Assembly (NCBI GenBank): GCA_003484955.1 | Contig: DMZH01000001.1 | Coordinates: forward strand, 23,848-87,847 | Length of the DNA: 64,000 nt | Source of the DNA: Candidatus Woesebacteria bacterium | Lineage (GTDB): Bacteria; Patescibacteriota; Microgenomatia; UBA8517 | Direction of reading: 5' to 3' | In this document: piece after piece, positions 1-64,000 of the stretch | How the letters are laid out: each line of letters starts with the position of its first letter | Position numbering within the stretch: position 1 is the stretch's first letter | The notes under the pieces: model-generated | What the model was told of the DNA's origin: nothing | Database searches by the model: none | Seen by the model: only the letters and a program-made list of their open reading frames with translations | Made by a program: the position numbers and the translations under genes

Positions 1-194
1 GCAGATTTGAGGAATCAGATCTGCTTAAATGTTAGTTAAATTTAGTTTTAGTTAAATAGATAAATCTCGCAGTTTCAACTGTTCGTTTTGTCTTTCAGAA
101 AGATAAAGGTACCCCAAATTTAGTTTTTATTTGTATCTTTTTCTTCACTAGTCATTAAACATACTTTTTCTTTAAGCAGTTCTGTTCCCTTAAA

Positions 195-1391
195 ATGTAT
201 AGGCAATATTACAATCGGCGTGGCGGCAGGCCTCAGACTCGTGGATCGTACGGCTCAGGCAGATCTTTTGGTGGTGGAAGAAGAATCAAAACCTTTGATC
301 CAAGCCAAATAGTTAATCTTCCCCCACGTATTGACGACACTAAAGAATATATTGTAACTCATCAATTTTCCGATTTTCAAATTTCCGATGCAATAAAGCG
401 GAATGTTTCCGGAAAAGGTTATATTACACCCACCCCAATTCAGGACCAAGCAATTCCGTGGGTACTTGAGGGCCGTGATTTGATCGGCATGGCAAATACC
501 GGAACGGGAAAAACCGCTGCTTTTCTAATTCCTCTTATTGAAAAGGTTTTAAAAGACAGAAACCAAAGAGTTTTAATTATAAGCCCCACCCGTGAACTGG
601 CTGCACAAACCAAGGACGAATTATATTCTTTCACAAACGGTCTTCAAATTTACTCGGCCCTCTGTATTGGAGGCGCCAATATGTGGAGACAGAAAGAAGA
701 CTTGAGAAGGGGTCCTAATTTTGTAATAGGAACTCCTGGAAGACTTACGGATCATATTAGAAGTCACGGTCTAAACTTAAATTATTTCGAGTCGGTAGTC
801 TTGGATGAAGCCGATCGTATGGTTGATGATGGTTTTTTGCCTCAAATCAAACAAATAATTTCTCTTCTTCCAAAGAACCGACAATCACTTTTCTTTTCAG
901 CCACAGTTAACGAAAAGGTCAAATGGATTTTACAAAGTTTTGTTGTTAACCCTGTTACGGTTTCTGTTAAAAGCGGGGACATTACGGCCAATATTAAACA
1001 GGAAATTGTCAGAGTTTCCGGTATGGGTTCAAAAACAGAGGAACTTGTAAAACTCCTCCACAAAAACGAGTTTGAAAAAGTATTAATTTTTGGTAGAACC
1101 AAACATGGGGTCCAAAAACTTTCTGACAACCTCGTAGAGCGTGGTTTTAAAGTAGATTCAATTCATGGTAATAAAAATCAAAGTCAAAGAGTGAGAACCC
1201 TGGATAAGTTTAAAAAAGATTATATTCAGATTTTGATAGCAACCGATGTTGCCTCACGTGGACTTGATATTCCAAATGTAAGTCATGTAATCAATTTTGA
1301 TTTACCGGAATCTTACGAAAATTATATTCATAGAATCGGCCGTACAGGACGCGCCGACAAAAAAGGTGTTGCGCTGACATTTGTCGGCTAA
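195..1391 (+). CDS. DEAD-box ATP-dependent RNA helicase with an N-terminal RGG/RG-rich tail
   Basis: Helicase motifs I GTGKTAAF, II LDEADRM, III SAT and VI HRIGRTGRA are present. The Q-motif region reads ITPTPIQ. The first ~35 aa are Arg/Gly-rich. Confidence 0.9.
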   Translation: MYRQYYNRRGGRPQTRGSYGSGRSFGGGRRIKTFDPSQIVNLPPRIDDTKEYIVTHQFSDFQISDAIKRNVSGKGYITPTPIQDQAIPWVLEGRDLIGMANTGTGKTAAFLIPLIEKVLKDRNQRVLIISPTRELAAQTKDELYSFTNGLQIYSALCIGGANMWRQKEDLRRGPNFVIGTPGRLTDHIRSHGLNLNYFESVVLDEADRMVDDGFLPQIKQIISLLPKNRQSLFFSATVNEKVKWILQSFVVNPVTVSVKSGDITANIKQEIVRVSGMGSKTEELVKLLHKNEFEKVLIFGRTKHGVQKLSDNLVERGFKVDSIHGNKNQSQRVRTLDKFKKDYIQILIATDVASRGLDIPNVSHVINFDLPESYENYIHRIGRTGRADKKGVALTFVG

Positions 1392-1409
1392 ATAAACCGA
1401 ATTAAAAAT

Positions 1410-2357
1410 CTAGAAAAGTCCTTCTTTTAATTCTTTTAGCGAGAATTCTACTTCAAAAGTTGTTCTGTCACCTACATTTACATATAAATACAAGGCATCT
1501 TGTTTGTTCCTTTTAATTATTCCACCACACGAATAAACAACCCGTCGCAGCTTTGGATGTAGTTCGGCAACCATTGGCGTTCCGTCATTATTAATAAAAT
1601 TGTCCGAAGTGAGAATCGGTTCCGGTGCAACAACTACGCTAAATTTGTTATTTTTACGTGTAAGTTTTGCGCGTCCGATGCTATATACATATGTGGCCTT
1701 CCCTTTAAGTTTGACTATGGATATTCCGTGAATAATGAAAAGTGCCTCCTCCTGATTTAACCAGATTGGCGGCATTGTGGTCCCTATTCTCCATTTTGCC
1801 CAACTTAAGTTTGTCGGAAAATCTATATCGTCCAATTTGTCGGGTACTTGACGATGAAGTGAAAATACAAGGATTTTGTGATTATAATCTGAAGAGTCGG
1901 GACGGAACAAATAAGTTGAATTATCAATTGGGGTTAAATTTTTACCGGGACCGAAAGAACTGATAATAAGAAATGGTGGTAATTCATCATTCCACGAACT
2001 ATGTGAGTCAATTTTTATAATTGCGGGGAAGGGTATTGGTCTTCCCCTCTTGTCTCTTAAAACAGCAGTGAGTCCGATCAGTAAGTTTTCGTTGGGAAGC
2101 TCGAGGGCACGAGGATCCTCAAGATTTATACCGTTATACATTGGTTTCCAGATAAGACGTTCCTGGACAATTGTTCCGTCTTTCGTAATTTCAAAAAGTT
2201 TTAAGATTCCTGTGTCGGGTTCGCCGGGTTTTGCAGCTTTTGCAACCTCGCGGCCAATAAAATAAATGGAATCACTGCCGATTTTTTGCCAAGCTGCGAG
2301 ATTAAAACGTGCTACACGGACATCAGGAAATATATTTTTTATTTGATGAATTTTCAT
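1410..2357 (-). CDS. GH130-like (DUF377) beta-mannoside phosphorylase/glycosidase family protein
   Basis: GINLEDPRA resembles the G-x-EDPR catalytic motif of GH130 five-bladed propeller proteins. The size fits (315 aa). It sits directly downstream of a GT4 gene, a frequent pairing. The family call rests on motif recollection only. The start overlaps the upstream gene by 35 nt and may be misplaced. Confidence 0.4.
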   Translation of the reverse strand: MKIHQIKNIFPDVRVARFNLAAWQKIGSDSIYFIGREVAKAAKPGEPDTGILKLFEITKDGTIVQERLIWKPMYNGINLEDPRALELPNENLLIGLTAVLRDKRGRPIPFPAIIKIDSHSSWNDELPPFLIISSFGPGKNLTPIDNSTYLFRPDSSDYNHKILVFSLHRQVPDKLDDIDFPTNLSWAKWRIGTTMPPIWLNQEEALFIIHGISIVKLKGKATYVYSIGRAKLTRKNNKFSVVVAPEPILTSDNFINNDGTPMVAELHPKLRRVVYSCGGIIKRNKQDALYLYVNVGDRTTFEVEFSLKELKEGLF

Positions 2358-4518
2358 TTGAATACAATTTTGAAACAGAAAGTCGTGACAAAAGATATGA
2401 AACCTGAGACTCAGCTCCTTGGTTTAAGTTTACCCGATCGGGATGGAGTCCGTCATAGCAACCGCCGTTTTCGGGGTTATAAAGCGGCAACTGTAAACTG
2501 TTGTTACCCAAAAACCAACTGAAGCAGATATCTATTAATATTTTATATTTTTTATTACCCGTAATTTCATATGCGGTTACGAGAGCGAGGATCATTGAAG
2601 CGGGATCTTCGGGTTGTTGATCAAAATAACTTCTTTCGCCACCCACTTTATACCACTCAGAGTGACCGATTGGCATATACCTATTTGAAGAGAAAGTTTT
2701 TTCTATCAGAAACGTTAGGGCTTCTGAGCCTTTATCCAAATAATGCTTGTTGCCTACGGCTTGCCCGGCTATAAAAAGCGCCTCAGGCACTATGGCGTTA
2801 TTGTACCCAAGGTAGTTATCAAACCAATGCCATGATTTATCTGAATTATTATCAAATTCAGTTACAAGAAAATTAGCATTCTTTTGAATGGAAGCCGTTA
2901 ATTCTTTTGAGTATTCCGGACATGCGCTAATCGCGTTCACAAACGATTTAATAATTAAAGCAGAGGAACGGATATGGAGAAGCCGCTTGGCATATGGTAG
3001 AGCTTTAATAAATATACTTTTTGCCGTTTTTTTCAAATTTGCCGGCATGTTTTTATTATTCAATACTTCACTGAGTGCCCACATAGCACGTGCGGTTGCA
3101 TCTTCCAGGTCCTCATTGAGATTTTGTATTGCTGCCATTTTATTATGATGATCGACATAGTTAATAAATGTTCCGTCCGCCTGTTGGCACTTTTTAATAA
3201 AATGTAAATAAATGGAAGCTAATTTGTTATTGTAGGGAGAAGCGGTAAGGCGGCTGCATATAACAAGAGCCCTGGCATTATCGTCAAGTGTGTAACCAAA
3301 CTTTTTATCGGGTAATTCCAGTTTTGCAAATTGAAAAAGTCCGTATTTATCGGTCATTTTTGCCAGATGGCTAAGGTTTACTGGCGGCAAGATATATTGT
3401 TTAAGAAGTCTTGAATATTTGAGCGCAACACTGCTCCAGAGCATCGGGCGGGTTTGTTCAAATGCAGTCCTATGCATTTTCATTAAATCCTCTTTACTAT
3501 CGAGTAACTCTATAAGTGCTTTACTAAAAGCTTTTGGTTTCATAATAGGTACCAACCGCCCCGTTTCATTGGTAATTATTTCTTTTGATTGTGCAAACTC
3601 GGTACTTATTACTGCGCGTCCGGAACCTAGCGCATATGAAAGTGTTCCGCTTACTGCTTGGTTAGGATTAATCGATGTTGAGATATAAATATCTGTAGCA
3701 TTAAGAAACTCCATTAAGTCGGGTAGCGACAAGTATTGATCATAGAATTTTACAAAATTATCTAAGTGTAATTTTGTTACAAGCTTGGAAAGTTCATTCC
3801 TATAACTTTCACCCTCACTTCTTCGTACAACAGGGTGTGTTTCGCCCAAAATCAGGTAAAGTAACGATGGGTGGCGTTTAATTATTTTTGGAAGTGCTTT
3901 TATTACGTATTCGATTCCTTTGCCACGGCTTAAAAGACCGAAGGTCGTTAGTATCGTCGTTTTTTGCAATTTTAATTTACGTTTAGCAGCGGTTGTATCG
4001 GTAAAAGTCGTTGGGTGGATGCCATGAGGAATCACATGCACTTTGTTAACTGATTGAGGATAGACCTTTTCCAGTATATGTTTTGAACTTTCAGTCAAAA
4101 CAACGATGATATTTGCGCGTTCAATAATCCTTGTAGTTACATCTTTCATTTTTGGCGAAGGTTTAGGTAGTACTGTGTGAAGAGTTGCCACAATTGGCTT
4201 CCTACAGGTCTCCATAAATAAAAGTATGTTTTCTCCATCAAGGCCACCATAAATCCCGTACTCGTGTTGAATGATCACTCCCGTGATAAGGGGATTGTTG
4301 TTGTATTCCGTGGCAAGATCTATATAGGCATTCTTGTCACTTTGGTCGATTTTCCAGACAACTTCAGGGGGGTAAACATACGTGTCCAAAGGAGTAAGGT
4401 TCATGGCTGCGACTTTGCACGAAACGGCTTTCCCCAGGTACTTCTGACTTGAGGCTAGTAGATCTTGATTGAACGTAGCTATACCGCACTCACGGGGAGG
4501 ATATGTTCCCATGAACAC
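2323..4518 (-). CDS. GT4-family glycosyltransferase fused to a C-terminal (alpha/alpha)6-barrel glycoside-hydrolase-like domain
   Basis: The N-terminal ~380 aa begin MGTYPPRECGIATF and end in a GT4 EX7E-like C-terminal half (Glycos_transf_1). The C-terminal ~350 aa are rich in W/Y/G/D, reading WHWFDNYLGYNNAIVPEALF...YNPENGGCYDG. This is typical of six-hairpin glycosidases, but the exact hydrolase family is undetermined. Confidence 0.7.
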   Translation of the reverse strand: MFMGTYPPRECGIATFNQDLLASSQKYLGKAVSCKVAAMNLTPLDTYVYPPEVVWKIDQSDKNAYIDLATEYNNNPLITGVIIQHEYGIYGGLDGENILLFMETCRKPIVATLHTVLPKPSPKMKDVTTRIIERANIIVVLTESSKHILEKVYPQSVNKVHVIPHGIHPTTFTDTTAAKRKLKLQKTTILTTFGLLSRGKGIEYVIKALPKIIKRHPSLLYLILGETHPVVRRSEGESYRNELSKLVTKLHLDNFVKFYDQYLSLPDLMEFLNATDIYISTSINPNQAVSGTLSYALGSGRAVISTEFAQSKEIITNETGRLVPIMKPKAFSKALIELLDSKEDLMKMHRTAFEQTRPMLWSSVALKYSRLLKQYILPPVNLSHLAKMTDKYGLFQFAKLELPDKKFGYTLDDNARALVICSRLTASPYNNKLASIYLHFIKKCQQADGTFINYVDHHNKMAAIQNLNEDLEDATARAMWALSEVLNNKNMPANLKKTAKSIFIKALPYAKRLLHIRSSALIIKSFVNAISACPEYSKELTASIQKNANFLVTEFDNNSDKSWHWFDNYLGYNNAIVPEALFIAGQAVGNKHYLDKGSEALTFLIEKTFSSNRYMPIGHSEWYKVGGERSYFDQQPEDPASMILALVTAYEITGNKKYKILIDICFSWFLGNNSLQLPLYNPENGGCYDGLHPDRVNLNQGAESQVSYLLSRLSVSKLYSNENSSNKKYIS

Positions 4519-4756
4519 AATAGTGGGTTTATTCTTGATTATTCATCATTATACCCCCAATATAGGATTTCACCTAAATTATAGGACGTATATTTTTTAC
4601 CCAACAAGAAATAGTGTCTCATTTAGTCCTTCGGTAAACCCAGGATTTCGGCTTTCAGCCTCAACCTCAAGATGGTACACTTATAAGGACTATAAGAGTT
4701 TGGACCCGTATGCTCAGCAAAAGTTGGAGGTTTACAAGATAGCTAATCTTAAAATA

Positions 4757-5227
4757 ATGGCAGTAAATCTTAATAACTATTATGAAATAAAAGATACTTT
4801 AGATAAAAATGGTATAGACTCTATTTTATACGGTTCCCTTGGTGCTTCAGTGTATATTGGTAATTTCAGAGAGTTTGATGATATTGACCTTCTTGTTGAT
4901 AAAGATCTTGTAGAAAGCCGGTGGCCAGAGTTAAAAGAAATAATGACAAAAGAAGGCTTCTCAGTTTTAGATGAGAAAGAACATGAATTTATTAATTCTA
5001 AAGGGGTAAAAATTGCTTTTGCAGGAAATAATGTTTTGGAAAGAGACAGGATATGCACTTTAGATACGGGTGTGGTTGAAATTGAGAAAAACGGCAAAAA
5101 AATTAGAACAATAACCAAGGATGCATTTATAAATGCCTACCTTTTTAGTTCTACAGATGGCTATAGAAAAGAAAAAAGGGGAAGAAGTGATTTAGATATT
5201 GTAGATAGTCTAAGAAAACTACAATAA
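4757..5227 (+). CDS. Minimal nucleotidyltransferase-fold protein (Pol-beta/MNT-like)
   Basis: GSLGASVYIGNFREFDDIDLLV fits the NTase hG[GS] ... DhD motif. The track ORF 4469 is trimmed to the internal ATG at 4757. The upstream 97 codons overlap the promoter region of a divergent gene and look noncoding. Confidence 0.5.
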   Translation: MAVNLNNYYEIKDTLDKNGIDSILYGSLGASVYIGNFREFDDIDLLVDKDLVESRWPELKEIMTKEGFSVLDEKEHEFINSKGVKIAFAGNNVLERDRICTLDTGVVEIEKNGKKIRTITKDAFINAYLFSSTDGYRKEKRGRSDLDIVDSLRKLQ

Positions 5228-5297
5228 CAAAAGAGTTCTAATATGGTCCCTGATGGTTATGGGATCGAAAGGTTCTAGACCGTGATGCACAGCCAAA

Positions 5298-6029
5298 ATG
5301 AAAATAAATAAAAATTATCTGTTAATCGGTGTGTTAGCGATTGTGGTGATAGGATCTGTGTTGCTAATTTCCCGTCAGGGAAAAAGTAAAAGTGAAGTAA
5401 AAAACAAGGTCCGACTTGTTAAATCTTTAGAATTTTCCGTCCTTGCTAAGGATGAAAAAAACTTTCTTTTAGACGTTCATGTGCCCGAACAAACCCATAT
5501 TCCGGGAACTGACGCTTTTATACCCTACAATGAAATTTCCCTCAATTTGGATAAGTTTCCAGAGGATAAATCTACTCCCATCCTTGTCTACTGCAGAACG
5601 GGAACAATGAGTGAGGAAGCATCAAAGGAGATTGCCGGTCTTGGTTACACAAACGTATATGATTTGGATGGCGGGATTAATATTTACAAAGAATCGAATG
5701 TGGGAGTTTTTATAACTCCACAAAATCGGAATTTGGGTCGAGTAATTTATGGAGATATTCCCACAACAACTTTTACTTTAACCAACTTCGGTCCCCTCCC
5801 CTTAAAAATAACACGGGTTTCAACTTCATGCGGATGCACAAAAGCAGAAGTCGATAAAAAAGAACTTGGTGCCTATGAAGCGACCGAAATTAGAGTTTCA
5901 TTCAATCCTGCCGTTCACGGAGACGCAACTGATGTTGGAGGCATAACAAGAACAATCTATATACAAACCGACAACCCCAATATTCCTCGACTTACCAACA
6001 CGATTACGGCTGATGTAATTAAAAATTAA
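5298..6029 (+). CDS. Membrane-anchored rhodanese domain fused to a DUF1573-like Cys-motif domain
   Basis: An N-terminal TM anchor is present. The rhodanese active-site loop reads VYCRTG. The C-terminal domain has TSCGCT...FNPAVHG, paralogous to ORF 21715..22239. Confidence 0.65.
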   Translation: MKINKNYLLIGVLAIVVIGSVLLISRQGKSKSEVKNKVRLVKSLEFSVLAKDEKNFLLDVHVPEQTHIPGTDAFIPYNEISLNLDKFPEDKSTPILVYCRTGTMSEEASKEIAGLGYTNVYDLDGGINIYKESNVGVFITPQNRNLGRVIYGDIPTTTFTLTNFGPLPLKITRVSTSCGCTKAEVDKKELGAYEATEIRVSFNPAVHGDATDVGGITRTIYIQTDNPNIPRLTNTITADVIKN

Positions 6030-6069
6030 GTGCATTTTTGAAATTTTTGATGATACAATACATCTAAAT

Positions 6070-6837
6070 ATGTCTGAGGACAACCTTGCTTCAGAAAATT
6101 ATTGGAAAGCGAGTGAACAAAAAATTCCCGGTTCAACAAGAATTCCCGTTGATGAATTAAAGAAATTTTTAGACAACAAACCAGGCATGGTCATTCTGGA
6201 TTTAGGTTCAGGTGAAGGCAGATCAACCCAGGCTCTTAAGGAATCTTTCCCCGAAGCGAAGATCGTTGCATTTGATTTGAACCATAAGGGATTAGAAAAA
6301 ACTATTTCTGATGTGTCCGGACGGGTGCAAGGGACAGCTTTAGAACTACCCTTCGCTAATGAAAGTGCGGACGGCGTGGTTCTTTGTGGGGTTTTGACAA
6401 ATATAACAGACAAAGATCCTCAAAAAGCAGTTGAGGCAAGAAAAAAAGTCATCAAAGAAATCGCCAGAGTCTTAAAACCGGGAGGCATTCTTACCGTATC
6501 TGATTTTAACCGAGAACATAATTTAAGCCACTATCCTGTTAACTATTCCAGACACGAATTGATAACAAATGAGCTCGGAACAATAGCGGTGTTTGACCCA
6601 ATGGCTAAAATTACTTTTCAAGATAAAGGCGATAAGGAAGTTGCTTTACTTGCAGGCTCTCCATATTTACAGAGATTTGCCCACCACTACTCCACGGATG
6701 AACTTACCAATTTAGCTGAGTCAGTAAGCGAACTTAAAATAGTCAAGCACTCGGCAGAAATTGGAACAACGCCTTCCGGCAACCCAATAGACACCATTGT
6801 CGCAACGTTTATAAAATCACCCAAGGAAGCTCCGTAA
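6070..6837 (+). CDS. Class I SAM-dependent methyltransferase
   Basis: Motif I reads VILDLGSGEGRST. The post-I acidic residue is in FDLN. Motif IV region reads LKPGGIL. Confidence 0.75.
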   Translation: MSEDNLASENYWKASEQKIPGSTRIPVDELKKFLDNKPGMVILDLGSGEGRSTQALKESFPEAKIVAFDLNHKGLEKTISDVSGRVQGTALELPFANESADGVVLCGVLTNITDKDPQKAVEARKKVIKEIARVLKPGGILTVSDFNREHNLSHYPVNYSRHELITNELGTIAVFDPMAKITFQDKGDKEVALLAGSPYLQRFAHHYSTDELTNLAESVSELKIVKHSAEIGTTPSGNPIDTIVATFIKSPKEAP

Positions 6838-6914
6838 TAAAATTTATTATCCCATTTACTTCCACAAACATGTGGAGATGCCGGGTGTGGTGTGTTATAA
6901 AGTATAGAGACAAG

Positions 6915-7433
6915 ATGACAACTGAGCGTAAAGTGTTTATTGGTATTGGTTTAGCAACCCTGATAATTATTGTTGGCGGTACCTTCCTGACCTCTAAACA
7001 GAACCAACATTCGAGTAAGCCACTGATGGGTGAAATAATTATCGATCAGGGAACAAATCATGTACCGGACGGTGCTAAGGTAGATTACAATTCCAATCCT
7101 CCCACATCGGGAGTTCACTATGCCAAACCCCAACCAAGCGGAATTTATGATAAGCCGGTGCCGGATGGAAACTTAGTCCATAGTATGGAACACGGTGCAG
7201 TGATTCTTTGGTATAAATCGGATATTCCTGCAACTGAAAGCGCGCAACTAAAATCAGTTTTTAATAGTGTTGCAATAAGTAAAAAGATAATGATTCCCAG
7301 AGATAGTCTAGAGGTACCAATTGCTTTAACTTCCTGGGGAAGACTATTGAAGCTTCAAACAATTGATGAAGGCCAAATAAAGGCTTTTATGGAAACAAAT
7401 GAAGGTCGAGGCCCAGAGCAAGCCCCAATCTAA
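6915..7433 (+). CDS. Membrane-anchored DUF3105-like protein
   Basis: One TM is followed by HVPDG...YNSNPPTSGVH...VHSMEHGAVILWY, a conserved-His pattern recalled for DUF3105. The start is trimmed to the ATG at 6915. Confidence 0.45.
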   Translation: MTTERKVFIGIGLATLIIIVGGTFLTSKQNQHSSKPLMGEIIIDQGTNHVPDGAKVDYNSNPPTSGVHYAKPQPSGIYDKPVPDGNLVHSMEHGAVILWYKSDIPATESAQLKSVFNSVAISKKIMIPRDSLEVPIALTSWGRLLKLQTIDEGQIKAFMETNEGRGPEQAPI

Positions 7434-7567
7434 TTTCAAAAGACTATGAATATTGCTTACCAAGGAAAGACAAAAACAGGAAAAGAAATTATTGTCCGTT
7501 ATCCGGAAATGAGTGATTTGTAAAAAAAACACCCGAGAGACCTTTCCGAAACTCTTACCTAGAAAAC

Positions 7568-7780
7568 TTAAAACCTCAGAAGATCGAGAATTTTATAGAC
7601 CAACAAAGCCGGCCAAACGATTGCTTTAAGAAGACCGATAAGCCCGTCCACAAAGGTTGTGGAGTGTTGAATAAAGTAAACCAAAGCTCCAATAAATCCC
7701 AGACCATAAACCGCACCTCCGGCTCCCCCTCCACTATATTTGTTTACAACTTTAACTTCCTTCTTTATTTTTTCTTCCAT
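7568..7780 (-). CDS. Small Gly-rich membrane protein
   Basis: GGGAGGAVYGLGFIGALVYF precedes a hydrophobic helix. It abuts the PspC-domain gene, sharing coordinate 7780. Confidence 0.4.
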   Translation of the reverse strand: MEEKIKKEVKVVNKYSGGGAGGAVYGLGFIGALVYFIQHSTTFVDGLIGLLKAIVWPALLVYKILDLLRF

Positions 7781-7965
7781 TATTTAGTTGGGATAAAAAT
7801 CCAGGCAATTACATAAATTAAAAGTCCAAATCCTGCAAAAAGAAAAATCAAGAAAAGAAGCCGTATAATTATCGGGTCAATTCCGAAATATTCTGCAAAC
7901 CCTCCACAAACTCCACCAATAACTTTCTCCCTACTTGATCTGTAGAGCCTATTTTTCGCTGCCAT
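7780..7965 (-). CDS. PspC-domain small membrane protein
   Basis: LYRSSREKVIGGVCGGFAEYFGIDPIIIRLLF matches the PspC domain signature, followed by a TM helix. The start is trimmed to the ATG at 7965. Confidence 0.6.
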   Translation of the reverse strand: MAAKNRLYRSSREKVIGGVCGGFAEYFGIDPIIIRLLFLIFLFAGFGLLIYVIAWIFIPTK

Positions 7966-8062
7966 TTCAAAAATTGTACATTCACTCACCAAAGATTGTC
8001 AACACAATACTCCTTCATTTAGTATCATGTATAGACAGATGTGTTAAAATTGGAAAGTTTCG

Positions 8063-8674
8063 ATGTTTAAATTACCAAAACTTCCATACTCTTTCGACAC
8101 ACTAGAGCCCTACATTGATGCCCGGACCATGCAAATTCATCATGATAAGCATCATCAGACATATGTAGATAAGCTAAATGCCGCATGTGCAAACGATGCC
8201 TCACTGGCAGGAAAAACAATTGAAGAGATCTTAAGCGACCCTGCGAATATCAACGGCGATATCAGAACAGCAATAATCAATAACGGCGGAGGTCATCTAA
8301 ACCATAGTTTCTTTTGGAAAATCATGTCTCCGAACTCCCCTTTTAACCCAAAAAGCAATGTCGGAAAAGAAATCATAAATACTTTCGGGAATTTTGAATC
8401 ATTTAAAGAAAAATTTTCAAATACGGCAGTGGGTAGGTTTGGAAGCGGTTGGGCCTGGCTTGTCGTCAATAAAGGAAGATTGGAGATTGTTGATACCCAA
8501 AACCAAAATACACCCATATCGATCGGCATGAATCCGATTCTTTGCCTTGATGTTTGGGAACATGCATATTACTTGAAATATCAAAACAAAAGAGCCGATT
8601 ATGTCAATGCCTGGTGGAACGTGGTCAATTGGAAAAAAGTTGAGGAGAATTTTAGTGAAGCTATCGCTCAATGA
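8063..8674 (+). CDS. Fe/Mn superoxide dismutase
   Basis: LPKLPYSFDTLEPYIDARTMQIHHDKHHQTYV and DVWEHAYY are metal-ligand signatures of Fe/Mn SOD. Confidence 0.9.
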   Translation: MFKLPKLPYSFDTLEPYIDARTMQIHHDKHHQTYVDKLNAACANDASLAGKTIEEILSDPANINGDIRTAIINNGGGHLNHSFFWKIMSPNSPFNPKSNVGKEIINTFGNFESFKEKFSNTAVGRFGSGWAWLVVNKGRLEIVDTQNQNTPISIGMNPILCLDVWEHAYYLKYQNKRADYVNAWWNVVNWKKVEENFSEAIAQ

Positions 8675-8758
8675 TCACGATGCCTTTGAATTGTCGTGGC
8701 CTTGTTCAGTACTTGACTTGGAGAAAAAAATCGTGATAACCTGGCTGATCATTTAATA

Positions 8759-9499
8759 ATGAAAAAACACTTTGCCCAAAAAGGTTTTATAGCTCTTCTC
8801 CCTCTTCTGGTTATCTCATTTTTAGTCGTTTCCGGCTTTGCCATTTATGGCGGCCAGGGGACATCAGAAACACCGAGCCAGGTTTTGAGCGAAACCAGTG
8901 AAGCCGAATCAGGAGAAAACAGTGAACAAACCCAAACCAGACTGGCCAATGAAAGCGAGGGTGACCAAATCCGACTCGAAACCCAAAACCAGGAAAGAGA
9001 GATCGAAGAGGAAAATGAGACTCCGGAACCGGAAGAGACACCCGAACCCGAAGAATTTGAAGAAGAAGATGAAGTTGAAGTTGGGGAGGGTACCAATAAA
9101 TCAAAGATTAAAATCAGAAGCGGCAAGAACAAGTTTGAGTTTCAACAGGAAGGCGCAAAGTTTAGCGTTGAAAGCGATTTTCCTCTTTCGGTTGACCCCG
9201 TCACAAGGGAACTTACAGTAACCACACCGGCCGGCAACAGAGTAGTTGCTGTTTTACCTCAACAGGCAATCGACAATATGCTCGCAGTTGGAATAGTTAC
9301 CACAACAACCGAAGTAAATCTTGAAACGGAATCTGACGGAAGTTTGTCCTACAATATTGATGGAGCCAAAGACGAAAAACTACTGGGTGTCTTTGACGTA
9401 GCCGTCCCAAAGAATTTGGTTGTTTCCGCCCAAACGGGACAGGTGTTGACTGTAAACCAGTCGGTATTCTCCAAAATCCTAGACTTCCTTTCAATCTAA
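8759..9499 (+). CDS. Secreted or anchored acidic repeat protein
   Basis: It has an N-terminal hydrophobic anchor. An E/P/T-rich tract contains ETPEPEETPEPEEFEEEDE repeats. The C-terminal is beta-rich. Confidence 0.5.
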   Translation: MKKHFAQKGFIALLPLLVISFLVVSGFAIYGGQGTSETPSQVLSETSEAESGENSEQTQTRLANESEGDQIRLETQNQEREIEEENETPEPEETPEPEEFEEEDEVEVGEGTNKSKIKIRSGKNKFEFQQEGAKFSVESDFPLSVDPVTRELTVTTPAGNRVVAVLPQQAIDNMLAVGIVTTTTEVNLETESDGSLSYNIDGAKDEKLLGVFDVAVPKNLVVSAQTGQVLTVNQSVFSKILDFLSI

Positions 9500-9512
9500 C
9501 AGACCAACCTCT

Positions 9513-9725
9513 TTATTTACCCCCCTTTTTCCAAAGGTAACGGATTGCGGCAACCAAGAGTGACACAACCAAAACCCAAACAATTAAGTGCGCTATCCCG
9601 AAAAATCCGGCAAAAGGCTGCACTCCGCCGTAATAACTTTGCATCATCTGCTTCATATAATCAGGCGCAGAACTCCAATCACCGTTAAAATAATTACCTC
9701 CCATCATTCCCATCATTTTTATCAC
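9513..9725 (-). CDS. Small Met/Gly-rich membrane protein
   Basis: It opens MIKMMGMMGG...YMKQMMQSYYGG, then has one TM (LIVWVLVVSLLVAAI) and ends RYLWKKGGK. Confidence 0.45.
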   Translation of the reverse strand: MIKMMGMMGGNYFNGDWSSAPDYMKQMMQSYYGGVQPFAGFFGIAHLIVWVLVVSLLVAAIRYLWKKGGK

Positions 9726-9749
9726 CCCCTTTAACCAAAAACTAGCAGC

Positions 9750-10592
9750 TCATATAATTTTGCATAATTCATTAATTTCTTTTTCGACTTGAGATATTTT
9801 GGCAGTGTCCAATCCCAAATTCTGTAGTATATCTTTATTATGCAACAATTCTTTACAAAGAACCATATCTTCATTCAAGAGCTGTTGTTTATCCCCTGCA
9901 TCCAGAGTAGTTAAACATGTAACCGGATGTAATCCCGATTGGTCAATGAGCACTTCCAAGCCCTCATTTACAGGGTAGTTCCACCCTATTGGCTTCATAC
10001 CGACACATTGAGCATAAGTAATTGCATCGCTTGTTAATTTGGTATTGGTAACCAACCAAGCCTCATGAAATTTCTGAGTATGATCTTTATTTTTTAACCA
10101 GGCATTTCGCACGTCCTCAAAGCGTGCTTGTATATAAAGAGGTATCTTAACATCCGATTTAGTGCCCGGCTGATTATGGAACTTACACTCGACCATGATA
10201 TGTTGATTTTCTTTCTCGGCTACAACATCAATTTCATGGGAAACACAAATCCCCTGAACAATGACGCCGACTTGAGTGGAAAACCCCTTTGTTTTCAAAA
10301 CCTCACTGACCAACTTTTCAAACGGATGACCTGTCGGACCCAATTCCATAATAGCCCGTTTTAAGGAGTACTTTCCCGCTACCGAGCGATCATGTTTATT
10401 AAGCAGTGAAAACGCGTGCTTGTAGATATCTTGCGTGCTTGCACCGTTTTTGAGTTCTCCCGTAATATGTGAGACTATATTCTCGACAACATCCGGAGAA
10501 GTCCCTACCCGTTCGAGTGAACGGCGCAGTTTATCTTCCGAAAATGGCTCCAGCTCACCCGAGGCTTTTTTAATCAATATTTGTTTATTCAT
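9750..10592 (-). CDS. ATP-cone domain fused to an Mrr-like PD-(D/E)xK restriction endonuclease domain
   Basis: The N-terminal ~90 aa look ATP-cone-like (ILIKKASGELEPFSEDKLRRSL). The C-terminal has EIDVVAEK...VECK, matching D...ExK nuclease motifs. Confidence 0.55.
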   Translation of the reverse strand: MNKQILIKKASGELEPFSEDKLRRSLERVGTSPDVVENIVSHITGELKNGASTQDIYKHAFSLLNKHDRSVAGKYSLKRAIMELGPTGHPFEKLVSEVLKTKGFSTQVGVIVQGICVSHEIDVVAEKENQHIMVECKFHNQPGTKSDVKIPLYIQARFEDVRNAWLKNKDHTQKFHEAWLVTNTKLTSDAITYAQCVGMKPIGWNYPVNEGLEVLIDQSGLHPVTCLTTLDAGDKQQLLNEDMVLCKELLHNKDILQNLGLDTAKISQVEKEINELCKII

Positions 10593-10598
10593 ATCTGT

Positions 10599-11315
10599 CT
10601 ACTTCTTCTTAAAACTTATCGTCCTTGCCCCAACCAAAAATTCATACATTGGTCCCCAGACAAGACCCCATGAGAGCCCCCAAAGCATTTCTGTCCAAGG
10701 TATGTGTTTAAAAATAATTATCCCCTGCTCCGTTCCCGACAGTTTCCAGATTCTCTCTACCCAAAAGTGACTTTGAGGGAAAAACTCCTGTCCCAAGAAA
10801 TAGATTATAAACATTGTACCGGCTACCAAAAATGCTGAACCTACAGCATGAATTAACAAATCCGGCCGCAAAACTAACATAACTATCGCAAATATAACCA
10901 TTCCAATAGAACTCGCATAAATTGAGTTTAAGCCTAATAAGTTATTCAAAATAATCATGGCAAACCCTTCTATTGCAAAAAAGACCAATAAAAACAGTTC
11001 ATGCCTTCCTTTTTTCTCCACACATTTACAAACACCTCTTACAAATAAAGACTCATAGGCAAAGGCCCCTATCCCTCCGATGGAAAATCCAAAGAGTAAA
11101 TCTTCAACTCCGCCAATAATCGGTAACGGCAATGCGATTTCAGGCTTCCAATAATCCGCAAAATACCAGATCTCAGAAATCGGGCCAAATGAAGCCGTAA
11201 TCAAGCTCATAATCAACATCGGACGCCTTAGGCTTTTTACTCTCCAGTAGATAAATAACCACACAGCCAGAAAGAAAAAATTCGCAATGAGATAAGTATA
11301 TTTGTAATTAGCCAT
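10599..11315 (-). CDS. Polytopic membrane protein, lycopene-cyclase-domain (CrtYcd)-like
   Basis: It has multiple TM helices. Two acidic motifs in loop regions (GGVEDLLFGF, GPMYEFLVG) resemble the PxE(E/D) repeats of this family. This is a weak call. It overlaps the ABC ATPase gene by 8 nt. Confidence 0.35.
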   Translation of the reverse strand: MANYKYTYLIANFFFLAVWLFIYWRVKSLRRPMLIMSLITASFGPISEIWYFADYWKPEIALPLPIIGGVEDLLFGFSIGGIGAFAYESLFVRGVCKCVEKKGRHELFLLVFFAIEGFAMIILNNLLGLNSIYASSIGMVIFAIVMLVLRPDLLIHAVGSAFLVAGTMFIIYFLGQEFFPQSHFWVERIWKLSGTEQGIIIFKHIPWTEMLWGLSWGLVWGPMYEFLVGARTISFKKK

Positions 11316-12153
11316 TATAATTGGTCTGATTTAAGTTACCGACAAACTTTTCAGGTTCTTTTTTGAATTCGTTCATACACCCCTCGGAGCAAAAAAAGTA
11401 TTCTTTCCCCTTAATGGTCGTTTTATTAGCCCCTTTTTCTATGCTCATTCCACATACAGGATCGGTTGTCATTTTACCTATTTCTTTAAATATGCCATCT
11501 TCAAGCCATAGGATTCTATCCGCCACATCTCTGATTCTATTGTCATGAGAGACGATAAGAACGCTTTTTCCTTTCTTTTTGGCGACTTCTCTTAGGAGTT
11601 CCATTACTTCGTGTCCGACTTTAGAATCCAAGTTAGCTGTCGGCTCATCGGCCAAAATTATATCCGGGTCATTAACCAGAGCCCGTGCAATTGCCACCCT
11701 TTGTTTCTCTCCTCCGGAAAGATTTGCCGGAATATCGTTCATTCTGTCTGCCAATCCCAAACGCTTCAGAATCTCTTCGGACTTTTCTACCGCATTACCC
11801 CCATTTCCGGCAAATTCCGCAACCACCTGAACATTTTCTTTTGCAGTTAGGGAAGCCAAAAGAAGAAATTGCTGAAAAATAAAGCCTACCTCGGAAAGTC
11901 TTTTTTTGGTTAATATGTCCTCACCCATTCCGCCAATATCACTTCCGTTTAAAATAACTTTACCTGAGGTTGCCTTTAGTATCCCTCCACCTATTGAAAG
12001 GAGAGTCGTTTTACCGGAACCTGAAGGTCCCATTATTAAAACAATTTCTCCCTTTTTAACTTCCAGATCGACTCCGTTGAGCGCTTTCACCTGGGCATGA
12101 CCTTCACCAAACGCCTTGGTTATTTTGTGTAAGTCTAAAATTATGTTTGTCAT
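11308..12153 (-). CDS. ABC transporter ATP-binding protein (MacB/LolD type) with a C-terminal YHS metal-binding domain
   Basis: Walker A reads GPSGSGKTT, the signature is LSGGEKQRVAIARAL and Walker B is ILADEPTANLD. The C-terminal 45 aa read DPVCGMSIEKGANKTTIKGKEYFFCSEGCMNEFKKEPEKF, matching the YHS/TRASH pattern. Confidence 0.85.
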   Translation of the reverse strand: MTNIILDLHKITKAFGEGHAQVKALNGVDLEVKKGEIVLIMGPSGSGKTTLLSIGGGILKATSGKVILNGSDIGGMGEDILTKKRLSEVGFIFQQFLLLASLTAKENVQVVAEFAGNGGNAVEKSEEILKRLGLADRMNDIPANLSGGEKQRVAIARALVNDPDIILADEPTANLDSKVGHEVMELLREVAKKKGKSVLIVSHDNRIRDVADRILWLEDGIFKEIGKMTTDPVCGMSIEKGANKTTIKGKEYFFCSEGCMNEFKKEPEKFVGNLNQTNYNG

Positions 12154-12176
12154 GACAAAGTTGTCACAAACTCCGT

Positions 12177-13340
12177 CTATGATCTAAAAACCATAGCGGG
12201 ATCTGTTTTGGCAATTCTTGTTATTGGAATATAGGTCGCAACAAAGCTCATGATAATTGAGGAAGCAAATGCCAAAAGATATATTTGTAAGTTAAATTCC
12301 ACAACCATATTGATTACATCCACCACCAACTTCGAAACCAAGAAAGCCAGTATTACACCAAAAATATAACCAATAATCGATGACCACAGGGCTTGTTCAA
12401 AAACAATCAAAAAAAGTTTCTTTCTGGAGGCGCCGATAGCTTTCAGGACACCATATTCCTTTATTTTTTCCATTGTTGCCGTGTAAATAGTCAACCCCAC
12501 AACAACCGCTCCCGTAGCAAAACCGATAATTGTAATTACAAAAATAATCGGGACAAATGTATCCATTAAAGCTTTAGCATTGCTCTTGGCAAAGTCGCTT
12601 TTTTTATAAGCGGTGATTCCCGGAATGTTTGACTCCAATTTCTCCGCTATTTCTGAAGCACGGGAGGGATCGGTCAATGAAATGAGGATGAAATTCGCCC
12701 TGCCTTTTTGCCGCAAAATTTCCTGCGCTTCATCCAAATCAACAAATGCCCTTGTATAAAGCATCATGTTGTTTTTATCCGTAATTCCGACAATAGTGAA
12801 TACCTCATCAAATACTTCGACCGAATCGCCAATTGTAAGTCCGTTTTGTTTGGAAAAAACCCTATCAACGATAATTTCGCGTTTTCCGGGAGTTTTGGTT
12901 CCGGACAAAAGTATCGGCGGGCCCCCGACACCCGTTTCCGTATCAAAACCCATGAGGGTGATTGTTGCCTTTTTTGCTTTTTTATTTTCACCTTTCTTGC
13001 GTCCCGCAAAGTCTACGATTTTACTTCCGTCTTCTTCCCTAACCCGGACATTTGTGGTTCTATTTACAAGACCATATACTTTTCCGCCGCTTATGGTTTC
13101 CACTTGGCTCATTTTGTTTGCATCAAGAAGCGAAAAAGTGTGTGACATGTCGGTTACACCCTCCTGAGCGATAACCAAATCTGCAGCGAAACTCTCAACA
13201 TAATCTATAAGAAGTCTGTTGAAAGCATTATAGATACCAAGAAGAAATACTATCAGGAGAATCGAAAAGGCTACACCCCCAACCGAAACAAAGAATCTGG
13301 TTTTTTCAGCAAATAAATTTTTGCGGGCGATACTCACCAT
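12177..13340 (-). CDS. ABC transporter permease, FtsX/MacB family
   Basis: An N-terminal TM is followed by a large extracytoplasmic domain and a C-terminal FtsX-like 3-TM bundle. It overlaps the adaptor gene by 7 nt. Confidence 0.8.
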   Translation of the reverse strand: MVSIARKNLFAEKTRFFVSVGGVAFSILLIVFLLGIYNAFNRLLIDYVESFAADLVIAQEGVTDMSHTFSLLDANKMSQVETISGGKVYGLVNRTTNVRVREEDGSKIVDFAGRKKGENKKAKKATITLMGFDTETGVGGPPILLSGTKTPGKREIIVDRVFSKQNGLTIGDSVEVFDEVFTIVGITDKNNMMLYTRAFVDLDEAQEILRQKGRANFILISLTDPSRASEIAEKLESNIPGITAYKKSDFAKSNAKALMDTFVPIIFVITIIGFATGAVVVGLTIYTATMEKIKEYGVLKAIGASRKKLFLIVFEQALWSSIIGYIFGVILAFLVSKLVVDVINMVVEFNLQIYLLAFASSIIMSFVATYIPITRIAKTDPAMVFRS

Positions 13341-14338
13341 CTGATTATTTCTCCATCCTCAACTCCTTCCAGAACTTCCCAATTTACACCGTCAAAGATT
13401 CCAAGTTTTATCTTCTTCTCACCTAAACCGGTTTTAACAAAACTATTCCCTCCATTTTTGTAGACAGCTTCTTTTGGAACCAGTAAAACATCTTTCCTAT
13501 CTTCAAGTGTAATTTCCGTATCTCCGTTTATTCCGATGATCGGCTTTTCGGGAAAGTTTTCAAGTTTTATTCTGACACCGACAACGTCACCACCTTCAGT
13601 TTGAGTCACGGACTGTGCAATATAATAAACTTCACCATCAAATTTTCTATCCGGATATGCATCGAAAGAAACTACTGCCTTTTGACCGACTTTTACATTC
13701 TGTATATTCTCTTCGTCTACCTCTGCCGAAAAGTAAACCGTGTCAGGATCAATCAAGACTATTCCGGGTTCCAGAGAAAATGCTGAAACCCATTCGTTAA
13801 CTTCTAAACTTTGAGTTATAACAACACCCGAAAAAGGAGCATAAAGTGCACTATCGGTGATAGACTTTTTAGCACTCTCCACAGATTTTACTGCTTTATC
13901 TTTTTTTACTTCCGCTTGAGTTCTTGTTTGTTTTTGAGTGTAGGTTTCATCCGTATCGTGTCCTTTAACCTCATCATATATTTTGGCAAGCTCTGCCTCT
14001 GCTTGACGCAAATCGTCTTGTGCGCGGCCTAAAGACAAAGACAGCTCTTCTACGTCAAGACGGGCCAGAACTTCATCTTTCTTAACCTGATCTCCCTCAG
14101 AAGCTTCGACCGAATCCACCCGTCCCGTTGCCTTAAATGAAAGTTCTGCTTTTTTTTCGGCATCAAGTTTTCCGGAAGCCGATAAAAAAGAGCGTATATC
14201 GCCCCTGCCTATTTTACCCTCATTTTTCGGATTTACCTGAATTAAAAAATAAGCCAGAAGCACGGCTAGAACGAGTCCAATCAGGATAAAAGGCTTTTTG
14301 AAAAAAACTTTCATTTTTAGAATAATACCTGTCTTCAT
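13334..14338 (-). CDS. Periplasmic adaptor (HlyD/MacA membrane fusion protein family)
   Basis: It has a signal/anchor, a coiled-coil-rich region (LRQAEAELAKIYDEV) and a beta-barrel C-terminus. It forms an operon with the MacB-like permease and ATPase. Confidence 0.75.
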   Translation of the reverse strand: MKTGIILKMKVFFKKPFILIGLVLAVLLAYFLIQVNPKNEGKIGRGDIRSFLSASGKLDAEKKAELSFKATGRVDSVEASEGDQVKKDEVLARLDVEELSLSLGRAQDDLRQAEAELAKIYDEVKGHDTDETYTQKQTRTQAEVKKDKAVKSVESAKKSITDSALYAPFSGVVITQSLEVNEWVSAFSLEPGIVLIDPDTVYFSAEVDEENIQNVKVGQKAVVSFDAYPDRKFDGEVYYIAQSVTQTEGGDVVGVRIKLENFPEKPIIGINGDTEITLEDRKDVLLVPKEAVYKNGGNSFVKTGLGEKKIKLGIFDGVNWEVLEGVEDGEIIRW

Positions 14339-15366
14339 ACAAAGCTTGCGGTGATACCCAAAGATTGGTCAGTTTTTTGAATAGATTTTTGAGGATCCTG
14401 CTCAATGCCTGAGATTGCTCTGATGGCATCTATATTTTCAGGAATAACTATTGCCTCATTGTGAACTTGATAATAAAAAGCGACGTCCTTGCCCTCCACA
14501 TGCAATAAATCCTCCCAAAATGCGACTTCCCACATATCCGCCCTTGGCCTACCCAAATCCCGCATGAGTTCAGCCAATTGATTCTCTGCCGTCAGTCCGT
14601 CTTTATAGTTAACAGCAACCACCCTCGGACTTGATTTCAAAATTTTTACCACATCATCCTTAGACATCTCCTGATTTAGACGCAGAAAAGCCAAATGAAG
14701 ATGCCCTATTGTGGTCGGAACAGCAATCGCTACCGATAGAATATTTAAGTTCGGTATAACTGTTTGGGCATCCGGTCCTTGATGAGAAGGAATCGAATCT
14801 TCCAAAACTATTGTTCCCAAAGGGCCTTTTAAGTGTGAATCAATGGGGTCTGTCCCGCGCCTTGCCAGTGCCACGTATGCCTTTTCAAGAATCCCTTTTT
14901 GGGTAAACGGGAAAAGAACTCTACAAATCGCCGTAGTATTGCAGGAAACCACTCTTAGACTTTCCTTTCCTATAGCATCTTTATAATTTACCTCCGAAAC
15001 AAAAGAAAATCCGGTAGTGTCGTGCGCTTCTCCCCCCTGAAATATTGATTTAACCTTAGCAGTATCATATTTTGCCTTGTTTTCTTTTCCTATTCCTGCC
15101 GGAGTTGCATCAATTACTACATCTATACTGTTCATGAAATGATCAAAATCACCATTACATCTTACCTGCGCTTTCATTAAATTGCTGCAGGCCTCGGTGT
15201 CTGCTCCAAATATTCTGATTCCTTTTTTGTTTGCAGAAAATAATCGATAATCAGGAGTCCTTGCGGTTACTCCGATAAGTTCCATATCATCTTGCAGTAG
15301 AACAGCATCGGCAATTCTTTTTCCGATTACACCATAACCATTAATACCGACTTTTATTTTATCCAT
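14335..15366 (-). CDS. gap: Glyceraldehyde-3-phosphate dehydrogenase, archaeal type II
   Basis: VGINGYGVIGKRIADAV is the NAD-binding motif. The catalytic SCNTTAI is present. The length and pattern fit archaeal-type GAPDH. Confidence 0.8.
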   Translation of the reverse strand: MDKIKVGINGYGVIGKRIADAVLLQDDMELIGVTARTPDYRLFSANKKGIRIFGADTEACSNLMKAQVRCNGDFDHFMNSIDVVIDATPAGIGKENKAKYDTAKVKSIFQGGEAHDTTGFSFVSEVNYKDAIGKESLRVVSCNTTAICRVLFPFTQKGILEKAYVALARRGTDPIDSHLKGPLGTIVLEDSIPSHQGPDAQTVIPNLNILSVAIAVPTTIGHLHLAFLRLNQEMSKDDVVKILKSSPRVVAVNYKDGLTAENQLAELMRDLGRPRADMWEVAFWEDLLHVEGKDVAFYYQVHNEAIVIPENIDAIRAISGIEQDPQKSIQKTDQSLGITASFV

Positions 15367-15369
15367 AAA

Positions 15370-15525
15370 TTAACAACATCCTTTCTTCTCTTTTGATTTC
15401 TCAAGGTCTGACTTTCCAAGTTTATATAAATATCTGCCGACTAAAGACTTGGGAACTACATCTTCCTTTACGTCAGATCCTTTAATCTTACCTTTTTTTG
15501 AATGATTTGAACAACAATCAGACAT
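15370..15525 (-). CDS. Unannotated 51-aa Lys-rich peptide with terminal Cys pairs (MSDCC...KKGCC)
   Basis: I translated it by hand from the minus strand: MSDCCSNHSKKGKIKGSDVKEDVVPKSLVGRYLYKLGKSDLEKSKEKKGCC. The ATG lies 5 nt after the stop of the YHS gene. It falls below the 60-aa track cutoff. Confidence 0.35.
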   Translation of the reverse strand: MSDCCSNHSKKGKIKGSDVKEDVVPKSLVGRYLYKLGKSDLEKSKEKKGCC

Positions 15526-15530
15526 AATAA

Positions 15531-15725
15531 TTACTTGCCTTTTCTAAACTTTTCCCTTTCTTCCTCGGGAACCCAATAATCGGGATATGCGTCAAATAAG
15601 TGTTTATCGTTTTCCGTGTCAAAATAATACACCTTCCCTAAAAACTCCGATGAAAACTTCATTCGGGATTTGGGCATAACCATCCCACACACGACATCTT
15701 TTACCATTTCTTCCGGATTGTCCAT
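15531..15725 (-). CDS. YHS-domain small protein
   Basis: DVVCGMVMPKSRMKFSSEFLGKVYYFDTENDKHLFDAYPDYW matches the YHS pattern. The start is trimmed to the ATG at 15725, which overlaps the upstream stop by 1 nt. Confidence 0.6.
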   Translation of the reverse strand: MDNPEEMVKDVVCGMVMPKSRMKFSSEFLGKVYYFDTENDKHLFDAYPDYWVPEEEREKFRKGK

Positions 15726-15982
15726 TACTTTGTAAATCGATTGTAGAGCCAGGCAAACAGCCATCCTGTGAGCCAGGAAACGACCGTAAAGCTAACAAGT
15801 CCCAACAAAAATCCTTCCGGTGCACTTTTCCAAACTCCGCTCAGGTCTAACATATGCATCCAGCTTTCCGCCACGGATTTATATAAACCAGGAAGCCAGG
15901 AGGCAACCACAAAACAGCCTACAAAATAAATAGCTCCGAGTAAACCACTGGCATTTGCAAAGGCAGATTCTTTTAATTTCAT
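15725..15982 (-). CDS. Small two-helix membrane protein
   Basis: It has two hydrophobic helices and is co-directional and contiguous with the YHS gene. Confidence 0.4.
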   Translation of the reverse strand: MKLKESAFANASGLLGAIYFVGCFVVASWLPGLYKSVAESWMHMLDLSGVWKSAPEGFLLGLVSFTVVSWLTGWLFAWLYNRFTK

Positions 15983-15999
15983 TTATCTCACCCCCTTTT

Positions 16000-16857
16000 T
16001 TATAATTCCCAATTGAAAACTACATTTTTACCGTCTATCCCTTTTATGTTAAGCCCCACGCTTGAGGCTTTACCGGACAACTTATTAAAAACCAGATCTC
16101 CCGAAACATGATGCCCCGCGCTTTCCCCCGTCCATTTTACAGGCTTGTAGATGTTACCCGTGTCATCAACCACAACTACTATCTTTGTATAGTCATAGTT
16201 TAGATCAATTGAATGATTATCGAGTGAAACCGTAAAAACCATTTCTCGCCCACGAGCCAGTTGTTTGGGGGTTATTTCCATATCCACAACACCAACCTGC
16301 TTTACCTGAGCCTCCATCGGATTTACTTTTACGCTGGCGCCAAGTGAGGACGGCTTTTTGGCAAACACATCTTTTGTTATAGTAAACACGCCGAAAGCCA
16401 GAACCAAGACGGCTGATGACATAAATAAATATTTAAAGACGGGTTTATCCGTAAGACGCATAAGTTTGGCCATATAAAAAATTCCCAGAATATTCATAAG
16501 TACGCCAAAAATCAAAAAGTCTTTCTGATAGGCAGTTAAGACCAAACCCAAAGCCGACACTCCCAAGATCGGCAAAAGATCACTGGCATGGTGAACACAA
16601 CAAAGAAGCATTGAAACACCGGACACTGTCGATGAACTTCCAACCAGACGGAAACCCTTCCGGACAAGCTGAAAAAGACCCATCTGCACACCGAAGCTTA
16701 ATATGAGGAGACTTATCCAGGGCTGCAAGATTACAAACTGATCAAGCGAATGACTAATGCCTCCACTCAATAAAGAACTCAGAAGGAAATAAAAAAGTGC
16801 CAGTCCCAATGATCCAAAAATTGACCATTTAGTAAAAATTTGCCAAGGTTTTGTCAT
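16000..16857 (-). CDS. Membrane protein with a C-terminal extracytoplasmic beta-rich domain
   Basis: It has ~5 TM helices including LLCCVHHASD. The C-terminal ~110 aa are soluble and contain HH. It overlaps the SCO1-like gene by 4 nt. Confidence 0.5.
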   Translation of the reverse strand: MTKPWQIFTKWSIFGSLGLALFYFLLSSLLSGGISHSLDQFVILQPWISLLILSFGVQMGLFQLVRKGFRLVGSSSTVSGVSMLLCCVHHASDLLPILGVSALGLVLTAYQKDFLIFGVLMNILGIFYMAKLMRLTDKPVFKYLFMSSAVLVLAFGVFTITKDVFAKKPSSLGASVKVNPMEAQVKQVGVVDMEITPKQLARGREMVFTVSLDNHSIDLNYDYTKIVVVVDDTGNIYKPVKWTGESAGHHVSGDLVFNKLSGKASSVGLNIKGIDGKNVVFNWEL

Positions 16858-17531
16858 TTATTCAGTTTTGAAATGTTTGTGAGAAGTTCCTTGTTGTTTA
16901 TCCTCATATCCGGATCGTCTTTTTCATAGCGTATAACCCCATCTCTATCAACAACTACATATGTATGCCCCGGAAATTGGCCCCTGTGCATCGAGGAATC
17001 AACTGTCAAGACCCCGTAACTTTCCGAAACTTTTCTGTCAGAATCAAGTAAGACCGTGGCTGAGGCAATTTTTGGATCCTCCCTGACTACACCATCCCAA
17101 TCGGCTTTTGAATCTACAACGACAACCAAAACAACGGTATTCTCCTTTGAAAATCCTGAATCTTTTGTAAAAGCATTTATTTGATCCCAGCAGGAAGGAG
17201 CACACATGGCTCCCTCACTGAAAAACAAAACCACATTCTTTCCCTTAAAACTTGCAAGATCAACTTCGCGTCCGTCATATGACTGAAGTTTAAAGAGAGG
17301 AGCCGGAGAGCCCAGAAGTGATTGAAATTTGGTATTATCAGCGGGTGGGGGCGGAGCATGCATACCTGCCATATCATCCACCTCAGCCGGCGTTGTCGAA
17401 GCGCCCGCAATTTTACTGTTGCCGGATTTAAGAAGATCCAGTGCCAATATTGCCACAACCAATACCGCGATAAATCCAAGCGCGATTCCGGCTGAAATTA
17501 AAACCTGTTTAATGCTTATACTCTCTTCCAT
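16854..17531 (-). CDS. Membrane-anchored thioredoxin-fold protein, SCO1/SenC-like (CxxxC)
   Basis: A TM anchor is followed by FFSEGAMCAPSCWDQ, a C-x3-C like the SCO1 CPDVC motif rather than a thioredoxin CxxC. A downstream His is in HTYVVVDRDG. Confidence 0.5.
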   Translation of the reverse strand: MEESISIKQVLISAGIALGFIAVLVVAILALDLLKSGNSKIAGASTTPAEVDDMAGMHAPPPPADNTKFQSLLGSPAPLFKLQSYDGREVDLASFKGKNVVLFFSEGAMCAPSCWDQINAFTKDSGFSKENTVVLVVVVDSKADWDGVVREDPKIASATVLLDSDRKVSESYGVLTVDSSMHRGQFPGHTYVVVDRDGVIRYEKDDPDMRINNKELLTNISKLNK

Positions 17532-17537
17532 AATTTT

Positions 17538-19733
17538 TTATATCTCAATCAAATCCTTTTCTGCACGCTTCAAAAGTACCGCGTTAGCGGCAACAATAAT
17601 AGATGAAATGCTCATTAAAAGCGCTGAAAATTCAGGCCTGAGGGTTATGCCGAATTTAGGATATAAAACTCCCGCCGCAATCGGAATGGCGAGTAAGTTG
17701 TAGACACTGGCCCAAACCAGGTTTTCCTTCATTTTTCTCACAGTGGCCTTTGAAAGTTTGATCGCCCGCAAAATATCGGCGGGATCCGATTTCATTAAAA
17801 CAACTTTTGCCGTCTCAATCGCAACATCGGTTCCCGCTCCTATTGCGATTCCTATATCGGCCTGCGCAAGGGCTGGAGCATCATTAACCCCGTCTCCAAC
17901 CATACCTGTAAATTTACCCTCTTTTTGCAGTTTTTTGACATAAAAGGCCTTATCTTCCGGCAGAACTTCGGAAAATATCCTATCGATACCGAGCTGCTTG
18001 CCAATTATTTCTCCCGTCCTTTTGTTATCCCCAGTAATCATAGCTATTTCCAACCCCAGTTCTTTCATGCGGGCAATAGCTTTCTTGGCATTTTTCTTAA
18101 TCGGATCGGAGGCGGCGGCAATTCCTGCAATCCTATTATCAACCGCCAAAATCATAATGGTTTTCCCTTCCGAGAGAAGCCGGTCGATGTCTTTTTGCAG
18201 AGGGCTTACATCGAGCTTACGGTCGTTCATTAGTTTTACTGTTCCGACCAATATCTCTCTACCGTCGACAACTGCTTCAACTCCGTGGCCGGCAAGATTT
18301 TTAAACTTCTCAATTTTAACGGGGATGGATATTTTTCTTCGTTTGGCTTCTTCCAAAACGGCCAGGCTCAGAGGGTGGGAGGACTTTGCCTCGGCTCCGG
18401 CATTAAGTCGGATTATTTGATCCTGAGTAAATCCTTTGACTGCGACAATATCTGTAATTTGAGGTTTTCCCTCAGTCAAAGTGCCGGTTTTGTCCAAAAC
18501 AATCGATTGCAATTTAGAAACCTGCTCAAGAGTTGGTGCATCCTTAATTAAAATATTATGTTTGGCCCCAAGCCCTGTACCGACCGCAACCGCGGTAGGT
18601 GTGGCAAGTCCCAAAGCGTCCGGACAGGCAATTACAACTGTAGAAATCGCGAAAGTTAAGGCAAAAAGAATTGGCTGCCCCAAAATGAAGAACCAAATTG
18701 CAAACGTTAAAAGTCCTCCCCCAACGGCAACAATCACTAAATACTGCGCAAATCGATCGGCAATCTTTTGTCCCGGCGCTTTTGAGTTCTGTGCGGTTTC
18801 CACAAGTTTAACAATCTGTGCAAGCGCAGTGTCTCCGCCAACCTTGGTGGCTTTAAACTTAACCGACCCCGAAGTATTAATTGAACCGCCAATTACTTTA
18901 TCGCCGATCCCTTTAACGACAGGCAAAGATTCCCCCGTTACCAACGACTCGTCGATAGCAGTTTCACCTTCAATGATTTCTCCGTCAACCGGTATCTTAT
19001 CTCCCGGCTTTAAGATTAAAATATCCCCGACTTTAATTTCTGATGTTGGGACAAGCTCTTCCCTGCCTCCGACAAGACGTCTGGCCTGAGGCGGAACCAG
19101 ATCAAATAAAGCCTGAAGGGCATCGGTGGTTCCACGGCGGGATTTCATTTCCATCCAGTGTCCGAAAAGAACAAATGTAATAAGAAGGGCAGCCGCTTCG
19201 TAATAAGAATCATTGCTTCCGATAAAAGTCAGAAGAACACTGAAAGAATATGCCGCCGTTATTCCGACGGCGATAAGAACGGCCATATTTAAGGTCTTTG
19301 CCTGAAGAGCCTTTACCGTTGAATAAAGAAAAATCCAGCCTGAATAGAAAAAGACCGGTGTTGTTAAGATTAGAGCAACCCAGGGATTTGGACGAATGAT
19401 GGAAAAATAAACAATCGGCAGTACAAAAATCAATGCAAAGAAAAACTTGTTTCTAATATCCTCCTCCATGAGAGCCGCCATTTCCCGCCCCGCGATTCCT
19501 CCGTGTTCCATACCCATGGCCATAGTCATCCCCATCTTTGTTTTTTCCCACCAAGCCATCTCTGTCACCGGTTTCATTTTGTGCATATCATGTCCGGCAT
19601 GTTCATTTTTTACCTCTTTCTTTTTACTTTTGACCTCTACCAATTCCATCCCGCACTTGGGGCAAGTTCCCGGTTCGTTCATCACAACATCCGGATGCAT
19701 AGGGCAAATATATTTATTCATTTCGTGTTTCAT
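17538..19733 (-). CDS. copA: P1B-type copper-translocating ATPase (CopA-like) with an N-terminal CPxH...CPxCGM metal-binding domain and a CPD transmembrane motif
   Basis: Motifs YICPMHPDV...CPKCGM, Met-rich MGMTMAMGMEHGG, TGES, DKTGTLT, GDGVNDAPAL, TM7 YN and TM8 MSISS are all present. The TM6 motif is CPD (tgt ccg gac), not CPC. Confidence 0.9.
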   Translation of the reverse strand: MKHEMNKYICPMHPDVVMNEPGTCPKCGMELVEVKSKKKEVKNEHAGHDMHKMKPVTEMAWWEKTKMGMTMAMGMEHGGIAGREMAALMEEDIRNKFFFALIFVLPIVYFSIIRPNPWVALILTTPVFFYSGWIFLYSTVKALQAKTLNMAVLIAVGITAAYSFSVLLTFIGSNDSYYEAAALLITFVLFGHWMEMKSRRGTTDALQALFDLVPPQARRLVGGREELVPTSEIKVGDILILKPGDKIPVDGEIIEGETAIDESLVTGESLPVVKGIGDKVIGGSINTSGSVKFKATKVGGDTALAQIVKLVETAQNSKAPGQKIADRFAQYLVIVAVGGGLLTFAIWFFILGQPILFALTFAISTVVIACPDALGLATPTAVAVGTGLGAKHNILIKDAPTLEQVSKLQSIVLDKTGTLTEGKPQITDIVAVKGFTQDQIIRLNAGAEAKSSHPLSLAVLEEAKRRKISIPVKIEKFKNLAGHGVEAVVDGREILVGTVKLMNDRKLDVSPLQKDIDRLLSEGKTIMILAVDNRIAGIAAASDPIKKNAKKAIARMKELGLEIAMITGDNKRTGEIIGKQLGIDRIFSEVLPEDKAFYVKKLQKEGKFTGMVGDGVNDAPALAQADIGIAIGAGTDVAIETAKVVLMKSDPADILRAIKLSKATVRKMKENLVWASVYNLLAIPIAAGVLYPKFGITLRPEFSALLMSISSIIVAANAVLLKRAEKDLIEI

Positions 19734-19802
19734 AATTATTTTACTAAGACTAAAACTCTCCAGTTAAATCCTATCACTTTCCACACACGCATTCCACGAC
19801 AG

Positions 19803-19964
19803 TTATTTGATGTATTTTTCGGGGTTCATGTCAAAACGGTCCTTGCAACTTTCAGAGCAGAAAAAATACGCTTTATCTTTGTATTCCACCTCGTATTTTG
19901 TTTTCTCTGGAAGTTCCATTCCACAGACCAAATCCAATAATAAAGATTGTACAGATTTTGACAT
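19803..19964 (-). CDS. Unannotated 53-aa YHS-domain protein between csoR and copA
   Basis: I translated it by hand: MSKSVQSLLLDLVCGMELPEKTKYEVEYKDKAYFFCSESCKDRFDMNPEKYIK. The ATG overlaps the csoR stop (TAATG). Confidence 0.6.
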   Translation of the reverse strand: MSKSVQSLLLDLVCGMELPEKTKYEVEYKDKAYFFCSESCKDRFDMNPEKYIK

Positions 19965-20230
19965 TATCTTCTTTTAAATACTTTCAGCAGTTCGTCTACC
20001 GCCTTTTTCTTATTGCTTTTGAATTGTTCCGAAACATGAATCGTAAGATGTCTTTCCAAAATTAGGCCGTCCAGACTTTTAAGAGAATTTTGAATTGCCA
20101 GGCTTTGGTCAAGGATGTCCGTACAATATTGATCCTGATCGATCATTTTATTAAGGCCGTCCAACTGCCCTTTAATAATATTGATACGTTTTTCCGCAGA
20201 GGCCTTGTTTTCGTCTCGAAGATGTTTCAT
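19964..20230 (-). CDS. csoR: CsoR/RcnR-family metal-sensing transcriptional repressor
   Basis: It is an 88-aa helical protein. YCTDIL...ERHL carries the C-H-C ligand pattern of the CsoR/DUF156 family. Confidence 0.8.
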   Translation of the reverse strand: MKHLRDENKASAEKRINIIKGQLDGLNKMIDQDQYCTDILDQSLAIQNSLKSLDGLILERHLTIHVSEQFKSNKKKAVDELLKVFKRR

Positions 20231-20241
20231 GAGTTATACTC

Positions 20242-20261
20242 TATACCCGTGGGGGGGTATA
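20242..20261. promoter_or_regulatory. GC-rich inverted repeat TATACCC-N6-GGGTATA within the csoR promoter, a candidate CsoR operator
   Basis: The repeat tataccc/gggtata flanks a G7 tract. It lies between a TTGACA -35 (minus strand, 20262..20267) and the csoR ATG at 20230, and resembles known CsoR operators. Confidence 0.45.
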
Positions 20262-20282
20262 TGTCAAGCGTTAAGCTTTATT

Positions 20283-21185
20283 TTAAGCTCCACAACTTCC
20301 TCCGGTCGGCTGTCCCGGCAGCGGCCCAACTATGCTTTGAAGCCTTTGGGCACCCGTCGCTGAAGAGAAATCTTTCCCTAAAACTTTTTTGGCATCAACC
20401 TTGTCCCACGAAATATTCTGACGATCAAAATAAATTGCCGCTGTCAAATAATTATCCGGGAACCAGAAAGAGTTTAGTTTAAGTATGTTGCGATAAATCT
20501 CATCGTCGGACAGATTTTTTGCAACCATCATCTCAATTGCGCCGAGAGCAGCCATTCCATGATTACAATCGGGGAACCATGTGGGATTATCACAGCAAGG
20601 CCTATAAATATTCTGGGCTATGTCCGCAACTCTTTTTTGCTGATCGGGGGTGAGTGCTATCAGATTAAATTTATTTAAATACTTTGTCGCATCCCCCTTG
20701 GCTAAAGTCCAGCCTCCTGTAGAGGCGAAGTTGCCTTCCTGGCCCTTATATTCATTTCCAAAAGGCCCGTCCGTATAAATAATTGATTTTTGTGCCAAAC
20801 CTATTGCCCAAAGAAGATCGACCACAAACTGCGAATTTTCCGAATTAATTGTAACAGGCGCGTCTGTACCTCCCTCAAGAATTTTCTTCTGCTCGGGAGT
20901 TGCCTGAACGGCCTCTTCAAATTTTGCCTGGTCTATTACTCCGGCCTCAACAAGCTCCTTACCCAAGTCTCCCCATGAAATTGGAAGCGTAAAGCCTTCT
21001 TTTGGAGTAACCGCATCGGCGAGAGCCTGAAACGCTGTTCTTTCTTTGGCATTTTTCTTTGCTGTCTGATAATCTTTTATCCCAGTTAAAAATTTTGGAG
21101 AACTCATTCCAAGTACAAGCCCTCCCATTCCCACTGCCAAAAACAGCAGCACCAGTACAACTATAAATAAAATATTTTTCTTCAT
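20283..21185 (-). CDS. Secreted protein with a Cys-rich motif (PCCDNPTWFPDCNHG)
   Basis: A signal/anchor peptide is present. CC-x8-C-x-H and a C-terminal GGSCGA are present. No family was recognised. Confidence 0.45.
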   Translation of the reverse strand: MKKNILFIVVLVLLFLAVGMGGLVLGMSSPKFLTGIKDYQTAKKNAKERTAFQALADAVTPKEGFTLPISWGDLGKELVEAGVIDQAKFEEAVQATPEQKKILEGGTDAPVTINSENSQFVVDLLWAIGLAQKSIIYTDGPFGNEYKGQEGNFASTGGWTLAKGDATKYLNKFNLIALTPDQQKRVADIAQNIYRPCCDNPTWFPDCNHGMAALGAIEMMVAKNLSDDEIYRNILKLNSFWFPDNYLTAAIYFDRQNISWDKVDAKKVLGKDFSSATGAQRLQSIVGPLPGQPTGGSCGA

Positions 21186-21718
21186 ATGAAAAAGTTTATC
21201 AAAATATAAATCACAAGGCTTAATACTACCATACTTCCCAAACTAAAAACTACCCTTTGATATGGAAAGTAAACTTTTCCGGCTCTTTTGATTAAAAAAT
21301 TATCACCAATATCAACCAAGTAGAATAAAATAGCTCCTGCAAGCATTCCAAAAGTAAGCTTATCCAATCCAAAAATCTGAGTCATTCGGATGACAAGCTG
21401 GAATTTATAAAATGACCATATGGTTGAAGCAAAAACAAGAATATATATGGCGGGCTTTAATATTTTTTTATATTTTTCAACCTGCTTGATTTTTTTTGAG
21501 ATCAACCAGGAATATAACCAAAAGCTACTTGAGCCGAGAAGTGTGGCTATCCACACACCGGTAATAGAATCATCTATTCCGACCCATCTGGTTAATGTCA
21601 CCCCCGCTGCCGCACCGGCAACACAAAGCGGACAATGAGCCGAAACCGACGAGGGTGTTGCGATGAAATTCACCGTAAACAGGGAGAATAAAGTAACCAG
21701 GAGAATCTTCAGTTTCAT
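21182..21718 (-). CDS. Polytopic membrane protein with an HCPLC motif after the signal peptide
   Basis: A signal peptide is followed by SAHCPLCVAGAAAG and ~4 TM helices. It overlaps both neighbours by 4 nt. Confidence 0.45.
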   Translation of the reverse strand: MKLKILLVTLFSLFTVNFIATPSSVSAHCPLCVAGAAAGVTLTRWVGIDDSITGVWIATLLGSSSFWLYSWLISKKIKQVEKYKKILKPAIYILVFASTIWSFYKFQLVIRMTQIFGLDKLTFGMLAGAILFYLVDIGDNFLIKRAGKVYFPYQRVVFSLGSMVVLSLVIYILINFFI

Positions 21719-22239
21719 TTGACTACCTCCCCGTCAAACTCCAGTATTTTGTAACCGACATCAAAGAAAATCATTATGACTCTGTCAACTGCGCCAATCC
21801 CTTGCGGGCCATGGGCTGCCGGATCAAATTCAAAGATAACCTGAGCAGTCTCTCCGGCGGGAAGATCGAAATCAAGCAAGGGATTAAGATCCCCATTCAT
21901 CTCCATCCCATAAAACTTTGTTTCCTTATTGCCCAATTTTACTTTTGCCACCGTACACATACAGGAGGTTGTTATTTTTCTGAGTTTTATGGCGGAGGTT
22001 GAGGTGTTTTTTATATCAAAACTTTTCGAAATTATTCCGCCTCTGTACGGCACTTTACCCAAATCAATCCTCCCTGACGGGCTAGCCTCCAAATTCGCCG
22101 CTTCGACATTGTTTATATAACTGTCTTTTCCATTACTGTTACTGCCACTGGAAGCCCTGGTCATTAAAAACGCGAATCCTCCAACCAGGAGTATCGTTCC
22201 TACAATTATGGCCAAAATAGTCTTACCTTCTTTTGTCAT
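21715..22239 (-). CDS. Membrane-anchored DUF1573-like protein (TSCMCT motif)
   Basis: A TM anchor, an S/N-rich linker, then ITTSCMCT...FDPAAHG. This is paralogous to the C-terminal domain of ORF 5298..6029. Confidence 0.55.
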   Translation of the reverse strand: MTKEGKTILAIIVGTILLVGGFAFLMTRASSGSNSNGKDSYINNVEAANLEASPSGRIDLGKVPYRGGIISKSFDIKNTSTSAIKLRKITTSCMCTVAKVKLGNKETKFYGMEMNGDLNPLLDFDLPAGETAQVIFEFDPAAHGPQGIGAVDRVIMIFFDVGYKILEFDGEVVK

Positions 22240-22347
22240 TTATTTTGCGATGCCTCACTGCCGTGGTTATTTTTCATATGTATACCCTAACGTCCCGTAA
22301 GACACATGTCAAGTATTAAATCCGCGGGCCAACATTTTGTAATTAAG

Positions 22348-23382
22348 TCAACCCATGACTTTTTCAGCTCCGGGGATTTTGTGAACAAGATAAGAAAGAC
22401 CAAACGATAGCGATGTAACTACACCGAAAAATAACGGGTCAAAAAGAAACTTTCCGGCAACGTCAGAACCCAGTAAATTAAATAAAGATTTAGCAAAGGC
22501 CGTCCAGACACCTTCCAAAACGGCAACATGAACAAAAAATACAAAAAAGGAATGCTTGGAAAATCTTTCGATAATTGAGTTTCTGTTTTTTGTGTTTTCA
22601 AAAAAATAATAAAGCGTCAAACCAATTGAGATTGTGTACAGAAAAGTACTTGGACGCCACTGCGAGTAGTAGGAAAGATAGTTTCCGGTTGCCAGGAACC
22701 GGGTTCTCCCCTCCCAAAAAACAAATAGACCAAGAAGTGCCGTAATTACAGGTAATATATGTTTCCATTTATTTACAAAAATATTAATTTTTTCTTTGTT
22801 TCTGGCAGAAACAATACCGATGATAAAAAAGAAGTATGCCAAAATTGCAATGTGCAATGGATCCGGAAACTTGAATTCGGCCACACCATAATCAAGATAC
22901 AAAAGATAGATTTGCAAACTTCCCAGAAATATCAAAACCGGTAGTTTAGTAAAATATTTATACAATTTATGCAAAAGTGGAAATACCATGTAAAAAATAC
23001 AAAGGGTCGGAATAAAATATAATTGATAAGATGCGTTACCAGTTAAAATAACGCGAAGAAAATTATCGTCATTACTACTGTAGATAAACAAATAATATAT
23101 AAGGCTCCAGACTGCGTAAGGAATAAATATCTTTGAAAAACGCTTTTTGATAAACGACCAATAATCGGTCCCTTCTTTGTAGTTTAGTTCCAAAACAAAA
23201 CCCGAGAGGGTAAAGAAAAGAGGAACCGCAAAACGGGCAATTTGATTTAAGAAAAGCGTCCAGGAAAACCCAATAATATTAAACTTTGACGCCTCCAGTG
23301 TGCGTGTTGTTGTGTGGATAAGAAGTACCGCCAAGATTGCGATCGTTCTTAGCGAATCCAGGGATTTAATACGTTCTTTCAT
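22348..23382 (-). CDS. Acyltransferase family 3 membrane protein
   Basis: LDSLRTIAILAVLLIHTTT at the N-terminus and ~10 TM helices match Acyl_transf_3. Confidence 0.75.
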   Translation of the reverse strand: MKERIKSLDSLRTIAILAVLLIHTTTRTLEASKFNIIGFSWTLFLNQIARFAVPLFFTLSGFVLELNYKEGTDYWSFIKKRFSKIFIPYAVWSLIYYLFIYSSNDDNFLRVILTGNASYQLYFIPTLCIFYMVFPLLHKLYKYFTKLPVLIFLGSLQIYLLYLDYGVAEFKFPDPLHIAILAYFFFIIGIVSARNKEKINIFVNKWKHILPVITALLGLFVFWEGRTRFLATGNYLSYYSQWRPSTFLYTISIGLTLYYFFENTKNRNSIIERFSKHSFFVFFVHVAVLEGVWTAFAKSLFNLLGSDVAGKFLFDPLFFGVVTSLSFGLSYLVHKIPGAEKVMG

Positions 23383-23390
23383 TGGGGGAA

Positions 23391-24404
23391 TTATTTCAGA
23401 TAGAGGTCAAAAAAGTCAATTGTCCTTTTCATAGCCAAGGTAAAACTTTGGTTGATATCGTGATTGTTGCCCGGATACTCGAAATACTCAACATTTTTTC
23501 CGACAGCTTTCAGTTTGTTATAAAGATTTTTTGAAAAATCCGATGGTACCTGTGAGTCGGCAAGGCCGACTTCAATCTGGACAGGCGTTTTAATATCAGA
23601 AAGATATGTGAATGGATCAATTGAATTCCAAAAGGCAGGGTTTTCGGCAGGGGTTTTGAAAGTTTTAATTAAAAAATCCCTGTTTTGATTGCGAAGCCGG
23701 AGATCCTCAGCGTCAGGTTTATATGAAACTTTATCTTGCCAGTTAAACATTAAATCGCTATATGGTGCCACAACACCAGCCCAAATTGAAGCCGCTTTAA
23801 TATCTGTCCTGTTTATAACCAGATCTTTTAAAGTAATGTAACCGCCCATTGAATGTCCCCAAACACCGATTTTGTTTGGATCGGCAAGGGTGTATTTTCT
23901 GATTGAGGAGATAGCATTAAGGTCGTCAATTATATAGTCGGGTGAGAAATATGAACTTGTTGGCTCCCCTTCACTTTTTCCGTTACCGCGATAGTTTGGT
24001 TTAAAGACAATGTAACCATTTTTGGCAAACGCGTCAGCATAGGCAATATAGTTTCCATCCGGAGTGTATCTTTCGGGAATTATGTAGCCATGGTTTAGGA
24101 TAATTACAGGCCAGCCTTCTGCGGGTTTTACTCCATTCGGCACAAAAAGAAGTGCATAAAGCTTCAAGCCATCAGATCTGTAGGAAACAATATAGCGGCT
24201 ATAGGTCTTTTCGGGAGACAAGGTCTCTTCAATGGTAATATTGCTTCCGGGATAATCCCTTTGGCGCATAGACTCAACACTAAGAGGATTTGATAAGTTT
24301 CTGATGGCAGTTTGAACGGAAACGCTTATATTGGGCCGAAAAAAGCCAATAATAATTGCCAGTACTGCTATAAAATTGGAAACTATAGTTTGGACAGTGT
24401 TCAC
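23391..24404 (-). CDS. Alpha/beta hydrolase (S9/dienelactone hydrolase-like)
   Basis: It has an N-terminal anchor. The nucleophile elbow reads GHSMGG, and downstream Asp/His are present. Confidence 0.65.
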   Translation of the reverse strand: MNTVQTIVSNFIAVLAIIIGFFRPNISVSVQTAIRNLSNPLSVESMRQRDYPGSNITIEETLSPEKTYSRYIVSYRSDGLKLYALLFVPNGVKPAEGWPVIILNHGYIIPERYTPDGNYIAYADAFAKNGYIVFKPNYRGNGKSEGEPTSSYFSPDYIIDDLNAISSIRKYTLADPNKIGVWGHSMGGYITLKDLVINRTDIKAASIWAGVVAPYSDLMFNWQDKVSYKPDAEDLRLRNQNRDFLIKTFKTPAENPAFWNSIDPFTYLSDIKTPVQIEVGLADSQVPSDFSKNLYNKLKAVGKNVEYFEYPGNNHDINQSFTLAMKRTIDFFDLYLK

Positions 24405-24426
24405 TTTTCAATTATAACCGCCTAAT

Positions 24427-25281
24427 CTAAAAATTCGAAATGTTGTCCTTTTTGTAAACTCCGAAGCCCTGAGAGATAGTCTCCCCATTAGAAGCCGTAA
24501 CGCCATCCTGATGAAATACCTGTTCGTACCGAAAACCCGGTAGGTCTTTAACTTTTCTGTCATGTAAAACTGTTTGAACATCGGACGGATCCGCCTTTAT
24601 CTCTTTATCCACTCTTGTAATAAAAAGCTCATCGAGTACGTCTGCGTTAAGAAGTATCTGGAGAACTCTTGGACCTGTCGTCATTTTTATAACTTTATAT
24701 TTTCCATTATCGGTTAAATAATTAAGCACCACTCTACCGTCTACACCCTCTTTGCCGGCAGGAACTACCGCCGCGCCGCTTTTCCTATATTCTTTTGCTT
24801 TTTCTGAGGCGGAACCGTCAAAAGTTGTAAAAATTATTACTTTCCTGTCATCCGCAAAGGCGGCTGATGGAATTTCAAAATCCAAACTTCTACTGACAAC
24901 AACAATGTCAGGATTTCTTTTAAGACCGTTTCCGACTCTCCACTGGCCTAATGAAGCAAACTGTCCTCCTTCTGAAAATTGATCAATTACATTCTGTGTT
25001 TTTTCACCCAAGGACGCATATCTTTTCAGATATCCCGCCCCTGTAATTATTACGTCCGCCTGGGCCGTAAGTTCCTGAAAAAGTCTCCAATCTGAAGCAT
25101 TTTTGAGTTCCGGAGCCACCTGGAATTCTCCATTTTCACTCTTTTTGGCAATTACATCATTTTTATCACAGATATAATTAGCAATCACCAATGGTCTGCC
25201 TATTTTTTTTGCCAAACCCTGCAGATCAAACTCAAGGTATATGCCTTCAATTTCTTTGACTTTTTGTTCCATTTCTTTCAT
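24427..25281 (-). CDS. RibD C-terminal-domain-like (DHFR-fold) reductase family protein
   Basis: PRVLQILLNADVLDELFITRV matches the RibD_C pattern. An NADPH-binding-like GAGY region is present. Confidence 0.45.
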   Translation of the reverse strand: MKEMEQKVKEIEGIYLEFDLQGLAKKIGRPLVIANYICDKNDVIAKKSENGEFQVAPELKNASDWRLFQELTAQADVIITGAGYLKRYASLGEKTQNVIDQFSEGGQFASLGQWRVGNGLKRNPDIVVVSRSLDFEIPSAAFADDRKVIIFTTFDGSASEKAKEYRKSGAAVVPAGKEGVDGRVVLNYLTDNGKYKVIKMTTGPRVLQILLNADVLDELFITRVDKEIKADPSDVQTVLHDRKVKDLPGFRYEQVFHQDGVTASNGETISQGFGVYKKDNISNF

Positions 25282-25359
25282 TTTATTAAATTTCTTTTTT
25301 CATTCTATCAAATTCTTTCTCTGAAAAAGTACGCATTTTCAAACTGAAGAGGTTAAATA

Positions 25360-26046
25360 ATGTATACTGAACCTGCTTTGCAAATTAGCAGAATACTATA
25401 CTATGCAGGGGGAAAGCTTGTGAAAGCTTATTCCAAGCTTATGTTTAGAATGAGTGTTAATTCACACTCGTTGATCCCAACAGGAGCCAAAATTATCGTT
25501 GCCAACCATCCCACCACAACCGACCCTTTTATCTTAACCTCAATTTCTAACGGACAAGCAGCAGTTCTTATTAAAGATGTTCTTTTTGATGTTCCGGTAT
25601 TCGGAAAATATTTGCAAATGGCGGGACACATTCCCGTCAGAACAGGCATGGGAAGAGAAGCTTTTGAGAGAGCTCTTACACTTCTGAAAAGAGGTATTAC
25701 CGTTATCGTTTTCATAGAGGGAGATTTGAGTAAATTTATTCATAAAATCGGAAAACCAAGGACCGGCGCAATTAGACTGGCTATGGCCTCCGGAAAACCC
25801 ATCATACCGATAGGAATAAGTGTCAAAAACAAAAACATAAAATCTATCAAGTCAGTTATTAAAGGGGTACATGAATTGGGAAAATGGTATTTGAACGGCC
25901 CTTACGCATTAACAATAGGAAAATCTATCAGTCTCAAGGGTGATGCAGGCAATAGAACCCGGATTAAAAATCTTTCGAGCTGGTTGAGAAGAAAAATTTC
26001 AGGACTCGAAAAAGAAGGTGCTCTAAGATTGAACTTAAAAACATGA
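25360..26046 (+). CDS. Lysophospholipid acyltransferase (PlsC family)
   Basis: ANHPTTTDP fits the HX4D motif. FIEGDLS fits motif III. PIIPIGI fits motif IV. Confidence 0.65.
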   Translation: MYTEPALQISRILYYAGGKLVKAYSKLMFRMSVNSHSLIPTGAKIIVANHPTTTDPFILTSISNGQAAVLIKDVLFDVPVFGKYLQMAGHIPVRTGMGREAFERALTLLKRGITVIVFIEGDLSKFIHKIGKPRTGAIRLAMASGKPIIPIGISVKNKNIKSIKSVIKGVHELGKWYLNGPYALTIGKSISLKGDAGNRTRIKNLSSWLRRKISGLEKEGALRLNLKT

Positions 26047-26495
26047 AGGCAACTGATTTCACTCTTCTTGACCAAAACGGCAGAGAACATTCCCTTTCCG
26101 ACCACAGGGGAAAGTGGGTCGTTCTGTATTTCTATCCGAAGGACGATACACCGGGTTGTACAAAAGAAGCTTGCACTTTTAGAGATTCGTTTCACGAACT
26201 ACAAAAGATGGGTGTCCAGATCCTTGGAATCTCCAAAGATTCTGTGGCCTCTCACAAGAAATTTGCAGAAAAACATAATTTGAATTTTCCAATTTTGAGC
26301 GATGAGTCCAAAGAAGTTATTAAAGTCTACAAATCTTGGGGCAGGAAAAAATTTATGGGTAGAGAATTTGAAGGAACCATCAGAAATACTTACCTAATAG
26401 ACCCAACTAGTGAGGTGGTAAAGTTCTATGAAAAAGTAAATCCCCTGACTCACGCTTCGGAAATTATTTCGGATATAAAGGATGTGCAAAAATAA
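26043..26495 (+). CDS. bcp: Peroxiredoxin, Bcp type
   Basis: FYPKDDTPGCTKEACTFRD is the peroxidatic Cys motif and it has a resolving Cys 5 residues later. Confidence 0.85.
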   Translation: MKATDFTLLDQNGREHSLSDHRGKWVVLYFYPKDDTPGCTKEACTFRDSFHELQKMGVQILGISKDSVASHKKFAEKHNLNFPILSDESKEVIKVYKSWGRKKFMGREFEGTIRNTYLIDPTSEVVKFYEKVNPLTHASEIISDIKDVQK

Positions 26496-26516
26496 ACAGA
26501 GCTCACTCTTTCGCCC

Positions 26517-26822
26517 TCAACCAAACAGTTTCCGAATGAGAATGGTCAAAAGTGACATGTTGTTTTTATTTCCGGAGGAAATTACCGGGCGGGACCAAAC
26601 CGATAGAATAAGCCACTCCTTTTTCTCATTCTGCTTGGCAACAACCTCAATCCTTGTGCCGGCATATGTACGGAAGTATATCCAGGATCCCGGAGCAGAA
26701 CCTTTTCGCGACTCCATAGGACTCCTCCAGGTTGCCCAAGCGTCCCCTTGTTTTATACCTCTTTGACGCATTCTCTCAATGGCATGGTTTGTCCAAATTA
26801 CCCCACCAAAATGATTGTCCAT
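26517..26822 (-). CDS. DUF4258-like small protein, a possible toxin
   Basis: NHAIERMRQRGI resembles the DUF4258 signature. The start overlaps the stop of the upstream acidic ORF (TAATG). Confidence 0.4.
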   Translation of the reverse strand: MDNHFGGVIWTNHAIERMRQRGIKQGDAWATWRSPMESRKGSAPGSWIYFRTYAGTRIEVVAKQNEKKEWLILSVWSRPVISSGNKNNMSLLTILIRKLFG

Positions 26823-27187
26823 TATTTTTTCGACACCCTCATTTCTGCCGTAACCTCGTCCTGGGGCATTAGTTCCTGAAGAATATCGGAGGATATATTT
26901 TCCAGTTCCTGCTGTAATTCTTTTTCTATATCACCTTTTCCTGTTTTTTCTTTTAAATAACCCAAAATATGCACTTCATCGTGCGGACATTTGTGGAAGA
27001 TCTCTAAAAATTCTTCATGATTATTCCTGGGCAGCCTATCTAATATTTTTTCTACAACTTTGTTGTTAATCACCTCATCAACAAGCTCCCAAAGTTCTTC
27101 CCTCTCTTCTTCCGATGAGGCTGAGTCTTTTATAAATACTTCAATCTCCTCAAAAGCTACTAAATTATCAAAAAAAAGTTTCGTCAT
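26822..27187 (-). CDS. Acidic helical hypothetical protein, a possible antitoxin partner
   Basis: It is 121 aa and Glu-rich. It is translationally coupled to the DUF4258-like gene. Confidence 0.35.
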   Translation of the reverse strand: MTKLFFDNLVAFEEIEVFIKDSASSEEEREELWELVDEVINNKVVEKILDRLPRNNHEEFLEIFHKCPHDEVHILGYLKEKTGKGDIEKELQQELENISSDILQELMPQDEVTAEMRVSKK

Positions 27188-27216
27188 ATTATAATTTCAT
27201 AAATTTCAAGCTTCGC

Positions 27217-28194
27217 TTATCCTTGTATCATTGTAACCCCAGGCAAATCATTTTGATTATAATCAACAGGTCCTAAAGGAACAACATTCTTGGGATCATC
27301 CACAAAAAAGACAATTACTGATCCTTTTTTATATTTTGCCCCACCCAGATAATTCATGACTTCGGGACTTCCACCAAATTGTTTTCCCGTCCAGGCGGCA
27401 GGGCCCGAATCCGCTATATCCGCAACCACTGCATTACCGTTTTGAGTATTAACTACCAAAACTTTTCTGTATTTATACCAGTCCCTGACATATGCCAATC
27501 TTTTTTTCCAATCAGGAAGATATAGAGTTTGTACTACTACATACCACTTCTCTCTTTCAATATCGTCATTGGTCAAATCCGCCTTTGATTTTGTAAAATA
27601 CCCCCATGCTCCGCGTCCGGGAGCCATGCCTTCATCATATTTATCAGTCTTCGGGTGCACCGACATACTGTCTCCAGGATATCTGGCCAGGTGTTGCTCA
27701 GCTCCTATATAACCAAATGTAGTATTCAGGTGTTCCCCTTCCAAAGTTGCTCTTGCATTTATCCCGACAGTCTGATTAAGAACCTGCTCTAACATTTTTT
27801 CCTGGGTTCTTGATAAAGGGCCTGCTTTTTGGGGTAAAATTTGCCGAAAAGAAGTTAAGAGTTTTTCCTGTTTTAATACCCCCGAACTTTCAGATTCAAA
27901 ATCCGAAATATTTTTCACAATTGAGGAGACCACCGGCAGTTCTTTTGATATGCCCGGTGTCGCAAAAAGCAAAGTTCCGGTCAAGGCACCCGTTGTTATT
28001 GCCTTAGCGGAGTGGGAACGGATTTTTCCAAGATCAATTCCATTTTCCGATAGAAATTTTTGAACATGAGGATATTTTTCAAAAAGACTGCTTTTTGCCT
28101 GTAAACTTTTAAGTTTTAGCTTGTTCCTGAGAAATTCCGAATCGACTTTTTCCTTGCTTATCTTGTAAGTTGTGTTGGGCGAGTCATGAGCCAT
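27217..28194 (-). CDS. Hypothetical protein with a possible RlpA/expansin-like double-psi beta-barrel C-terminus
   Basis: LVVNTQNGNAVVADIADSGPAAW...GGSPEVMNYLG loosely resembles the RlpA motif. The N-terminal ~150 aa have no recognisable family. Confidence 0.3.
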   Translation of the reverse strand: MAHDSPNTTYKISKEKVDSEFLRNKLKLKSLQAKSSLFEKYPHVQKFLSENGIDLGKIRSHSAKAITTGALTGTLLFATPGISKELPVVSSIVKNISDFESESSGVLKQEKLLTSFRQILPQKAGPLSRTQEKMLEQVLNQTVGINARATLEGEHLNTTFGYIGAEQHLARYPGDSMSVHPKTDKYDEGMAPGRGAWGYFTKSKADLTNDDIEREKWYVVVQTLYLPDWKKRLAYVRDWYKYRKVLVVNTQNGNAVVADIADSGPAAWTGKQFGGSPEVMNYLGGAKYKKGSVIVFFVDDPKNVVPLGPVDYNQNDLPGVTMIQG

Positions 28195-28240
28195 AAATTA
28201 ATTAATAATGAACAATTTACAATTAATAATTCAAAAAAAA

Positions 28241-29587
28241 TTAGAGAACGGACTTTAGTCTATTAATTGTTTTGTCTTTGCCTAAAATAATAATTGAGTC
28301 GTTAATCGGTGGAGTAAATTTAGATCCGGTAAGTGCAACTCTTAAATCCATGAAAAAATCTCCGATTTTATATCCCTTTTCTTTAATCTTGGCCATTAGC
28401 TTGTCATTTAATTCCTCTAATTCCCATTTATCAATATTGCTAATTATATTAAGCGCATCAGTTAAGTGACTATCAGAATTACCTCCCAAAATGGCTTTGT
28501 CGACTTTATGCGGTTTCCAAAAAAAGCCTGCAATATTTTCCAGATCGGAAATCTTTGCAATTCTATCCTTAACCAATTTTGTTATCTGAAGTTGTTTTTC
28601 TTCAGTAAGCTCTGCAAATTTTTCATTTTGAATTTTAAATTTTGAATTTAAACTTTCATCGGAAAGTTTCCTGATATATTCTCCGTTAAACCAGTCCAAT
28701 TTATTCTGCAAAAACCTCGGATTTGCTTCCTGAAAACCCTGAATATCAAAATGTTCAACAAATTCAGAAAGTGTAAAAAGTTCACGGTTGTCTTTTGGTG
28801 CCCAGCCGAGAAGCATAATAAAATTCAGAAGTGCTTCCGGAAGATAACCTTCCTGTAAAAATTGCTCCGCAAAAACCGAATCTCTTCTTTTGCTTAACTT
28901 TTTCCCTGTCGTAGCAGAAAGAATATCTGTTAAATGTCCTATCTCCGGCCTTTTTCCACCCAGATATTCGAAAACCAAAAGATGAATCGGAGTACTCGGA
29001 AGCCAGTCATGACCTCTCAAAATGTGAGAGATCTTCATATCAAGATCATCAACCATTGCCGCTAAATGATAGGTCGGAAACCCATCCGATTTGAGAAGCG
29101 TGGCATCATAAACCGTGTCTGTGTTCCAGGAAATATCTTTTTTGTGTACAAAGTCATAGTAGGTTAAAACTTTGTTTTCAGGAACTTTCAATTTTATTGC
29201 ACCCGAGCTTAATTTTTTATCGCGGCATGGGTCGCGAAGTACATTGGAAAATCCTTCCTCCTTTGCATTTTTTGCCTTGCATTGGCAATAAAACGCGTGG
29301 CCCTCTTCAACCAGTTTCTTGGCGGCCTTTTCGTAAATGCCGGTTTTGTGCCGCTCCGACTGAACGTAAATTTCATCCCACAGTAAATTAAATTTTTTAA
29401 GGGTGTCTTGAATTGCCTGGGTAGAACCCGCCACTTCTCTTTTTTGATCCGTATCTTCAATTCTTAATATAAAATCGCCTCCTTCGTGGCGTGCCAGGGC
29501 GAAAGCGTAAAGCGCAGTTCTAAGACTACCTATATGTAAAAATCCCGTAGGACTTGGTGCAAAACGTGCACGAACTTTTGATCCCAT
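28241..29587 (-). CDS. gltX: Glutamate--tRNA ligase
   Basis: RFAPSPTGFLHIGSLRTALYAF carries the HIGH motif. The KMSKS-type motif is KKLSKR. Confidence 0.9.
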   Translation of the reverse strand: MGSKVRARFAPSPTGFLHIGSLRTALYAFALARHEGGDFILRIEDTDQKREVAGSTQAIQDTLKKFNLLWDEIYVQSERHKTGIYEKAAKKLVEEGHAFYCQCKAKNAKEEGFSNVLRDPCRDKKLSSGAIKLKVPENKVLTYYDFVHKKDISWNTDTVYDATLLKSDGFPTYHLAAMVDDLDMKISHILRGHDWLPSTPIHLLVFEYLGGKRPEIGHLTDILSATTGKKLSKRRDSVFAEQFLQEGYLPEALLNFIMLLGWAPKDNRELFTLSEFVEHFDIQGFQEANPRFLQNKLDWFNGEYIRKLSDESLNSKFKIQNEKFAELTEEKQLQITKLVKDRIAKISDLENIAGFFWKPHKVDKAILGGNSDSHLTDALNIISNIDKWELEELNDKLMAKIKEKGYKIGDFFMDLRVALTGSKFTPPINDSIIILGKDKTINRLKSVL

Positions 29588-29668
29588 AAATGGATTTTAC
29601 AACATACTACATTGATTTCCCATAGAGTGCATTGAACAGGAAGCTCCGGAACTATATACTAAATCGGT

Positions 29669-30727
29669 ATGACCTCACTCACTAAAATAGCCATTACCTC
29701 CCGAAAGGTAATCAGGTATGGAATTTATCTTATTATTTTTCTTATTGTAGGAAGAATTTTTCTTGATTTGGGGGTAAAAATCTATAAAAAGGTCTTTCCG
29801 GCTCCACCCCCGGCCCCGACTGTCAGATACGGCAAACTGACAAAAATTCCTTTTCCGGAAAATGGGGTTACCGCAAAACTGACCTATACCATTGAAACAG
29901 CCGAGGGCGGGCTTCCTACAAACATTCCGACCCAAGCAAAAGTATATTTTATGCCAAAAACCAGCGCTAATTTGCTTTCTTTGGACACAGCCAAAAGTAA
30001 AGCCGCCGCTCTGGGATTTGGCACCGATGTCCAGCAAGTTTCGGATACCGTTTACAAATTCAAAAATTCAAATTATCCATCGACATTGCAGATGAATATT
30101 ATTACCGGTACTTTCTCGATCAGCTACGACCTTATTAGTGATAAAAGTCCTATTGACCTAAAACCACCCGTTGCAGAGGTGGCAGCATCAGATTTCAGAT
30201 CGTTTCTTTCGGAAGCAAATGTTTTACCGGGGGATTTGACCGGATCTGTAACCCACGATTTTTTGAAAATCTCAAACGGACAACTTGTGAGTGCTTTATC
30301 TCTTTCTGAGGCAAATTTCGTAAAAATAAATTTATTCAGGAAAAATTACGACGATCTGCCAAGTGTGACGGAGAATCCGAATCAGGCAAATGTTTGGGCA
30401 ATTATAAGCGGTGCCAGGAATCAGGGTCAACAGATTATTGCCTCCGAATATCACTATAACGAAGTTGATGAATCCCAATATTCGACCTATCCGATCAAAA
30501 CCCCAACCGAGGCACTAACCGAGCTGCAGGCTGGAAAGGTTTTTATTGCCAACCTTGGTCTTAATGAAAATGAAGGAACCCTCAAAATCAGGCGTGTATT
30601 TCTTGCATATTTTGACCCTGATGCCATAACTGAGTACTATCAGCCAATTTATGTTTTTGAGGGAGATAACGGATTTATAGCATACCTTCCCGCAGTCATT
30701 TCTGATTACTATCAAGCGCAACAGTGA
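29669..30727 (+). CDS. Membrane-anchored hypothetical protein
   Basis: It has an N-terminal TM and a Pro-rich linker PAPPPAPT. No family was recognised. Confidence 0.45.
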   Translation: MTSLTKIAITSRKVIRYGIYLIIFLIVGRIFLDLGVKIYKKVFPAPPPAPTVRYGKLTKIPFPENGVTAKLTYTIETAEGGLPTNIPTQAKVYFMPKTSANLLSLDTAKSKAAALGFGTDVQQVSDTVYKFKNSNYPSTLQMNIITGTFSISYDLISDKSPIDLKPPVAEVAASDFRSFLSEANVLPGDLTGSVTHDFLKISNGQLVSALSLSEANFVKINLFRKNYDDLPSVTENPNQANVWAIISGARNQGQQIIASEYHYNEVDESQYSTYPIKTPTEALTELQAGKVFIANLGLNENEGTLKIRRVFLAYFDPDAITEYYQPIYVFEGDNGFIAYLPAVISDYYQAQQ

Positions 30728-30730
30728 TTT

Positions 30731-31687
30731 TCATCTCTTGCCGTCCGCAACTGGCATGGAAATTCTCACTTTCTGCCATTCGTAGTTAGAAAATGTCCAA
30801 TCGATAAGTTCCTTTGTTTCACCAAACCTGTCCTGACTTCCAAGAATGGCAATCATAATTTTATGGTTATCACGTTCAACATAGGTAATCAGATTCTCGC
30901 GTGCATTTTCTGTCCAACCCGTCTTAACTCCCAAAACTCCGGGTACTTCCCCCAACAGTTCGTTAACATTTCCCAAATTATATTTTATTTTACCTGTGGC
31001 GTCGGTCAGGGTGATGGATTTTGTGCCGACAATTTTTGCAAACTCGGGGTTTCTCATTGCAACTTCAGAGGCTCTTACCATGTCTTTCGCCGTGGATCTT
31101 TGACTATCACCGTCAAGCCCGACAGGATTTGTGAATTTTGAATTTTCCATAGAGAGATCGCGAGCTTTTATATTCATCGCATCTATAAAAGCATCATACC
31201 CTCCAGGGTAGCTACCCGCCAAAGTCATTGCGGCATCATTTGCGGAATAGACCAAAAGTCCGTAAAGAAGATCTTTAACTCTCATTTGTTCCCCGGAATA
31301 AAGTCCCATTTTTTGTCCGTCAACACCTGCGCCTTTTGGTACAGTCAATATTTGGTCAAGCGAATATACGTCAAGGGCGACGAGGGCGGTGATTATTTTC
31401 GTTGTCGACGCCGGAAGAAGTTTTGCATCAGGATTTTTTTCGTAAAGACTAATCCCGGTTCCCAAATCAACCACCATTGCGCCTTGGGCAGAGACAACCG
31501 GAAAAGAAGATCCGTTTCTCAAAATTGGATTTGCCGGAAATTCTTTAGGAAGGAATGTGAGAGTGGGTTTTTTTGACAGGTAGGGGGTGGTTGTTGAAAG
31601 ACTCATTGCACTTGAGGCCAAAAAAACAAAAACTATCATAACAAAATATAAAAAATAGTTTTTATTTATATGAAATTTCATTTGCAT
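30731..31687 (-). CDS. D-alanyl-D-alanine carboxypeptidase (PBP5/6 family)
   Basis: SxxK reads ASTTK, SxN reads SAND and KTG reads KTGWT. The start is trimmed to the ATG at 31687 to avoid overlap with aspS. Confidence 0.85.
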   Translation of the reverse strand: MQMKFHINKNYFLYFVMIVFVFLASSAMSLSTTTPYLSKKPTLTFLPKEFPANPILRNGSSFPVVSAQGAMVVDLGTGISLYEKNPDAKLLPASTTKIITALVALDVYSLDQILTVPKGAGVDGQKMGLYSGEQMRVKDLLYGLLVYSANDAAMTLAGSYPGGYDAFIDAMNIKARDLSMENSKFTNPVGLDGDSQRSTAKDMVRASEVAMRNPEFAKIVGTKSITLTDATGKIKYNLGNVNELLGEVPGVLGVKTGWTENARENLITYVERDNHKIMIAILGSQDRFGETKELIDWTFSNYEWQKVRISMPVADGKR

Positions 31688-31697
31688 TTTTGAAGCT

Positions 31698-33017
31698 TCA
31701 TCTGGAAAATCGAAGATCCACCCTTTCCATGTCTCTGGGAAAAAGCGATGCTTCTCGAACATTTTTAAGACCCAATATATGCATTGTTACCCGCTCCGCC
31801 CCTAAGGCAAATCCACCCAAAGGAGGGACACCAAATTTAAATGACTGTAAATAAAGCTCTATATCCTTCTCCTTCAACCCCCACTCTTTTACATGTTCAA
31901 GAATCACCTTGTAATCATTGAGTCTTTGGCCTCCGCTTGACCACTCAACACCCCGACCCAAAAGATCCACTGAAAATGCGTAACTCGGATCCTCAGGATC
32001 CGGGGAAACATAAAATGGCTTTTTCTTAGTTACAAAATGAGAAATATAGACAAGATCGCTGCCCTTTTCCTCAAGTGACCACTTACAGATTTCGCGCTCG
32101 TCTTCAGGTGCCAGATCTTTTTCGGCTCGAACATCTCTTCCTGTTCTTTTATAAATAATTTTCTGAGCTTCCTTCAATTTCAGGACAGGAATCTTGTCCG
32201 AAATCTTCGGCAGTGTCGCATCAAATAAGGCAAGCTCGTCCGAACATTTCTTTTCCACCTCGGAAAAAATAAAGCGGATGACGTACTCTTCCATATCCAA
32301 CACATCTTTCCACGAATCTATAAAACCAAATTCTGCATCCAGACTTGTTGCCTCTGTTAAATGACGTGTAGTTACGGAGGGTTCGGCTCTAAATATTTGG
32401 TTGACGCTAAAAACACGTTCAAAAATTCCGACTAAAAGTGATTTATAAAGTTGAGGACTTTGGGAAAGGTAGGCTTCATGGTCAAAATATTTAACCTTGA
32501 AAACTTCAGCCCCACCCTCGGGAACGGAGGAAATGATGGAAGGAGCCTGAAATTCAATAAAATCTTTTTTAAGAAGCGCCTGCCTGAAAGCATCTATTAT
32601 CACAGCCTGAACTTTGAAAATAGCCTGCTGTTTTTTATGCCTTAGTGTTAACGCACGGTAGTCCAAAAGGGTCGGCAAATCTACATTCAGATCCTCCCCG
32701 CCCATGTCAAATGGGAGTTCGGCGGCAGGACTAAGCACTTTGAGTGACTCAATCTGAATCTCGACCGATCCTGTGGCAATTTTGGGGTTAATCAATTTTT
32801 CCGGCCTTTCCGAAATAGTACCCATTATCTCGATTACCGATTCGGGAGAGACACGCTTGAGACTCTCGCCGACACACTGAATAATTCCGCTTCTGTCTCT
32901 TAAATCGATAAAAGTTATTTTTCCGTGGTCGCGAATGGTATTTGCCCAGCCTTCAAGACGGACTTTTTGACCAACTTTGCCTACAGTATCGGCAATAAGG
33001 CTTCTTTCCATAGTCAT
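31698..33017 (-). CDS. aspS: Aspartate--tRNA ligase, archaeal/type-2 form
   Basis: It is 439 aa, a compact class II enzyme. FRAE is motif 2. GGFALGAERVTMHILG is motif 3. Confidence 0.8.
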   Translation of the reverse strand: MTMERSLIADTVGKVGQKVRLEGWANTIRDHGKITFIDLRDRSGIIQCVGESLKRVSPESVIEIMGTISERPEKLINPKIATGSVEIQIESLKVLSPAAELPFDMGGEDLNVDLPTLLDYRALTLRHKKQQAIFKVQAVIIDAFRQALLKKDFIEFQAPSIISSVPEGGAEVFKVKYFDHEAYLSQSPQLYKSLLVGIFERVFSVNQIFRAEPSVTTRHLTEATSLDAEFGFIDSWKDVLDMEEYVIRFIFSEVEKKCSDELALFDATLPKISDKIPVLKLKEAQKIIYKRTGRDVRAEKDLAPEDEREICKWSLEEKGSDLVYISHFVTKKKPFYVSPDPEDPSYAFSVDLLGRGVEWSSGGQRLNDYKVILEHVKEWGLKEKDIELYLQSFKFGVPPLGGFALGAERVTMHILGLKNVREASLFPRDMERVDLRFSR

Positions 33018-33117
33018 ATTCTAATGCACAAAGAGCACGAAATCTAGAATCGCTTGATTCCGGTATAAAATTAATATAACATAACCATCTCAGTCGGCAT
33101 TTTGCCAGTAAACTAAT

Positions 33118-33399
33118 ATGTCTACATCAAAGGAATGTCCACTCTACAATGAATGCGGCTTCGTCAAATGGAGGATAGAACGCCCGGATTCTCATATTCC
33201 ACCACTACCTAAAGACGGTGATTGTGGCAAACCGGCGGTTACATGCGGAAGGCTGGAGGAAAGTCATCCTGTTGGTATAAGCCTGAGCGTCACGGATTAT
33301 GGACCGAAAACATATGAAGAAATTGTAATCGGTTTCCCGGAAATACCAAACGAAAACGGCAGGCCGCCTCGCAGACTTGTCGGCAGCGGAAGCGGGTAA
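33118..33399 (+). CDS. Cys-rich hypothetical small protein
   Basis: It lies in a 390-nt intergenic gap. CPLYNECGF...DGDCGKPAVTCG is present. The gene may not be real. Confidence 0.25.
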   Translation: MSTSKECPLYNECGFVKWRIERPDSHIPPLPKDGDCGKPAVTCGRLEESHPVGISLSVTDYGPKTYEEIVIGFPEIPNENGRPPRRLVGSGSG

Positions 33400-33408
33400 T
33401 CGGGTTTT

Positions 33409-35088
33409 TTAGGAAACTATTTCTATATCCCTGATCTTGAGCTGGATGGATTCGTTTCCCATCCAAACATTCTTCTCCGGCGAATACACCAAGTCCAATT
33501 TTGACCCAGGAGCCAGTTCTGGGTAAATTTCTCCCCCACCAAAATATATTGAATCAAAAATGTGTTCACCTTGCTTTAGTTTCAGCTTAAGGTGTCTTGC
33601 CTCCCTACCAACCGATTTTACACTAATAATTTCGACGCCGCGCGTCACAAAAGTTGCGCCGGGGTTCCCCAACCCGGTCGGTTCAAATTGTTTAAGTTGT
33701 TCAATAAGTCCGGGATTAATTTCTCCGAAATTAAGTTCCATGTCAATTCTTAATTTTTTTTGCAGCAATTCATCCGTCAGTAGTTTATCGGCAAACTTGT
33801 TTATTTCCTTTGCAAACTTTCCAATTTTACCGGTTTCAATTGAAAATCCAGCAGCCATTGGATGCCCACCGCCTTCCAAATGAAGACTTACAGCCCTGAT
33901 CGCTTCAATAATATTAAATCCGGAGATTGACCGAGCAGAAGCTTTTGAAACTTTCCCCTTTGTGGAAAAAACAATTGCGGGACGGTAAAATTCTTCAACC
34001 AGACGTCCCGCTGCCAAACCGATTACCCCTTCATGATATTTTTCTCCCGCTATAACAATAATTTTTTGACTGGTTACACTTTTGCGGGCAAGTATGAGTA
34101 CTTCTTCAACCATTTTCTGCCGTTCGGAATTGGTACCTCCAATATTTTTTGCAATCTCAAAAGCTTTTAATTTATTTTTTGTGCAAAGCAGACGTAATGA
34201 TTCGATTCCCTGTTTAAGGCGTCCCATTGCATTTATTCTCGGAGCGATTATATAGCCAACCTCGTAAACACCGACATTTTCTATCCTCGCTTCCTTAAAA
34301 AGAGCCATCAGTCCGGGTCTTTTCGTGCGATTTAATTCTTCAAGCCCATGTTTAACAACCGACCTGTTGGGCCCTATAAGAGGCATCTGGTCGGCAATTG
34401 TTCCAATGGCAGCAAGTTCCAAACCAGTGGTTGGTAAATCCTGAACCATGGATAGTTCCTTCGCAAAAAACCAAGCAAGTGCGGAGCCACAAACCAATGT
34501 AGAATGAATAATAGAGAACGCATGATTTTTCTCTTCCCCTTTTTGATGGTGATCAACAATAATCACGTCTATTCCCAATTCTTTAGCTTTTCTTATACCT
34601 TCATATGCGACAATGCCGTTATCTACTGTAATAATTAATTTTAAATTTTTAATTTTTAATTTTAAATTGTTAACACTTTCGGCATTAATGCCATACCCTT
34701 CTTCAAATCTATCGGGTATGTGCGGTAAAACATCTAACCCAAAAGAATGCAAAGCCTCCCACATTATGGCTGTTGCCGTAATCCCATCGGCGTCATAGTC
34801 TCCATAAACAACCACAAATTCTTTATTCTTTTTGGCTCTTTTGATTCTAGCAATAGCTTTTTTTACGGACTCATCACTAATTTCAAATGCTTTCAATTTT
34901 ATTTTTCTGGGATCCGTGGGGTGAAAAAATTCTTTTTCCTCTCTTTCTGTTTTAATCCCTCGATTTTTTAGAAGTGTTTTAATTATCTGCCTGCTGTTTT
35001 CTGCTTTTTCTTTTCTTAATATTTCCCATTTCATACCAGAAGTATATGATACTTCATCGGCAGAAGAAACCATAGCTGTTATAATCAA
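33409..35088 (-). CDS. recJ: Single-stranded-DNA-specific exonuclease RecJ
   Basis: VVYGDYDADGITATAIM and VDHHQ are DHH motifs. A DHHA1 region (GGGHPMAAG) is present. Confidence 0.85.
   Translation of the reverse strand: MIITAMVSSADEVSYTSGMKWEILRKEKAENSRQIIKTLLKNRGIKTEREEKEFFHPTDPRKIKLKAFEISDESVKKAIARIKRAKKNKEFVVVYGDYDADGITATAIMWEALHSFGLDVLPHIPDRFEEGYGINAESVNNLKLKIKNLKLIITVDNGIVAYEGIRKAKELGIDVIIVDHHQKGEEKNHAFSIIHSTLVCGSALAWFFAKELSMVQDLPTTGLELAAIGTIADQMPLIGPNRSVVKHGLEELNRTKRPGLMALFKEARIENVGVYEVGYIIAPRINAMGRLKQGIESLRLLCTKNKLKAFEIAKNIGGTNSERQKMVEEVLILARKSVTSQKIIVIAGEKYHEGVIGLAAGRLVEEFYRPAIVFSTKGKVSKASARSISGFNIIEAIRAVSLHLEGGGHPMAAGFSIETGKIGKFAKEINKFADKLLTDELLQKKLRIDMELNFGEINPGLIEQLKQFEPTGLGNPGATFVTRGVEIISVKSVGREARHLKLKLKQGEHIFDSIYFGGGEIYPELAPGSKLDLVYSPEKNVWMGNESIQLKIRDIEIVS
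34621..34668. repeat. Intragenic AT-only short tandem repeat inside recJ
   Basis: aattttaaatttttaatttttaattttaaattgttaac encodes LKLKIKNLKLI. Confidence 0.4.
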
Positions 35089-35091
35089 GTA

Positions 35092-36444
35092 ATGACCAAT
35101 ATTAAATTACCAAAATCTGTAGAGGAAATTCTGGAAAAGTTTACCCAGGCAGGATATGAAATTTACATCGTCGGCGGAGCCGTACGGGATACTCTAATGG
35201 GCAGGTTTGTTAACGATTGGGATTTTACTACAAATGCCACCCCCGAAGAGATTTTAAAGGTAATTCCCGGCGGACTTTACAATAATCAGTTCGGCACGGT
35301 TTTTACCGATAATCCCGATGATCCCGAAAAGCCCCATGAAATCACAACTTTCAGAACTGAAGAAGGTTATTCCGACGCAAGACATCCCGACAAAATCACC
35401 TGGGGAAAAACGCTCGAAGAAGATTTGTCCCGACGCGATTTTACGATTAATTCACTTGCTCTTAATAAGAATCTTGAAGTGGTCGATCTGTATAAAGGTC
35501 AGGGAGACATAAAAAATAAACTGATCTGTGCGGTGGGCGATCCCGACGCCCGATTTTCTGAGGATGCCTTAAGAATGATGAGGGCGGTAAGAATCGCGGC
35601 GGAGCTCGGATTTACAATCGAGGAAAAAACTTTTGAGGCAATCAAAAAAAACGCACCATTAATAAATAAAATCGCCAAAGAAAGGGTAAAAGAAGAGTTT
35701 TTCAAACTTATATCCTCCCCGAATCCGTACGACGGAATTATCATCTTTAAAAATTGCGGGCTTATGCAGGAAATTTTACCGGAAATGGAAAAATGTTTCG
35801 GAGTCGAGCAAAAGTCGCCGGGAAGACATCACATTTATGATGTTGGCAATCATCTTTTAATGTCCTTAAAAAATTGTAAATCAAAAGACCCTGTAACCCG
35901 GTTTGCAACCTTAATCCACGACATAGGAAAGCCCCAGACCTACAGAAAATTGGGTACAGGAGTGATAACTTTCTACAACCATGAAATGGTTTCTACAAAA
36001 ATAGCCGAAAACATCGCAGACAGGCTTAAATTTTCCAACAAAGAAAAGGATAAATTTATAAGACTTATCCGCTGGCATCAATTTTCAGTCGACGAAAGAC
36101 AAACCGACTCAGCCCTACGAAGATTTTTACGGAATGTAGGCCCAGAAAATGTTGAGGACATGCTGGCGCTTCGCGTTGGAGATAGACTCGGTGGTGGCGC
36201 CAGAGAAACTTCCTGGAGGCTTGAAGAATTCAAGAAAAGAATAATTGAAGTACGAAAACAACCTTTCTCCATTAGTGATTTAAAAATCGACGGAAATGAC
36301 ATCATGAAAAAGTTGAATATTAAACCCGGACCGGAAGTGGGAAAAATATTAGGTGAGCTATTTGATAAAGTCGTAGAAAAGAAAGTTGAAAATAATAAAG
36401 AAACGCTGATCAAAGAATTAAAAAGTCTTAGAAAAATTATTTAG
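35092..36444 (+). CDS. cca: CCA-adding tRNA nucleotidyltransferase with an HD domain
   Basis: IVGGAVRDTLMG and DWDFTT are Pol-beta NTase head motifs. The HD region reads LIHDIGK. Confidence 0.8.
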   Translation: MTNIKLPKSVEEILEKFTQAGYEIYIVGGAVRDTLMGRFVNDWDFTTNATPEEILKVIPGGLYNNQFGTVFTDNPDDPEKPHEITTFRTEEGYSDARHPDKITWGKTLEEDLSRRDFTINSLALNKNLEVVDLYKGQGDIKNKLICAVGDPDARFSEDALRMMRAVRIAAELGFTIEEKTFEAIKKNAPLINKIAKERVKEEFFKLISSPNPYDGIIIFKNCGLMQEILPEMEKCFGVEQKSPGRHHIYDVGNHLLMSLKNCKSKDPVTRFATLIHDIGKPQTYRKLGTGVITFYNHEMVSTKIAENIADRLKFSNKEKDKFIRLIRWHQFSVDERQTDSALRRFLRNVGPENVEDMLALRVGDRLGGGARETSWRLEEFKKRIIEVRKQPFSISDLKIDGNDIMKKLNIKPGPEVGKILGELFDKVVEKKVENNKETLIKELKSLRKII

Positions 36445-37249
36445 TGTTTTTCCCGGATTTAATTCTTCTGGAGAGTTCGTCCCATGTCACGAGAATTGAA
36501 ACCGCTACAAATGGTGAGGAGTAAGTTCCGGAAACCGTACCTACAAGAAGCGCCACCGCAAACCATTTAATTGTATCTCCACCCAGAAGTATCAACGCCA
36601 AAAGCATGAATATAATTGTGAATGAGTTATTGATAGACCTGACCATTGTTTCACTAATTGCCCTGTCTGCAAATTCGGAGGGGTCACCCATCCGGCCCTT
36701 CCGCATTTCGCGGATTCTGTCAAATACAACAATGGTGTCATGAACCGAAAATGAAAGAATAGTAAGAACGGCCGTCACAAAAAGAAAATCCAGTTCGGCA
36801 CCAAAAAAGTGCCCAAGAATTGAAAAACTTCCAATTACAACCAATATGTCATGTATAGTGGCAAGCGTTGCCGAGACGCCAAATTTAATACTTTTGAACT
36901 GATGGGCAATCCATAAAAGTATTGCGATAGCCGAAATCAGGAGAGCATAGATTGTTTTCTTGATCGTTTCCGGACCAACTGCAGGACCCACATTTTCAAA
37001 TTTTATCTCGGTTACCGTTCCCCCAACCTCTTTTTCCAGATTTGCTTTTATTCCTTCCTTTTGAACCTGATCGACAGAAGCGCCTTTGAAAGTTTTTACA
37101 CTTCCGTCAGGAAGTCTGTATTCCAAACGACTCCCGCCGGTAAAATCGACCCCAATATTAAATCCCCAATTAACCATTGAGAATATTCCGAAAATAATTA
37201 AACTTCCGGACAGAAGTAAATAAAGCCAGCGGTATTTCATCCAGTTCAT
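36437..37249 (-). CDS. secF: Protein translocase subunit SecF
   Basis: It has 6 TM helices and conserved FTGG/GGS motifs. The start is trimmed to the ATG at 37249, which overlaps the secD stop by 4 nt (ATGA). Confidence 0.85.
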   Translation of the reverse strand: MNWMKYRWLYLLLSGSLIIFGIFSMVNWGFNIGVDFTGGSRLEYRLPDGSVKTFKGASVDQVQKEGIKANLEKEVGGTVTEIKFENVGPAVGPETIKKTIYALLISAIAILLWIAHQFKSIKFGVSATLATIHDILVVIGSFSILGHFFGAELDFLFVTAVLTILSFSVHDTIVVFDRIREMRKGRMGDPSEFADRAISETMVRSINNSFTIIFMLLALILLGGDTIKWFAVALLVGTVSGTYSSPFVAVSILVTWDELSRRIKSGKNTK

Positions 37250-38574
37250 TTCTTTTTCTCCTTTACAAAAAGTCTTAATAAATTTCGACTCACATAAATT
37301 CCGGTAAATAAGCTTATGATTATACCCATGAGTAGTGTGATGGCAAACCCTCTGACGGGACCGGACGACTGAAGAAATGACCAATCCAGTGGATTCATTA
37401 ATACCAAAGATGTAATTATTGTTGCAACGTTGGCGTCTCTTATAGAGTCCCATGCCCTTCCGAATGAAACTTCCAGTGCATCCGAAATATTTCGTTTTAG
37501 CTTTTCTTCTTTAAATCGTTCAAATATTAAAATGTTGCTATCAACCGCCATTCCAATTGACAACATAAATCCGGCAATTCCGGGAAGTGTCAATGTGATA
37601 GGAATCAGTTTATAAAGCGCCAGTGAAATTACGGAAAATATAAAAAGCCCGACATCCGCAACTAAACCAAGTTTTCCGTACGACAGAACCATGAAAAGAC
37701 CAACCATTAAAAGTCCGACTGCACCCGCTACGACACTTTGCCTTACCGACAGAGCCCCAAGCGTGGCCTCTATTGTTCTTTCCTCAATCAACTGTATAGG
37801 AACGGGAAGTGCTCCGGCATTAAGCTGGATTGCCAGCCCTTTTGCCTCATCAACCGTAAAACTTCCGGATATTTGTGCATTTCCGCCGGTTATCTGTTCC
37901 TGAACAGTAGGTGCCGAAACGATTTGATTATCCAGTATTATCGGCAACTCCTTCCCTATATTTCTTCCCGTGATTTCAGCAAATTTTTTACCACCCTCTT
38001 CGCTAAACTGAATCGAAATTGCGGGCACTCCGGTACTTCCGTCAAAAACAACCTGGGCATTTTTAAGGTCGGCCCCGGTTAGGTCTGTTGGAACGAGGGT
38101 TGCTGACGGGGTGGCGCTCCCGACGGTAGTCGACTCTACAACTTCCGCAAAGGATAGCTGTGCAGTCTTGCCAATAAGGTTGATTGCGGTTTGAGTATCG
38201 CTAATCCCGGGAAGCTCGACTATTATTCTATCTTTACCTTCAAAATTCGATGTCCGGACGGTGGATTCTGAAATCCCAAACATATTTACTCTGTTTTCTA
38301 TAATATTTCTTACTCCGGTCAGGGCATCGGATTTTTTATCGGCAGGGACTTTATTCATATCTGCTTCAAAAACAAGCTGACTTCCGCCCGCCAAATCCAA
38401 ACCCAGATGAACCTTGAGATCACTCTGAAGCGAAAACTTACCGATATTTATATTTATATTTGGGCGAGTTATTTTTTTACCAAAAACAGAAAAACTTTGG
38501 GGTAAACTTATAAAAGTTGCTGCCAAAGCCAAAACTACAATAAATATAAATTTTTTAAGGGGAGTTCCCAACAT
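37246..38574 (-). CDS. secD: Protein translocase subunit SecD
   Basis: A large periplasmic domain is followed by a C-terminal 6-TM bundle and LDLAGGSQLVFEAD. Confidence 0.85.
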   Translation of the reverse strand: MLGTPLKKFIFIVVLALAATFISLPQSFSVFGKKITRPNININIGKFSLQSDLKVHLGLDLAGGSQLVFEADMNKVPADKKSDALTGVRNIIENRVNMFGISESTVRTSNFEGKDRIIVELPGISDTQTAINLIGKTAQLSFAEVVESTTVGSATPSATLVPTDLTGADLKNAQVVFDGSTGVPAISIQFSEEGGKKFAEITGRNIGKELPIILDNQIVSAPTVQEQITGGNAQISGSFTVDEAKGLAIQLNAGALPVPIQLIEERTIEATLGALSVRQSVVAGAVGLLMVGLFMVLSYGKLGLVADVGLFIFSVISLALYKLIPITLTLPGIAGFMLSIGMAVDSNILIFERFKEEKLKRNISDALEVSFGRAWDSIRDANVATIITSLVLMNPLDWSFLQSSGPVRGFAITLLMGIIISLFTGIYVSRNLLRLFVKEKKK

Positions 38575-38594
38575 ATGGTCTTCAAAACATAAAA

Positions 38595-39179
38595 TTAACC
38601 TACGAGGTCTTCCTCATCGCCTATTATCATTACCCGACTACCGGACAGAATCCCCAGAAGAAACGGGTCACGTCTCTTTTTTCTAAAATCAAATTCATCT
38701 CTACTCATCGCTGTATAGTTAATTTCCTTACCCCTGCCGGTTTCTTCGGCCCTAATTATTGAAGCCAACTCCGGCAAAACAACTTCCCCAACAACCAAAA
38801 TGTCGACATCATCATCTCTTTTGTGTTCTTTGTGTCTGACAAATTTTCCGGAGAACATCACAAAAGAAACTCTTCCAATTTTATTTTTATTCTCAATTAT
38901 TATTTTGCCCAAACCTGTGGTTTTTGCAACCACCGAGGTTAAATCGCCGAAAAGCGGGTATTCGGGCCTAATTGAATAATAAATTCTATTGCCGCGGGGT
39001 TCTTTCCGGAGTACTCCATCTTTTTCAAGTTTAGTCAGCTCGCGTCTCACAGCATTAATTTCCTCTTCTGTTTCCCTGACAATCCCTCTCACATGATAAA
39101 CCTCTTTAAGATTGGAAAAAAACAGCTCTAAAATTTTTATTCTTACCTTTGAAGTAATAATGTCTGCTAAATTTGCCAT
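38595..39179 (-). CDS. Winged-HTH domain fused to a nucleotidyltransferase-like domain
   Basis: The N-terminal has wHTH features (RIKILELF...VRRELTKLEKDGVL). The C-terminal GRVSFVMFSGKF...DDDVDILVVG fits an NTase GS...DxD. Confidence 0.5.
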   Translation of the reverse strand: MANLADIITSKVRIKILELFFSNLKEVYHVRGIVRETEEEINAVRRELTKLEKDGVLRKEPRGNRIYYSIRPEYPLFGDLTSVVAKTTGLGKIIIENKNKIGRVSFVMFSGKFVRHKEHKRDDDVDILVVGEVVLPELASIIRAEETGRGKEINYTAMSRDEFDFRKKRRDPFLLGILSGSRVMIIGDEEDLVG

Positions 39180-39202
39180 CTATTTTTTGGAGCAGTTAAA
39201 AT

Positions 39203-40444
39203 TTAATAAGTTACCGCATTTTTGGCGGGAACTAACTCTACCCAGGTCTGTCCTCTAACCATCTTTATCTCTTTTCCATTTGTATCATAAAAAACCTCCC
39301 TGTCAAGCGCAGATGCCTTTTTCCATGTTCCCTGAATCACCTCGCCATTCTGGAAAATCAAGGCCTTACCCGTTCCAATAACCTGATAGAACATGTGGCG
39401 TTCCGTGTCTACGGGGCCCTTCTCGGCTACAAACATTATCACAACATTTTTCGCGGAAAGCTGGGGTTTATCAAACTCCCATTCAAGGTGAGCGCTTCCA
39501 CCATTAAATCTTAAGTAAGAATTTGTAGTAGAATCATACTTCCACTCAACATCATAACCCGGCATACTCTCCCAAAAATTAAATTTAATATCGAAAGCCA
39601 TCGGTGAAGTTGCCGCTTTTCCATCTTGAAAAAGCCATTTTCTGAAACCTTCTGTCCAGGCAGTGCCATTGCTGTCTTCGTAGTTATAGCCTCTTTTGCC
39701 GGCCTCTTTCCAAACCTCATCCAGGTCGGCAACGACCGCATGTTCCCAAGCGGAGGCATTGTTGCTATCCAGACGATATTGATTGCGAATAACAATGGGG
39801 TAGCCAATATTATAACCACCATCAAAGTTGTTGCCGTCTGAACCCCCACCCCAACCTAATTTCTCAAGTAGTGTCACAGTGTTAACCGTAGGGTCAATTT
39901 GGGAGCTTGGCTTAACACCACCCGGACAAGTACTGCATATATTATTTGCCCCTCCCTGATGCAGGAAAATCGGATCTTTTCCATAACCTGCAGCCATATT
40001 TATAAAATAAACCCTGGCACTCCTAATTGGAGCCACCTGAACATCCTCAGCTGCAGCACCGCAATAAAATACCGACATAAATCTAGTAATTCCACCTTCT
40101 GCCACAACCTCATAAATAACATCGGCGCGCGATAAGCCGGATTCTGGTCTTGCCTCGACATGATTTTCAATCATTGCGGTAACGGGACGTCGCTCGCCCC
40201 AAATTTCACTTTCCGCCTTGGTATACATCTGACCATTTATCGGACACTCTTCAGTTTTGGGAAGATTTATATTAATTTTAGTCTTCTTGCCTACTCCGCT
40301 GAGAAGTTTCGAGGCTCCTTGAGGAGAAACATAATAAAAGACCACAAGGGAAATCCCCACAGAGATCAGGAAAAGACCAATAAAACTTGCAATAACTACA
40401 CTTTTTTTTGATCCGAACAAATTTTTAAAACTAAATTTATCCAT
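39203..40444 (-). CDS. DUF3048-family secreted protein
   Basis: A TM anchor is followed by RPVTAMIENHVEARPESGLSRADVIYEVVAEGGITRF, typical of DUF3048 (YerB-like). Confidence 0.55.
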   Translation of the reverse strand: MDKFSFKNLFGSKKSVVIASFIGLFLISVGISLVVFYYVSPQGASKLLSGVGKKTKININLPKTEECPINGQMYTKAESEIWGERRPVTAMIENHVEARPESGLSRADVIYEVVAEGGITRFMSVFYCGAAAEDVQVAPIRSARVYFINMAAGYGKDPIFLHQGGANNICSTCPGGVKPSSQIDPTVNTVTLLEKLGWGGGSDGNNFDGGYNIGYPIVIRNQYRLDSNNASAWEHAVVADLDEVWKEAGKRGYNYEDSNGTAWTEGFRKWLFQDGKAATSPMAFDIKFNFWESMPGYDVEWKYDSTTNSYLRFNGGSAHLEWEFDKPQLSAKNVVIMFVAEKGPVDTERHMFYQVIGTGKALIFQNGEVIQGTWKKASALDREVFYDTNGKEIKMVRGQTWVELVPAKNAVTY

Positions 40445-40472
40445 AAAAACAACGTATTTTTAATTCTATCAC

Positions 40473-40931
40473 TTATTTGCTTTTTTGCGCATCAACAACC
40501 GCTTTCTTTTCCTCTGCGGAGAGTTCAAGGCTGCTTTTGCCATTTTTAATATCTTTCATATAAACTCTTGTTCTGTCTCTGGTGTGTAGACCGGTAATAA
40601 CGACTCCCGTATCTCTATCATCGAGAATGGCCAGACAAAAACTATGGTCCCCGCCAAGTTCGCTAAACGGATTAAACCTCACAAGTCCAACTTTTTGAAT
40701 ATGACGTCTGTCGTTATCATCGATTATGTCGATCTTTTTAACAAGTTCTTTGATGTTTTTGGTGTTTTCGTCTCCACGGACCAATATTTTCTCCAGAATT
40801 TTTTTAATATCGGTTACCTCAATCCCTTTCGTTAACTTTTTATAAAGAGCAAAAAAACGATACAGAAAAAAGCTTAAAGCCAAAAGCCAAACTCCAAAAA
40901 TTACATAAATATATATACTCAAGTTTTGCAT
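40473..40931 (-). CDS. DUF4446-family membrane-anchored protein
   Basis: A TM is followed by RFNPFSELGGDHSFCLAILDD...LSAEEKKAV, the pattern of DUF4446. Confidence 0.5.
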   Translation of the reverse strand: MQNLSIYIYVIFGVWLLALSFFLYRFFALYKKLTKGIEVTDIKKILEKILVRGDENTKNIKELVKKIDIIDDNDRRHIQKVGLVRFNPFSELGGDHSFCLAILDDRDTGVVITGLHTRDRTRVYMKDIKNGKSSLELSAEEKKAVVDAQKSK

Positions 40932-41002
40932 CAGGTTCCCGGCAGGCTTGTGTCATTTTTACATCTTGAAAAGTTAGTGTCAAGGAGATATAGACTAAGG
41001 GT

Positions 41003-41290
41003 ATGGTTGAAATACGGACCAGAAAAAATAAGGAAAACCCCCATTACGGGTTCCTGGTTTCTTGGGAGCCAAGGCCAATAAAAAAAGTTCATGTCAAGGG
41101 GGAAACTAAATTCAGCAAAAATATGACGTTAGGCTCAGACAGGCATGCCAAAAGAGCCGAATCTTTGGCACAAGCTGAGGCTGCAACTATCAACCGGAAA
41201 AGTATCGTGCGAAGCTTAATTCGTATCAGCCTCATATTAATACTGGAGCTGGTGATATACTTAGCCTGGAGCAAATTTATTCTGTCCTGA
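41003..41290 (+). CDS. Hypothetical small protein of doubtful reality
   Basis: The ORF fills a long divergent intergenic region. It has a C-terminal hydrophobic stretch and no recognisable motif. Confidence 0.2.
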   Translation: MVEIRTRKNKENPHYGFLVSWEPRPIKKVHVKGETKFSKNMTLGSDRHAKRAESLAQAEAATINRKSIVRSLIRISLILILELVIYLAWSKFILS

Positions 41291-41309
41291 AGACTGGAGG
41301 TGAGAAATT

Positions 41310-41447
41310 ATGATGTACTGTGTAAAGTGCCGCGCCAAGAGAGAAGGAAAAGACGCACAAGAAGTTACCATGAAAAATGGTAAGAAAGCCACAAAGGCTG
41401 TTTGTGAAGTCTGTGGCACAACCATGTTCAAGATCGGAGGCAAATAA
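41310..41447 (+). CDS. Unannotated 45-aa zinc-ribbon protein
   Basis: GGAGGTGA lies 7 nt upstream of ATGATG. The translation MMYCVKCRAKREGKDAQEVTMKNGKKATKAVCEVCGTTMFKIGGK has two CxxC pairs. Confidence 0.55.
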   Translation: MMYCVKCRAKREGKDAQEVTMKNGKKATKAVCEVCGTTMFKIGGK

Positions 41448-41475
41448 CCTTTGATTTTAAACGTTTAAAGCAAAA

Positions 41476-41501
41476 GGGCACCGGCATGACCGGCCCCTTT
41501 T
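41476..41501 (+). terminator. Putative intrinsic terminator after the zinc-ribbon gene
   Basis: gggcaccggcatgaccggcccc forms a GC-rich imperfect hairpin followed by tttt. Confidence 0.35.
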
Positions 41502-41516
41502 GTGTTCCCCACTAAT

Positions 41517-42116
41517 ATGAATTTCGCGAAAGTATTCAAGGTATTTGAAAAAAATTACATTTTGGTTCCCCTCGAAATCTTTGGTTCCGACCCATATAAG
41601 ACTTTAGTTTCAACTCTCCTGTCTGCCAGAACAAAAGACGGGGTTACATTAGAAGCTTCAAAGCGTCTATTTAAAATAGCTCCAAATTTAGAGAAGTTGA
41701 ATCAGTTAGAAATTAACGAAATTGGAAAGTTAATCTATCCCGTAGGTTTTTACAAAACGAAAGCAAAGCATCTCAAGACGCTTGCAAGGATTGTCCTCAC
41801 AAGCTATGGCGGGAAAGTCCCAAAAACCCAAAAGGAATTAAACACCCTGCCTGGTGTTGGAATAAAAACTGCCAATTTAGTTTTGAATAGGGCTTTTGGT
41901 GTTCCTGCAATTGCCGTGGATACTCACGTTCATAGAATTTCCAATCTCCTTGGCTGGGTTCATACAAAAACTCCGGAACAAACAGAAAAAGAGTTGATAA
42001 AAGTTGTTCCCAAAAAATACTGGCCGGATATGAATAGATTATTTGTTTCTATCGGCCGGCAGTTTACTTCAAAGAAAAGACTGGAGGAGTTTTTGAGAAA
42101 AGAAAGACTAATCTGA
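41517..42116 (+). CDS. HhH-GPD DNA glycosylase (endonuclease III-like, without the C-terminal FeS cysteines)
   Basis: [37 protein letters not shown] is the HhH-GPD motif and it has a catalytic Asp. No C-x6-C-x2-C-x5-C is present. The start is placed at the ATG at 41517 rather than the GTG at 41502. Confidence 0.65.
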   Translation: [199 protein letters not shown]

Positions 42117-42551
42117 ATAAACTATTGTTACAGGCCCATCCATTACCGTTTCTATTTGCATATAATCACCAAAACTTCCGGTTTCGACCTTAATATCTTT
42201 TTCTTTTAATTTATTAACAAAAAGTTCATAAAGCTGCCTTGCCCTAACGGGATCTTCCGCATTTATAAAACTAGGTCTATTGCCCCCTTTGGTATCCGCA
42301 TAAAGCGTGAATTGAGAAACGACCAAAACACTTGCCCCGATTTCCTTTACCGAAAGATTCATTTTTTTCTCCCCATCTTTCATAACGCGTAGTTTTGAAA
42401 GCTTTTCTGCCAACATTGCGACTTCTTTTTCCGTGTCCCCTTTTTTAAAACCGACCAAAACAAAAAGTCCCTCTCCGATCTTTCCAACAACTCTTTGGTC
42501 GGGAATCAGAACAACCTTTGCTTCTTTAACCCGCTGGACAATTATCTTCAT
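42108..42551 (-). CDS. dtd: D-aminoacyl-tRNA deacylase
   Basis: MKIIVQRV, SQFTLYAD and NRPSF are Dtd signatures. Confidence 0.85.
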   Translation of the reverse strand: MKIIVQRVKEAKVVLIPDQRVVGKIGEGLFVLVGFKKGDTEKEVAMLAEKLSKLRVMKDGEKKMNLSVKEIGASVLVVSQFTLYADTKGGNRPSFINAEDPVRARQLYELFVNKLKEKDIKVETGSFGDYMQIETVMDGPVTIVYSD

Positions 42552-42606
42552 AGAAGTATTTTAGCAGAACTCAATTCTCCGCCTTGAAAGTGTCTGAAAG
42601 ACAACT

Positions 42607-43281
42607 CTAGTTTGTTTTTCCTCTCGAATCGTGACACCTGTTTTTGGGGTCACCACACTGATCCTGACAGGTCGGATCGTCCAAATAAATATCCGGACAA
42701 CCCGAAAGTTCAGGAAACATAAATGCTTCACATCCACCTCCCGGAGCACAAACATACTGTAAGTTGGAAGGCTCCTGGGCCGGAGGGGATGTCGCCGGAG
42801 GTGGATTGCCATCCATATTTTGGCAAAACGGATTTAATCTTACATTTGAACTGGCCGTCCCATAATTAAATTGACATTTTGGTCCACAGCCGTTTCGACA
42901 ACCAAGCGTATCTATAATACTGTCCTCTGTGTAATCCAAATTCCCATAAAGTTGGAACCAGCCGGGACAGGAATTAATTTCACTGACATATACATATGAA
43001 TTTGATGTTGCAGGATCACAGGGGAGATTTGAAATGTAAGTTTTGTTACCTAGACGAAAAGGATTTCCGCAAGCGGGTACCGAGACAGGATAACAACCGG
43101 TATCAATATAAAATTCTTCAACAAATTTACCGATTTCATCAATGTCTCCTTTTCTTTCTGCGTCCTGGGCTTTTGCAATTTGAGTGGGTACATTTAATAA
43201 GGAAAATACTATTAAAGTTCCAATAAGTGCAACAACAATCAAGATCTCAACCAGAGTAAAACCCCGGAGCCGAAGTCTCAT
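42607..43281 (-). CDS. Type IV pilin-like protein with a Cys-rich C-terminal domain
   Basis: RGFTLVEILIVVALIGTL is a prepilin class III leader plus hydrophobic helix. More than 12 Cys lie in the C-terminal globular part. Confidence 0.6.
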   Translation of the reverse strand: MRLRLRGFTLVEILIVVALIGTLIVFSLLNVPTQIAKAQDAERKGDIDEIGKFVEEFYIDTGCYPVSVPACGNPFRLGNKTYISNLPCDPATSNSYVYVSEINSCPGWFQLYGNLDYTEDSIIDTLGCRNGCGPKCQFNYGTASSNVRLNPFCQNMDGNPPPATSPPAQEPSNLQYVCAPGGGCEAFMFPELSGCPDIYLDDPTCQDQCGDPKNRCHDSRGKTN

Positions 43282-43309
43282 ATGGATATATTATACTAAA
43301 TAGAAGAAT

Positions 43310-43543
43310 CTAAGAAATATTTAGGACTTTTTTAGCAGCCAGTCTTTGAAGCAACCTTTTTTCCTGTTCATCTTTCAATACCGCCCGTTTTTTCTCATCG
43401 TTTTTAAGATTTTTTTCGACTACTTTTTGGCACTCAGGATCAGGACAAATAGTTTGTGTGTAGGTGATCTTTGATTTAGATATCATCTCATCGTGAGAAG
43501 AGACTATTACTCTCTCTTTTCCGCAGCGTGGACATTTGCTCAT
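43310..43543 (-). CDS. Small zinc-ribbon protein
   Basis: CPRCG...CPDPEC forms two Cys pairs. It abuts the RRM gene. Confidence 0.4.
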   Translation of the reverse strand: MSKCPRCGKERVIVSSHDEMISKSKITYTQTICPDPECQKVVEKNLKNDEKKRAVLKDEQEKRLLQRLAAKKVLNIS

Positions 43544-43944
43544 CTGCTAAACCCCCCTCTTCCAGGTCTATGACCACTTTTTCCACTTCTTCCAAAACTT
43601 CCACGTCCCCCCTCGCGCCTTCCGAAATCTTCTCTTTTCCCAAATCCTCCACTTCTTCCACCAAAACCCCCTCCTTGGGATCTGTCGCGTCTTTCCTCCA
43701 TTGGTTTGGCCTCAGCAACAATCAACTTTCTTCCACCAAAATCAGTGTCATTAAGTTTAGCAATTGCATTGGACGCCTCCTCAGAAGTTTCCATTTCCAC
43801 AAAACCAAAACCTTTTGATCTGCCTGTTTCTCTGTCGGTGATAATCGATGTGGACACAACATTCCCCACACTGGCAAAAAGATCTCTTAACTCATCCTGG
43901 GTGCTTGAAAAGGGTAGGCCAGCTACGAAAAGTCGTTTGTTCAT
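43540..43944 (-). CDS. RRM-domain RNA-binding protein with an RGG-rich C-terminus
   Basis: RNP2 is LFVAGL and RNP1 is KGFGFVEM. The tail is Gly/Arg-rich. The start is trimmed to the ATG at 43944. Confidence 0.7.
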   Translation of the reverse strand: MNKRLFVAGLPFSSTQDELRDLFASVGNVVSTSIITDRETGRSKGFGFVEMETSEEASNAIAKLNDTDFGGRKLIVAEAKPMEERRDRSQGGGFGGRSGGFGKREDFGRREGGRGSFGRSGKSGHRPGRGGFSR

Positions 43945-44100
43945 ATTGTCGAGCTTAAATATTAGAAGTTTATCCAAACGGCCAAAATTATAAGCTAGAT
44001 AGTGCATTATACCACAGATTCAGTACAAACACACCGTGGTAAATCAAAGCGTTGACTCCTATACATTCCAGTGGGTTTTTACTGAAAAATAGCTCAAAAG

Positions 44101-44433
44101 GTGGTATACTCTTAGCACTCTGGAGAAAGGATGATCGCTGTATTTGAGCCTAGCTCTAAATACAGAGGAAAGTCCAGGCAGCAGAAAGCAGGGTGTCCAG
44201 CGCAAGCTGGAGACGGGCTTAAGAGCAATCTTAGGTTTGGCCAGTGAGAGCCACAGAAACTATGTCGATTCTTTTACCCTAAAGGTAGAAGGAAACGAGT
44301 GAAAAGAGGCAATCCTCCCCGCTGCAACCTCCGAAAGGGACGTTTGAGGCGCTTTCCCAAGTCCCGAGGTTCGAGGGCGTTAGATGGATGATCATCGAGA
44401 AACAGAACCTGGCTTACTAATCTTCAGAGTACA
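44101..44433 (+). ncRNA. rnpB: RNase P RNA (bacterial, reduced form)
   Basis: AGGAAAGTCCAGGC sits at 44167 and ACAGAACCTGGCTTAC near the 3' end. These match the universally conserved GGAAAGUCCGGGC and ACAGAAnCCGGCUUA regions at the expected spacing. A terminator hairpin follows directly. The ends are approximate. Confidence 0.6.
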
Positions 44434-44459
44434 AAAACCACCAGAAATGGTGGTTTTTT
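44434..44459. terminator. Bidirectional intrinsic terminator
   Basis: The hairpin aaccacc-agaaat-ggtggtt has A-run and T-run flanks. It serves the RNase P RNA on the plus strand and the convergent minus-strand transporter gene. Confidence 0.55.
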
Positions 44460-44466
44460 GTGGAGT

Positions 44467-45432
44467 TTAATTTTCTTTTCCCAGATATTCCTTTAAAAAC
44501 ACCTGCAACATAATTACGAAAGGGACTGCAATAATTACTCCCATGACCCCTGCCAGCTTTGCTCCAATTGTTATTGAAATAAGAACTAAAAGTGGAGAAA
44601 CACCTGCCGACTTTTGCATTATTTTAGGAACCAAAACGTAATTTTCCAATTGATTAACTAAAAATGCTACGGCCGCAGCGCCTACTCCTGTTAATGGCGA
44701 GATTCCAAATCCGATAAGAATAGCAGGAACGGCAGAAATAATTGGTCCCAGGACCGGAACTATCTCAAATATCCCCGTAAGGACAGCCAAGGGAAGGGCA
44801 AACGGAATTTTAAGTAAAAGGAATCCCAAATAATTCCCTATTGCTACCACCAGCATTAAAAGCAGTTCTCCTCTGGACCATTTACCTAGTCTTTCTTCAA
44901 TTGCAATAATTAATTTGCTTACCCTCTGCCCCTTTTCCTGACCCAGCAAAAGAACTATCTGATCTCTCATGCCGCTATAGCCCATAAGCATATAGAATGC
45001 AAAAACCAAAACAGTGATTACGGAAATAAAATTAGAAAAAACGGAAAAGGTAAAATTCAAAACGCCCCCTATTTGATTCAAAATTCCGCTAGTTATACCC
45101 GCTGTTTCAGAGGAATTTAAACCAATATTTGAAAGGTATGTTGGAAACGCACTGACAAAATTTGTTGTTTGTTGAACCAAAGCCGGAGCGATCAGGGCAA
45201 TAACCCATCCAAAAATTCCGAGGACCAAAATATAAGTAATAATAACCGACAAGCTTCTGTGAATTTTAAGTCTGGCAAACAAATTTACTAAAGGGTCTAA
45301 AATCGTCATTAGTAAGAAGGCAACAAAAAGTTCTAAGATTATTCCACGAATAAAATAGAGAAGTCCCAGTCCTAAAAGAAACAGGACTGTAAAAATAATA
45401 GTTCTGTGAGAAATATCAATTTTCCTAAGCAT
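44467..45432 (-). CDS. AI-2E family (UPF0118/PerM-like) transporter
   Basis: It has 8 TM helices. IGNYLGFLLL...LTGIFEIVPVLGPII is the pattern of the AI-2E family. Confidence 0.65.
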   Translation of the reverse strand: MLRKIDISHRTIIFTVLFLLGLGLLYFIRGIILELFVAFLLMTILDPLVNLFARLKIHRSLSVIITYILVLGIFGWVIALIAPALVQQTTNFVSAFPTYLSNIGLNSSETAGITSGILNQIGGVLNFTFSVFSNFISVITVLVFAFYMLMGYSGMRDQIVLLLGQEKGQRVSKLIIAIEERLGKWSRGELLLMLVVAIGNYLGFLLLKIPFALPLAVLTGIFEIVPVLGPIISAVPAILIGFGISPLTGVGAAAVAFLVNQLENYVLVPKIMQKSAGVSPLLVLISITIGAKLAGVMGVIIAVPFVIMLQVFLKEYLGKEN

Positions 45433-46399
45433 CGGCTCTATTATGCCATTTTTCGACTATTTTTTCCACACTTTCGGGGTAATCCTTATTAGTTATATCA
45501 AACCATTTTATCCTACCGTCTTTTTTAAACCAGGTTATTTGTCTTTTTACATACTTTTTTTCTTCTTTTTCCCAAGTTTCTATTACTTCCTTTTCCGATT
45601 TTCTCCCTTCAAAGAAATCCCGCCACTCACCATACCCCATTGAGCTCATTGATTGCATCTCCCAATCAACATGATTTTTTAATAAGTTTGCTATTTCGTT
45701 TTTTAGCTTTTCTTTAAATCTCTCCGATACTCTCTGCTCAATTTTGTTGTTTAAATATTTTTCATTTGCGGCAAGCCCTATTTGCAAAACATCAAGATCA
45801 ATCCTTTTGTTTTTCATTTCAGACCCCTTGCTACCATGATTCACCCGCCACATGGCTATCTCTATCGCACGAACTAGACGTCTTGGATTTTTCTTGTCAG
45901 AAACATTCATTACTGCAGCTTTTATTGAATCTATTTGCGCCAGGTTTTCAAAAAGCTCTTCCGGAGACTTATCTTCTAAACTTTTTCTTAAAGCACCGCT
46001 TTTGGGAACCTCTGCCGTGGAAATCCCGTCGATAACTCCTTTTATGTAAAGGCCGGTACCGCCCACCAGTATGGGCAATTTTCCTCTTTTAATTATGTCA
46101 GCAATAATCCTTTCGGCAAATTTTAAATATTGAGACACACTAAAACTGTGTCTTGAATCAGCCAAATCATATCCCCAAATTTTTACGTCCTTAATTTCAT
46201 AATAGCCAAATCTTTTCATCCACAAATATTTAAGTTTTGCGCCTTTTGGTAAATCTTTACCCGTTCCGATATTTAAACCTTTGTAGACCTGGCGGGAGTC
46301 GGCAGAAACTATTTCCCCATTAAATTTTTTAGCAAGAGAAATTGCCAAGCCGGTTTTTCCGGTTGATGTGGGGCCACAAACAACCAATAATTTATTCAT
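45425..46399 (-). CDS. miaA: tRNA dimethylallyltransferase
   Basis: VVCGPTSTGKTGLAISLA is the P-loop. SADSRQVYKGLNIGTGK is present. Confidence 0.85.
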   Translation of the reverse strand: MNKLLVVCGPTSTGKTGLAISLAKKFNGEIVSADSRQVYKGLNIGTGKDLPKGAKLKYLWMKRFGYYEIKDVKIWGYDLADSRHSFSVSQYLKFAERIIADIIKRGKLPILVGGTGLYIKGVIDGISTAEVPKSGALRKSLEDKSPEELFENLAQIDSIKAAVMNVSDKKNPRRLVRAIEIAMWRVNHGSKGSEMKNKRIDLDVLQIGLAANEKYLNNKIEQRVSERFKEKLKNEIANLLKNHVDWEMQSMSSMGYGEWRDFFEGRKSEKEVIETWEKEEKKYVKRQITWFKKDGRIKWFDITNKDYPESVEKIVEKWHNRADA

Positions 46400-46401
46400 T
46401 T

Positions 46402-47199
46402 TTAGCTGCTGGCGCTAGTATACTTTGTAAGAGCAAAATTCCAAAACTTTAGAGAAAGAAGCATCGATAAAATACCGGCCGAAAAAGCTATTATTATTCC
46501 AAGAACACTCGCACTGCCAATCATGGCTTTTACCGGAGTCGTCATCATAATTCCGACAGGTATTAAGTAAGTTAAAAATCCTTTTAGAGGTTCTTTGTAA
46601 ATATCTACAGGAAGTCTTCCTAAATTAGTTAAATCTCTGTAAATCATCACTGCATGGTCGACTTCTGTAGTGACAATTGCAAACGCCAGAATTGCTATAT
46701 GAAAAGCCGTGGCAATCAAAAAACCGTTTATTAATAAAATTAAATAAATCAAGACTCCGGACATCATCGGATGGAGACTCACACCATAAACGATTGTTAA
46801 AACAACAAGCGGTGGAATTGTTATTAAATCAATGACATCAGCCCCTCCCATGAGAACCCGAAAAAGGGCATTAAGCGGCTTCACCAAAACCAAGTCAAAA
46901 TCCCCTTTTATTATCATTGGCCTAAACTTATAAACTTCTCTAAACAAGAACTGTGTTGTTACATCAACCAGACTAAACGTCAAAAAGAAGAAAATAATTT
47001 GGTTGCCGGAATAGCCGGCCAGACTTCCTGTTCCTTTCAAAAGAAAATACAAAAAAAGGAAAAAGAAAATAAACCGAAAAATCTTTCCGACTAAAAACAT
47101 CGAAAGGGCAAGTTTTTGTCCCAATACCGCCGAAAAAGAATTTCTGCTCATCATCCACCAAATCTTAAAATATTTTTTAAACATAATATTAGCCCCCAA
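46402..47199 (-). CDS. ABC-2 family exporter permease, 6-TM type
   Basis: It is a polytopic membrane protein. It pairs with a second similar permease and an ATPase in one operon. Confidence 0.55.
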   Translation of the reverse strand: MGANIMFKKYFKIWWMMSRNSFSAVLGQKLALSMFLVGKIFRFIFFFLFLYFLLKGTGSLAGYSGNQIIFFFLTFSLVDVTTQFLFREVYKFRPMIIKGDFDLVLVKPLNALFRVLMGGADVIDLITIPPLVVLTIVYGVSLHPMMSGVLIYLILLINGFLIATAFHIAILAFAIVTTEVDHAVMIYRDLTNLGRLPVDIYKEPLKGFLTYLIPVGIMMTTPVKAMIGSASVLGIIIAFSAGILSMLLSLKFWNFALTKYTSASS

Positions 47200-47992
47200 A
47201 TGACTGATAGACTTTTAGTCCTTTTTGCCAAACAACATTAAGAAAAACCCATAAAACTCCTACCCAAGACGCGGCAACCATCAAACCCCCAAAAAGAGCC
47301 CAACCGCTAATATTACCCAAATACACCTCAACAGGAAAATAAATCAGATACGGAAAAGGGGTTGCTAAAATTATCGACTGCAAACCCTGGGGCAAAATAT
47401 TTATCGGGAAAAGCGAACCTGATAATGCCTCTACAATTACCACTGTAACCAAGAAATGAGAGCCCCAACCTATCTCCGGAATCCAAAAGGGGATTGAGCT
47501 AAGCAAAAAAAGAATCAGGAAATATATGATAACCGCAAAGATTATGCTTACTAAAAATGCCAAAATTACGGCAATATTTGTTTGAAACAAAAAGGGGGGT
47601 TTTAAAACCAAAAAAAGCAAAATAAATTCTACCGTAGCGAAAATCAAATTTAAAACTTTGCTTGAAATGTCTCTTGTAAACCAGTATTTAAAATAATTCA
47701 CCGGTTTTGTCAGATAATTTGAAAGGTTTCCGCTTGCCACGTCATTTGATACATCCATTGCCCGAGCTGATAGGACCAAAGCTCTAACTATCATTATTCC
47801 AAATACGTAAGTTAAAATTTTTGTTCTGTCGTAGCCAAAAATTTGCTTTGCCGGATCGGAATAAACAGTACTCCAAATAAAGTAGGTAAGAAAAATTTGC
47901 ATGACGTTTCGAATTCTCCAAAGAATGAAATTTAATCTGTAGGTAAATTCCTCCTCAAAGGAAATCTTGAAGATCTGCAAATACTTTCTCAT
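47189..47992 (-). CDS. ABC-2 family exporter permease, second copy
   Basis: Its topology is similar to the downstream permease. It overlaps both neighbours. Confidence 0.55.
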   Translation of the reverse strand: MRKYLQIFKISFEEEFTYRLNFILWRIRNVMQIFLTYFIWSTVYSDPAKQIFGYDRTKILTYVFGIMIVRALVLSARAMDVSNDVASGNLSNYLTKPVNYFKYWFTRDISSKVLNLIFATVEFILLFLVLKPPFLFQTNIAVILAFLVSIIFAVIIYFLILFLLSSIPFWIPEIGWGSHFLVTVVIVEALSGSLFPINILPQGLQSIILATPFPYLIYFPVEVYLGNISGWALFGGLMVAASWVGVLWVFLNVVWQKGLKVYQSFGG

Positions 47993-48975
47993 TTTTTCGG
48001 TTCACTTTTGAATGCTTTTCTGATAATTTCCTCAATCGGGATTTCTTCGATTGTCAGGTCATCAACTGGAAAATTTTGCAAAAGTTCCGAGGCGGCAACA
48101 GCTGCAGCCGAACGCGGAACGGAAAGAACTACTTCAGGAAAAGATAACTTTTTAATTTTTCCGATCTTTTCTAAATTGGAAATGTTATTTTCGTTGGAAA
48201 GGGTCGCCTTAATAATTTTTTCTTTGGCATATTGCATAATCAGATCCTCAAAAGCCCCGTCATAAAGAATTTTTCCGTCATTGATGATGATTACGCGTCT
48301 TGCTAAGTTGATAAGATCACCCATATTGTGGGATGTCAGAAGAACCGTGGCGTTATATTTGCGATTGTAATCGTAGATAAAATCGCGGACTTTTTGCTGG
48401 GCAATGATATCAAGACCAATTGTCGGTTCATCCAAAAATAAAACTTTAGGTTTGTGAATGAGGGCAGCAACCAGTTCCATTCTCATGCGTTGCCCCAAAG
48501 AAAGTTTTCTGACAGGCGTATTGAGAAGTTTCTCGACGTCCAGCAGCTCCGTTAATTCCTTCAGGTTTTCATTATATGAACGCGTCGGAATATCATAAAT
48601 TGCACGGTTCAGTTCAAAGGTTTCTATTGCGGGAAGATCCCACCAAAGCTGGTTTTTCTGCCCCATCACAAGAGAGATTTGTTTTAAAAACTCAGGATTT
48701 CTCTTCCAGGGATCAAATTCCAAAACTTCCACAAAACCGGCTGTCGGATACAAAAGACCTGAAAGTGTTTTTAATGTTGTAGTCTTCCCTGCACCGTTTG
48801 GTCCTATAAAACCAACAAGCTCACCCGGTTGAATTGAAAAAGAAACTCCCTTAAGTGCATTAACTATTTTTTTCTTGGGAGAAATAAGGGATTTAAAAGC
48901 ACCTGTCAGTCCCGGTTCCCTTTCCGTAACTTCAAAATCTTTTACTAAACCATCGACAATTATGGCTCTATCCAT
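47989..48975 (-). CDS. ABC transporter ATP-binding protein with a C-terminal extension
   Basis: Walker A is GPNGAGKTT, the signature is LSLGQRMR and Walker B is LFLDEPTIGLD. Confidence 0.85.
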   Translation of the reverse strand: MDRAIIVDGLVKDFEVTEREPGLTGAFKSLISPKKKIVNALKGVSFSIQPGELVGFIGPNGAGKTTTLKTLSGLLYPTAGFVEVLEFDPWKRNPEFLKQISLVMGQKNQLWWDLPAIETFELNRAIYDIPTRSYNENLKELTELLDVEKLLNTPVRKLSLGQRMRMELVAALIHKPKVLFLDEPTIGLDIIAQQKVRDFIYDYNRKYNATVLLTSHNMGDLINLARRVIIINDGKILYDGAFEDLIMQYAKEKIIKATLSNENNISNLEKIGKIKKLSFPEVVLSVPRSAAAVAASELLQNFPVDDLTIEEIPIEEIIRKAFKSEPKK

Positions 48976-49012
48976 AGCTAGAGTATACCATCGAATAATT
49001 ATAAATTAATAA

Positions 49013-49288
49013 TTATCGGGAGACTTGTCTTTTGAGTTTTTTACCCGGAGTAAATCTCGGAAGTCTGTGGGTCTTGATCGTAACCAACTTTTCTGTTTTT
49101 GGAATTTTAACGGTTTTACCTTTCATCGAAATCACCCTAAAAGTTCCAAATCCGGAAAGAACAACTTTTTCGCCTTTACTAAGAACTCTGCCAACCTCAT
49201 CCAAAAAAACATCAATTGCCTCTTCTGCCGCTTTTTTGGTTAGGTGTGCCTTTCTGGCAACCTGGTCAAGAAGTTCTGCTTTTGTCAT
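49013..49288 (-). CDS. hup: DNA-binding protein HU
   Basis: MTKAELLDQVA...GFGTF...RLPRFTPGKKLK matches the HU/IHF fold signature. Confidence 0.85.
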   Translation of the reverse strand: MTKAELLDQVARKAHLTKKAAEEAIDVFLDEVGRVLSKGEKVVLSGFGTFRVISMKGKTVKIPKTEKLVTIKTHRLPRFTPGKKLKRQVSR

Positions 49289-49336
49289 ATTGCCTCAAGA
49301 ATACGGCAAGATTTATAAAATGTCAAGAAAAACAAT

Positions 49337-50500
49337 TTATTTTGCTGAAGTTGTTTCTGTGGCTCTGACTTCGCGGATAACGGAAACTTTGATTTGTCCC
49401 GCGTATTCTGCTTCTTTTTCCAGCTTTCTGGCAATGTCATGCGCCAATACGGTTAGTTTATCGTCATCGACCTCATCCGGATTAACAATTACACGGACAT
49501 CACGACCCGCTTGAAATGCAAAGGCAACATCCACTCCGGGAAAACCTTTCGCAACATCCTCTATCGTACTCATTCTTTTAACATAATCTTCGTGCGGCTC
49601 GTAGCGGGCACCGGGCCTGCTTCCGGAAATGGCGTCCGCCATCCAAACAATTACACTTTCATTGCTGGAAAAAGGCCTGTCTTCATGATGTTCCGCCACA
49701 CAAGCTATGACTTCTTTGGGAATTCCATATTTTTTAAGCAAATTCACACCAAGTTCAATATGGTTTCCTTCTTCATTTGTAATCACTTTCCCAATATCGT
49801 GGAGTAAACATCCAAGTCTTACCACATCTGCATTTGCCCCGATTTCATTTGCAATAGCAACTCCCATTCTGGTTTCTTCAATAGTGTGAATTCCGAGATT
49901 TTGACCATAGGAAGTTCTAAACCTGAAACGGCCAATCATGCGCATAAGTTCGACGGATAAATTGTAAACACCACATTCGTGAGTAACCTTCTTTCCCTCC
50001 TCAAGAAGGACATCCTCCATTTCGGTTTTCACTTGACGTATTACTTCTTCAATCCTTGACGGCTGAATTCGGGCATCTTTAATTAAAATATCCAGAGCTC
50101 GCCTGGCAATTTCGCGTCTTACAGAGTCAAACGATGAAAGTCTGATTTCGTCTGTTTCGTCGATTTCAATTTCAACCCCGGCTTCTTTTTCAAAAGTTCT
50201 AATGTTCCTACCCCCGGCACCGATGATTCTGCCCTTAACATCCTCGTTGGGAACTTTTACCGAAGAAACTGTGTACTCAGCTGTATATTCGGTTGCCCCA
50301 TGCTTCATGGCATCTATTAGGATTTCTTCCGCTTTGTCGTGAGCTTCTTCCTTAATTTTCTCTTCGGCAGCCCTAATTTTCTTGGCAATTTCACCGGTTA
50401 AGTCTTTTTGAACTTCATCAAGGAGGACTCTTTTAGCCTCATCAGGGGTCATTTTTGCAACCTTGCTTAATTTATCAATATATTCGTCACGCGTATTCAT
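49337..50500 (-). CDS. rny: Ribonuclease Y-like (KH + HD domains, no N-terminal TM)
   Basis: The KH region reads IIGAGGRNIRTFE. HD motifs are LLHDIGKV...HH. At 387 aa it is shorter than canonical RNase Y. Confidence 0.75.
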   Translation of the reverse strand: MNTRDEYIDKLSKVAKMTPDEAKRVLLDEVQKDLTGEIAKKIRAAEEKIKEEAHDKAEEILIDAMKHGATEYTAEYTVSSVKVPNEDVKGRIIGAGGRNIRTFEKEAGVEIEIDETDEIRLSSFDSVRREIARRALDILIKDARIQPSRIEEVIRQVKTEMEDVLLEEGKKVTHECGVYNLSVELMRMIGRFRFRTSYGQNLGIHTIEETRMGVAIANEIGANADVVRLGCLLHDIGKVITNEEGNHIELGVNLLKKYGIPKEVIACVAEHHEDRPFSSNESVIVWMADAISGSRPGARYEPHEDYVKRMSTIEDVAKGFPGVDVAFAFQAGRDVRVIVNPDEVDDDKLTVLAHDIARKLEKEAEYAGQIKVSVIREVRATETTSAK

Positions 50501-50606
50501 AATTTAATTTGAGCCAAAGAAGAAATAGTCTTTAGATAAGACCTGCGGCAAAAGAAGCTGAAATTTGAGTATCCTTTACCATATTCTTTGACTCTTAAGG
50601 TATATT

Positions 50607-51218
50607 CTACCTTTTTATGACCACTTTTTCAATAATGTCCCAACTAAACCCCTTTCCTGCCAAATATTGAAACTTTTTTTGTTTGGCAACTTTTGGATCC
50701 AGGTTGTCCCATTTATAGGCTCTTTTTTCCAAAAGCTCTCTGGCCATTTTTTCCTCATCAATCGGAGTTTTTTCTAGTACATCATCGATGATATTTTTAC
50801 TTATACCCTTACTACCGAGTTCAAGTTTCAACACCCTTGTAGAAATTTTTTTGAAGGCGAGGCGCTGATCCACCCACCATTTAGTAAATTTTGCATCGTC
50901 CAAAAGCTCAAAATGCTTCAACTTGTCAAAAAGATCTTTCCAGAGACTTTCATGAACTTTTTTCTTTTTCAGGTAGTCGTTTATTTCTTTTTCGCTTCTG
51001 GGCCTGATCATCGTAAATCTGAGAAGTCTGTCCAGGGTTTTTTGAAATTCAGCTTTCCTGACTATTTTTTTAACTTCATCGTCGGTCAACTCCGCGCCTA
51101 TTTTAATATTAGATAAAACAAGATTATCAAGATCAATTCCGAAACTGAAGACTCCGTCAAGATAGACGTTGACTCTTTTGCCGTTTTTTTGAGGCTTAAG
51201 CAGGGTAACGGTTGGCAT
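50607..51218 (-). CDS. recX: Recombination regulator RecX
   Basis: It shows the three-helical-repeat RecX pattern and lies immediately downstream of recA. Confidence 0.7.
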   Translation of the reverse strand: MPTVTLLKPQKNGKRVNVYLDGVFSFGIDLDNLVLSNIKIGAELTDDEVKKIVRKAEFQKTLDRLLRFTMIRPRSEKEINDYLKKKKVHESLWKDLFDKLKHFELLDDAKFTKWWVDQRLAFKKISTRVLKLELGSKGISKNIIDDVLEKTPIDEEKMARELLEKRAYKWDNLDPKVAKQKKFQYLAGKGFSWDIIEKVVIKR

Positions 51219-51229
51219 ATGCCGAAAGA

Positions 51230-52312
51230 TCAGTCTTCCTTTTCTTCTCCAATTTCTTTTGGAAGTTTTTTCCCTGAAGCTACCATATCGCGGATTTTTT
51301 TGTCGATTTCGTCTGCAATCTTGGGGTTATCTCTCAAATAAAGTTTGGCGGCTTCCTTACCTTGAGCTATGGGTTTGTCTTCATAATTAAAGAATGAACC
51401 GCTTTTACCGATAAGCCCAAGTTCAAGTCCCACATCCAAAATTCCTCCGCCTCTACTGATTCCTTCAGACTCCATTATGTCAAACTCGGCAACGCGAAGC
51501 GGGGGTGCGACTTTGTTTTTGACAATGCGGGCACGATGTCTTGAACCGATCACTTTCTCCCCGTCTTTAAGGACCTCTATTCTTCTAAGATCGATTCTCA
51601 CGGATGAGTAGAATTTAAGAGCTAATCCTCCCGGAGTTGTTTCCGGATTACCAAACATAACTCCGATTTTTTGTCTAAGCTGGTTGGTAAATATTAGAAC
51701 GGTTTTACTTTTGGAAATTGCTCCGGTTAGTTTTCTTAACGCTTGAGACATAAGGCGCGCCTGCATTCCCATGACAGCATCTCCCATTTCCCCTTCAAGT
51801 TCCGCCCTCGGTACAAGGGCTGCAACAGAATCAACTACCACAACATCAATTGCACCGGATCTGATTAAAGTTTCCGTAATTTCCAAAGCCTGCTCACCCG
51901 TGTCGGGTTGGGACATAAGAAGGTTGTCAAGGTCGACTCCAAGGATCTCGGCACGGACAGGGTCAAGCGCGTGCTCGGCATCTACAAACGCACACTGTCC
52001 ACCGTGCTTCTGAGCCTCAGCAACAACAGAAAGGGCTAGAGTGGTCTTCCCTGAGGCTTCAGGACCGTAGATTTCGACTATACGGCCTCTGGGAAGCCCT
52101 CCAACACCCAGTGCCAAATCGACCGCCAATGAACCCGTGGAAATCACATCAATCTTGTATTTTTCGCCGGAATCCCCACCCAAACGCATAATGGATCCTT
52201 TTCCATATTGTTTTTCAATCTGGTCCATCGCAAGCCTTATCGCTTGAAGTTTTGCGGAGCTTCCTTCCTGCTTAACCGGAGCTTCAATTTCAGGTTTTTT
52301 TGATTTTGGCAT
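51230..52312 (-). CDS. recA: Recombinase RecA
   Basis: GPEASGKTT is Walker [15 protein letters not shown] and loops L1/L2 are conserved. Confidence 0.95.
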
Positions 52313-52369
52313 TGTCTCTATCTTTTACAACGGCGGTTAAAATAATTCAATGGGGAAAATTGATTCTAG

Positions 52370-52440
52370 TCGGGGTGCTCGGAATTGGACCGAGTTCAGA
52401 CGCACCCCATGCGCCTATTCTACCGGTGAACTACACCCCG
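52370..52440 (-). tRNA. tRNA-Pro (anticodon GGG) with a noncanonical T-loop
   Basis: Minus-strand fold: acceptor CGGGGTG/CACCCCG; T8 A9; D-arm GTTC-ACCGGTA-GAAT with A14, G18, G19, A21; anticodon stem GGCGC/GCGTC; loop aTGGGGt with anticodon GGG and G37; T-arm CTCGG-TCCAATT-CCGAG. Position 55 is C rather than T. No CCA is encoded. Confidence 0.55.
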
Positions 52441-52560
52441 TAATTCAAAGCCATTTTACCACGAGGTATTAAAAATACCGAGAGGCAAGCCGTGTTTAGT
52501 ATAGAAGCTTATCTTTTTTGGGGATCATCCTTCGACAGCGCTCAGAATTTCAACTGTTTT

Positions 52561-52971
52561 TTAACGCTTCGGACTTTGCTTGGCGCGTCTGGCTTTTCCG
52601 CCCTTACCAACCATCCTTCTTTGTCTCTCCCTGGAGTCTCTGGTTAAAAGATTCAATTTCTTCAAAATAATTTTATTTTTATCAGGCGCAACTTTTACAA
52701 GACCTCTGGAAATTCCCAAAGTAAGGGCATTCAGCTGTCCTTCTTTTCCGCCCCCTGCAACCTTTGCCGAAAAATAATATTTGTCGGATGTCTCTGTAGC
52801 TCCAAATGGTTTGGCAATTACTTTTGCATTGAGCTCTCCCGGAAAATACTTTGAGGCGGGCATTCCATTGACTGTGTTTTCCCCTTTTCCACGATAGAGC
52901 CTGATGCGGGCGGAGCTTTCTTTCCTTCTCCCGATTGCAAATATATAATCAATTTTTTTAATTTTTGTCAT
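52561..52971 (-). CDS. rpsI: 30S ribosomal protein S9
   Basis: A conserved GGG..GQ core and a basic C-terminus ending SPKR are present. Confidence 0.9.
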   Translation of the reverse strand: MTKIKKIDYIFAIGRRKESSARIRLYRGKGENTVNGMPASKYFPGELNAKVIAKPFGATETSDKYYFSAKVAGGGKEGQLNALTLGISRGLVKVAPDKNKIILKKLNLLTRDSRERQRRMVGKGGKARRAKQSPKR

Positions 52972-52973
52972 TT

Positions 52974-53414
52974 TTACGACAAAGTCGAAACTTTGTTTTC
53001 TTTCTTAAATTCTGCCTCATATGGATTTTTATCTCCGACTACTACTTTAAGTCTCAACATCCTGTCACTTTTTAAACGATTATCGGGAATCATGCCGGAA
53101 ACCGCGTGCTCGATTATTCTTTCGGGATGTGATCTCATTACCATGTCATAAGATTTTTCTTTAAATCCTGAAGGATAACCCGAGTGGGTCCTGTAAACTT
53201 TCTGTGATGCTTTCCTGCCGGAAACCATTATTTTTTCTGCATTAATTACAACAACATAATCCCCCGTATCCATATGGCGGCTAAATGTTGTTTTCCCCTT
53301 ACCGGTCAAAAATTCTGCAACTTTGGTTGCAAGTCTTCCCAGGATTTCGTCTTTGGCATCAACTAAGTGCCATTTTCTTTTAATATCTTTTGGTGTTGGT
53401 TGAAATGTTTTCAT
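52974..53414 (-). CDS. rplM: 50S ribosomal protein L13
   Basis: KRKWHLVDAKDEILGRLAT is the N-terminal signature of L13. Confidence 0.9.
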   Translation of the reverse strand: MKTFQPTPKDIKRKWHLVDAKDEILGRLATKVAEFLTGKGKTTFSRHMDTGDYVVVINAEKIMVSGRKASQKVYRTHSGYPSGFKEKSYDMVMRSHPERIIEHAVSGMIPDNRLKSDRMLRLKVVVGDKNPYEAEFKKENKVSTLS

Positions 53415-53872
53415 TTTTCTCCTTTTTTGATAACTTTTTTAATTTCTTTCTTTTCTTCTTTTTTTATTGTTTTTTTAGACTTTTTTTCCTCTTTTACTTT
53501 TGTGTCATACTCAATTTTCTCCGTCCACTCCAATCTTACCATTTGTGCGTTGTCACCAACTCTCCTTGGAAGAGAAATAGACCTTACAAAACCTGAGCTT
53601 TTCTCGGAAAAAGCTTTGGCGATGTTTTTAAAAAGAACTTCAGTTGCTTCTCTTTTGTTGTCCAACTTTCCCAAAACCTTTCTCCTCGATGCAAGACCTC
53701 CCTTTTTAGAAAGGGTTACCATTTTTTCCACACTCCCTATAACCGCCTTTGCTTTTGCGCGAGTGGTTACTATTTTCCCATTCATGATCAATGCCTTCGC
53801 TAAAGAGGCAAACAGGGCTTCTCTAGCCGGACGGGATCGGGAAAGTTTTCTTCCGAACACTTTCTTGTTCAT
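53411..53872 (-). CDS. rplQ: 50S ribosomal protein L17 with a Lys/Glu-rich C-terminal extension
   Basis: GRKLSRSRPAREAL...TTRAKAKA is the L17 core. It is followed by KEEKKSKKTIKKEEKK. Confidence 0.85.
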   Translation of the reverse strand: MNKKVFGRKLSRSRPAREALFASLAKALIMNGKIVTTRAKAKAVIGSVEKMVTLSKKGGLASRRKVLGKLDNKREATEVLFKNIAKAFSEKSSGFVRSISLPRRVGDNAQMVRLEWTEKIEYDTKVKEEKKSKKTIKKEEKKEIKKVIKKGEK

Positions 53873-53877
53873 AGGTT

Positions 53878-54795
53878 TTACTTAATTGCGAGGAACTCGA
53901 CACCTTTTGTTCCGAGTGCTGCAGCTACAATTTTGAGGGATTTTTCACCGAGGTTTCTGACTTTTACCAAATCTTCTTTCTTTGCATGGGCAAGCTGTTC
54001 AACTGTTTCAAAACCTGCCTTAATCAAAGCATTGGCTACTCTTGTTGGAAGTCCAATCTCTTCAACTGAAAGTTTACCGGTGAGTCCCAACTCATCCTTG
54101 GGGGCTTCTTCTTGTTTTTCTACTACTTTAGGGTTAACGATTTGGGCAAAGTAACTCATTAATGTTTTTGCCGAATCCGTAATTGCACTGCTGGCTTCAA
54201 TTGTCCCATCGGTCCAAATTTCCAAAATAAGCTTGTCGTAATTTGTCAGTCTGCCGACGCGGGTTTCTTCAATTTTATAACTTACTCTTTTTACGGGTGA
54301 AAAAGATGCGTCAACCGGAATAAGGCCGATTGTGTCAGATGGCCTGTCCTCTGCAGGCGAAAAACCAGTACCGCTTTCAATTGTTATTTCGGCCGAAAGT
54401 TTTGATCCTTTATTGAGAGTGCCTAAAACAAGATCGGGGTTTGCAACTTCGATTCCCCCGCCAACTTTAATTTCCTTGGCTGTGAATTCACCGGCTTTGT
54501 TCACTTCCAAAGTTGCCTTAACTGATTTATCCGTACTTCCCGAGAATCTGACTTTTTTGAGGTTAAGGATGAATTCGACCGTATCTTCCTTCATTCCCGA
54601 CAAAGTAGAAAATTGATGCTTAACGCCGGCAATTTTAACGGAGGTAACAGCCATACCCTGAAGAGATACCAAAAGAACCCTTCTTAATGCATTACCGATA
54701 GTAAGCCCATATCCCTGTTCGAGGGGGGTGATGGCAAATCTGCCGTAATTGGTTTCTTTCTTTTCTTCCTTTATTTCAAAAGTTGGCTCGTTCAT
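53878..54795 (-). CDS. rpoA: DNA-directed RNA polymerase subunit alpha
   Basis: The N-terminal domain has GYGLTIGNALRRVLL. The C-terminal domain has the LGLPTRVANAL helix-hairpin-helix. Confidence 0.9.
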   Translation of the reverse strand: MNEPTFEIKEEKKETNYGRFAITPLEQGYGLTIGNALRRVLLVSLQGMAVTSVKIAGVKHQFSTLSGMKEDTVEFILNLKKVRFSGSTDKSVKATLEVNKAGEFTAKEIKVGGGIEVANPDLVLGTLNKGSKLSAEITIESGTGFSPAEDRPSDTIGLIPVDASFSPVKRVSYKIEETRVGRLTNYDKLILEIWTDGTIEASSAITDSAKTLMSYFAQIVNPKVVEKQEEAPKDELGLTGKLSVEEIGLPTRVANALIKAGFETVEQLAHAKKEDLVKVRNLGEKSLKIVAAALGTKGVEFLAIK

Positions 54796-54896
54796 ATTTA
54801 TTGTTATAACGAATGTAGGTATTATATCCTACCCTCAAGCTGATTTCAACACGATCTTCCCGGACTGGGAATGGAATACTAACCCATCTCCCTGTA

Positions 54897-55496
54897 TTAC
54901 CTCGAGTAGAACTCAACAATATCCTGCTCGCTTACTGACTCAGTTATATCCTCACGCTTCGGGTACGATGAAACTTTGCCGACAAGTGCTTTTCTTTCAA
55001 GCCAGGATGGGATTTTTAGGTCTTTTTGATCAAAAGCATTTTTAACCTCAGGTATATTTGAAGCTTTGGCATCTAGTGTAACTACATCTCCAATTTTCAA
55101 ACTAAATGAGGGTATGTTTACTTTCTGGCCATTCACTAAAATGTGCCTATGAGAAACGATTTGTCTGGCTGCCGGCCTGCTAGGAGCAAAGCCCAGTCTA
55201 AAAACGGCATTATCAAGACGTCTTTCAAGGCTAACCAAGAGTGCCTCCCCGGTATTTCCTCTGGATTTGGAGGCTTCATCAACGTATCTCCTAAACTGCT
55301 TCTCCAAGATGCCATAAATTCTCTTAACTTTTTGTTTCTCACGAAGCTGTTTACCATACTGAGAAGAGCCCCCCGTCCCCTTTGGTCCATGGACTCCAGG
55401 GGGAACATTAAGTCTGGTTAACTTTGCGCCTGCACTGAAAATGTCAAATGCTTCGCGCCTGCTCAATCTGTCTTTTGGTCCGACGTATTTTGCCAT
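54897..55496 (-). CDS. rpsD: 30S ribosomal protein S4
   Basis: MAKYVGPKDRLSRREA opens the protein. An S4 domain (RLDN) is present. Confidence 0.9.
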   Translation of the reverse strand: MAKYVGPKDRLSRREAFDIFSAGAKLTRLNVPPGVHGPKGTGGSSQYGKQLREKQKVKRIYGILEKQFRRYVDEASKSRGNTGEALLVSLERRLDNAVFRLGFAPSRPAARQIVSHRHILVNGQKVNIPSFSLKIGDVVTLDAKASNIPEVKNAFDQKDLKIPSWLERKALVGKVSSYPKREDITESVSEQDIVEFYSR

Positions 55497-55509
55497 ATAT
55501 TTTTAAATT

Positions 55510-55893
55510 TTAGACTCTGCGTTTCTTCTTCGGTCTTGGTCCGTTATGTGGAACCGGTGTAATATCTGCAATCAAGGAAATTTTAACTCCCGTAGCCTTT
55601 ATGGCTCTTAAAGCTGCATCGCGTCCCGCACCGGGACCTTTAACATAAATTTCAACTTCATTAACCCCATTCACATCTTTAACCTTATTTATCACTTTTT
55701 CAACCGCACTTGTTGCGGCAAATGGTGTTGCGCGCCTTGTACCTTTGAACCCGGATGCGCCTGAGGATCCCCAAGCTAAAGTTTCTCCTTGGGTGTTGGT
55801 AACGGTTACCAAGGTGTTGTTAAAGGAAGCGGAAATGTAAACCCTACCCAAACCGACTTCCTTATTGATTGTTTTTTTAGCTTTAGTCGCCAT
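55510..55893 (-). CDS. rpsK: 30S ribosomal protein S11
   Basis: GRVYISASFNNT...GFKGTRRATPFAA is the S11 core. Confidence 0.9.
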   Translation of the reverse strand: MATKAKKTINKEVGLGRVYISASFNNTLVTVTNTQGETLAWGSSGASGFKGTRRATPFAATSAVEKVINKVKDVNGVNEVEIYVKGPGAGRDAALRAIKATGVKISLIADITPVPHNGPRPKKKRRV

Positions 55894-55897
55894 ATTG

Positions 55898-56308
55898 TTA
55901 TTTTGCTTTTTCGTCTTTGTTCGCAGTCATCTTGGACAGCATTTCTTTCTTAAAGGCTCCCACTGTCTTTCTTTTTCCGCGTTTTGTACGGGCGTTTGTT
56001 CTTGTTCTTTGTCCTCTTGCCGGAAGACCTCTCACATGTCTCATACCACGGTACGAACCGATTATTTGCAGTCTCTGAATGTTTTCCCTAACTACTCTGG
56101 CTATATCACCTTCTATTTGATATTTTTCAAGTTCTGTGTTTATTTTTGAAATTTCTTCACTGGACAAATCCGATACTCTTTTTTTGATATCAATGCCACA
56201 ATCTTTTAAAACTTTTTCGGACAAAGTCCAGCCTAACCCTCTAATTTTGGTGAGAGCATAATTTGCTTTCCAATTATCTTGTAAATCAATGCCGGCAATT
56301 CTTGTCAT
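55898..56308 (-). CDS. rpsM: 30S ribosomal protein S13
   Basis: MTRIAGIDL...IRGLG...IGSYRGMRH is conserved. Confidence 0.9.
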   Translation of the reverse strand: MTRIAGIDLQDNWKANYALTKIRGLGWTLSEKVLKDCGIDIKKRVSDLSSEEISKINTELEKYQIEGDIARVVRENIQRLQIIGSYRGMRHVRGLPARGQRTRTNARTKRGKRKTVGAFKKEMLSKMTANKDEKAK

Positions 56309-56346
56309 GTTTTAATAAATAGGAAATTAATCCTGGCTTGTTTTCG

Positions 56347-56460
56347 TCATCCCTGACGCTGCTTATGCCTGGGATTTTTGCAAATGACGTATAAAACGCC
56401 TTTGCGCCTAACAATCTTACAGTCCTTACATCTGGCTTTTATCGAACTTAAAACTTTCAT
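56347..56460 (-). CDS. rpmJ: 50S ribosomal protein L36 (unannotated, 37 aa)
   Basis: I translated it by hand: [37 protein letters not shown]. It carries the C-x2-C-x12-C-x4-H zinc ribbon and lies between infA and rpsM, as expected. Confidence 0.8.
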
Positions 56461-56470
56461 ATATTTTATA

Positions 56471-56686
56471 TCAATATTTGTACACTATTCGGCCTCTACC
56501 TTCGTCGTAAGGTGTCATTTCGACTTTCACCCTGTCTCCCGGAAAAACTCTTGTGTAATTCCTGCGCATTCTCCCGGTCAATGTTGCCAAAATGACCTTG
56601 CCATCCACAAGCTCAACTCTGAACATTGTGTTGGGAAGGGCGGCAGAAACTGTACCATCTACCTCAACTACATTCTTGGTTTTCAT
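56471..56686 (-). CDS. infA: Translation initiation factor IF-1
   Basis: It has an S1-like OB fold with [18 protein letters not shown]...VKVEMTPYD. Confidence 0.9.
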
Positions 56687-57432
56687 CTCGTTAAAACTTG
56701 TGCTCCTTTTTCCGTTACGGCAACTGTATCCTCGAAAAGTCCTGATATTTTACCATCACGCATAGCAATTGTCCATCCGTCTTCCAAGATCTCAACTTTG
56801 TCGGATCCCGCTGCGTACATTACTTCAACTGCCAGTACCATTCCCTTTTTGATTACGGGACTATCCTCAACCCTTCCGGGCACAAAACAGGGAATTTGCG
56901 GATCTTCGTGGAGTTTACGGCCCACCCCATGCCCAACAAGCGCTTTTATGGTTGAATATCCCGCACCCTCAACAACTTGCTGTATTGCATTCGAAATATC
57001 ATAGATATAGTTGCCTTCTTTAACTTCTTTCAGGGCTTTTTGCAAAGCCAGTTCTCCCGTACCTAAAAATTTTTTAACTTCCGGTGCGGGGCTTACCCCA
57101 ACAGTAATAGATGTATCTGTATGAAAACCCTTGTAATAAATTCCAACATCAATACTGACTATGTCACCGTTTTTAAAAATAACATCGGATGTTGGAATTC
57201 CGTGCACTAGACCTTCGTTTATATTTATACATGTCGCCCAGTAATAATTGGGTTCTTTATCAAAAGATGGCTCGACTCCTTCCTCTTTTATTAACTTCAT
57301 CGCCAAGTTTTCGATATCGAGAGCCGTCACGCCCGGCTTAACCGCAGCGGCTAATGTTTTCTTAATTCTACCAAGCCTGATACCCCCCTCACTCATAATT
57401 TGAATTTCTCCCGGAGATTTAATTTTGATCAT
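56683..57432 (-). CDS. map: Methionine aminopeptidase type I
   Basis: Metal ligands sit in DIVSIDVG...HGVG...VLAVEVM, the pita-bread fold. Confidence 0.9.
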   Translation of the reverse strand: MIKIKSPGEIQIMSEGGIRLGRIKKTLAAAVKPGVTALDIENLAMKLIKEEGVEPSFDKEPNYYWATCININEGLVHGIPTSDVIFKNGDIVSIDVGIYYKGFHTDTSITVGVSPAPEVKKFLGTGELALQKALKEVKEGNYIYDISNAIQQVVEGAGYSTIKALVGHGVGRKLHEDPQIPCFVPGRVEDSPVIKKGMVLAVEVMYAAGSDKVEILEDGWTIAMRDGKISGLFEDTVAVTEKGAQVLTR

Positions 57433-58075
57433 CTTCTTTCGCCTTCCGAACTATTTCTTCCAGGTCTTTCGCAATTTCCTCAATGGGACGATCTCCGTTC
57501 ACTTTTGTAAGATTCCCTTTGACGTCTGCATAATCAATTAACTCTTTTGTATTTTGAAGATAATACTCGAATCTTGTTTTGATTGCTTCAGGTTTATCGT
57601 CATCCCGCTGGACAAGTGTGCCACTGCATTTGTCGCAAACTCCGAAGCTTTTTGGAGGTTTTGACTCTGTATTAAAAATTTCACCGCAGCCGCTGCACAT
57701 CCACCTTGCTGAAATTCTTTTAATTGCCACGTCCATTGGAACTTCTAAAGAAATTACAACGTCAATGTCATCCCCTTTGCTTTTCAGAAAATTGTCTAAA
57801 GCTTCATATTGAGATATAAATCTCGGAAAACCTTCAAAGAGAATATCCCTAAGGTCTGGCTTTTTGTTTTCCAAAAAATCCAACACGTGCATCGTTATTT
57901 CTTCCGGAGGGATTAATTTTCCCGAGTTGATAATTTCTTTAATTCTCGGGTCAGTTTCTGCCAGCTTTCTGGCAATGTCTCCCGTCGAGAGATGAAAAAG
58001 ATTAAACTTTTTAGATAAGATTTCGGCCTGAGTACCTTTTCCTGAAGCGGGAGAACCAAGTAAAACGATATTCAT
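57419..58075 (-). CDS. adk: Adenylate kinase with a zinc-binding lid
   Basis: GSPASGKGTQAE is the P-loop. The lid carries CSGCGE...CDKCSG. Confidence 0.9.
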   Translation of the reverse strand: MNIVLLGSPASGKGTQAEILSKKFNLFHLSTGDIARKLAETDPRIKEIINSGKLIPPEEITMHVLDFLENKKPDLRDILFEGFPRFISQYEALDNFLKSKGDDIDVVISLEVPMDVAIKRISARWMCSGCGEIFNTESKPPKSFGVCDKCSGTLVQRDDDKPEAIKTRFEYYLQNTKELIDYADVKGNLTKVNGDRPIEEIAKDLEEIVRKAKEDDQN

Positions 58076-58076
58076 G

Positions 58077-59357
58077 TTAAATAAACCCCTCGTACCTTTC
58101 CATTACCAGTTCACCTTCTATTTCACGGACAATCTCCAGAACAACAGAGACAACGATCAAAATACTTGTCCCTCCTATTGCCATGTTTGAAGCACCGACA
58201 AAGTTCTGGAAAAGGGAGGGGAGCACCGCAATAAGCCCCAAGAATGCTCCTCCCACAACGGTAATTCTTGAAAGAATGTGAGATAGATATTTTTCAGTTT
58301 CTTTCCCCGGCCTTATTCCCGGAATAAAACCGCCGCCTTTTTGTAAATCTTCAGAAATTTTTTCGGGGTTAAAAACTACCGCCGTATAAAAATATGTAAA
58401 TCCGAAAACCAAGAAGAAATAAACGACATTATAAAGAACAGATTGAGGACTAAATGCCGTACTCATTGTTCTGGCAATACCGGCAATTTGTATGTTGGAA
58501 GCATTCGACAAAAACTGTCCTATCATAGAAGGTATAAGCACTAAAGATACGGCAAAAATAATAGGGATAACTCCCGCCTGATTAAGTCTTATGGGAAGGT
58601 AGGAAGATGCCGCGAGTCCGGATTCCGTTCTTCTTTTTGCATAATGTATCGGAATTTGACGGGTTGCTTCGCCAACAAAGACAACAAGGCCGACGATTAG
58701 GACCAGTACCGCAAAAAATATAATCATTTTGAAAATATCCTGTGACTGAAAGATACTTGCCGATTGGCTCAGAATCACGGGGAGTCTGGCAATAATACCG
58801 ACAAAGATAAGTATAGAGACTCCGTTTTTGAAGCCGTACTCGGTAATCAATTCCCCGAGCCAAACAGCAAAAACAGTACCTGCCGTCATTGTGATAACCA
58901 AGGAAAAAAGATCAATTGGACTTAATCCTGTAATAATATTTTGCCCCTTAAGAAGGGCATACATACCAAATGCTTGAACAGCTGCCAGGGGTATTGTTAC
59001 AAGACGGGTGTATTGGTTTATTTTTTCCTGGCCATATTCGCCCTCTTTTTGAAGTTCAGCAATTGACGGAACAACATAGCCCAAAAGCTGAAAAATAATC
59101 GAAGCATTAATGTAGGGGTTCAAGCCCAGTGCCAAAATTGAAAAGTTGGCCAAAGTTCCACCCGAAAAAACATCCAGAAGCGACAAAAGCGGGCTTCCCA
59201 AGAAAAGTGCCGAAAGAGTATCTCTATCAATTCCGGCAGCGGGAATGTGGGCCGCGAGTCTAAAAACGACAAGTATTATCCCCGTTATAATTAATTTTTT
59301 CCTGATAGAGCGGGTTTTGGCGGCTTTTACAAAAAATTGAGCAATCGACTTAAACAT
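58077..59357 (-). CDS. secY: Protein translocase subunit SecY
   Basis: It has 10 TM helices with the conserved plug and hinge regions, in the expected operon position. Confidence 0.9.
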   Translation of the reverse strand: MFKSIAQFFVKAAKTRSIRKKLIITGIILVVFRLAAHIPAAGIDRDTLSALFLGSPLLSLLDVFSGGTLANFSILALGLNPYINASIIFQLLGYVVPSIAELQKEGEYGQEKINQYTRLVTIPLAAVQAFGMYALLKGQNIITGLSPIDLFSLVITMTAGTVFAVWLGELITEYGFKNGVSILIFVGIIARLPVILSQSASIFQSQDIFKMIIFFAVLVLIVGLVVFVGEATRQIPIHYAKRRTESGLAASSYLPIRLNQAGVIPIIFAVSLVLIPSMIGQFLSNASNIQIAGIARTMSTAFSPQSVLYNVVYFFLVFGFTYFYTAVVFNPEKISEDLQKGGGFIPGIRPGKETEKYLSHILSRITVVGGAFLGLIAVLPSLFQNFVGASNMAIGGTSILIVVSVVLEIVREIEGELVMERYEGFI

Positions 59358-59404
59358 ACGTATTCACGATTATATCCCAAAAGTGATCCTAAAAACAGCT
59401 GTGT

Positions 59405-60070
59405 TTACTGGCAGTTGGAGGACTTAACAAAACCCGCGGCTTTGGCTTCATTCTCTGTGCAGAACCAATCTTCCCCCCGATATCTTTCAACTTTTGTTTG
59501 ATCGTAATCGCGACACCCGGGCAACATATATATGTATTTATTCAAATCATGGGAAATCTGACCTTTTATACCGCAGTTCTTCTTTATCGGAACCGTTGGA
59601 GAACATTCTTCCGAAAAAATTCCTAATTTATTGTCTCTTGCATAATAGCTGGTTTCCTTAATGATCTCTGAAGTCTCGGTTTTATTGCCATCATAATAAG
59701 CAAAACCGTTCTTGGACATATATTCATTAACAAATTCTCCGTCAACGTATACAAACGCCTGAATCCGCTTATAAATATCTGTCTTAAGACCTTTTAGAAT
59801 TACTTTTTTACCAAAGACTTTGCTGGAAAGAGCATCTTTCGCTTCCTCACCAAAACAATACTGAAGTTCCGGTGCGTCTATTCCAAATAAACGTATCGAT
59901 TGTCCGTTTTCTATTCTGAATGTATCACCATCTATTACTTCGGTTACTATTTCCCCAGGATCTATTACCCTTTTGGTAACAGTGGCTGACCCGGCAATTA
60001 TTCCAATCGCGCCAATTGCAACCAGAGCTTTTTTGAAAGAAAATTTCTTTTTCTTGGAAGGCTTAGGCAT
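59405..60070 (-). CDS. Membrane-anchored staphylococcal-type (thermonuclease-like) nuclease with a Cys-containing C-terminal extension
   Basis: A TM anchor is followed by VIDGDTFRIENGQSIRLFGIDAPE...DIYKRIQAFVYVDG, the SNase core. The start is trimmed to the ATG at 60070. Confidence 0.7.
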   Translation of the reverse strand: MPKPSKKKKFSFKKALVAIGAIGIIAGSATVTKRVIDPGEIVTEVIDGDTFRIENGQSIRLFGIDAPELQYCFGEEAKDALSSKVFGKKVILKGLKTDIYKRIQAFVYVDGEFVNEYMSKNGFAYYDGNKTETSEIIKETSYYARDNKLGIFSEECSPTVPIKKNCGIKGQISHDLNKYIYMLPGCRDYDQTKVERYRGEDWFCTENEAKAAGFVKSSNCQ

Positions 60071-60077
60071 ATATTTA

Positions 60078-60338
60078 TTAATATACTTCGTTATGCGTTC
60101 CAAACTTTAAACAGTATATATAATTGTCTTCAATTTTAATTTTTATTCGATAACTTTCATTTACTGAAACAGACCAGTATTCCATGCCGGACAACTTATG
60201 AAGTCTTAATGATCTACTGTTAACATTCGTATTTAGGAGAAGTAGAGTTTTTTCAACTTGGCCATGCAATTTACGATTATGATTAATCTGTTTCTCTAAT
60301 TCCTTTTTAAAGGATTTTGAGAGAACGACTTCGTACAT
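60078..60338 (-). CDS. RelE/ParE-family type II toxin
   Basis: YEVVLSKSFKKELEK...LRLHKLSGMEYWSVSV...YRIKIKIEDNYIYCLKFGTHNE matches the RelE/ParE/YafQ pattern. Confidence 0.7.
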   Translation of the reverse strand: MYEVVLSKSFKKELEKQINHNRKLHGQVEKTLLLLNTNVNSRSLRLHKLSGMEYWSVSVNESYRIKIKIEDNYIYCLKFGTHNEVY

Positions 60339-60347
60339 ACGAAATCA

Positions 60348-60584
60348 TTATCTAATAGATTTCATATACTTTTCAACATCGCCCTTGTTTTTCAAAACAG
60401 TTGCCTTTCCTGTCTTTAAATCTTTCTTTGCTTCTAAATAGAGCTGATCGAGATTGGTCTTTTCTATAGAATTTCTGAGAGAATCACGAACCAGATCACT
60501 AAACGATGAATAGAAACCTGCCTTAACCAAATCTTCACCCGCTTCTTTTAATTTGTCTGGCAATGAGATATTTATTGTACTCAT
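60348..60584 (-). CDS. Ribbon-helix-helix antitoxin (ParD/CopG-like)
   Basis: MSTINISLPDKLKE is an N-terminal beta-strand RHH signature. It lies immediately upstream of the toxin. The start is trimmed to the ATG at 60584. Confidence 0.6.
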   Translation of the reverse strand: MSTINISLPDKLKEAGEDLVKAGFYSSFSDLVRDSLRNSIEKTNLDQLYLEAKKDLKTGKATVLKNKGDVEKYMKSIR

Positions 60585-60724
60585 ACAATATATGTACATT
60601 TTTCATACATATATGTCAAGTGCCACTTGGCATACCAGGGGCGAGTTTTGGTGAGGTTAATGGAAAATGGCATTTCAAACCCCCCAAACGTCAAATCCCT
60701 TCTTAATTTGATATAATATGGGCT

Positions 60725-61210
60725 GTGGACAAGAAAATCAGAGATATATTAGCGAAAGGACTTGGTGAGGGTTATGTTGGCAGAAGTGTCAAAGGACTAG
60801 TAGATCGTGCTGGACACACTTTGGAAACAAGTGATTACCAGGGACCGGAAGGAAAATATCACGATGAATGGGCAGCGCACCAAAATGGCGGTGGGCAGGA
60901 ACTTGTTGAAACTCCGGATGGCAAAAAAGCCACTAGGGTTTACGCAGGTGGCTCTCTACATGAAGAAGAATTAATAAAAATAGGTTTAACTGGAAAAGAT
61001 GTCATTAGAAAGCTGGTTTTCTTTGTTAACCAATTGGGAGAAAAAACCAGGTTAGACACAGATGCCGAATCGACAGAGGGCAACTGGAGTTATTCATACA
61101 AAATTCTCAAATCGGTTCAGGAAATTCCGGTTGATGTCGCAGAAGAAGAAATAAAATACAAAGGAAATTTAGTTTTTATTCACTTCCACATAAATTCCCC
61201 TGTAAGGTAA
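60725..61210 (+). CDS. Hypothetical protein, the only plus-strand gene inside the ribosomal cluster
   Basis: It has a GTG start 12 nt after a TATAAT box, and a 161-aa acidic product. No family was recognised. Confidence 0.45.
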   Translation: MDKKIRDILAKGLGEGYVGRSVKGLVDRAGHTLETSDYQGPEGKYHDEWAAHQNGGGQELVETPDGKKATRVYAGGSLHEEELIKIGLTGKDVIRKLVFFVNQLGEKTRLDTDAESTEGNWSYSYKILKSVQEIPVDVAEEEIKYKGNLVFIHFHINSPVR

Positions 61211-61214
61211 TCTT

Positions 61215-61673
61215 TTATTTTGAAGTTTTAACCTCTTTTTCGGCAGGCTTCTCGGAGGAGGCGGTAACAGTAATAACCTTTCCTGAAGTAGGAACTGAGA
61301 ACTTAAATTTCTTTGGGTTTTTACCAACACTTAAAATTTTTACTCCGTTAATTTTTGCCAACTTTCCGTTTACCACACCCAATTTGACAAGTTTCTCAAG
61401 TGTAATTTCTGTTCCATCAGTAAGCTTTTCGAGCCTTTTATAGTTAACTATTTCCGGTCGTGCTTTTGCATGGAATTTACCTTTACCGCGCATTAAGGGA
61501 AGTCTTTTAAGTAAAGACTTTCTCATCTTCATTCCCTCAAAAAGTACTCCGATCGTACCTCTACTTTTTTGTCCTTTTTGACCACGCCCAGTGGTATGGG
61601 ATCCTTTTCCGCTTCCCATTCCTCTACCGACTCTTTTCTTAGACTTTTGTATTACTTTTGGTAAATTTGCCAT
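61215..61673 (-). CDS. rplO: 50S ribosomal protein L15
   Basis: KRVGRGMGSGKGSHTTGRGQKGQKSR is the L15 signature. Confidence 0.9.
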   Translation of the reverse strand: MANLPKVIQKSKKRVGRGMGSGKGSHTTGRGQKGQKSRGTIGVLFEGMKMRKSLLKRLPLMRGKGKFHAKARPEIVNYKRLEKLTDGTEITLEKLVKLGVVNGKLAKINGVKILSVGKNPKKFKFSVPTSGKVITVTASSEKPAEKEVKTSK

Positions 61674-61697
61674 ATTATTATTCTACTTCGCTCAGAT

Positions 61698-62195
61698 TTA
61701 TACTTTTCTCTTAATGTCCACGATTCCTGAAATTGTTTCCAGCGCTTTCAGCGTCGCATAAACATTTGAAATCTTATTCTTCGTTCCTAAAATCTTTCCG
61801 ACGGCATCCCTGATTCCGGCCGCTTCAAGAACAACTCTCATTGGGCCTCCTGCAATAATACCGGATCCTGGGGGAGCCGGCTTGAGAAGAACCTTGGCTG
61901 CTGAGAACTTTTCACTAACGGAATAAGGAACGGTTGTTCCGACAAGTGGAACCAGAATCAGCTTTCTCTTTGCTGCCTCTATTGCTTTTCTAATGGCGTT
62001 CCTGACATCTGTTGCTTTGGCAAGTCCAACTCCAACCTTACCTTTTCGGTCTCCAACAACAACCAGAGCGGAAAACCTTATTTGGTTTCCACCTTTGGTC
62101 TTTTTGGAAATCCTGTTGATTTGAACCACCGTTTCCTCAAACTCTTTAGGTGCTCCTTCGTAATTACTCCTTCTTCCTCTATTAAAGTTTCCCAT
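61698..62195 (-). CDS. rpsE: 30S ribosomal protein S5
   Basis: VVQINRISKKTKGGNQIRFSALVVVGD covers the dsRBD and S5 domain 2. The start is trimmed to the ATG at 62195, which follows GGAGG. Confidence 0.9.
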   Translation of the reverse strand: MGNFNRGRRSNYEGAPKEFEETVVQINRISKKTKGGNQIRFSALVVVGDRKGKVGVGLAKATDVRNAIRKAIEAAKRKLILVPLVGTTVPYSVSEKFSAAKVLLKPAPPGSGIIAGGPMRVVLEAAGIRDAVGKILGTKNKISNVYATLKALETISGIVDIKRKV

Positions 62196-62196
62196 T

Positions 62197-62556
62197 TTAA
62201 AATTCCAGTCCTCCTTTTCTGGCTCCTTCCGCCAACGCCTTAACTCTACCATGGAATCTAAATCCGTTTCTGTCAAAAACCACACTTTTAATCTTTTTGG
62301 CGATTGCCTTTTTTGCCAAATCTTCCCCGACGTTTCCGGCGATTTGAATCTTGGTCTCCTTAGTTTTTCCTTTGACGGTCAAGTCAGATGAAGAAACTAA
62401 AGTGATACTCTTCTCATCATTAATAATTTGTCCATAAATATGCGTATTGGAACGGAAAACCGAAAATCTCGGCCTTTTAGACGTCCCTGTAATTCTTGCA
62501 CGGACTCTTGCTTTCCTCTGAACGTATCTTTTTGTTTTTAATTGTAAATTACTCAT
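62197..62556 (-). CDS. rplR: 50S ribosomal protein L18
   Basis: PRFSVFRSNTHIYGQIIND and the C-terminal GRVKALAEGAR are conserved. Confidence 0.9.
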   Translation of the reverse strand: MSNLQLKTKRYVQRKARVRARITGTSKRPRFSVFRSNTHIYGQIINDEKSITLVSSSDLTVKGKTKETKIQIAGNVGEDLAKKAIAKKIKSVVFDRNGFRFHGRVKALAEGARKGGLEF

Positions 62557-62562
62557 AATATA

Positions 62563-63117
62563 TTAGGCGGCAGGACCTGCTTTAGCTGCAGCAGCCTTAC
62601 CGGCTTTTCTCCTTATCACCTCATCTACATATTTAATACCTTTTCCTTTATATGGCTCCGGCGGCCTCACTGCTCTTATATTGGCAGCAACCTGGCCAAC
62701 AAGTTCTCTGTCAAATCCGTCAACGGTAATTATTGTCTTTTCAACTTTAAAAGTAATCCCTTCGGGGGCGTTAATTTTAATAGAATGGGAATATCCCACA
62801 GTTAAGGATAAATCGCGTCCGACAAGCTCTGCTTTAAATCCTGTTCCGACAAGTTCCAATTTTTTACTCCAACCCGTGGAAACCCCAATCACATCATTAT
62901 TGATAAGTGCCCTTGTTGTTCCAAAGAGGGACATTACATATTTTCCCGAACCCTTGGCACTGACAATTACCTTTCCATCGTTTACTTCTACCGCAATCTC
63001 GGCAGCAAAATGCTTCTTCAGGGTTCCTTTTGGACCGGTAACGGTAACTGTGTGTCCATCAACACTAACAGCGACTCCGCTTGGTATAATAACTGGTTGT
63101 TTTCCTATCTTGCTCAT
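62563..63117 (-). CDS. rplF: 50S ribosomal protein L6
   Basis: MSKIGKQPVIIPSGVAV opens the protein. Two L6 repeats are present. Confidence 0.9.
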   Translation of the reverse strand: MSKIGKQPVIIPSGVAVSVDGHTVTVTGPKGTLKKHFAAEIAVEVNDGKVIVSAKGSGKYVMSLFGTTRALINNDVIGVSTGWSKKLELVGTGFKAELVGRDLSLTVGYSHSIKINAPEGITFKVEKTIITVDGFDRELVGQVAANIRAVRPPEPYKGKGIKYVDEVIRRKAGKAAAAKAGPAA

Positions 63118-63132
63118 ATATTTATATTATAG

Positions 63133-63528
63133 TTACCAAATCTCTGCGATTACCTCTCCTCCGACCCTATCTTTAATTGCTTTCAAAGACGAAATCACTC
63201 CTTTTGGTGTCGAAACCAAAAGAACGGAAGGACTCTTTTTTTCTTCAAGTTCGTCAACTCCCATATAAACCCTAAGACCGGGTTTTGAAATGAGTTTTAT
63301 GTCCATCAGTCTCGGTTTCTTATCTTTAAAGGTAAGTCTTGCGGTCAAAACTCCTTTTTCCTTCTTTACTTCATCCAAAAATCCCATTTTTTTAAGAGCT
63401 TCGGCAACGGCAACTATTTGGTTGTTGGAGGTAACCGTCACTTCCTTGTTTTTTGCCATTGCGACATTTTTGATTCTAATCAAAAAGTCTCCTACCGAAT
63501 AGTTTGTTACTGTTTGTTTTATTTTCAT
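63133..63528 (-). CDS. rpsH: 30S ribosomal protein S8
   Basis: DFLIRIKNV...GVISSLKAIKDRVGGEVIAEIW is the S8 pattern. Confidence 0.9.
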   Translation of the reverse strand: MKIKQTVTNYSVGDFLIRIKNVAMAKNKEVTVTSNNQIVAVAEALKKMGFLDEVKKEKGVLTARLTFKDKKPRLMDIKLISKPGLRVYMGVDELEEKKSPSVLLVSTPKGVISSLKAIKDRVGGEVIAEIW

Positions 63529-63541
63529 TTTTTTGCCGGGT

Positions 63542-63727
63542 TTACCAGGACGCCTTTCTAACCCCCGGGATTTCTCCTCTCAAGGCATGTTCTCTGAAAC
63601 AAAGTCTGCAAAGACCAAACCTGCGCATATAGCCATGCGACCTTCCGCAGATTTGACACCTGTTGTGGTATCTTACCTTAAACTTTAATTTTTTTGTTTC
63701 TCTAACTTCTTTTGCTGTTGTCGACAT
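63542..63727 (-). CDS. rpsZ: 30S ribosomal protein S14, type Z (zinc-binding)
   Basis: It is 61 aa with [23 protein letters not shown]. Confidence 0.9.
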
Positions 63728-63749
63728 ATTTTTATTTAATTTAAAACTA

Positions 63750-64000
63750 TTAATCTTTTTGGAACGGCATACCCATTAATTCCAATAGTCTTTTTGATTG
63801 TTCCTTGTCTTTGGCAGTCGTAACAATTGTAACTTCAAATCCATGGGCACTTGCACTTTTGGTCGAATCTATTTCAGGAAATACTGTGTGTTCTTCCAGT
63901 CCCAGAGTGTAGTTTCCCATTTCGTCAAAGGATTTTAAAGACACCCCTCTAAAGTCCCTCAGACGGGGCAAAACTATCGAAAAAAGCCTGTCCAAGAAAG
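63750..64000 (-). CDS. rplE: 50S ribosomal protein L5, C-terminal part (gene continues beyond the window end)
   Basis: [13 protein letters not shown]...[14 protein letters not shown] is the L5 C-terminal region. No start lies within the window. Confidence 0.85.

Follow-up and report, generated by a model that had tools for sequence, protein, structure and literature searches.

One clade of Woesebacteria appears to keep a changeable slot between rplO and secY behind a promoter specific to secY, a reading to which we assign a probability of about 0.7. In the stretch of DNA analysed here (the window, 64 kb in length), this slot contains a gene for a conserved 161-aa protein, a toxin-antitoxin cassette and a resident nuclease gene, and its long persistence as a changeable slot is apparently due to the acquisition by secY of a promoter-like element of its own. 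The rplO-secY region is among the most conserved gene strings in bacteria.

The window belongs to a member of the Woesebacteria (Microgenomates/OP11, Patescibacteria) from the Rifle aquifer. On its minus strand, rpsE (61698-62285) and rplO (61215-61673) are followed by an interposed segment and then by secY (58077-59357), adk, map, infA, rpmJ and rpsM, with 1,857 nt between the rplO stop codon and the secY ATG. The upstream edge of the junction, rplO, is the final gene of the upstream ribosomal block and encodes a full-length ribosomal protein L15 of 152 aa (Ribosomal_L27A, 22.1 bits against a cutoff of 21.5), with orthologues (40-94% identity) upstream of secY in related loci; the downstream edge is secY (Pfam SecY, E 6e-106). 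The first-pass annotation had reported 1.8 kb with four genes at this position, and both the interruption and the four gene calls proved correct, the four open reading frames lying exactly where it had placed them. Homologues back its choice of start for the nuclease (ATG 60070) and the antitoxin (ATG 60584), and the two promoter-like motifs that it had pointed out, TATAAT at 60712-60717 and TTGACA at 60619-60614, are present in the sequence. The four are genuine genes and would belong to three independent transcription units, namely the 161-aa gene, the toxin-antitoxin cassette and the resident nuclease; none has a paralogue elsewhere in the window. The window derives from an assembled metagenome and shows a local dip in G+C, so that a chimera of assembly or binning has to be considered, but its probability is practically negligible: identical proteins in an identical arrangement recur in more than 20 contigs from Rifle samples, assembled independently and one of them of 750 kb, across samples, assemblers and projects, and orthologous arrangements exist in other species.

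The element on which our reading rests, here called the secY box (CTGTTTTTAGGATCACTTTTGGGATATAAT; 59369..59398, minus strand), is about 30 nt long; its TATAAT (59374-59369) precedes the secY ATG by 11 nt. The box, overlooked by the first-pass annotation, is shared by the window and 24 related species, in one copy per locus and always before secY, and the 64 kb of the window contain no second copy. All 25 box-bearing loci have the TATAAT unchanged, at 8-12 nt from the ATG and preceded by CTGTnTTTAGGATCA, while the spacer between TATAAT and ATG is not conserved (alignment A3). The box occurs at loci whose junction is opened or variable and is absent where rplO abuts secY; it is kept where the upstream neighbour of secY is on the opposite strand or unrelated. 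A crude survey covered the 40 window genes that are preceded by a gap of 40 nt or more; only three of them, the 161-aa gene, secY and rpoA, have a perfect TATAAT no farther than 25 nt from the start. Two other uses of the box were discarded: as a promoter consensus for the whole genome it matches the window at chance level, and a repeated recombination site is at odds with one copy per locus.

These features suggest that the secY box is a dedicated promoter producing a leaderless or near-leaderless secY mRNA. The first-pass annotation had seen secY as depending either on read-through or on the TTGACA promoter of the spacer, a dilemma to which a box with an invariant TATAAT, 11 nt before the ATG in the window and conserved in 25 species, offers a better answer. 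A consensus promoter scan called neither the box nor the promoter of the toxin-antitoxin pair and returned fewer promoter-like sites than in shuffled sequences, so that the promoter reading rests on conservation across species. The box does not correspond to a general promoter consensus and could also regulate secY specifically in some other way. We consider it unlikely, though worth weighing, that the box is a protein-binding or RNA-level element and that secY transcripts still originate on the rplO side or at the toxin-antitoxin promoter and read through. In line with this possibility, no -35 hexamer is recognisable 16-18 nt from the TATAAT of the box (the sequence is TGTTTT), the scan made no call there, terminator prediction gave no intrinsic site on the minus strand of the rplO-secY interval, and the toxin-antitoxin promoter faces secY. 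However, the invariant hexamer is exactly TATAAT, its distance from the ATG is held to 8-12 nt across an unconserved intervening sequence, and the box is maintained behind unrelated or opposite-strand neighbours. Moreover, read-through from rplO would run antisense through the convergent 161-aa gene, and a search of Rfam over 52200-62000 gave only a chance-level match, so that no RNA family is found in the region.

Relatives were compared by means of 80 species-level Woesebacteria loci fetched through SecY. As the first-pass annotation had presumed, the rplO-secY junction is normally tight: this is the background state in Woesebacteria, the gap being no longer than 151 nt in 50 of the 52 loci without the secY box in which it could be measured. 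On the other hand, its view of a normally inviolate operon does not hold for the box-bearing lineage, in which junction length varies between 73 nt and over 6 kb and the cargo is unrelated. The gaps of the box-bearing loci are 73, 111, 134, 142, 320, 534, 997, 1007, 1087, 1757, 1768, 1857 (window), 2374, 3498, 3664, 3897, 4080, 4258, 4635 and 4806 nt and more than 5.8 kb, figures that are approximate because they were taken from the ends of tblastn alignments, so that the small values are upper bounds. About 20 different junction states were counted among the 25 loci, and L018, L026 and L042 appear to be fully disconnected, rplO not being found within 6 kb. In a neighbour-joining tree of SecY the box-bearing loci form one clade, with loci of tight junction nested inside; the exception is L045, which has the box yet lies outside the clade. 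The four genes of the window do not represent one inserted islet, as their parts separate by species.

The proposed history of the junction would be as follows. A secY-specific promoter would have uncoupled secY-adk-map-infA from the upstream ribosomal genes; the rplO-secY boundary, no longer needing to be transcribed through, would have tolerated insertions and deletions and become a changeable slot, with contents that differ between species. The pattern of junction states is consistent with a causal link from the birth of the promoter to the opening of the junction. It could also be the case that the secY box postdates the first insertion rather than precedes it.

A deletion in a close relative illustrates the turnover. 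In the sister genome L017, whose SecY is about 99.5% identical and whose DNA is about 95% identical to those of the window, all four genes have been deleted. Two blastn blocks of 94-95% identity (window 64000-61223 corresponding to L017 3126-5875, and window 59452-54897 to L017 5906-10462) delimit a missing segment of 1,770 nt (59453..61222), in place of which about 30 nt of unrelated sequence are found. The right end of the deletion lies inside the nuclease gene, of which the final 14 codons and the stop codon are left as a scar ('...EAKAASFVKSSNCQ' and stop), and the secY box is retained. The first-pass annotation had described the segment as fixed, a description contradicted by this loss at such a short distance. 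Remnants of the nuclease gene were not recognisable in three other tight junctions (L022, L023 and L030). The segment is not a recent, fixed insertion, and its parts have different histories.

The nuclease gene (59405..60070, minus strand) encodes a 221-aa protein of the staphylococcal type (thermonuclease) made up of an N-terminal signal or anchor, an SNase domain (Pfam PF00565, E 1.9e-15, 57.7 bits against a cutoff of 21) and a cysteine-containing C-terminal sunset domain (NCBIfam NF051437, 38.5 bits against a cutoff of 27, E 8.5e-10, residues 179-228 of the 232-aa open reading frame). A literature search on the sunset domain returned nothing relevant. The N-terminus is rich in lysine and continues with a hydrophobic segment of 17 residues, ALVAIGAIGIIAGSATV (Kyte-Doolittle mean of 1.68 over 19 residues), and the protein has six cysteines. 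When aligned to the thermonuclease of Staphylococcus aureus (E 3e-13), the DGDT, R, D-x-P-E and R positions are kept, which we take to be the equivalents of D21, R35, D40, E43 and R87 in the numbering of nuclease A. It is, as predicted from its N-terminus, a secreted or membrane-anchored Ca2+-type staphylococcal nuclease. It resembles the S. aureus enzyme (Nuc/NucI; PF00565) in its SNase domain, which exceeds the Pfam cutoff, and in the aligned Ca2+-ligand and catalytic positions, and differs from it in the additional sunset domain. Scores far below the equivalog cutoffs for NucI (34.9 against 250) and EcnA (31.1 against 180) indicate that neither enzyme is its orthologue. In Patescibacteria, nucleotides are not synthesised de novo (PMC10633639). 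Judging from its architecture and the biology of the lineage, the nuclease would most plausibly degrade extracellular nucleic acids, helping an organism that is unable to make nucleotides; its export or anchor signal is shared with the membrane-associated nucleotide-salvage nucleases of bacteria with reduced genomes, to which a salvage role here would be comparable.

At the rplO-secY junction this nuclease is found in at least nine species, dispersed over the clade. Orthologues with 53-66% identity are located there in L018, L020, L026, L028, L031, L043, L097 and L165, and they share the architecture of the window protein, the sunset domain being detected in six of seven (not in L026). Six of these loci (L018, L026, L028, L031, L043 and L097) have the nuclease at the junction without the toxin-antitoxin pair. 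We take the nuclease to be an older resident of the slot. As its ATG is only 7 nt past the toxin stop codon, the toxin-antitoxin promoter now probably drives the nuclease gene also.

The toxin-antitoxin cassette consists of a 78-aa protein that is probably a ribbon-helix-helix (RHH) antitoxin of the ParD/CopG type (60348..60584, minus strand) and an 86-aa protein of the RelE/YafQ/YoeB fold (60078..60338, minus strand), whose gene starts 9 nt past the antitoxin stop codon. The identification of the toxin as RelE/ParE by the first-pass annotation was borne out at the level of the fold, and that of the antitoxin as RHH is favoured by the families that it matches, although both window proteins fall below the cutoffs of the profile models. 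All profile matches of the antitoxin are to RHH or ParD models, under their cutoffs: TIGR02606 (ParD-family antitoxin, E 6e-7, 29.4 against 46.2), RHH_8 (E 3.4e-4, 21.1 against 25.4 bits) and RHH_1 (E 0.014, 15.8 against 20.5 bits); among PDB profiles it comes closest to the antidote proteins ParD/CopG and to NikR in its RHH domain (E 0.04-0.6). The toxin surpasses the cutoff of no curated family model (ParE_toxin, 20.8 against 23; YafQ_toxin, 17.1 against 30; TIGR02385, RelE_StbE, 23 against 27.9). An AlphaFold2 model of the toxin (pLDDT 90) has the strand-helix-helix-four-strand topology of the RelE fold and gives 29 Foldseek matches in the PDB at E of 1e-3 or lower, headed by Helicobacter pylori HP0894, YoeB, YafQ, RelE and RelK (TM 0.75-0.82 for the top matches, E down to 4.7e-6). 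The toxin family is small (10 clusters were found), and four of the ten members match YafQ_toxin (best E 3.5e-8) and ParE_toxin (7.8e-8). Membership in RelE/ParE therefore rests on transitive homology and fold. The C-terminal FGTHNEVY of the toxin resembles what is presumably its counterpart in YafQ, TGTHAALF. Both genes are under purifying selection (dN/dS of 0.03-0.05 for the antitoxin and about 0.08 for the toxin).

The two genes are conserved together in five loci, of which one has an unrelated setting, and occupy the junction in three species. The order RHH-RelE-nuclease is found at the same site in L162/L163 and L165/L166, where the 161-aa gene is absent or replaced by a GNAT acetyltransferase gene, so that the trio is common to the window and two other species (dS of about 0.85-2.3). 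L164 has the pair and its promoter in a non-ribosomal context, without the nuclease. The promoter and probable operator (60583..60619, minus strand) includes TTGACA at 60619-60614, a 17-nt spacer and TACATA (TATAAA in relatives), together with three TGTAY repeats starting at 60609, 60598 and 60587, 11 nt apart, which overlap the -10 element and the ATG. This stretch is conserved in four loci (the window, L162, L165 and L164; alignment A7), with the TTGACA invariant and the sequence upstream of it unrelated in all four. The first-pass annotation had been right in considering this TTGACA part of a promoter, which is that of the toxin-antitoxin pair, one of the four loci being in an unrelated genomic context; as the answer for secY, the secY box is the better candidate. 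The RHH antitoxin would probably bind to the three helically phased repeats and repress its own operon.

With a predicted fold like that of the ribosome-dependent mRNA endonucleases RelE, YafQ and YoeB, the 86-aa protein is a candidate toxin, and the pair is likely to be an ordinary chromosomal type II module. It has in common with known modules such as DinJ-YafQ, RelBE, YefM-YoeB and ParDE the small antitoxin gene placed upstream, at 9 nt from the toxin gene, the superposition of the toxin model on YafQ, YoeB, RelE and HP0894 (TM about 0.8) and a promoter overlapping phased repeats, as autorepression would predict. It differs from them in that the proteins, known here from sequence and model, are too dissimilar to reach any curated cutoff, in that a ParD-like RHH antitoxin is combined with a toxin fold of the RNase rather than the ParE type, and in the exported-nuclease gene located 7 nt downstream. 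That short distance, the lack of an apparent separate promoter for the nuclease, the trio with equal spacing in three species and a weak PADLOC match of the nuclease to the 'SNc+LTD' candidate (E 3.2e-8) would fit a single three-gene system, for instance a nuclease effector controlled by the toxin-antitoxin pair in defence or abortive infection. We regard such a system as very unlikely: the N-terminal signal or anchor and the six cysteines predict an extracytoplasmic location, away from intracellular phage DNA, nucleases of the same architecture stand at the junction without the pair in the six loci given above, and L164 has the pair without the nuclease. An ordinary type II module placed ahead of a resident nuclease gene is thus preferred.

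The remaining gene (60725..61210, plus strand, GTG start) converges with rplO, 4 nt separating the stop codons. It had been labelled an orphan, a label that has to be dropped: its 161-aa product belongs to a conserved family of about 160 aa with 212 homologues of 160-162 aa (54-91% identity), an exhaustive search gave 169 clusters at 50% identity, 24 columns are invariant in alignment A2, and dN/dS is about 0.05, within the range of 0.03-0.09 covered by the toxin, the antitoxin and this gene. The protein has no match in Pfam, NCBIfam or PADLOC, and its AlphaFold2 model (pLDDT 90) has no significant Foldseek match in the PDB. The family DUF5680 (PF18931) was tried and rejected, the window protein giving no match at E of 0.1 or lower and two distant family members scoring 19-23 bits against a cutoff of 25. 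A perfect TATAAT (60712..60717, plus strand), 7 nt ahead of the GTG, could serve as its -10 element; no -35 match accompanies it. About nine loci have the gene at the junction, facing one way or the other, and in most of the remaining loci it lies elsewhere; it adjoins rplO in L097, L099, L103, L108, L110 and L117 and is reversed in L019 and L138. The idea that it is tied to rplO was abandoned because most homologues are located elsewhere. It encodes a conserved cytoplasmic protein and recurs at the junction without being tied to it.

The first-pass annotation had proposed that the orphan, RHH, RelE and nuclease genes were inserted as a unit, as a small addiction or defence islet that became fixed in an inviolate operon. 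The four genes are indeed contiguous, the junction is tight in most Woesebacteria, and the arrangement is identical in many Rifle assemblies. The composition is also deviant for the toxin-antitoxin genes, with G+C of 0.30 and 0.34 as compared to a window mean of 0.402 (sd 0.035), in the lowest 2% of 400-nt windows, although G+C drops just as far in six further stretches of the window; the values for the 161-aa gene (0.407) and the nuclease (0.387) are normal. The single islet is nevertheless highly improbable and is already contradicted by the separate phylogenetic distributions of its parts: at the same site at least six species have the nuclease but not the pair, two have pair and nuclease but not the 161-aa gene, and several have the 161-aa gene but not the pair. 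Moreover, a sister strain whose DNA is 95% identical has lost the whole segment. No integrase, recombinase or transposase is encoded in the segment, direct or inverted repeats flanking the 1.8 kb are only short and at chance level, and no tRNA attachment site is present at the junction, the nearest tRNA gene (tRNA-Pro, 52369-52440) being 7 kb away. A defence function finds no support either, as PADLOC-DB 2.0 revealed no known defence system and only generic domain matches, which besides SNc+LTD included CARF_RelE (0.008), with nothing for the antitoxin or the 161-aa protein.

The 96 open reading frames located at the junction in 21 relatives include NUDIX (8), GNAT (5), SNase (5), TPR (4), alpha/beta-hydrolase (4), APH (3) and RrnaAD (2) proteins, among others, and no integrase or transposase family is among their 25 commonest Pfam families. 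With genomic islands and integron-like hotspots the junction shares a single fixed chromosomal site that carries differing accessory genes in different strains or species; it lacks their integrase, transposase, recombination-site repeats and tRNA anchor, and its cargo consists mostly of small metabolic or modifying enzymes. A broader joint reading, which we put forward as quite unlikely, is that a recombinase-free cargo bay was born with the secY promoter, that its cargo is not random and that rplO has been repeatedly clipped. On this reading, the content would be enriched for modifiers of small molecules, nucleotides or ribosomes (NUDIX, GNAT, APH-type phosphotransferases, Erm/KsgA-type rRNA methylases and nucleotidyltransferases). 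Were it true, such enzymes could protect or tune translation, and churn at the site would have clipped the adjacent rplO, resulting in viable ribosomes with an L15 without its globular C-terminal domain. A literature search on short L15 in Patescibacteria and on rplO-secY insertions in this phylum returned nothing relevant.

Insertions of small genes into the ribosomal operon cluster have been documented in Gammaproteobacteria and Bacilli, where synteny was often lost afterwards, and were interpreted as relaxed selection (PMC8046335). As in that case, a few unrelated genes are found within or between operons of the cluster, and descendants keep them, lose them or become fully disconnected. In contrast to it, the present break separates rplO from secY within the classical spc unit and concerns Patescibacteria, a conserved new element precedes secY, and the content turns over at the level of species. 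The locus is of moderate interest, its genes being individually ordinary: a chromosomal toxin-antitoxin pair, an exported nuclease and a conserved hypothetical protein. The presumption of rplO-secY contiguity in marker-gene or synteny-based binning calls for caution in view of these results. The junction offers a clean, datable example from Patescibacteria of how a conserved gene string may be broken, with the secY element followed by gains, losses and full disconnection among close species. To our knowledge, the promoters of Patescibacteria are essentially uncharacterised, and the secY box provides a concrete candidate promoter for this phylum.

The four-gene segment described between rplO and secY by a first-pass annotation of this DNA is real, and all four of its ORFs are present in the interval. 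On the minus strand of the window, rplE, rpsN, rpsH, rplF, rplR, rpsE (61698-62285) and rplO (61215-61673) follow the standard ribosomal order, and past the interposed segment the same strand continues with secY (58077-59357), adk, map, infA, rpmJ, rpsM, rpsK, rpsD and rpoA. No rpmD is found between rpsE and rplO in the window, its absence at this position being usual in Patescibacteria. The distance from the rplO stop codon to the secY ATG is 1,857 nt. Several Rifle aquifer projects share this arrangement: exact-protein look-ups retrieved it from more than 20 of their contigs, among which is one of 750 kb, so that an assembly artefact can be discarded; the public genomes nearest to the window carry the labels Woesebacteria or Microgenomates.

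The secY neighbourhoods of 80 species-level relatives, the best SecY matches, were fetched, and rpsE, rplO, the four genes, secY and adk were placed in each by tblastn (loci fetched from related genomes are designated by L numbers). Upstream of secY, an alignment of 65 nt revealed in the window (59369-59398, minus strand) and in 24 relatives a conserved element of about 30 nt, hereafter the box, of sequence CTGTnTTTAGGATCA-N3-TTTGGGATATAAT, whose TATAAT is invariant in all 25 and is separated from the secY ATG by 8-12 variable nt. The box is confined exactly to loci with an opened junction and is missing where rplO abuts secY. Among the measurable box-less loci, rplO lies within 151 nt of secY in 50 of 52, the exceptions being L047 (221 nt) and L089 (2,087 nt). 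Loci nearest to the window, with SecY roughly 76-86% identical, show gaps of 73, 111, 134, 142, 534, 997, 1007, 1087, 1757, 1768, 2374, 3498, 3664, 3897, 4080, 4258, 4635, 4806 nt and more than 5.8 kb, and in three of them rplO is not found within 6 kb of secY. The box-bearing loci form one clade on the SecY tree, L045 excepted. Each locus has a single copy, always before secY, and the copy in the window is the only one in its 64 kb. From these sequence features we infer that the box is a putative dedicated secY promoter, which would give rise to a leaderless or near-leaderless mRNA. The box contains no canonical -35 element and was not called by a consensus promoter scanner.

The exception, L045 (5938-6003), has a SecY 72% identical and carries the box together with a 320-nt gap in which an 83-aa ORF is located; its partner on the SecY tree is the box-less L044, outside the main box-bearing clade, a placement that could reflect transfer of the box or merely a poorly resolved tree. 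Of the 40 genes preceded by a gap of 40 nt or more, only 3 have a perfect TATAAT near the start, namely rpoA, secY and the plus-strand gene at 60725-61210. Upstream of rpoA stands GTAGGATATAAT, which resembles GGGATATAAT before secY, and its TATAAT (54821-54826, minus strand) is located 25 nt from the ATG; this site may act as a further promoter inside the ribosomal super-operon.

The ORFs filling the gaps are mostly unrelated between species. Pfam assignments for 96 of them comprise NUDIX (8), GNAT (5), SNase (5), TPR (4), alpha/beta-hydrolase (4), APH-type phosphotransferase (APH, 3), Ser_hydrolase (3), Trp-repressor-like (3), Erm/KsgA-type rRNA methylase (RrnaAD, 2) and nucleotidyltransferase (2) domains, among others, with no integrase or transposase in the 25 commonest families. 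Small modifying enzymes dominate in the gaps of L018-L043 and L089, and several of the enzyme classes found include antibiotic-modifying or ribosome-protecting enzymes. The gene at the upstream edge also varies: in at least ten related Woesebacteria (including L021, L030, L041, L043, L079-L081, L094, L163 3445-3720 and L165 3765-4043) the rplO copy just upstream of secY is an ORF of merely 72-94 aa, in which conservation extends over about 70 N-terminal residues (with 93% identity to the window in L163 and L165) and the globular C-terminal domain gives way to a short Lys-rich tail. On the SecY tree such loci are scattered. L15 of the window is full length (152 aa), and a literature search brought up no account of a short L15 from this phylum.

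Closest to secY in the window is a minus-strand gene (59405-60070) encoding a predicted SNase-family enzyme (Pfam SNase, E 1.9e-15, above cutoff), which retains the Ca2+-binding and catalytic positions of Staphylococcus aureus thermonuclease (DGDT, Arg, Asp-x-Pro-Glu and Arg; E 3e-13). The protein has six cysteines, a Lys-rich N-terminus followed by a 17-residue hydrophobic segment, and C-terminal 50 residues that match the NCBIfam 'sunset' domain above cutoff, a domain on which our literature search found no paper. Assignment as a NucI or EcnA orthologue was rejected, the scores being far under both equivalog cutoffs. Nucleotide synthesis is impossible in this lineage (PMC10633639), and the nuclease, predicted to be exported, would likely serve in breaking down external nucleic acid. 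Its ATG is located 7 nt beyond the stop codon of the toxin gene, and therefore it is probably co-transcribed from the toxin-antitoxin promoter.

The toxin (60078-60338, minus strand) scores just below every curated cutoff, and its homologues in the indexed database make up only 10 clusters, 4 of which have hits to YafQ_toxin or ParE_toxin near 1e-8; one source lists it as ACD_13C00010G0055. Its AlphaFold2 model (pLDDT 90) has RelE topology and superposes on HP0894, YoeB, YafQ, RelE and RelK with TM 0.75-0.82, ParE-type structures ranking lower. The antitoxin (60348-60584, minus strand), whose end is separated from the toxin ATG by 9 nt, gives only weak matches, all of them to ribbon-helix-helix (RHH) proteins: ParD, CopG and the RHH domain of NikR. 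The dN/dS values of both genes, 0.03-0.09 between homologues near saturation at synonymous sites, indicate that both are kept functional. The TTGACA at 60619-60614, which had been offered as a possible promoter for secY, is a real element, but it belongs to the toxin-antitoxin cassette: together with a 17-nt spacer, a -10 element and three TGTAY repeats 11 nt apart it is conserved with the cassette in four loci, even in the unrelated context of L164, and the promoter looks self-repressed. The sequence upstream of TTGACA differs among all four, which sets about 60620 as the left boundary of the cassette. In two of these loci (L164 4228-5261 and L165 4101-5261) the RHH-RelE pair is immediately preceded by a gene for a GNAT acetyltransferase, and the two encoded acetyltransferases have no obvious similarity to one another.

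The plus-strand gene (60725-61210), with a perfect TATAAT 7 nt upstream of its GTG start, had been taken for an orphan. It is not: it has 212 homologues of 160-162 aa, an exhaustive search gave 169 clusters at 50% identity, and the family shows 24 invariant residues, among them a YHDEW...GGGQE stretch, and a dN/dS of about 0.05. The model of this 161-aa protein, of high confidence (pLDDT 90), combines helix and sheet and has no significant PDB neighbour in Foldseek; the protein is unnamed in the family libraries searched, and DUF5680 is merely grazed, under cutoff, by distant members. It is a conserved protein of unknown function. The gene converges on rplO with only 2-4 nt between the stop codons both in the window (61210-61215) and in L099/L100 (5486-5489 in L099); no terminator is predicted, and therefore the two transcripts must overlap or collide. 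In L101 (346-5486; JBFOMY010000011.1) the homologue has as neighbours the gene of a large serine recombinase, a Phage_rep_O-like gene and one with a SHOCT domain, with which it may form an integrated element.

The four genes have separate histories. Nuclease orthologues of the same architecture occupy the gap in L018, L020, L026, L028, L031, L043, L097 and L165, which are spread over sub-clades of the SecY tree. Two other species have the RHH-RelE-nuclease trio at the same site and with unchanged spacing, one with nothing between rplO and the RHH gene (L162/L163) and the other with a GNAT gene in place of the 161-aa gene (L165/L166), while L164 has the toxin-antitoxin pair alone, 70% identical, in a non-ribosomal context. 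The 161-aa gene is tail-to-tail with rplO in L097, L099/L100, L103, L108, L110 and L117; in L019 and L138 it shares the strand of secY, and most of the roughly 25 additional loci with sufficient flank have it elsewhere.

Genes have also been lost from the junction. The sister strain L017, with flanking DNA 94-95% identical and a SecY differing by two residues, is without 59453-61222 of the window and has its box intact; the nuclease gene persists as its final 14 codons plus stop, a remnant that identifies a deletion scar and not an empty ancestral site. The tight junctions of L022, L023 and L030, at which no deletion scars were found, are nested among filled-gap loci on the SecY tree and therefore are probably secondary losses too. 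The filler of about 30 nt at the L017 deletion junction contains the motif CTGAGCGnnGTCGAAGG (L017 5885-5901), which recurs in L023 (4022-4036), L043 (646-660 and 9075-9089), L088, L121, L132 and the rpsI-recA spacer of the window (52529-52545, minus strand), and may be a small dispersed repeat. That spacer also holds a tRNA-Pro (GGG; 52369-52440, minus strand), to which ARAGORN gives a clean cloverleaf; a permissive Rfam scan of 52200-62000 reported no tRNA at this site.

The interpretation of the segment as one addiction or defence islet inserted between rplO and secY stands only in part. Recurrence of the genes at this site in related genomes had been named as its refutation, and this is half the case: they are old residents within the sub-clade, but the split junction is itself a derived state within Woesebacteria; nothing was found in support of a defence role, and a classical mobile element is likewise unsupported. 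In the most likely account, a promoter-like element would have arisen upstream of secY in the ancestor of the box-bearing clade or, alternatively, together with the first insertion. In either case, transcription across the rplO-secY boundary would no longer have been needed, and the boundary would have become a tolerated site for gene gain and loss, of which the window would represent one state, in which the 161-aa gene is accompanied by a toxin-antitoxin cassette of vertical inheritance and by an exported nuclease that is older. This is the same kind of event as described in Gammaproteobacteria and Bacilli, where the ribosomal cluster takes in a few genes and its synteny afterwards relaxes (PMC8046335). 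The locus provides a comparative-genomic case that comprises a candidate secY promoter, species-level turnover and short L15 variants.
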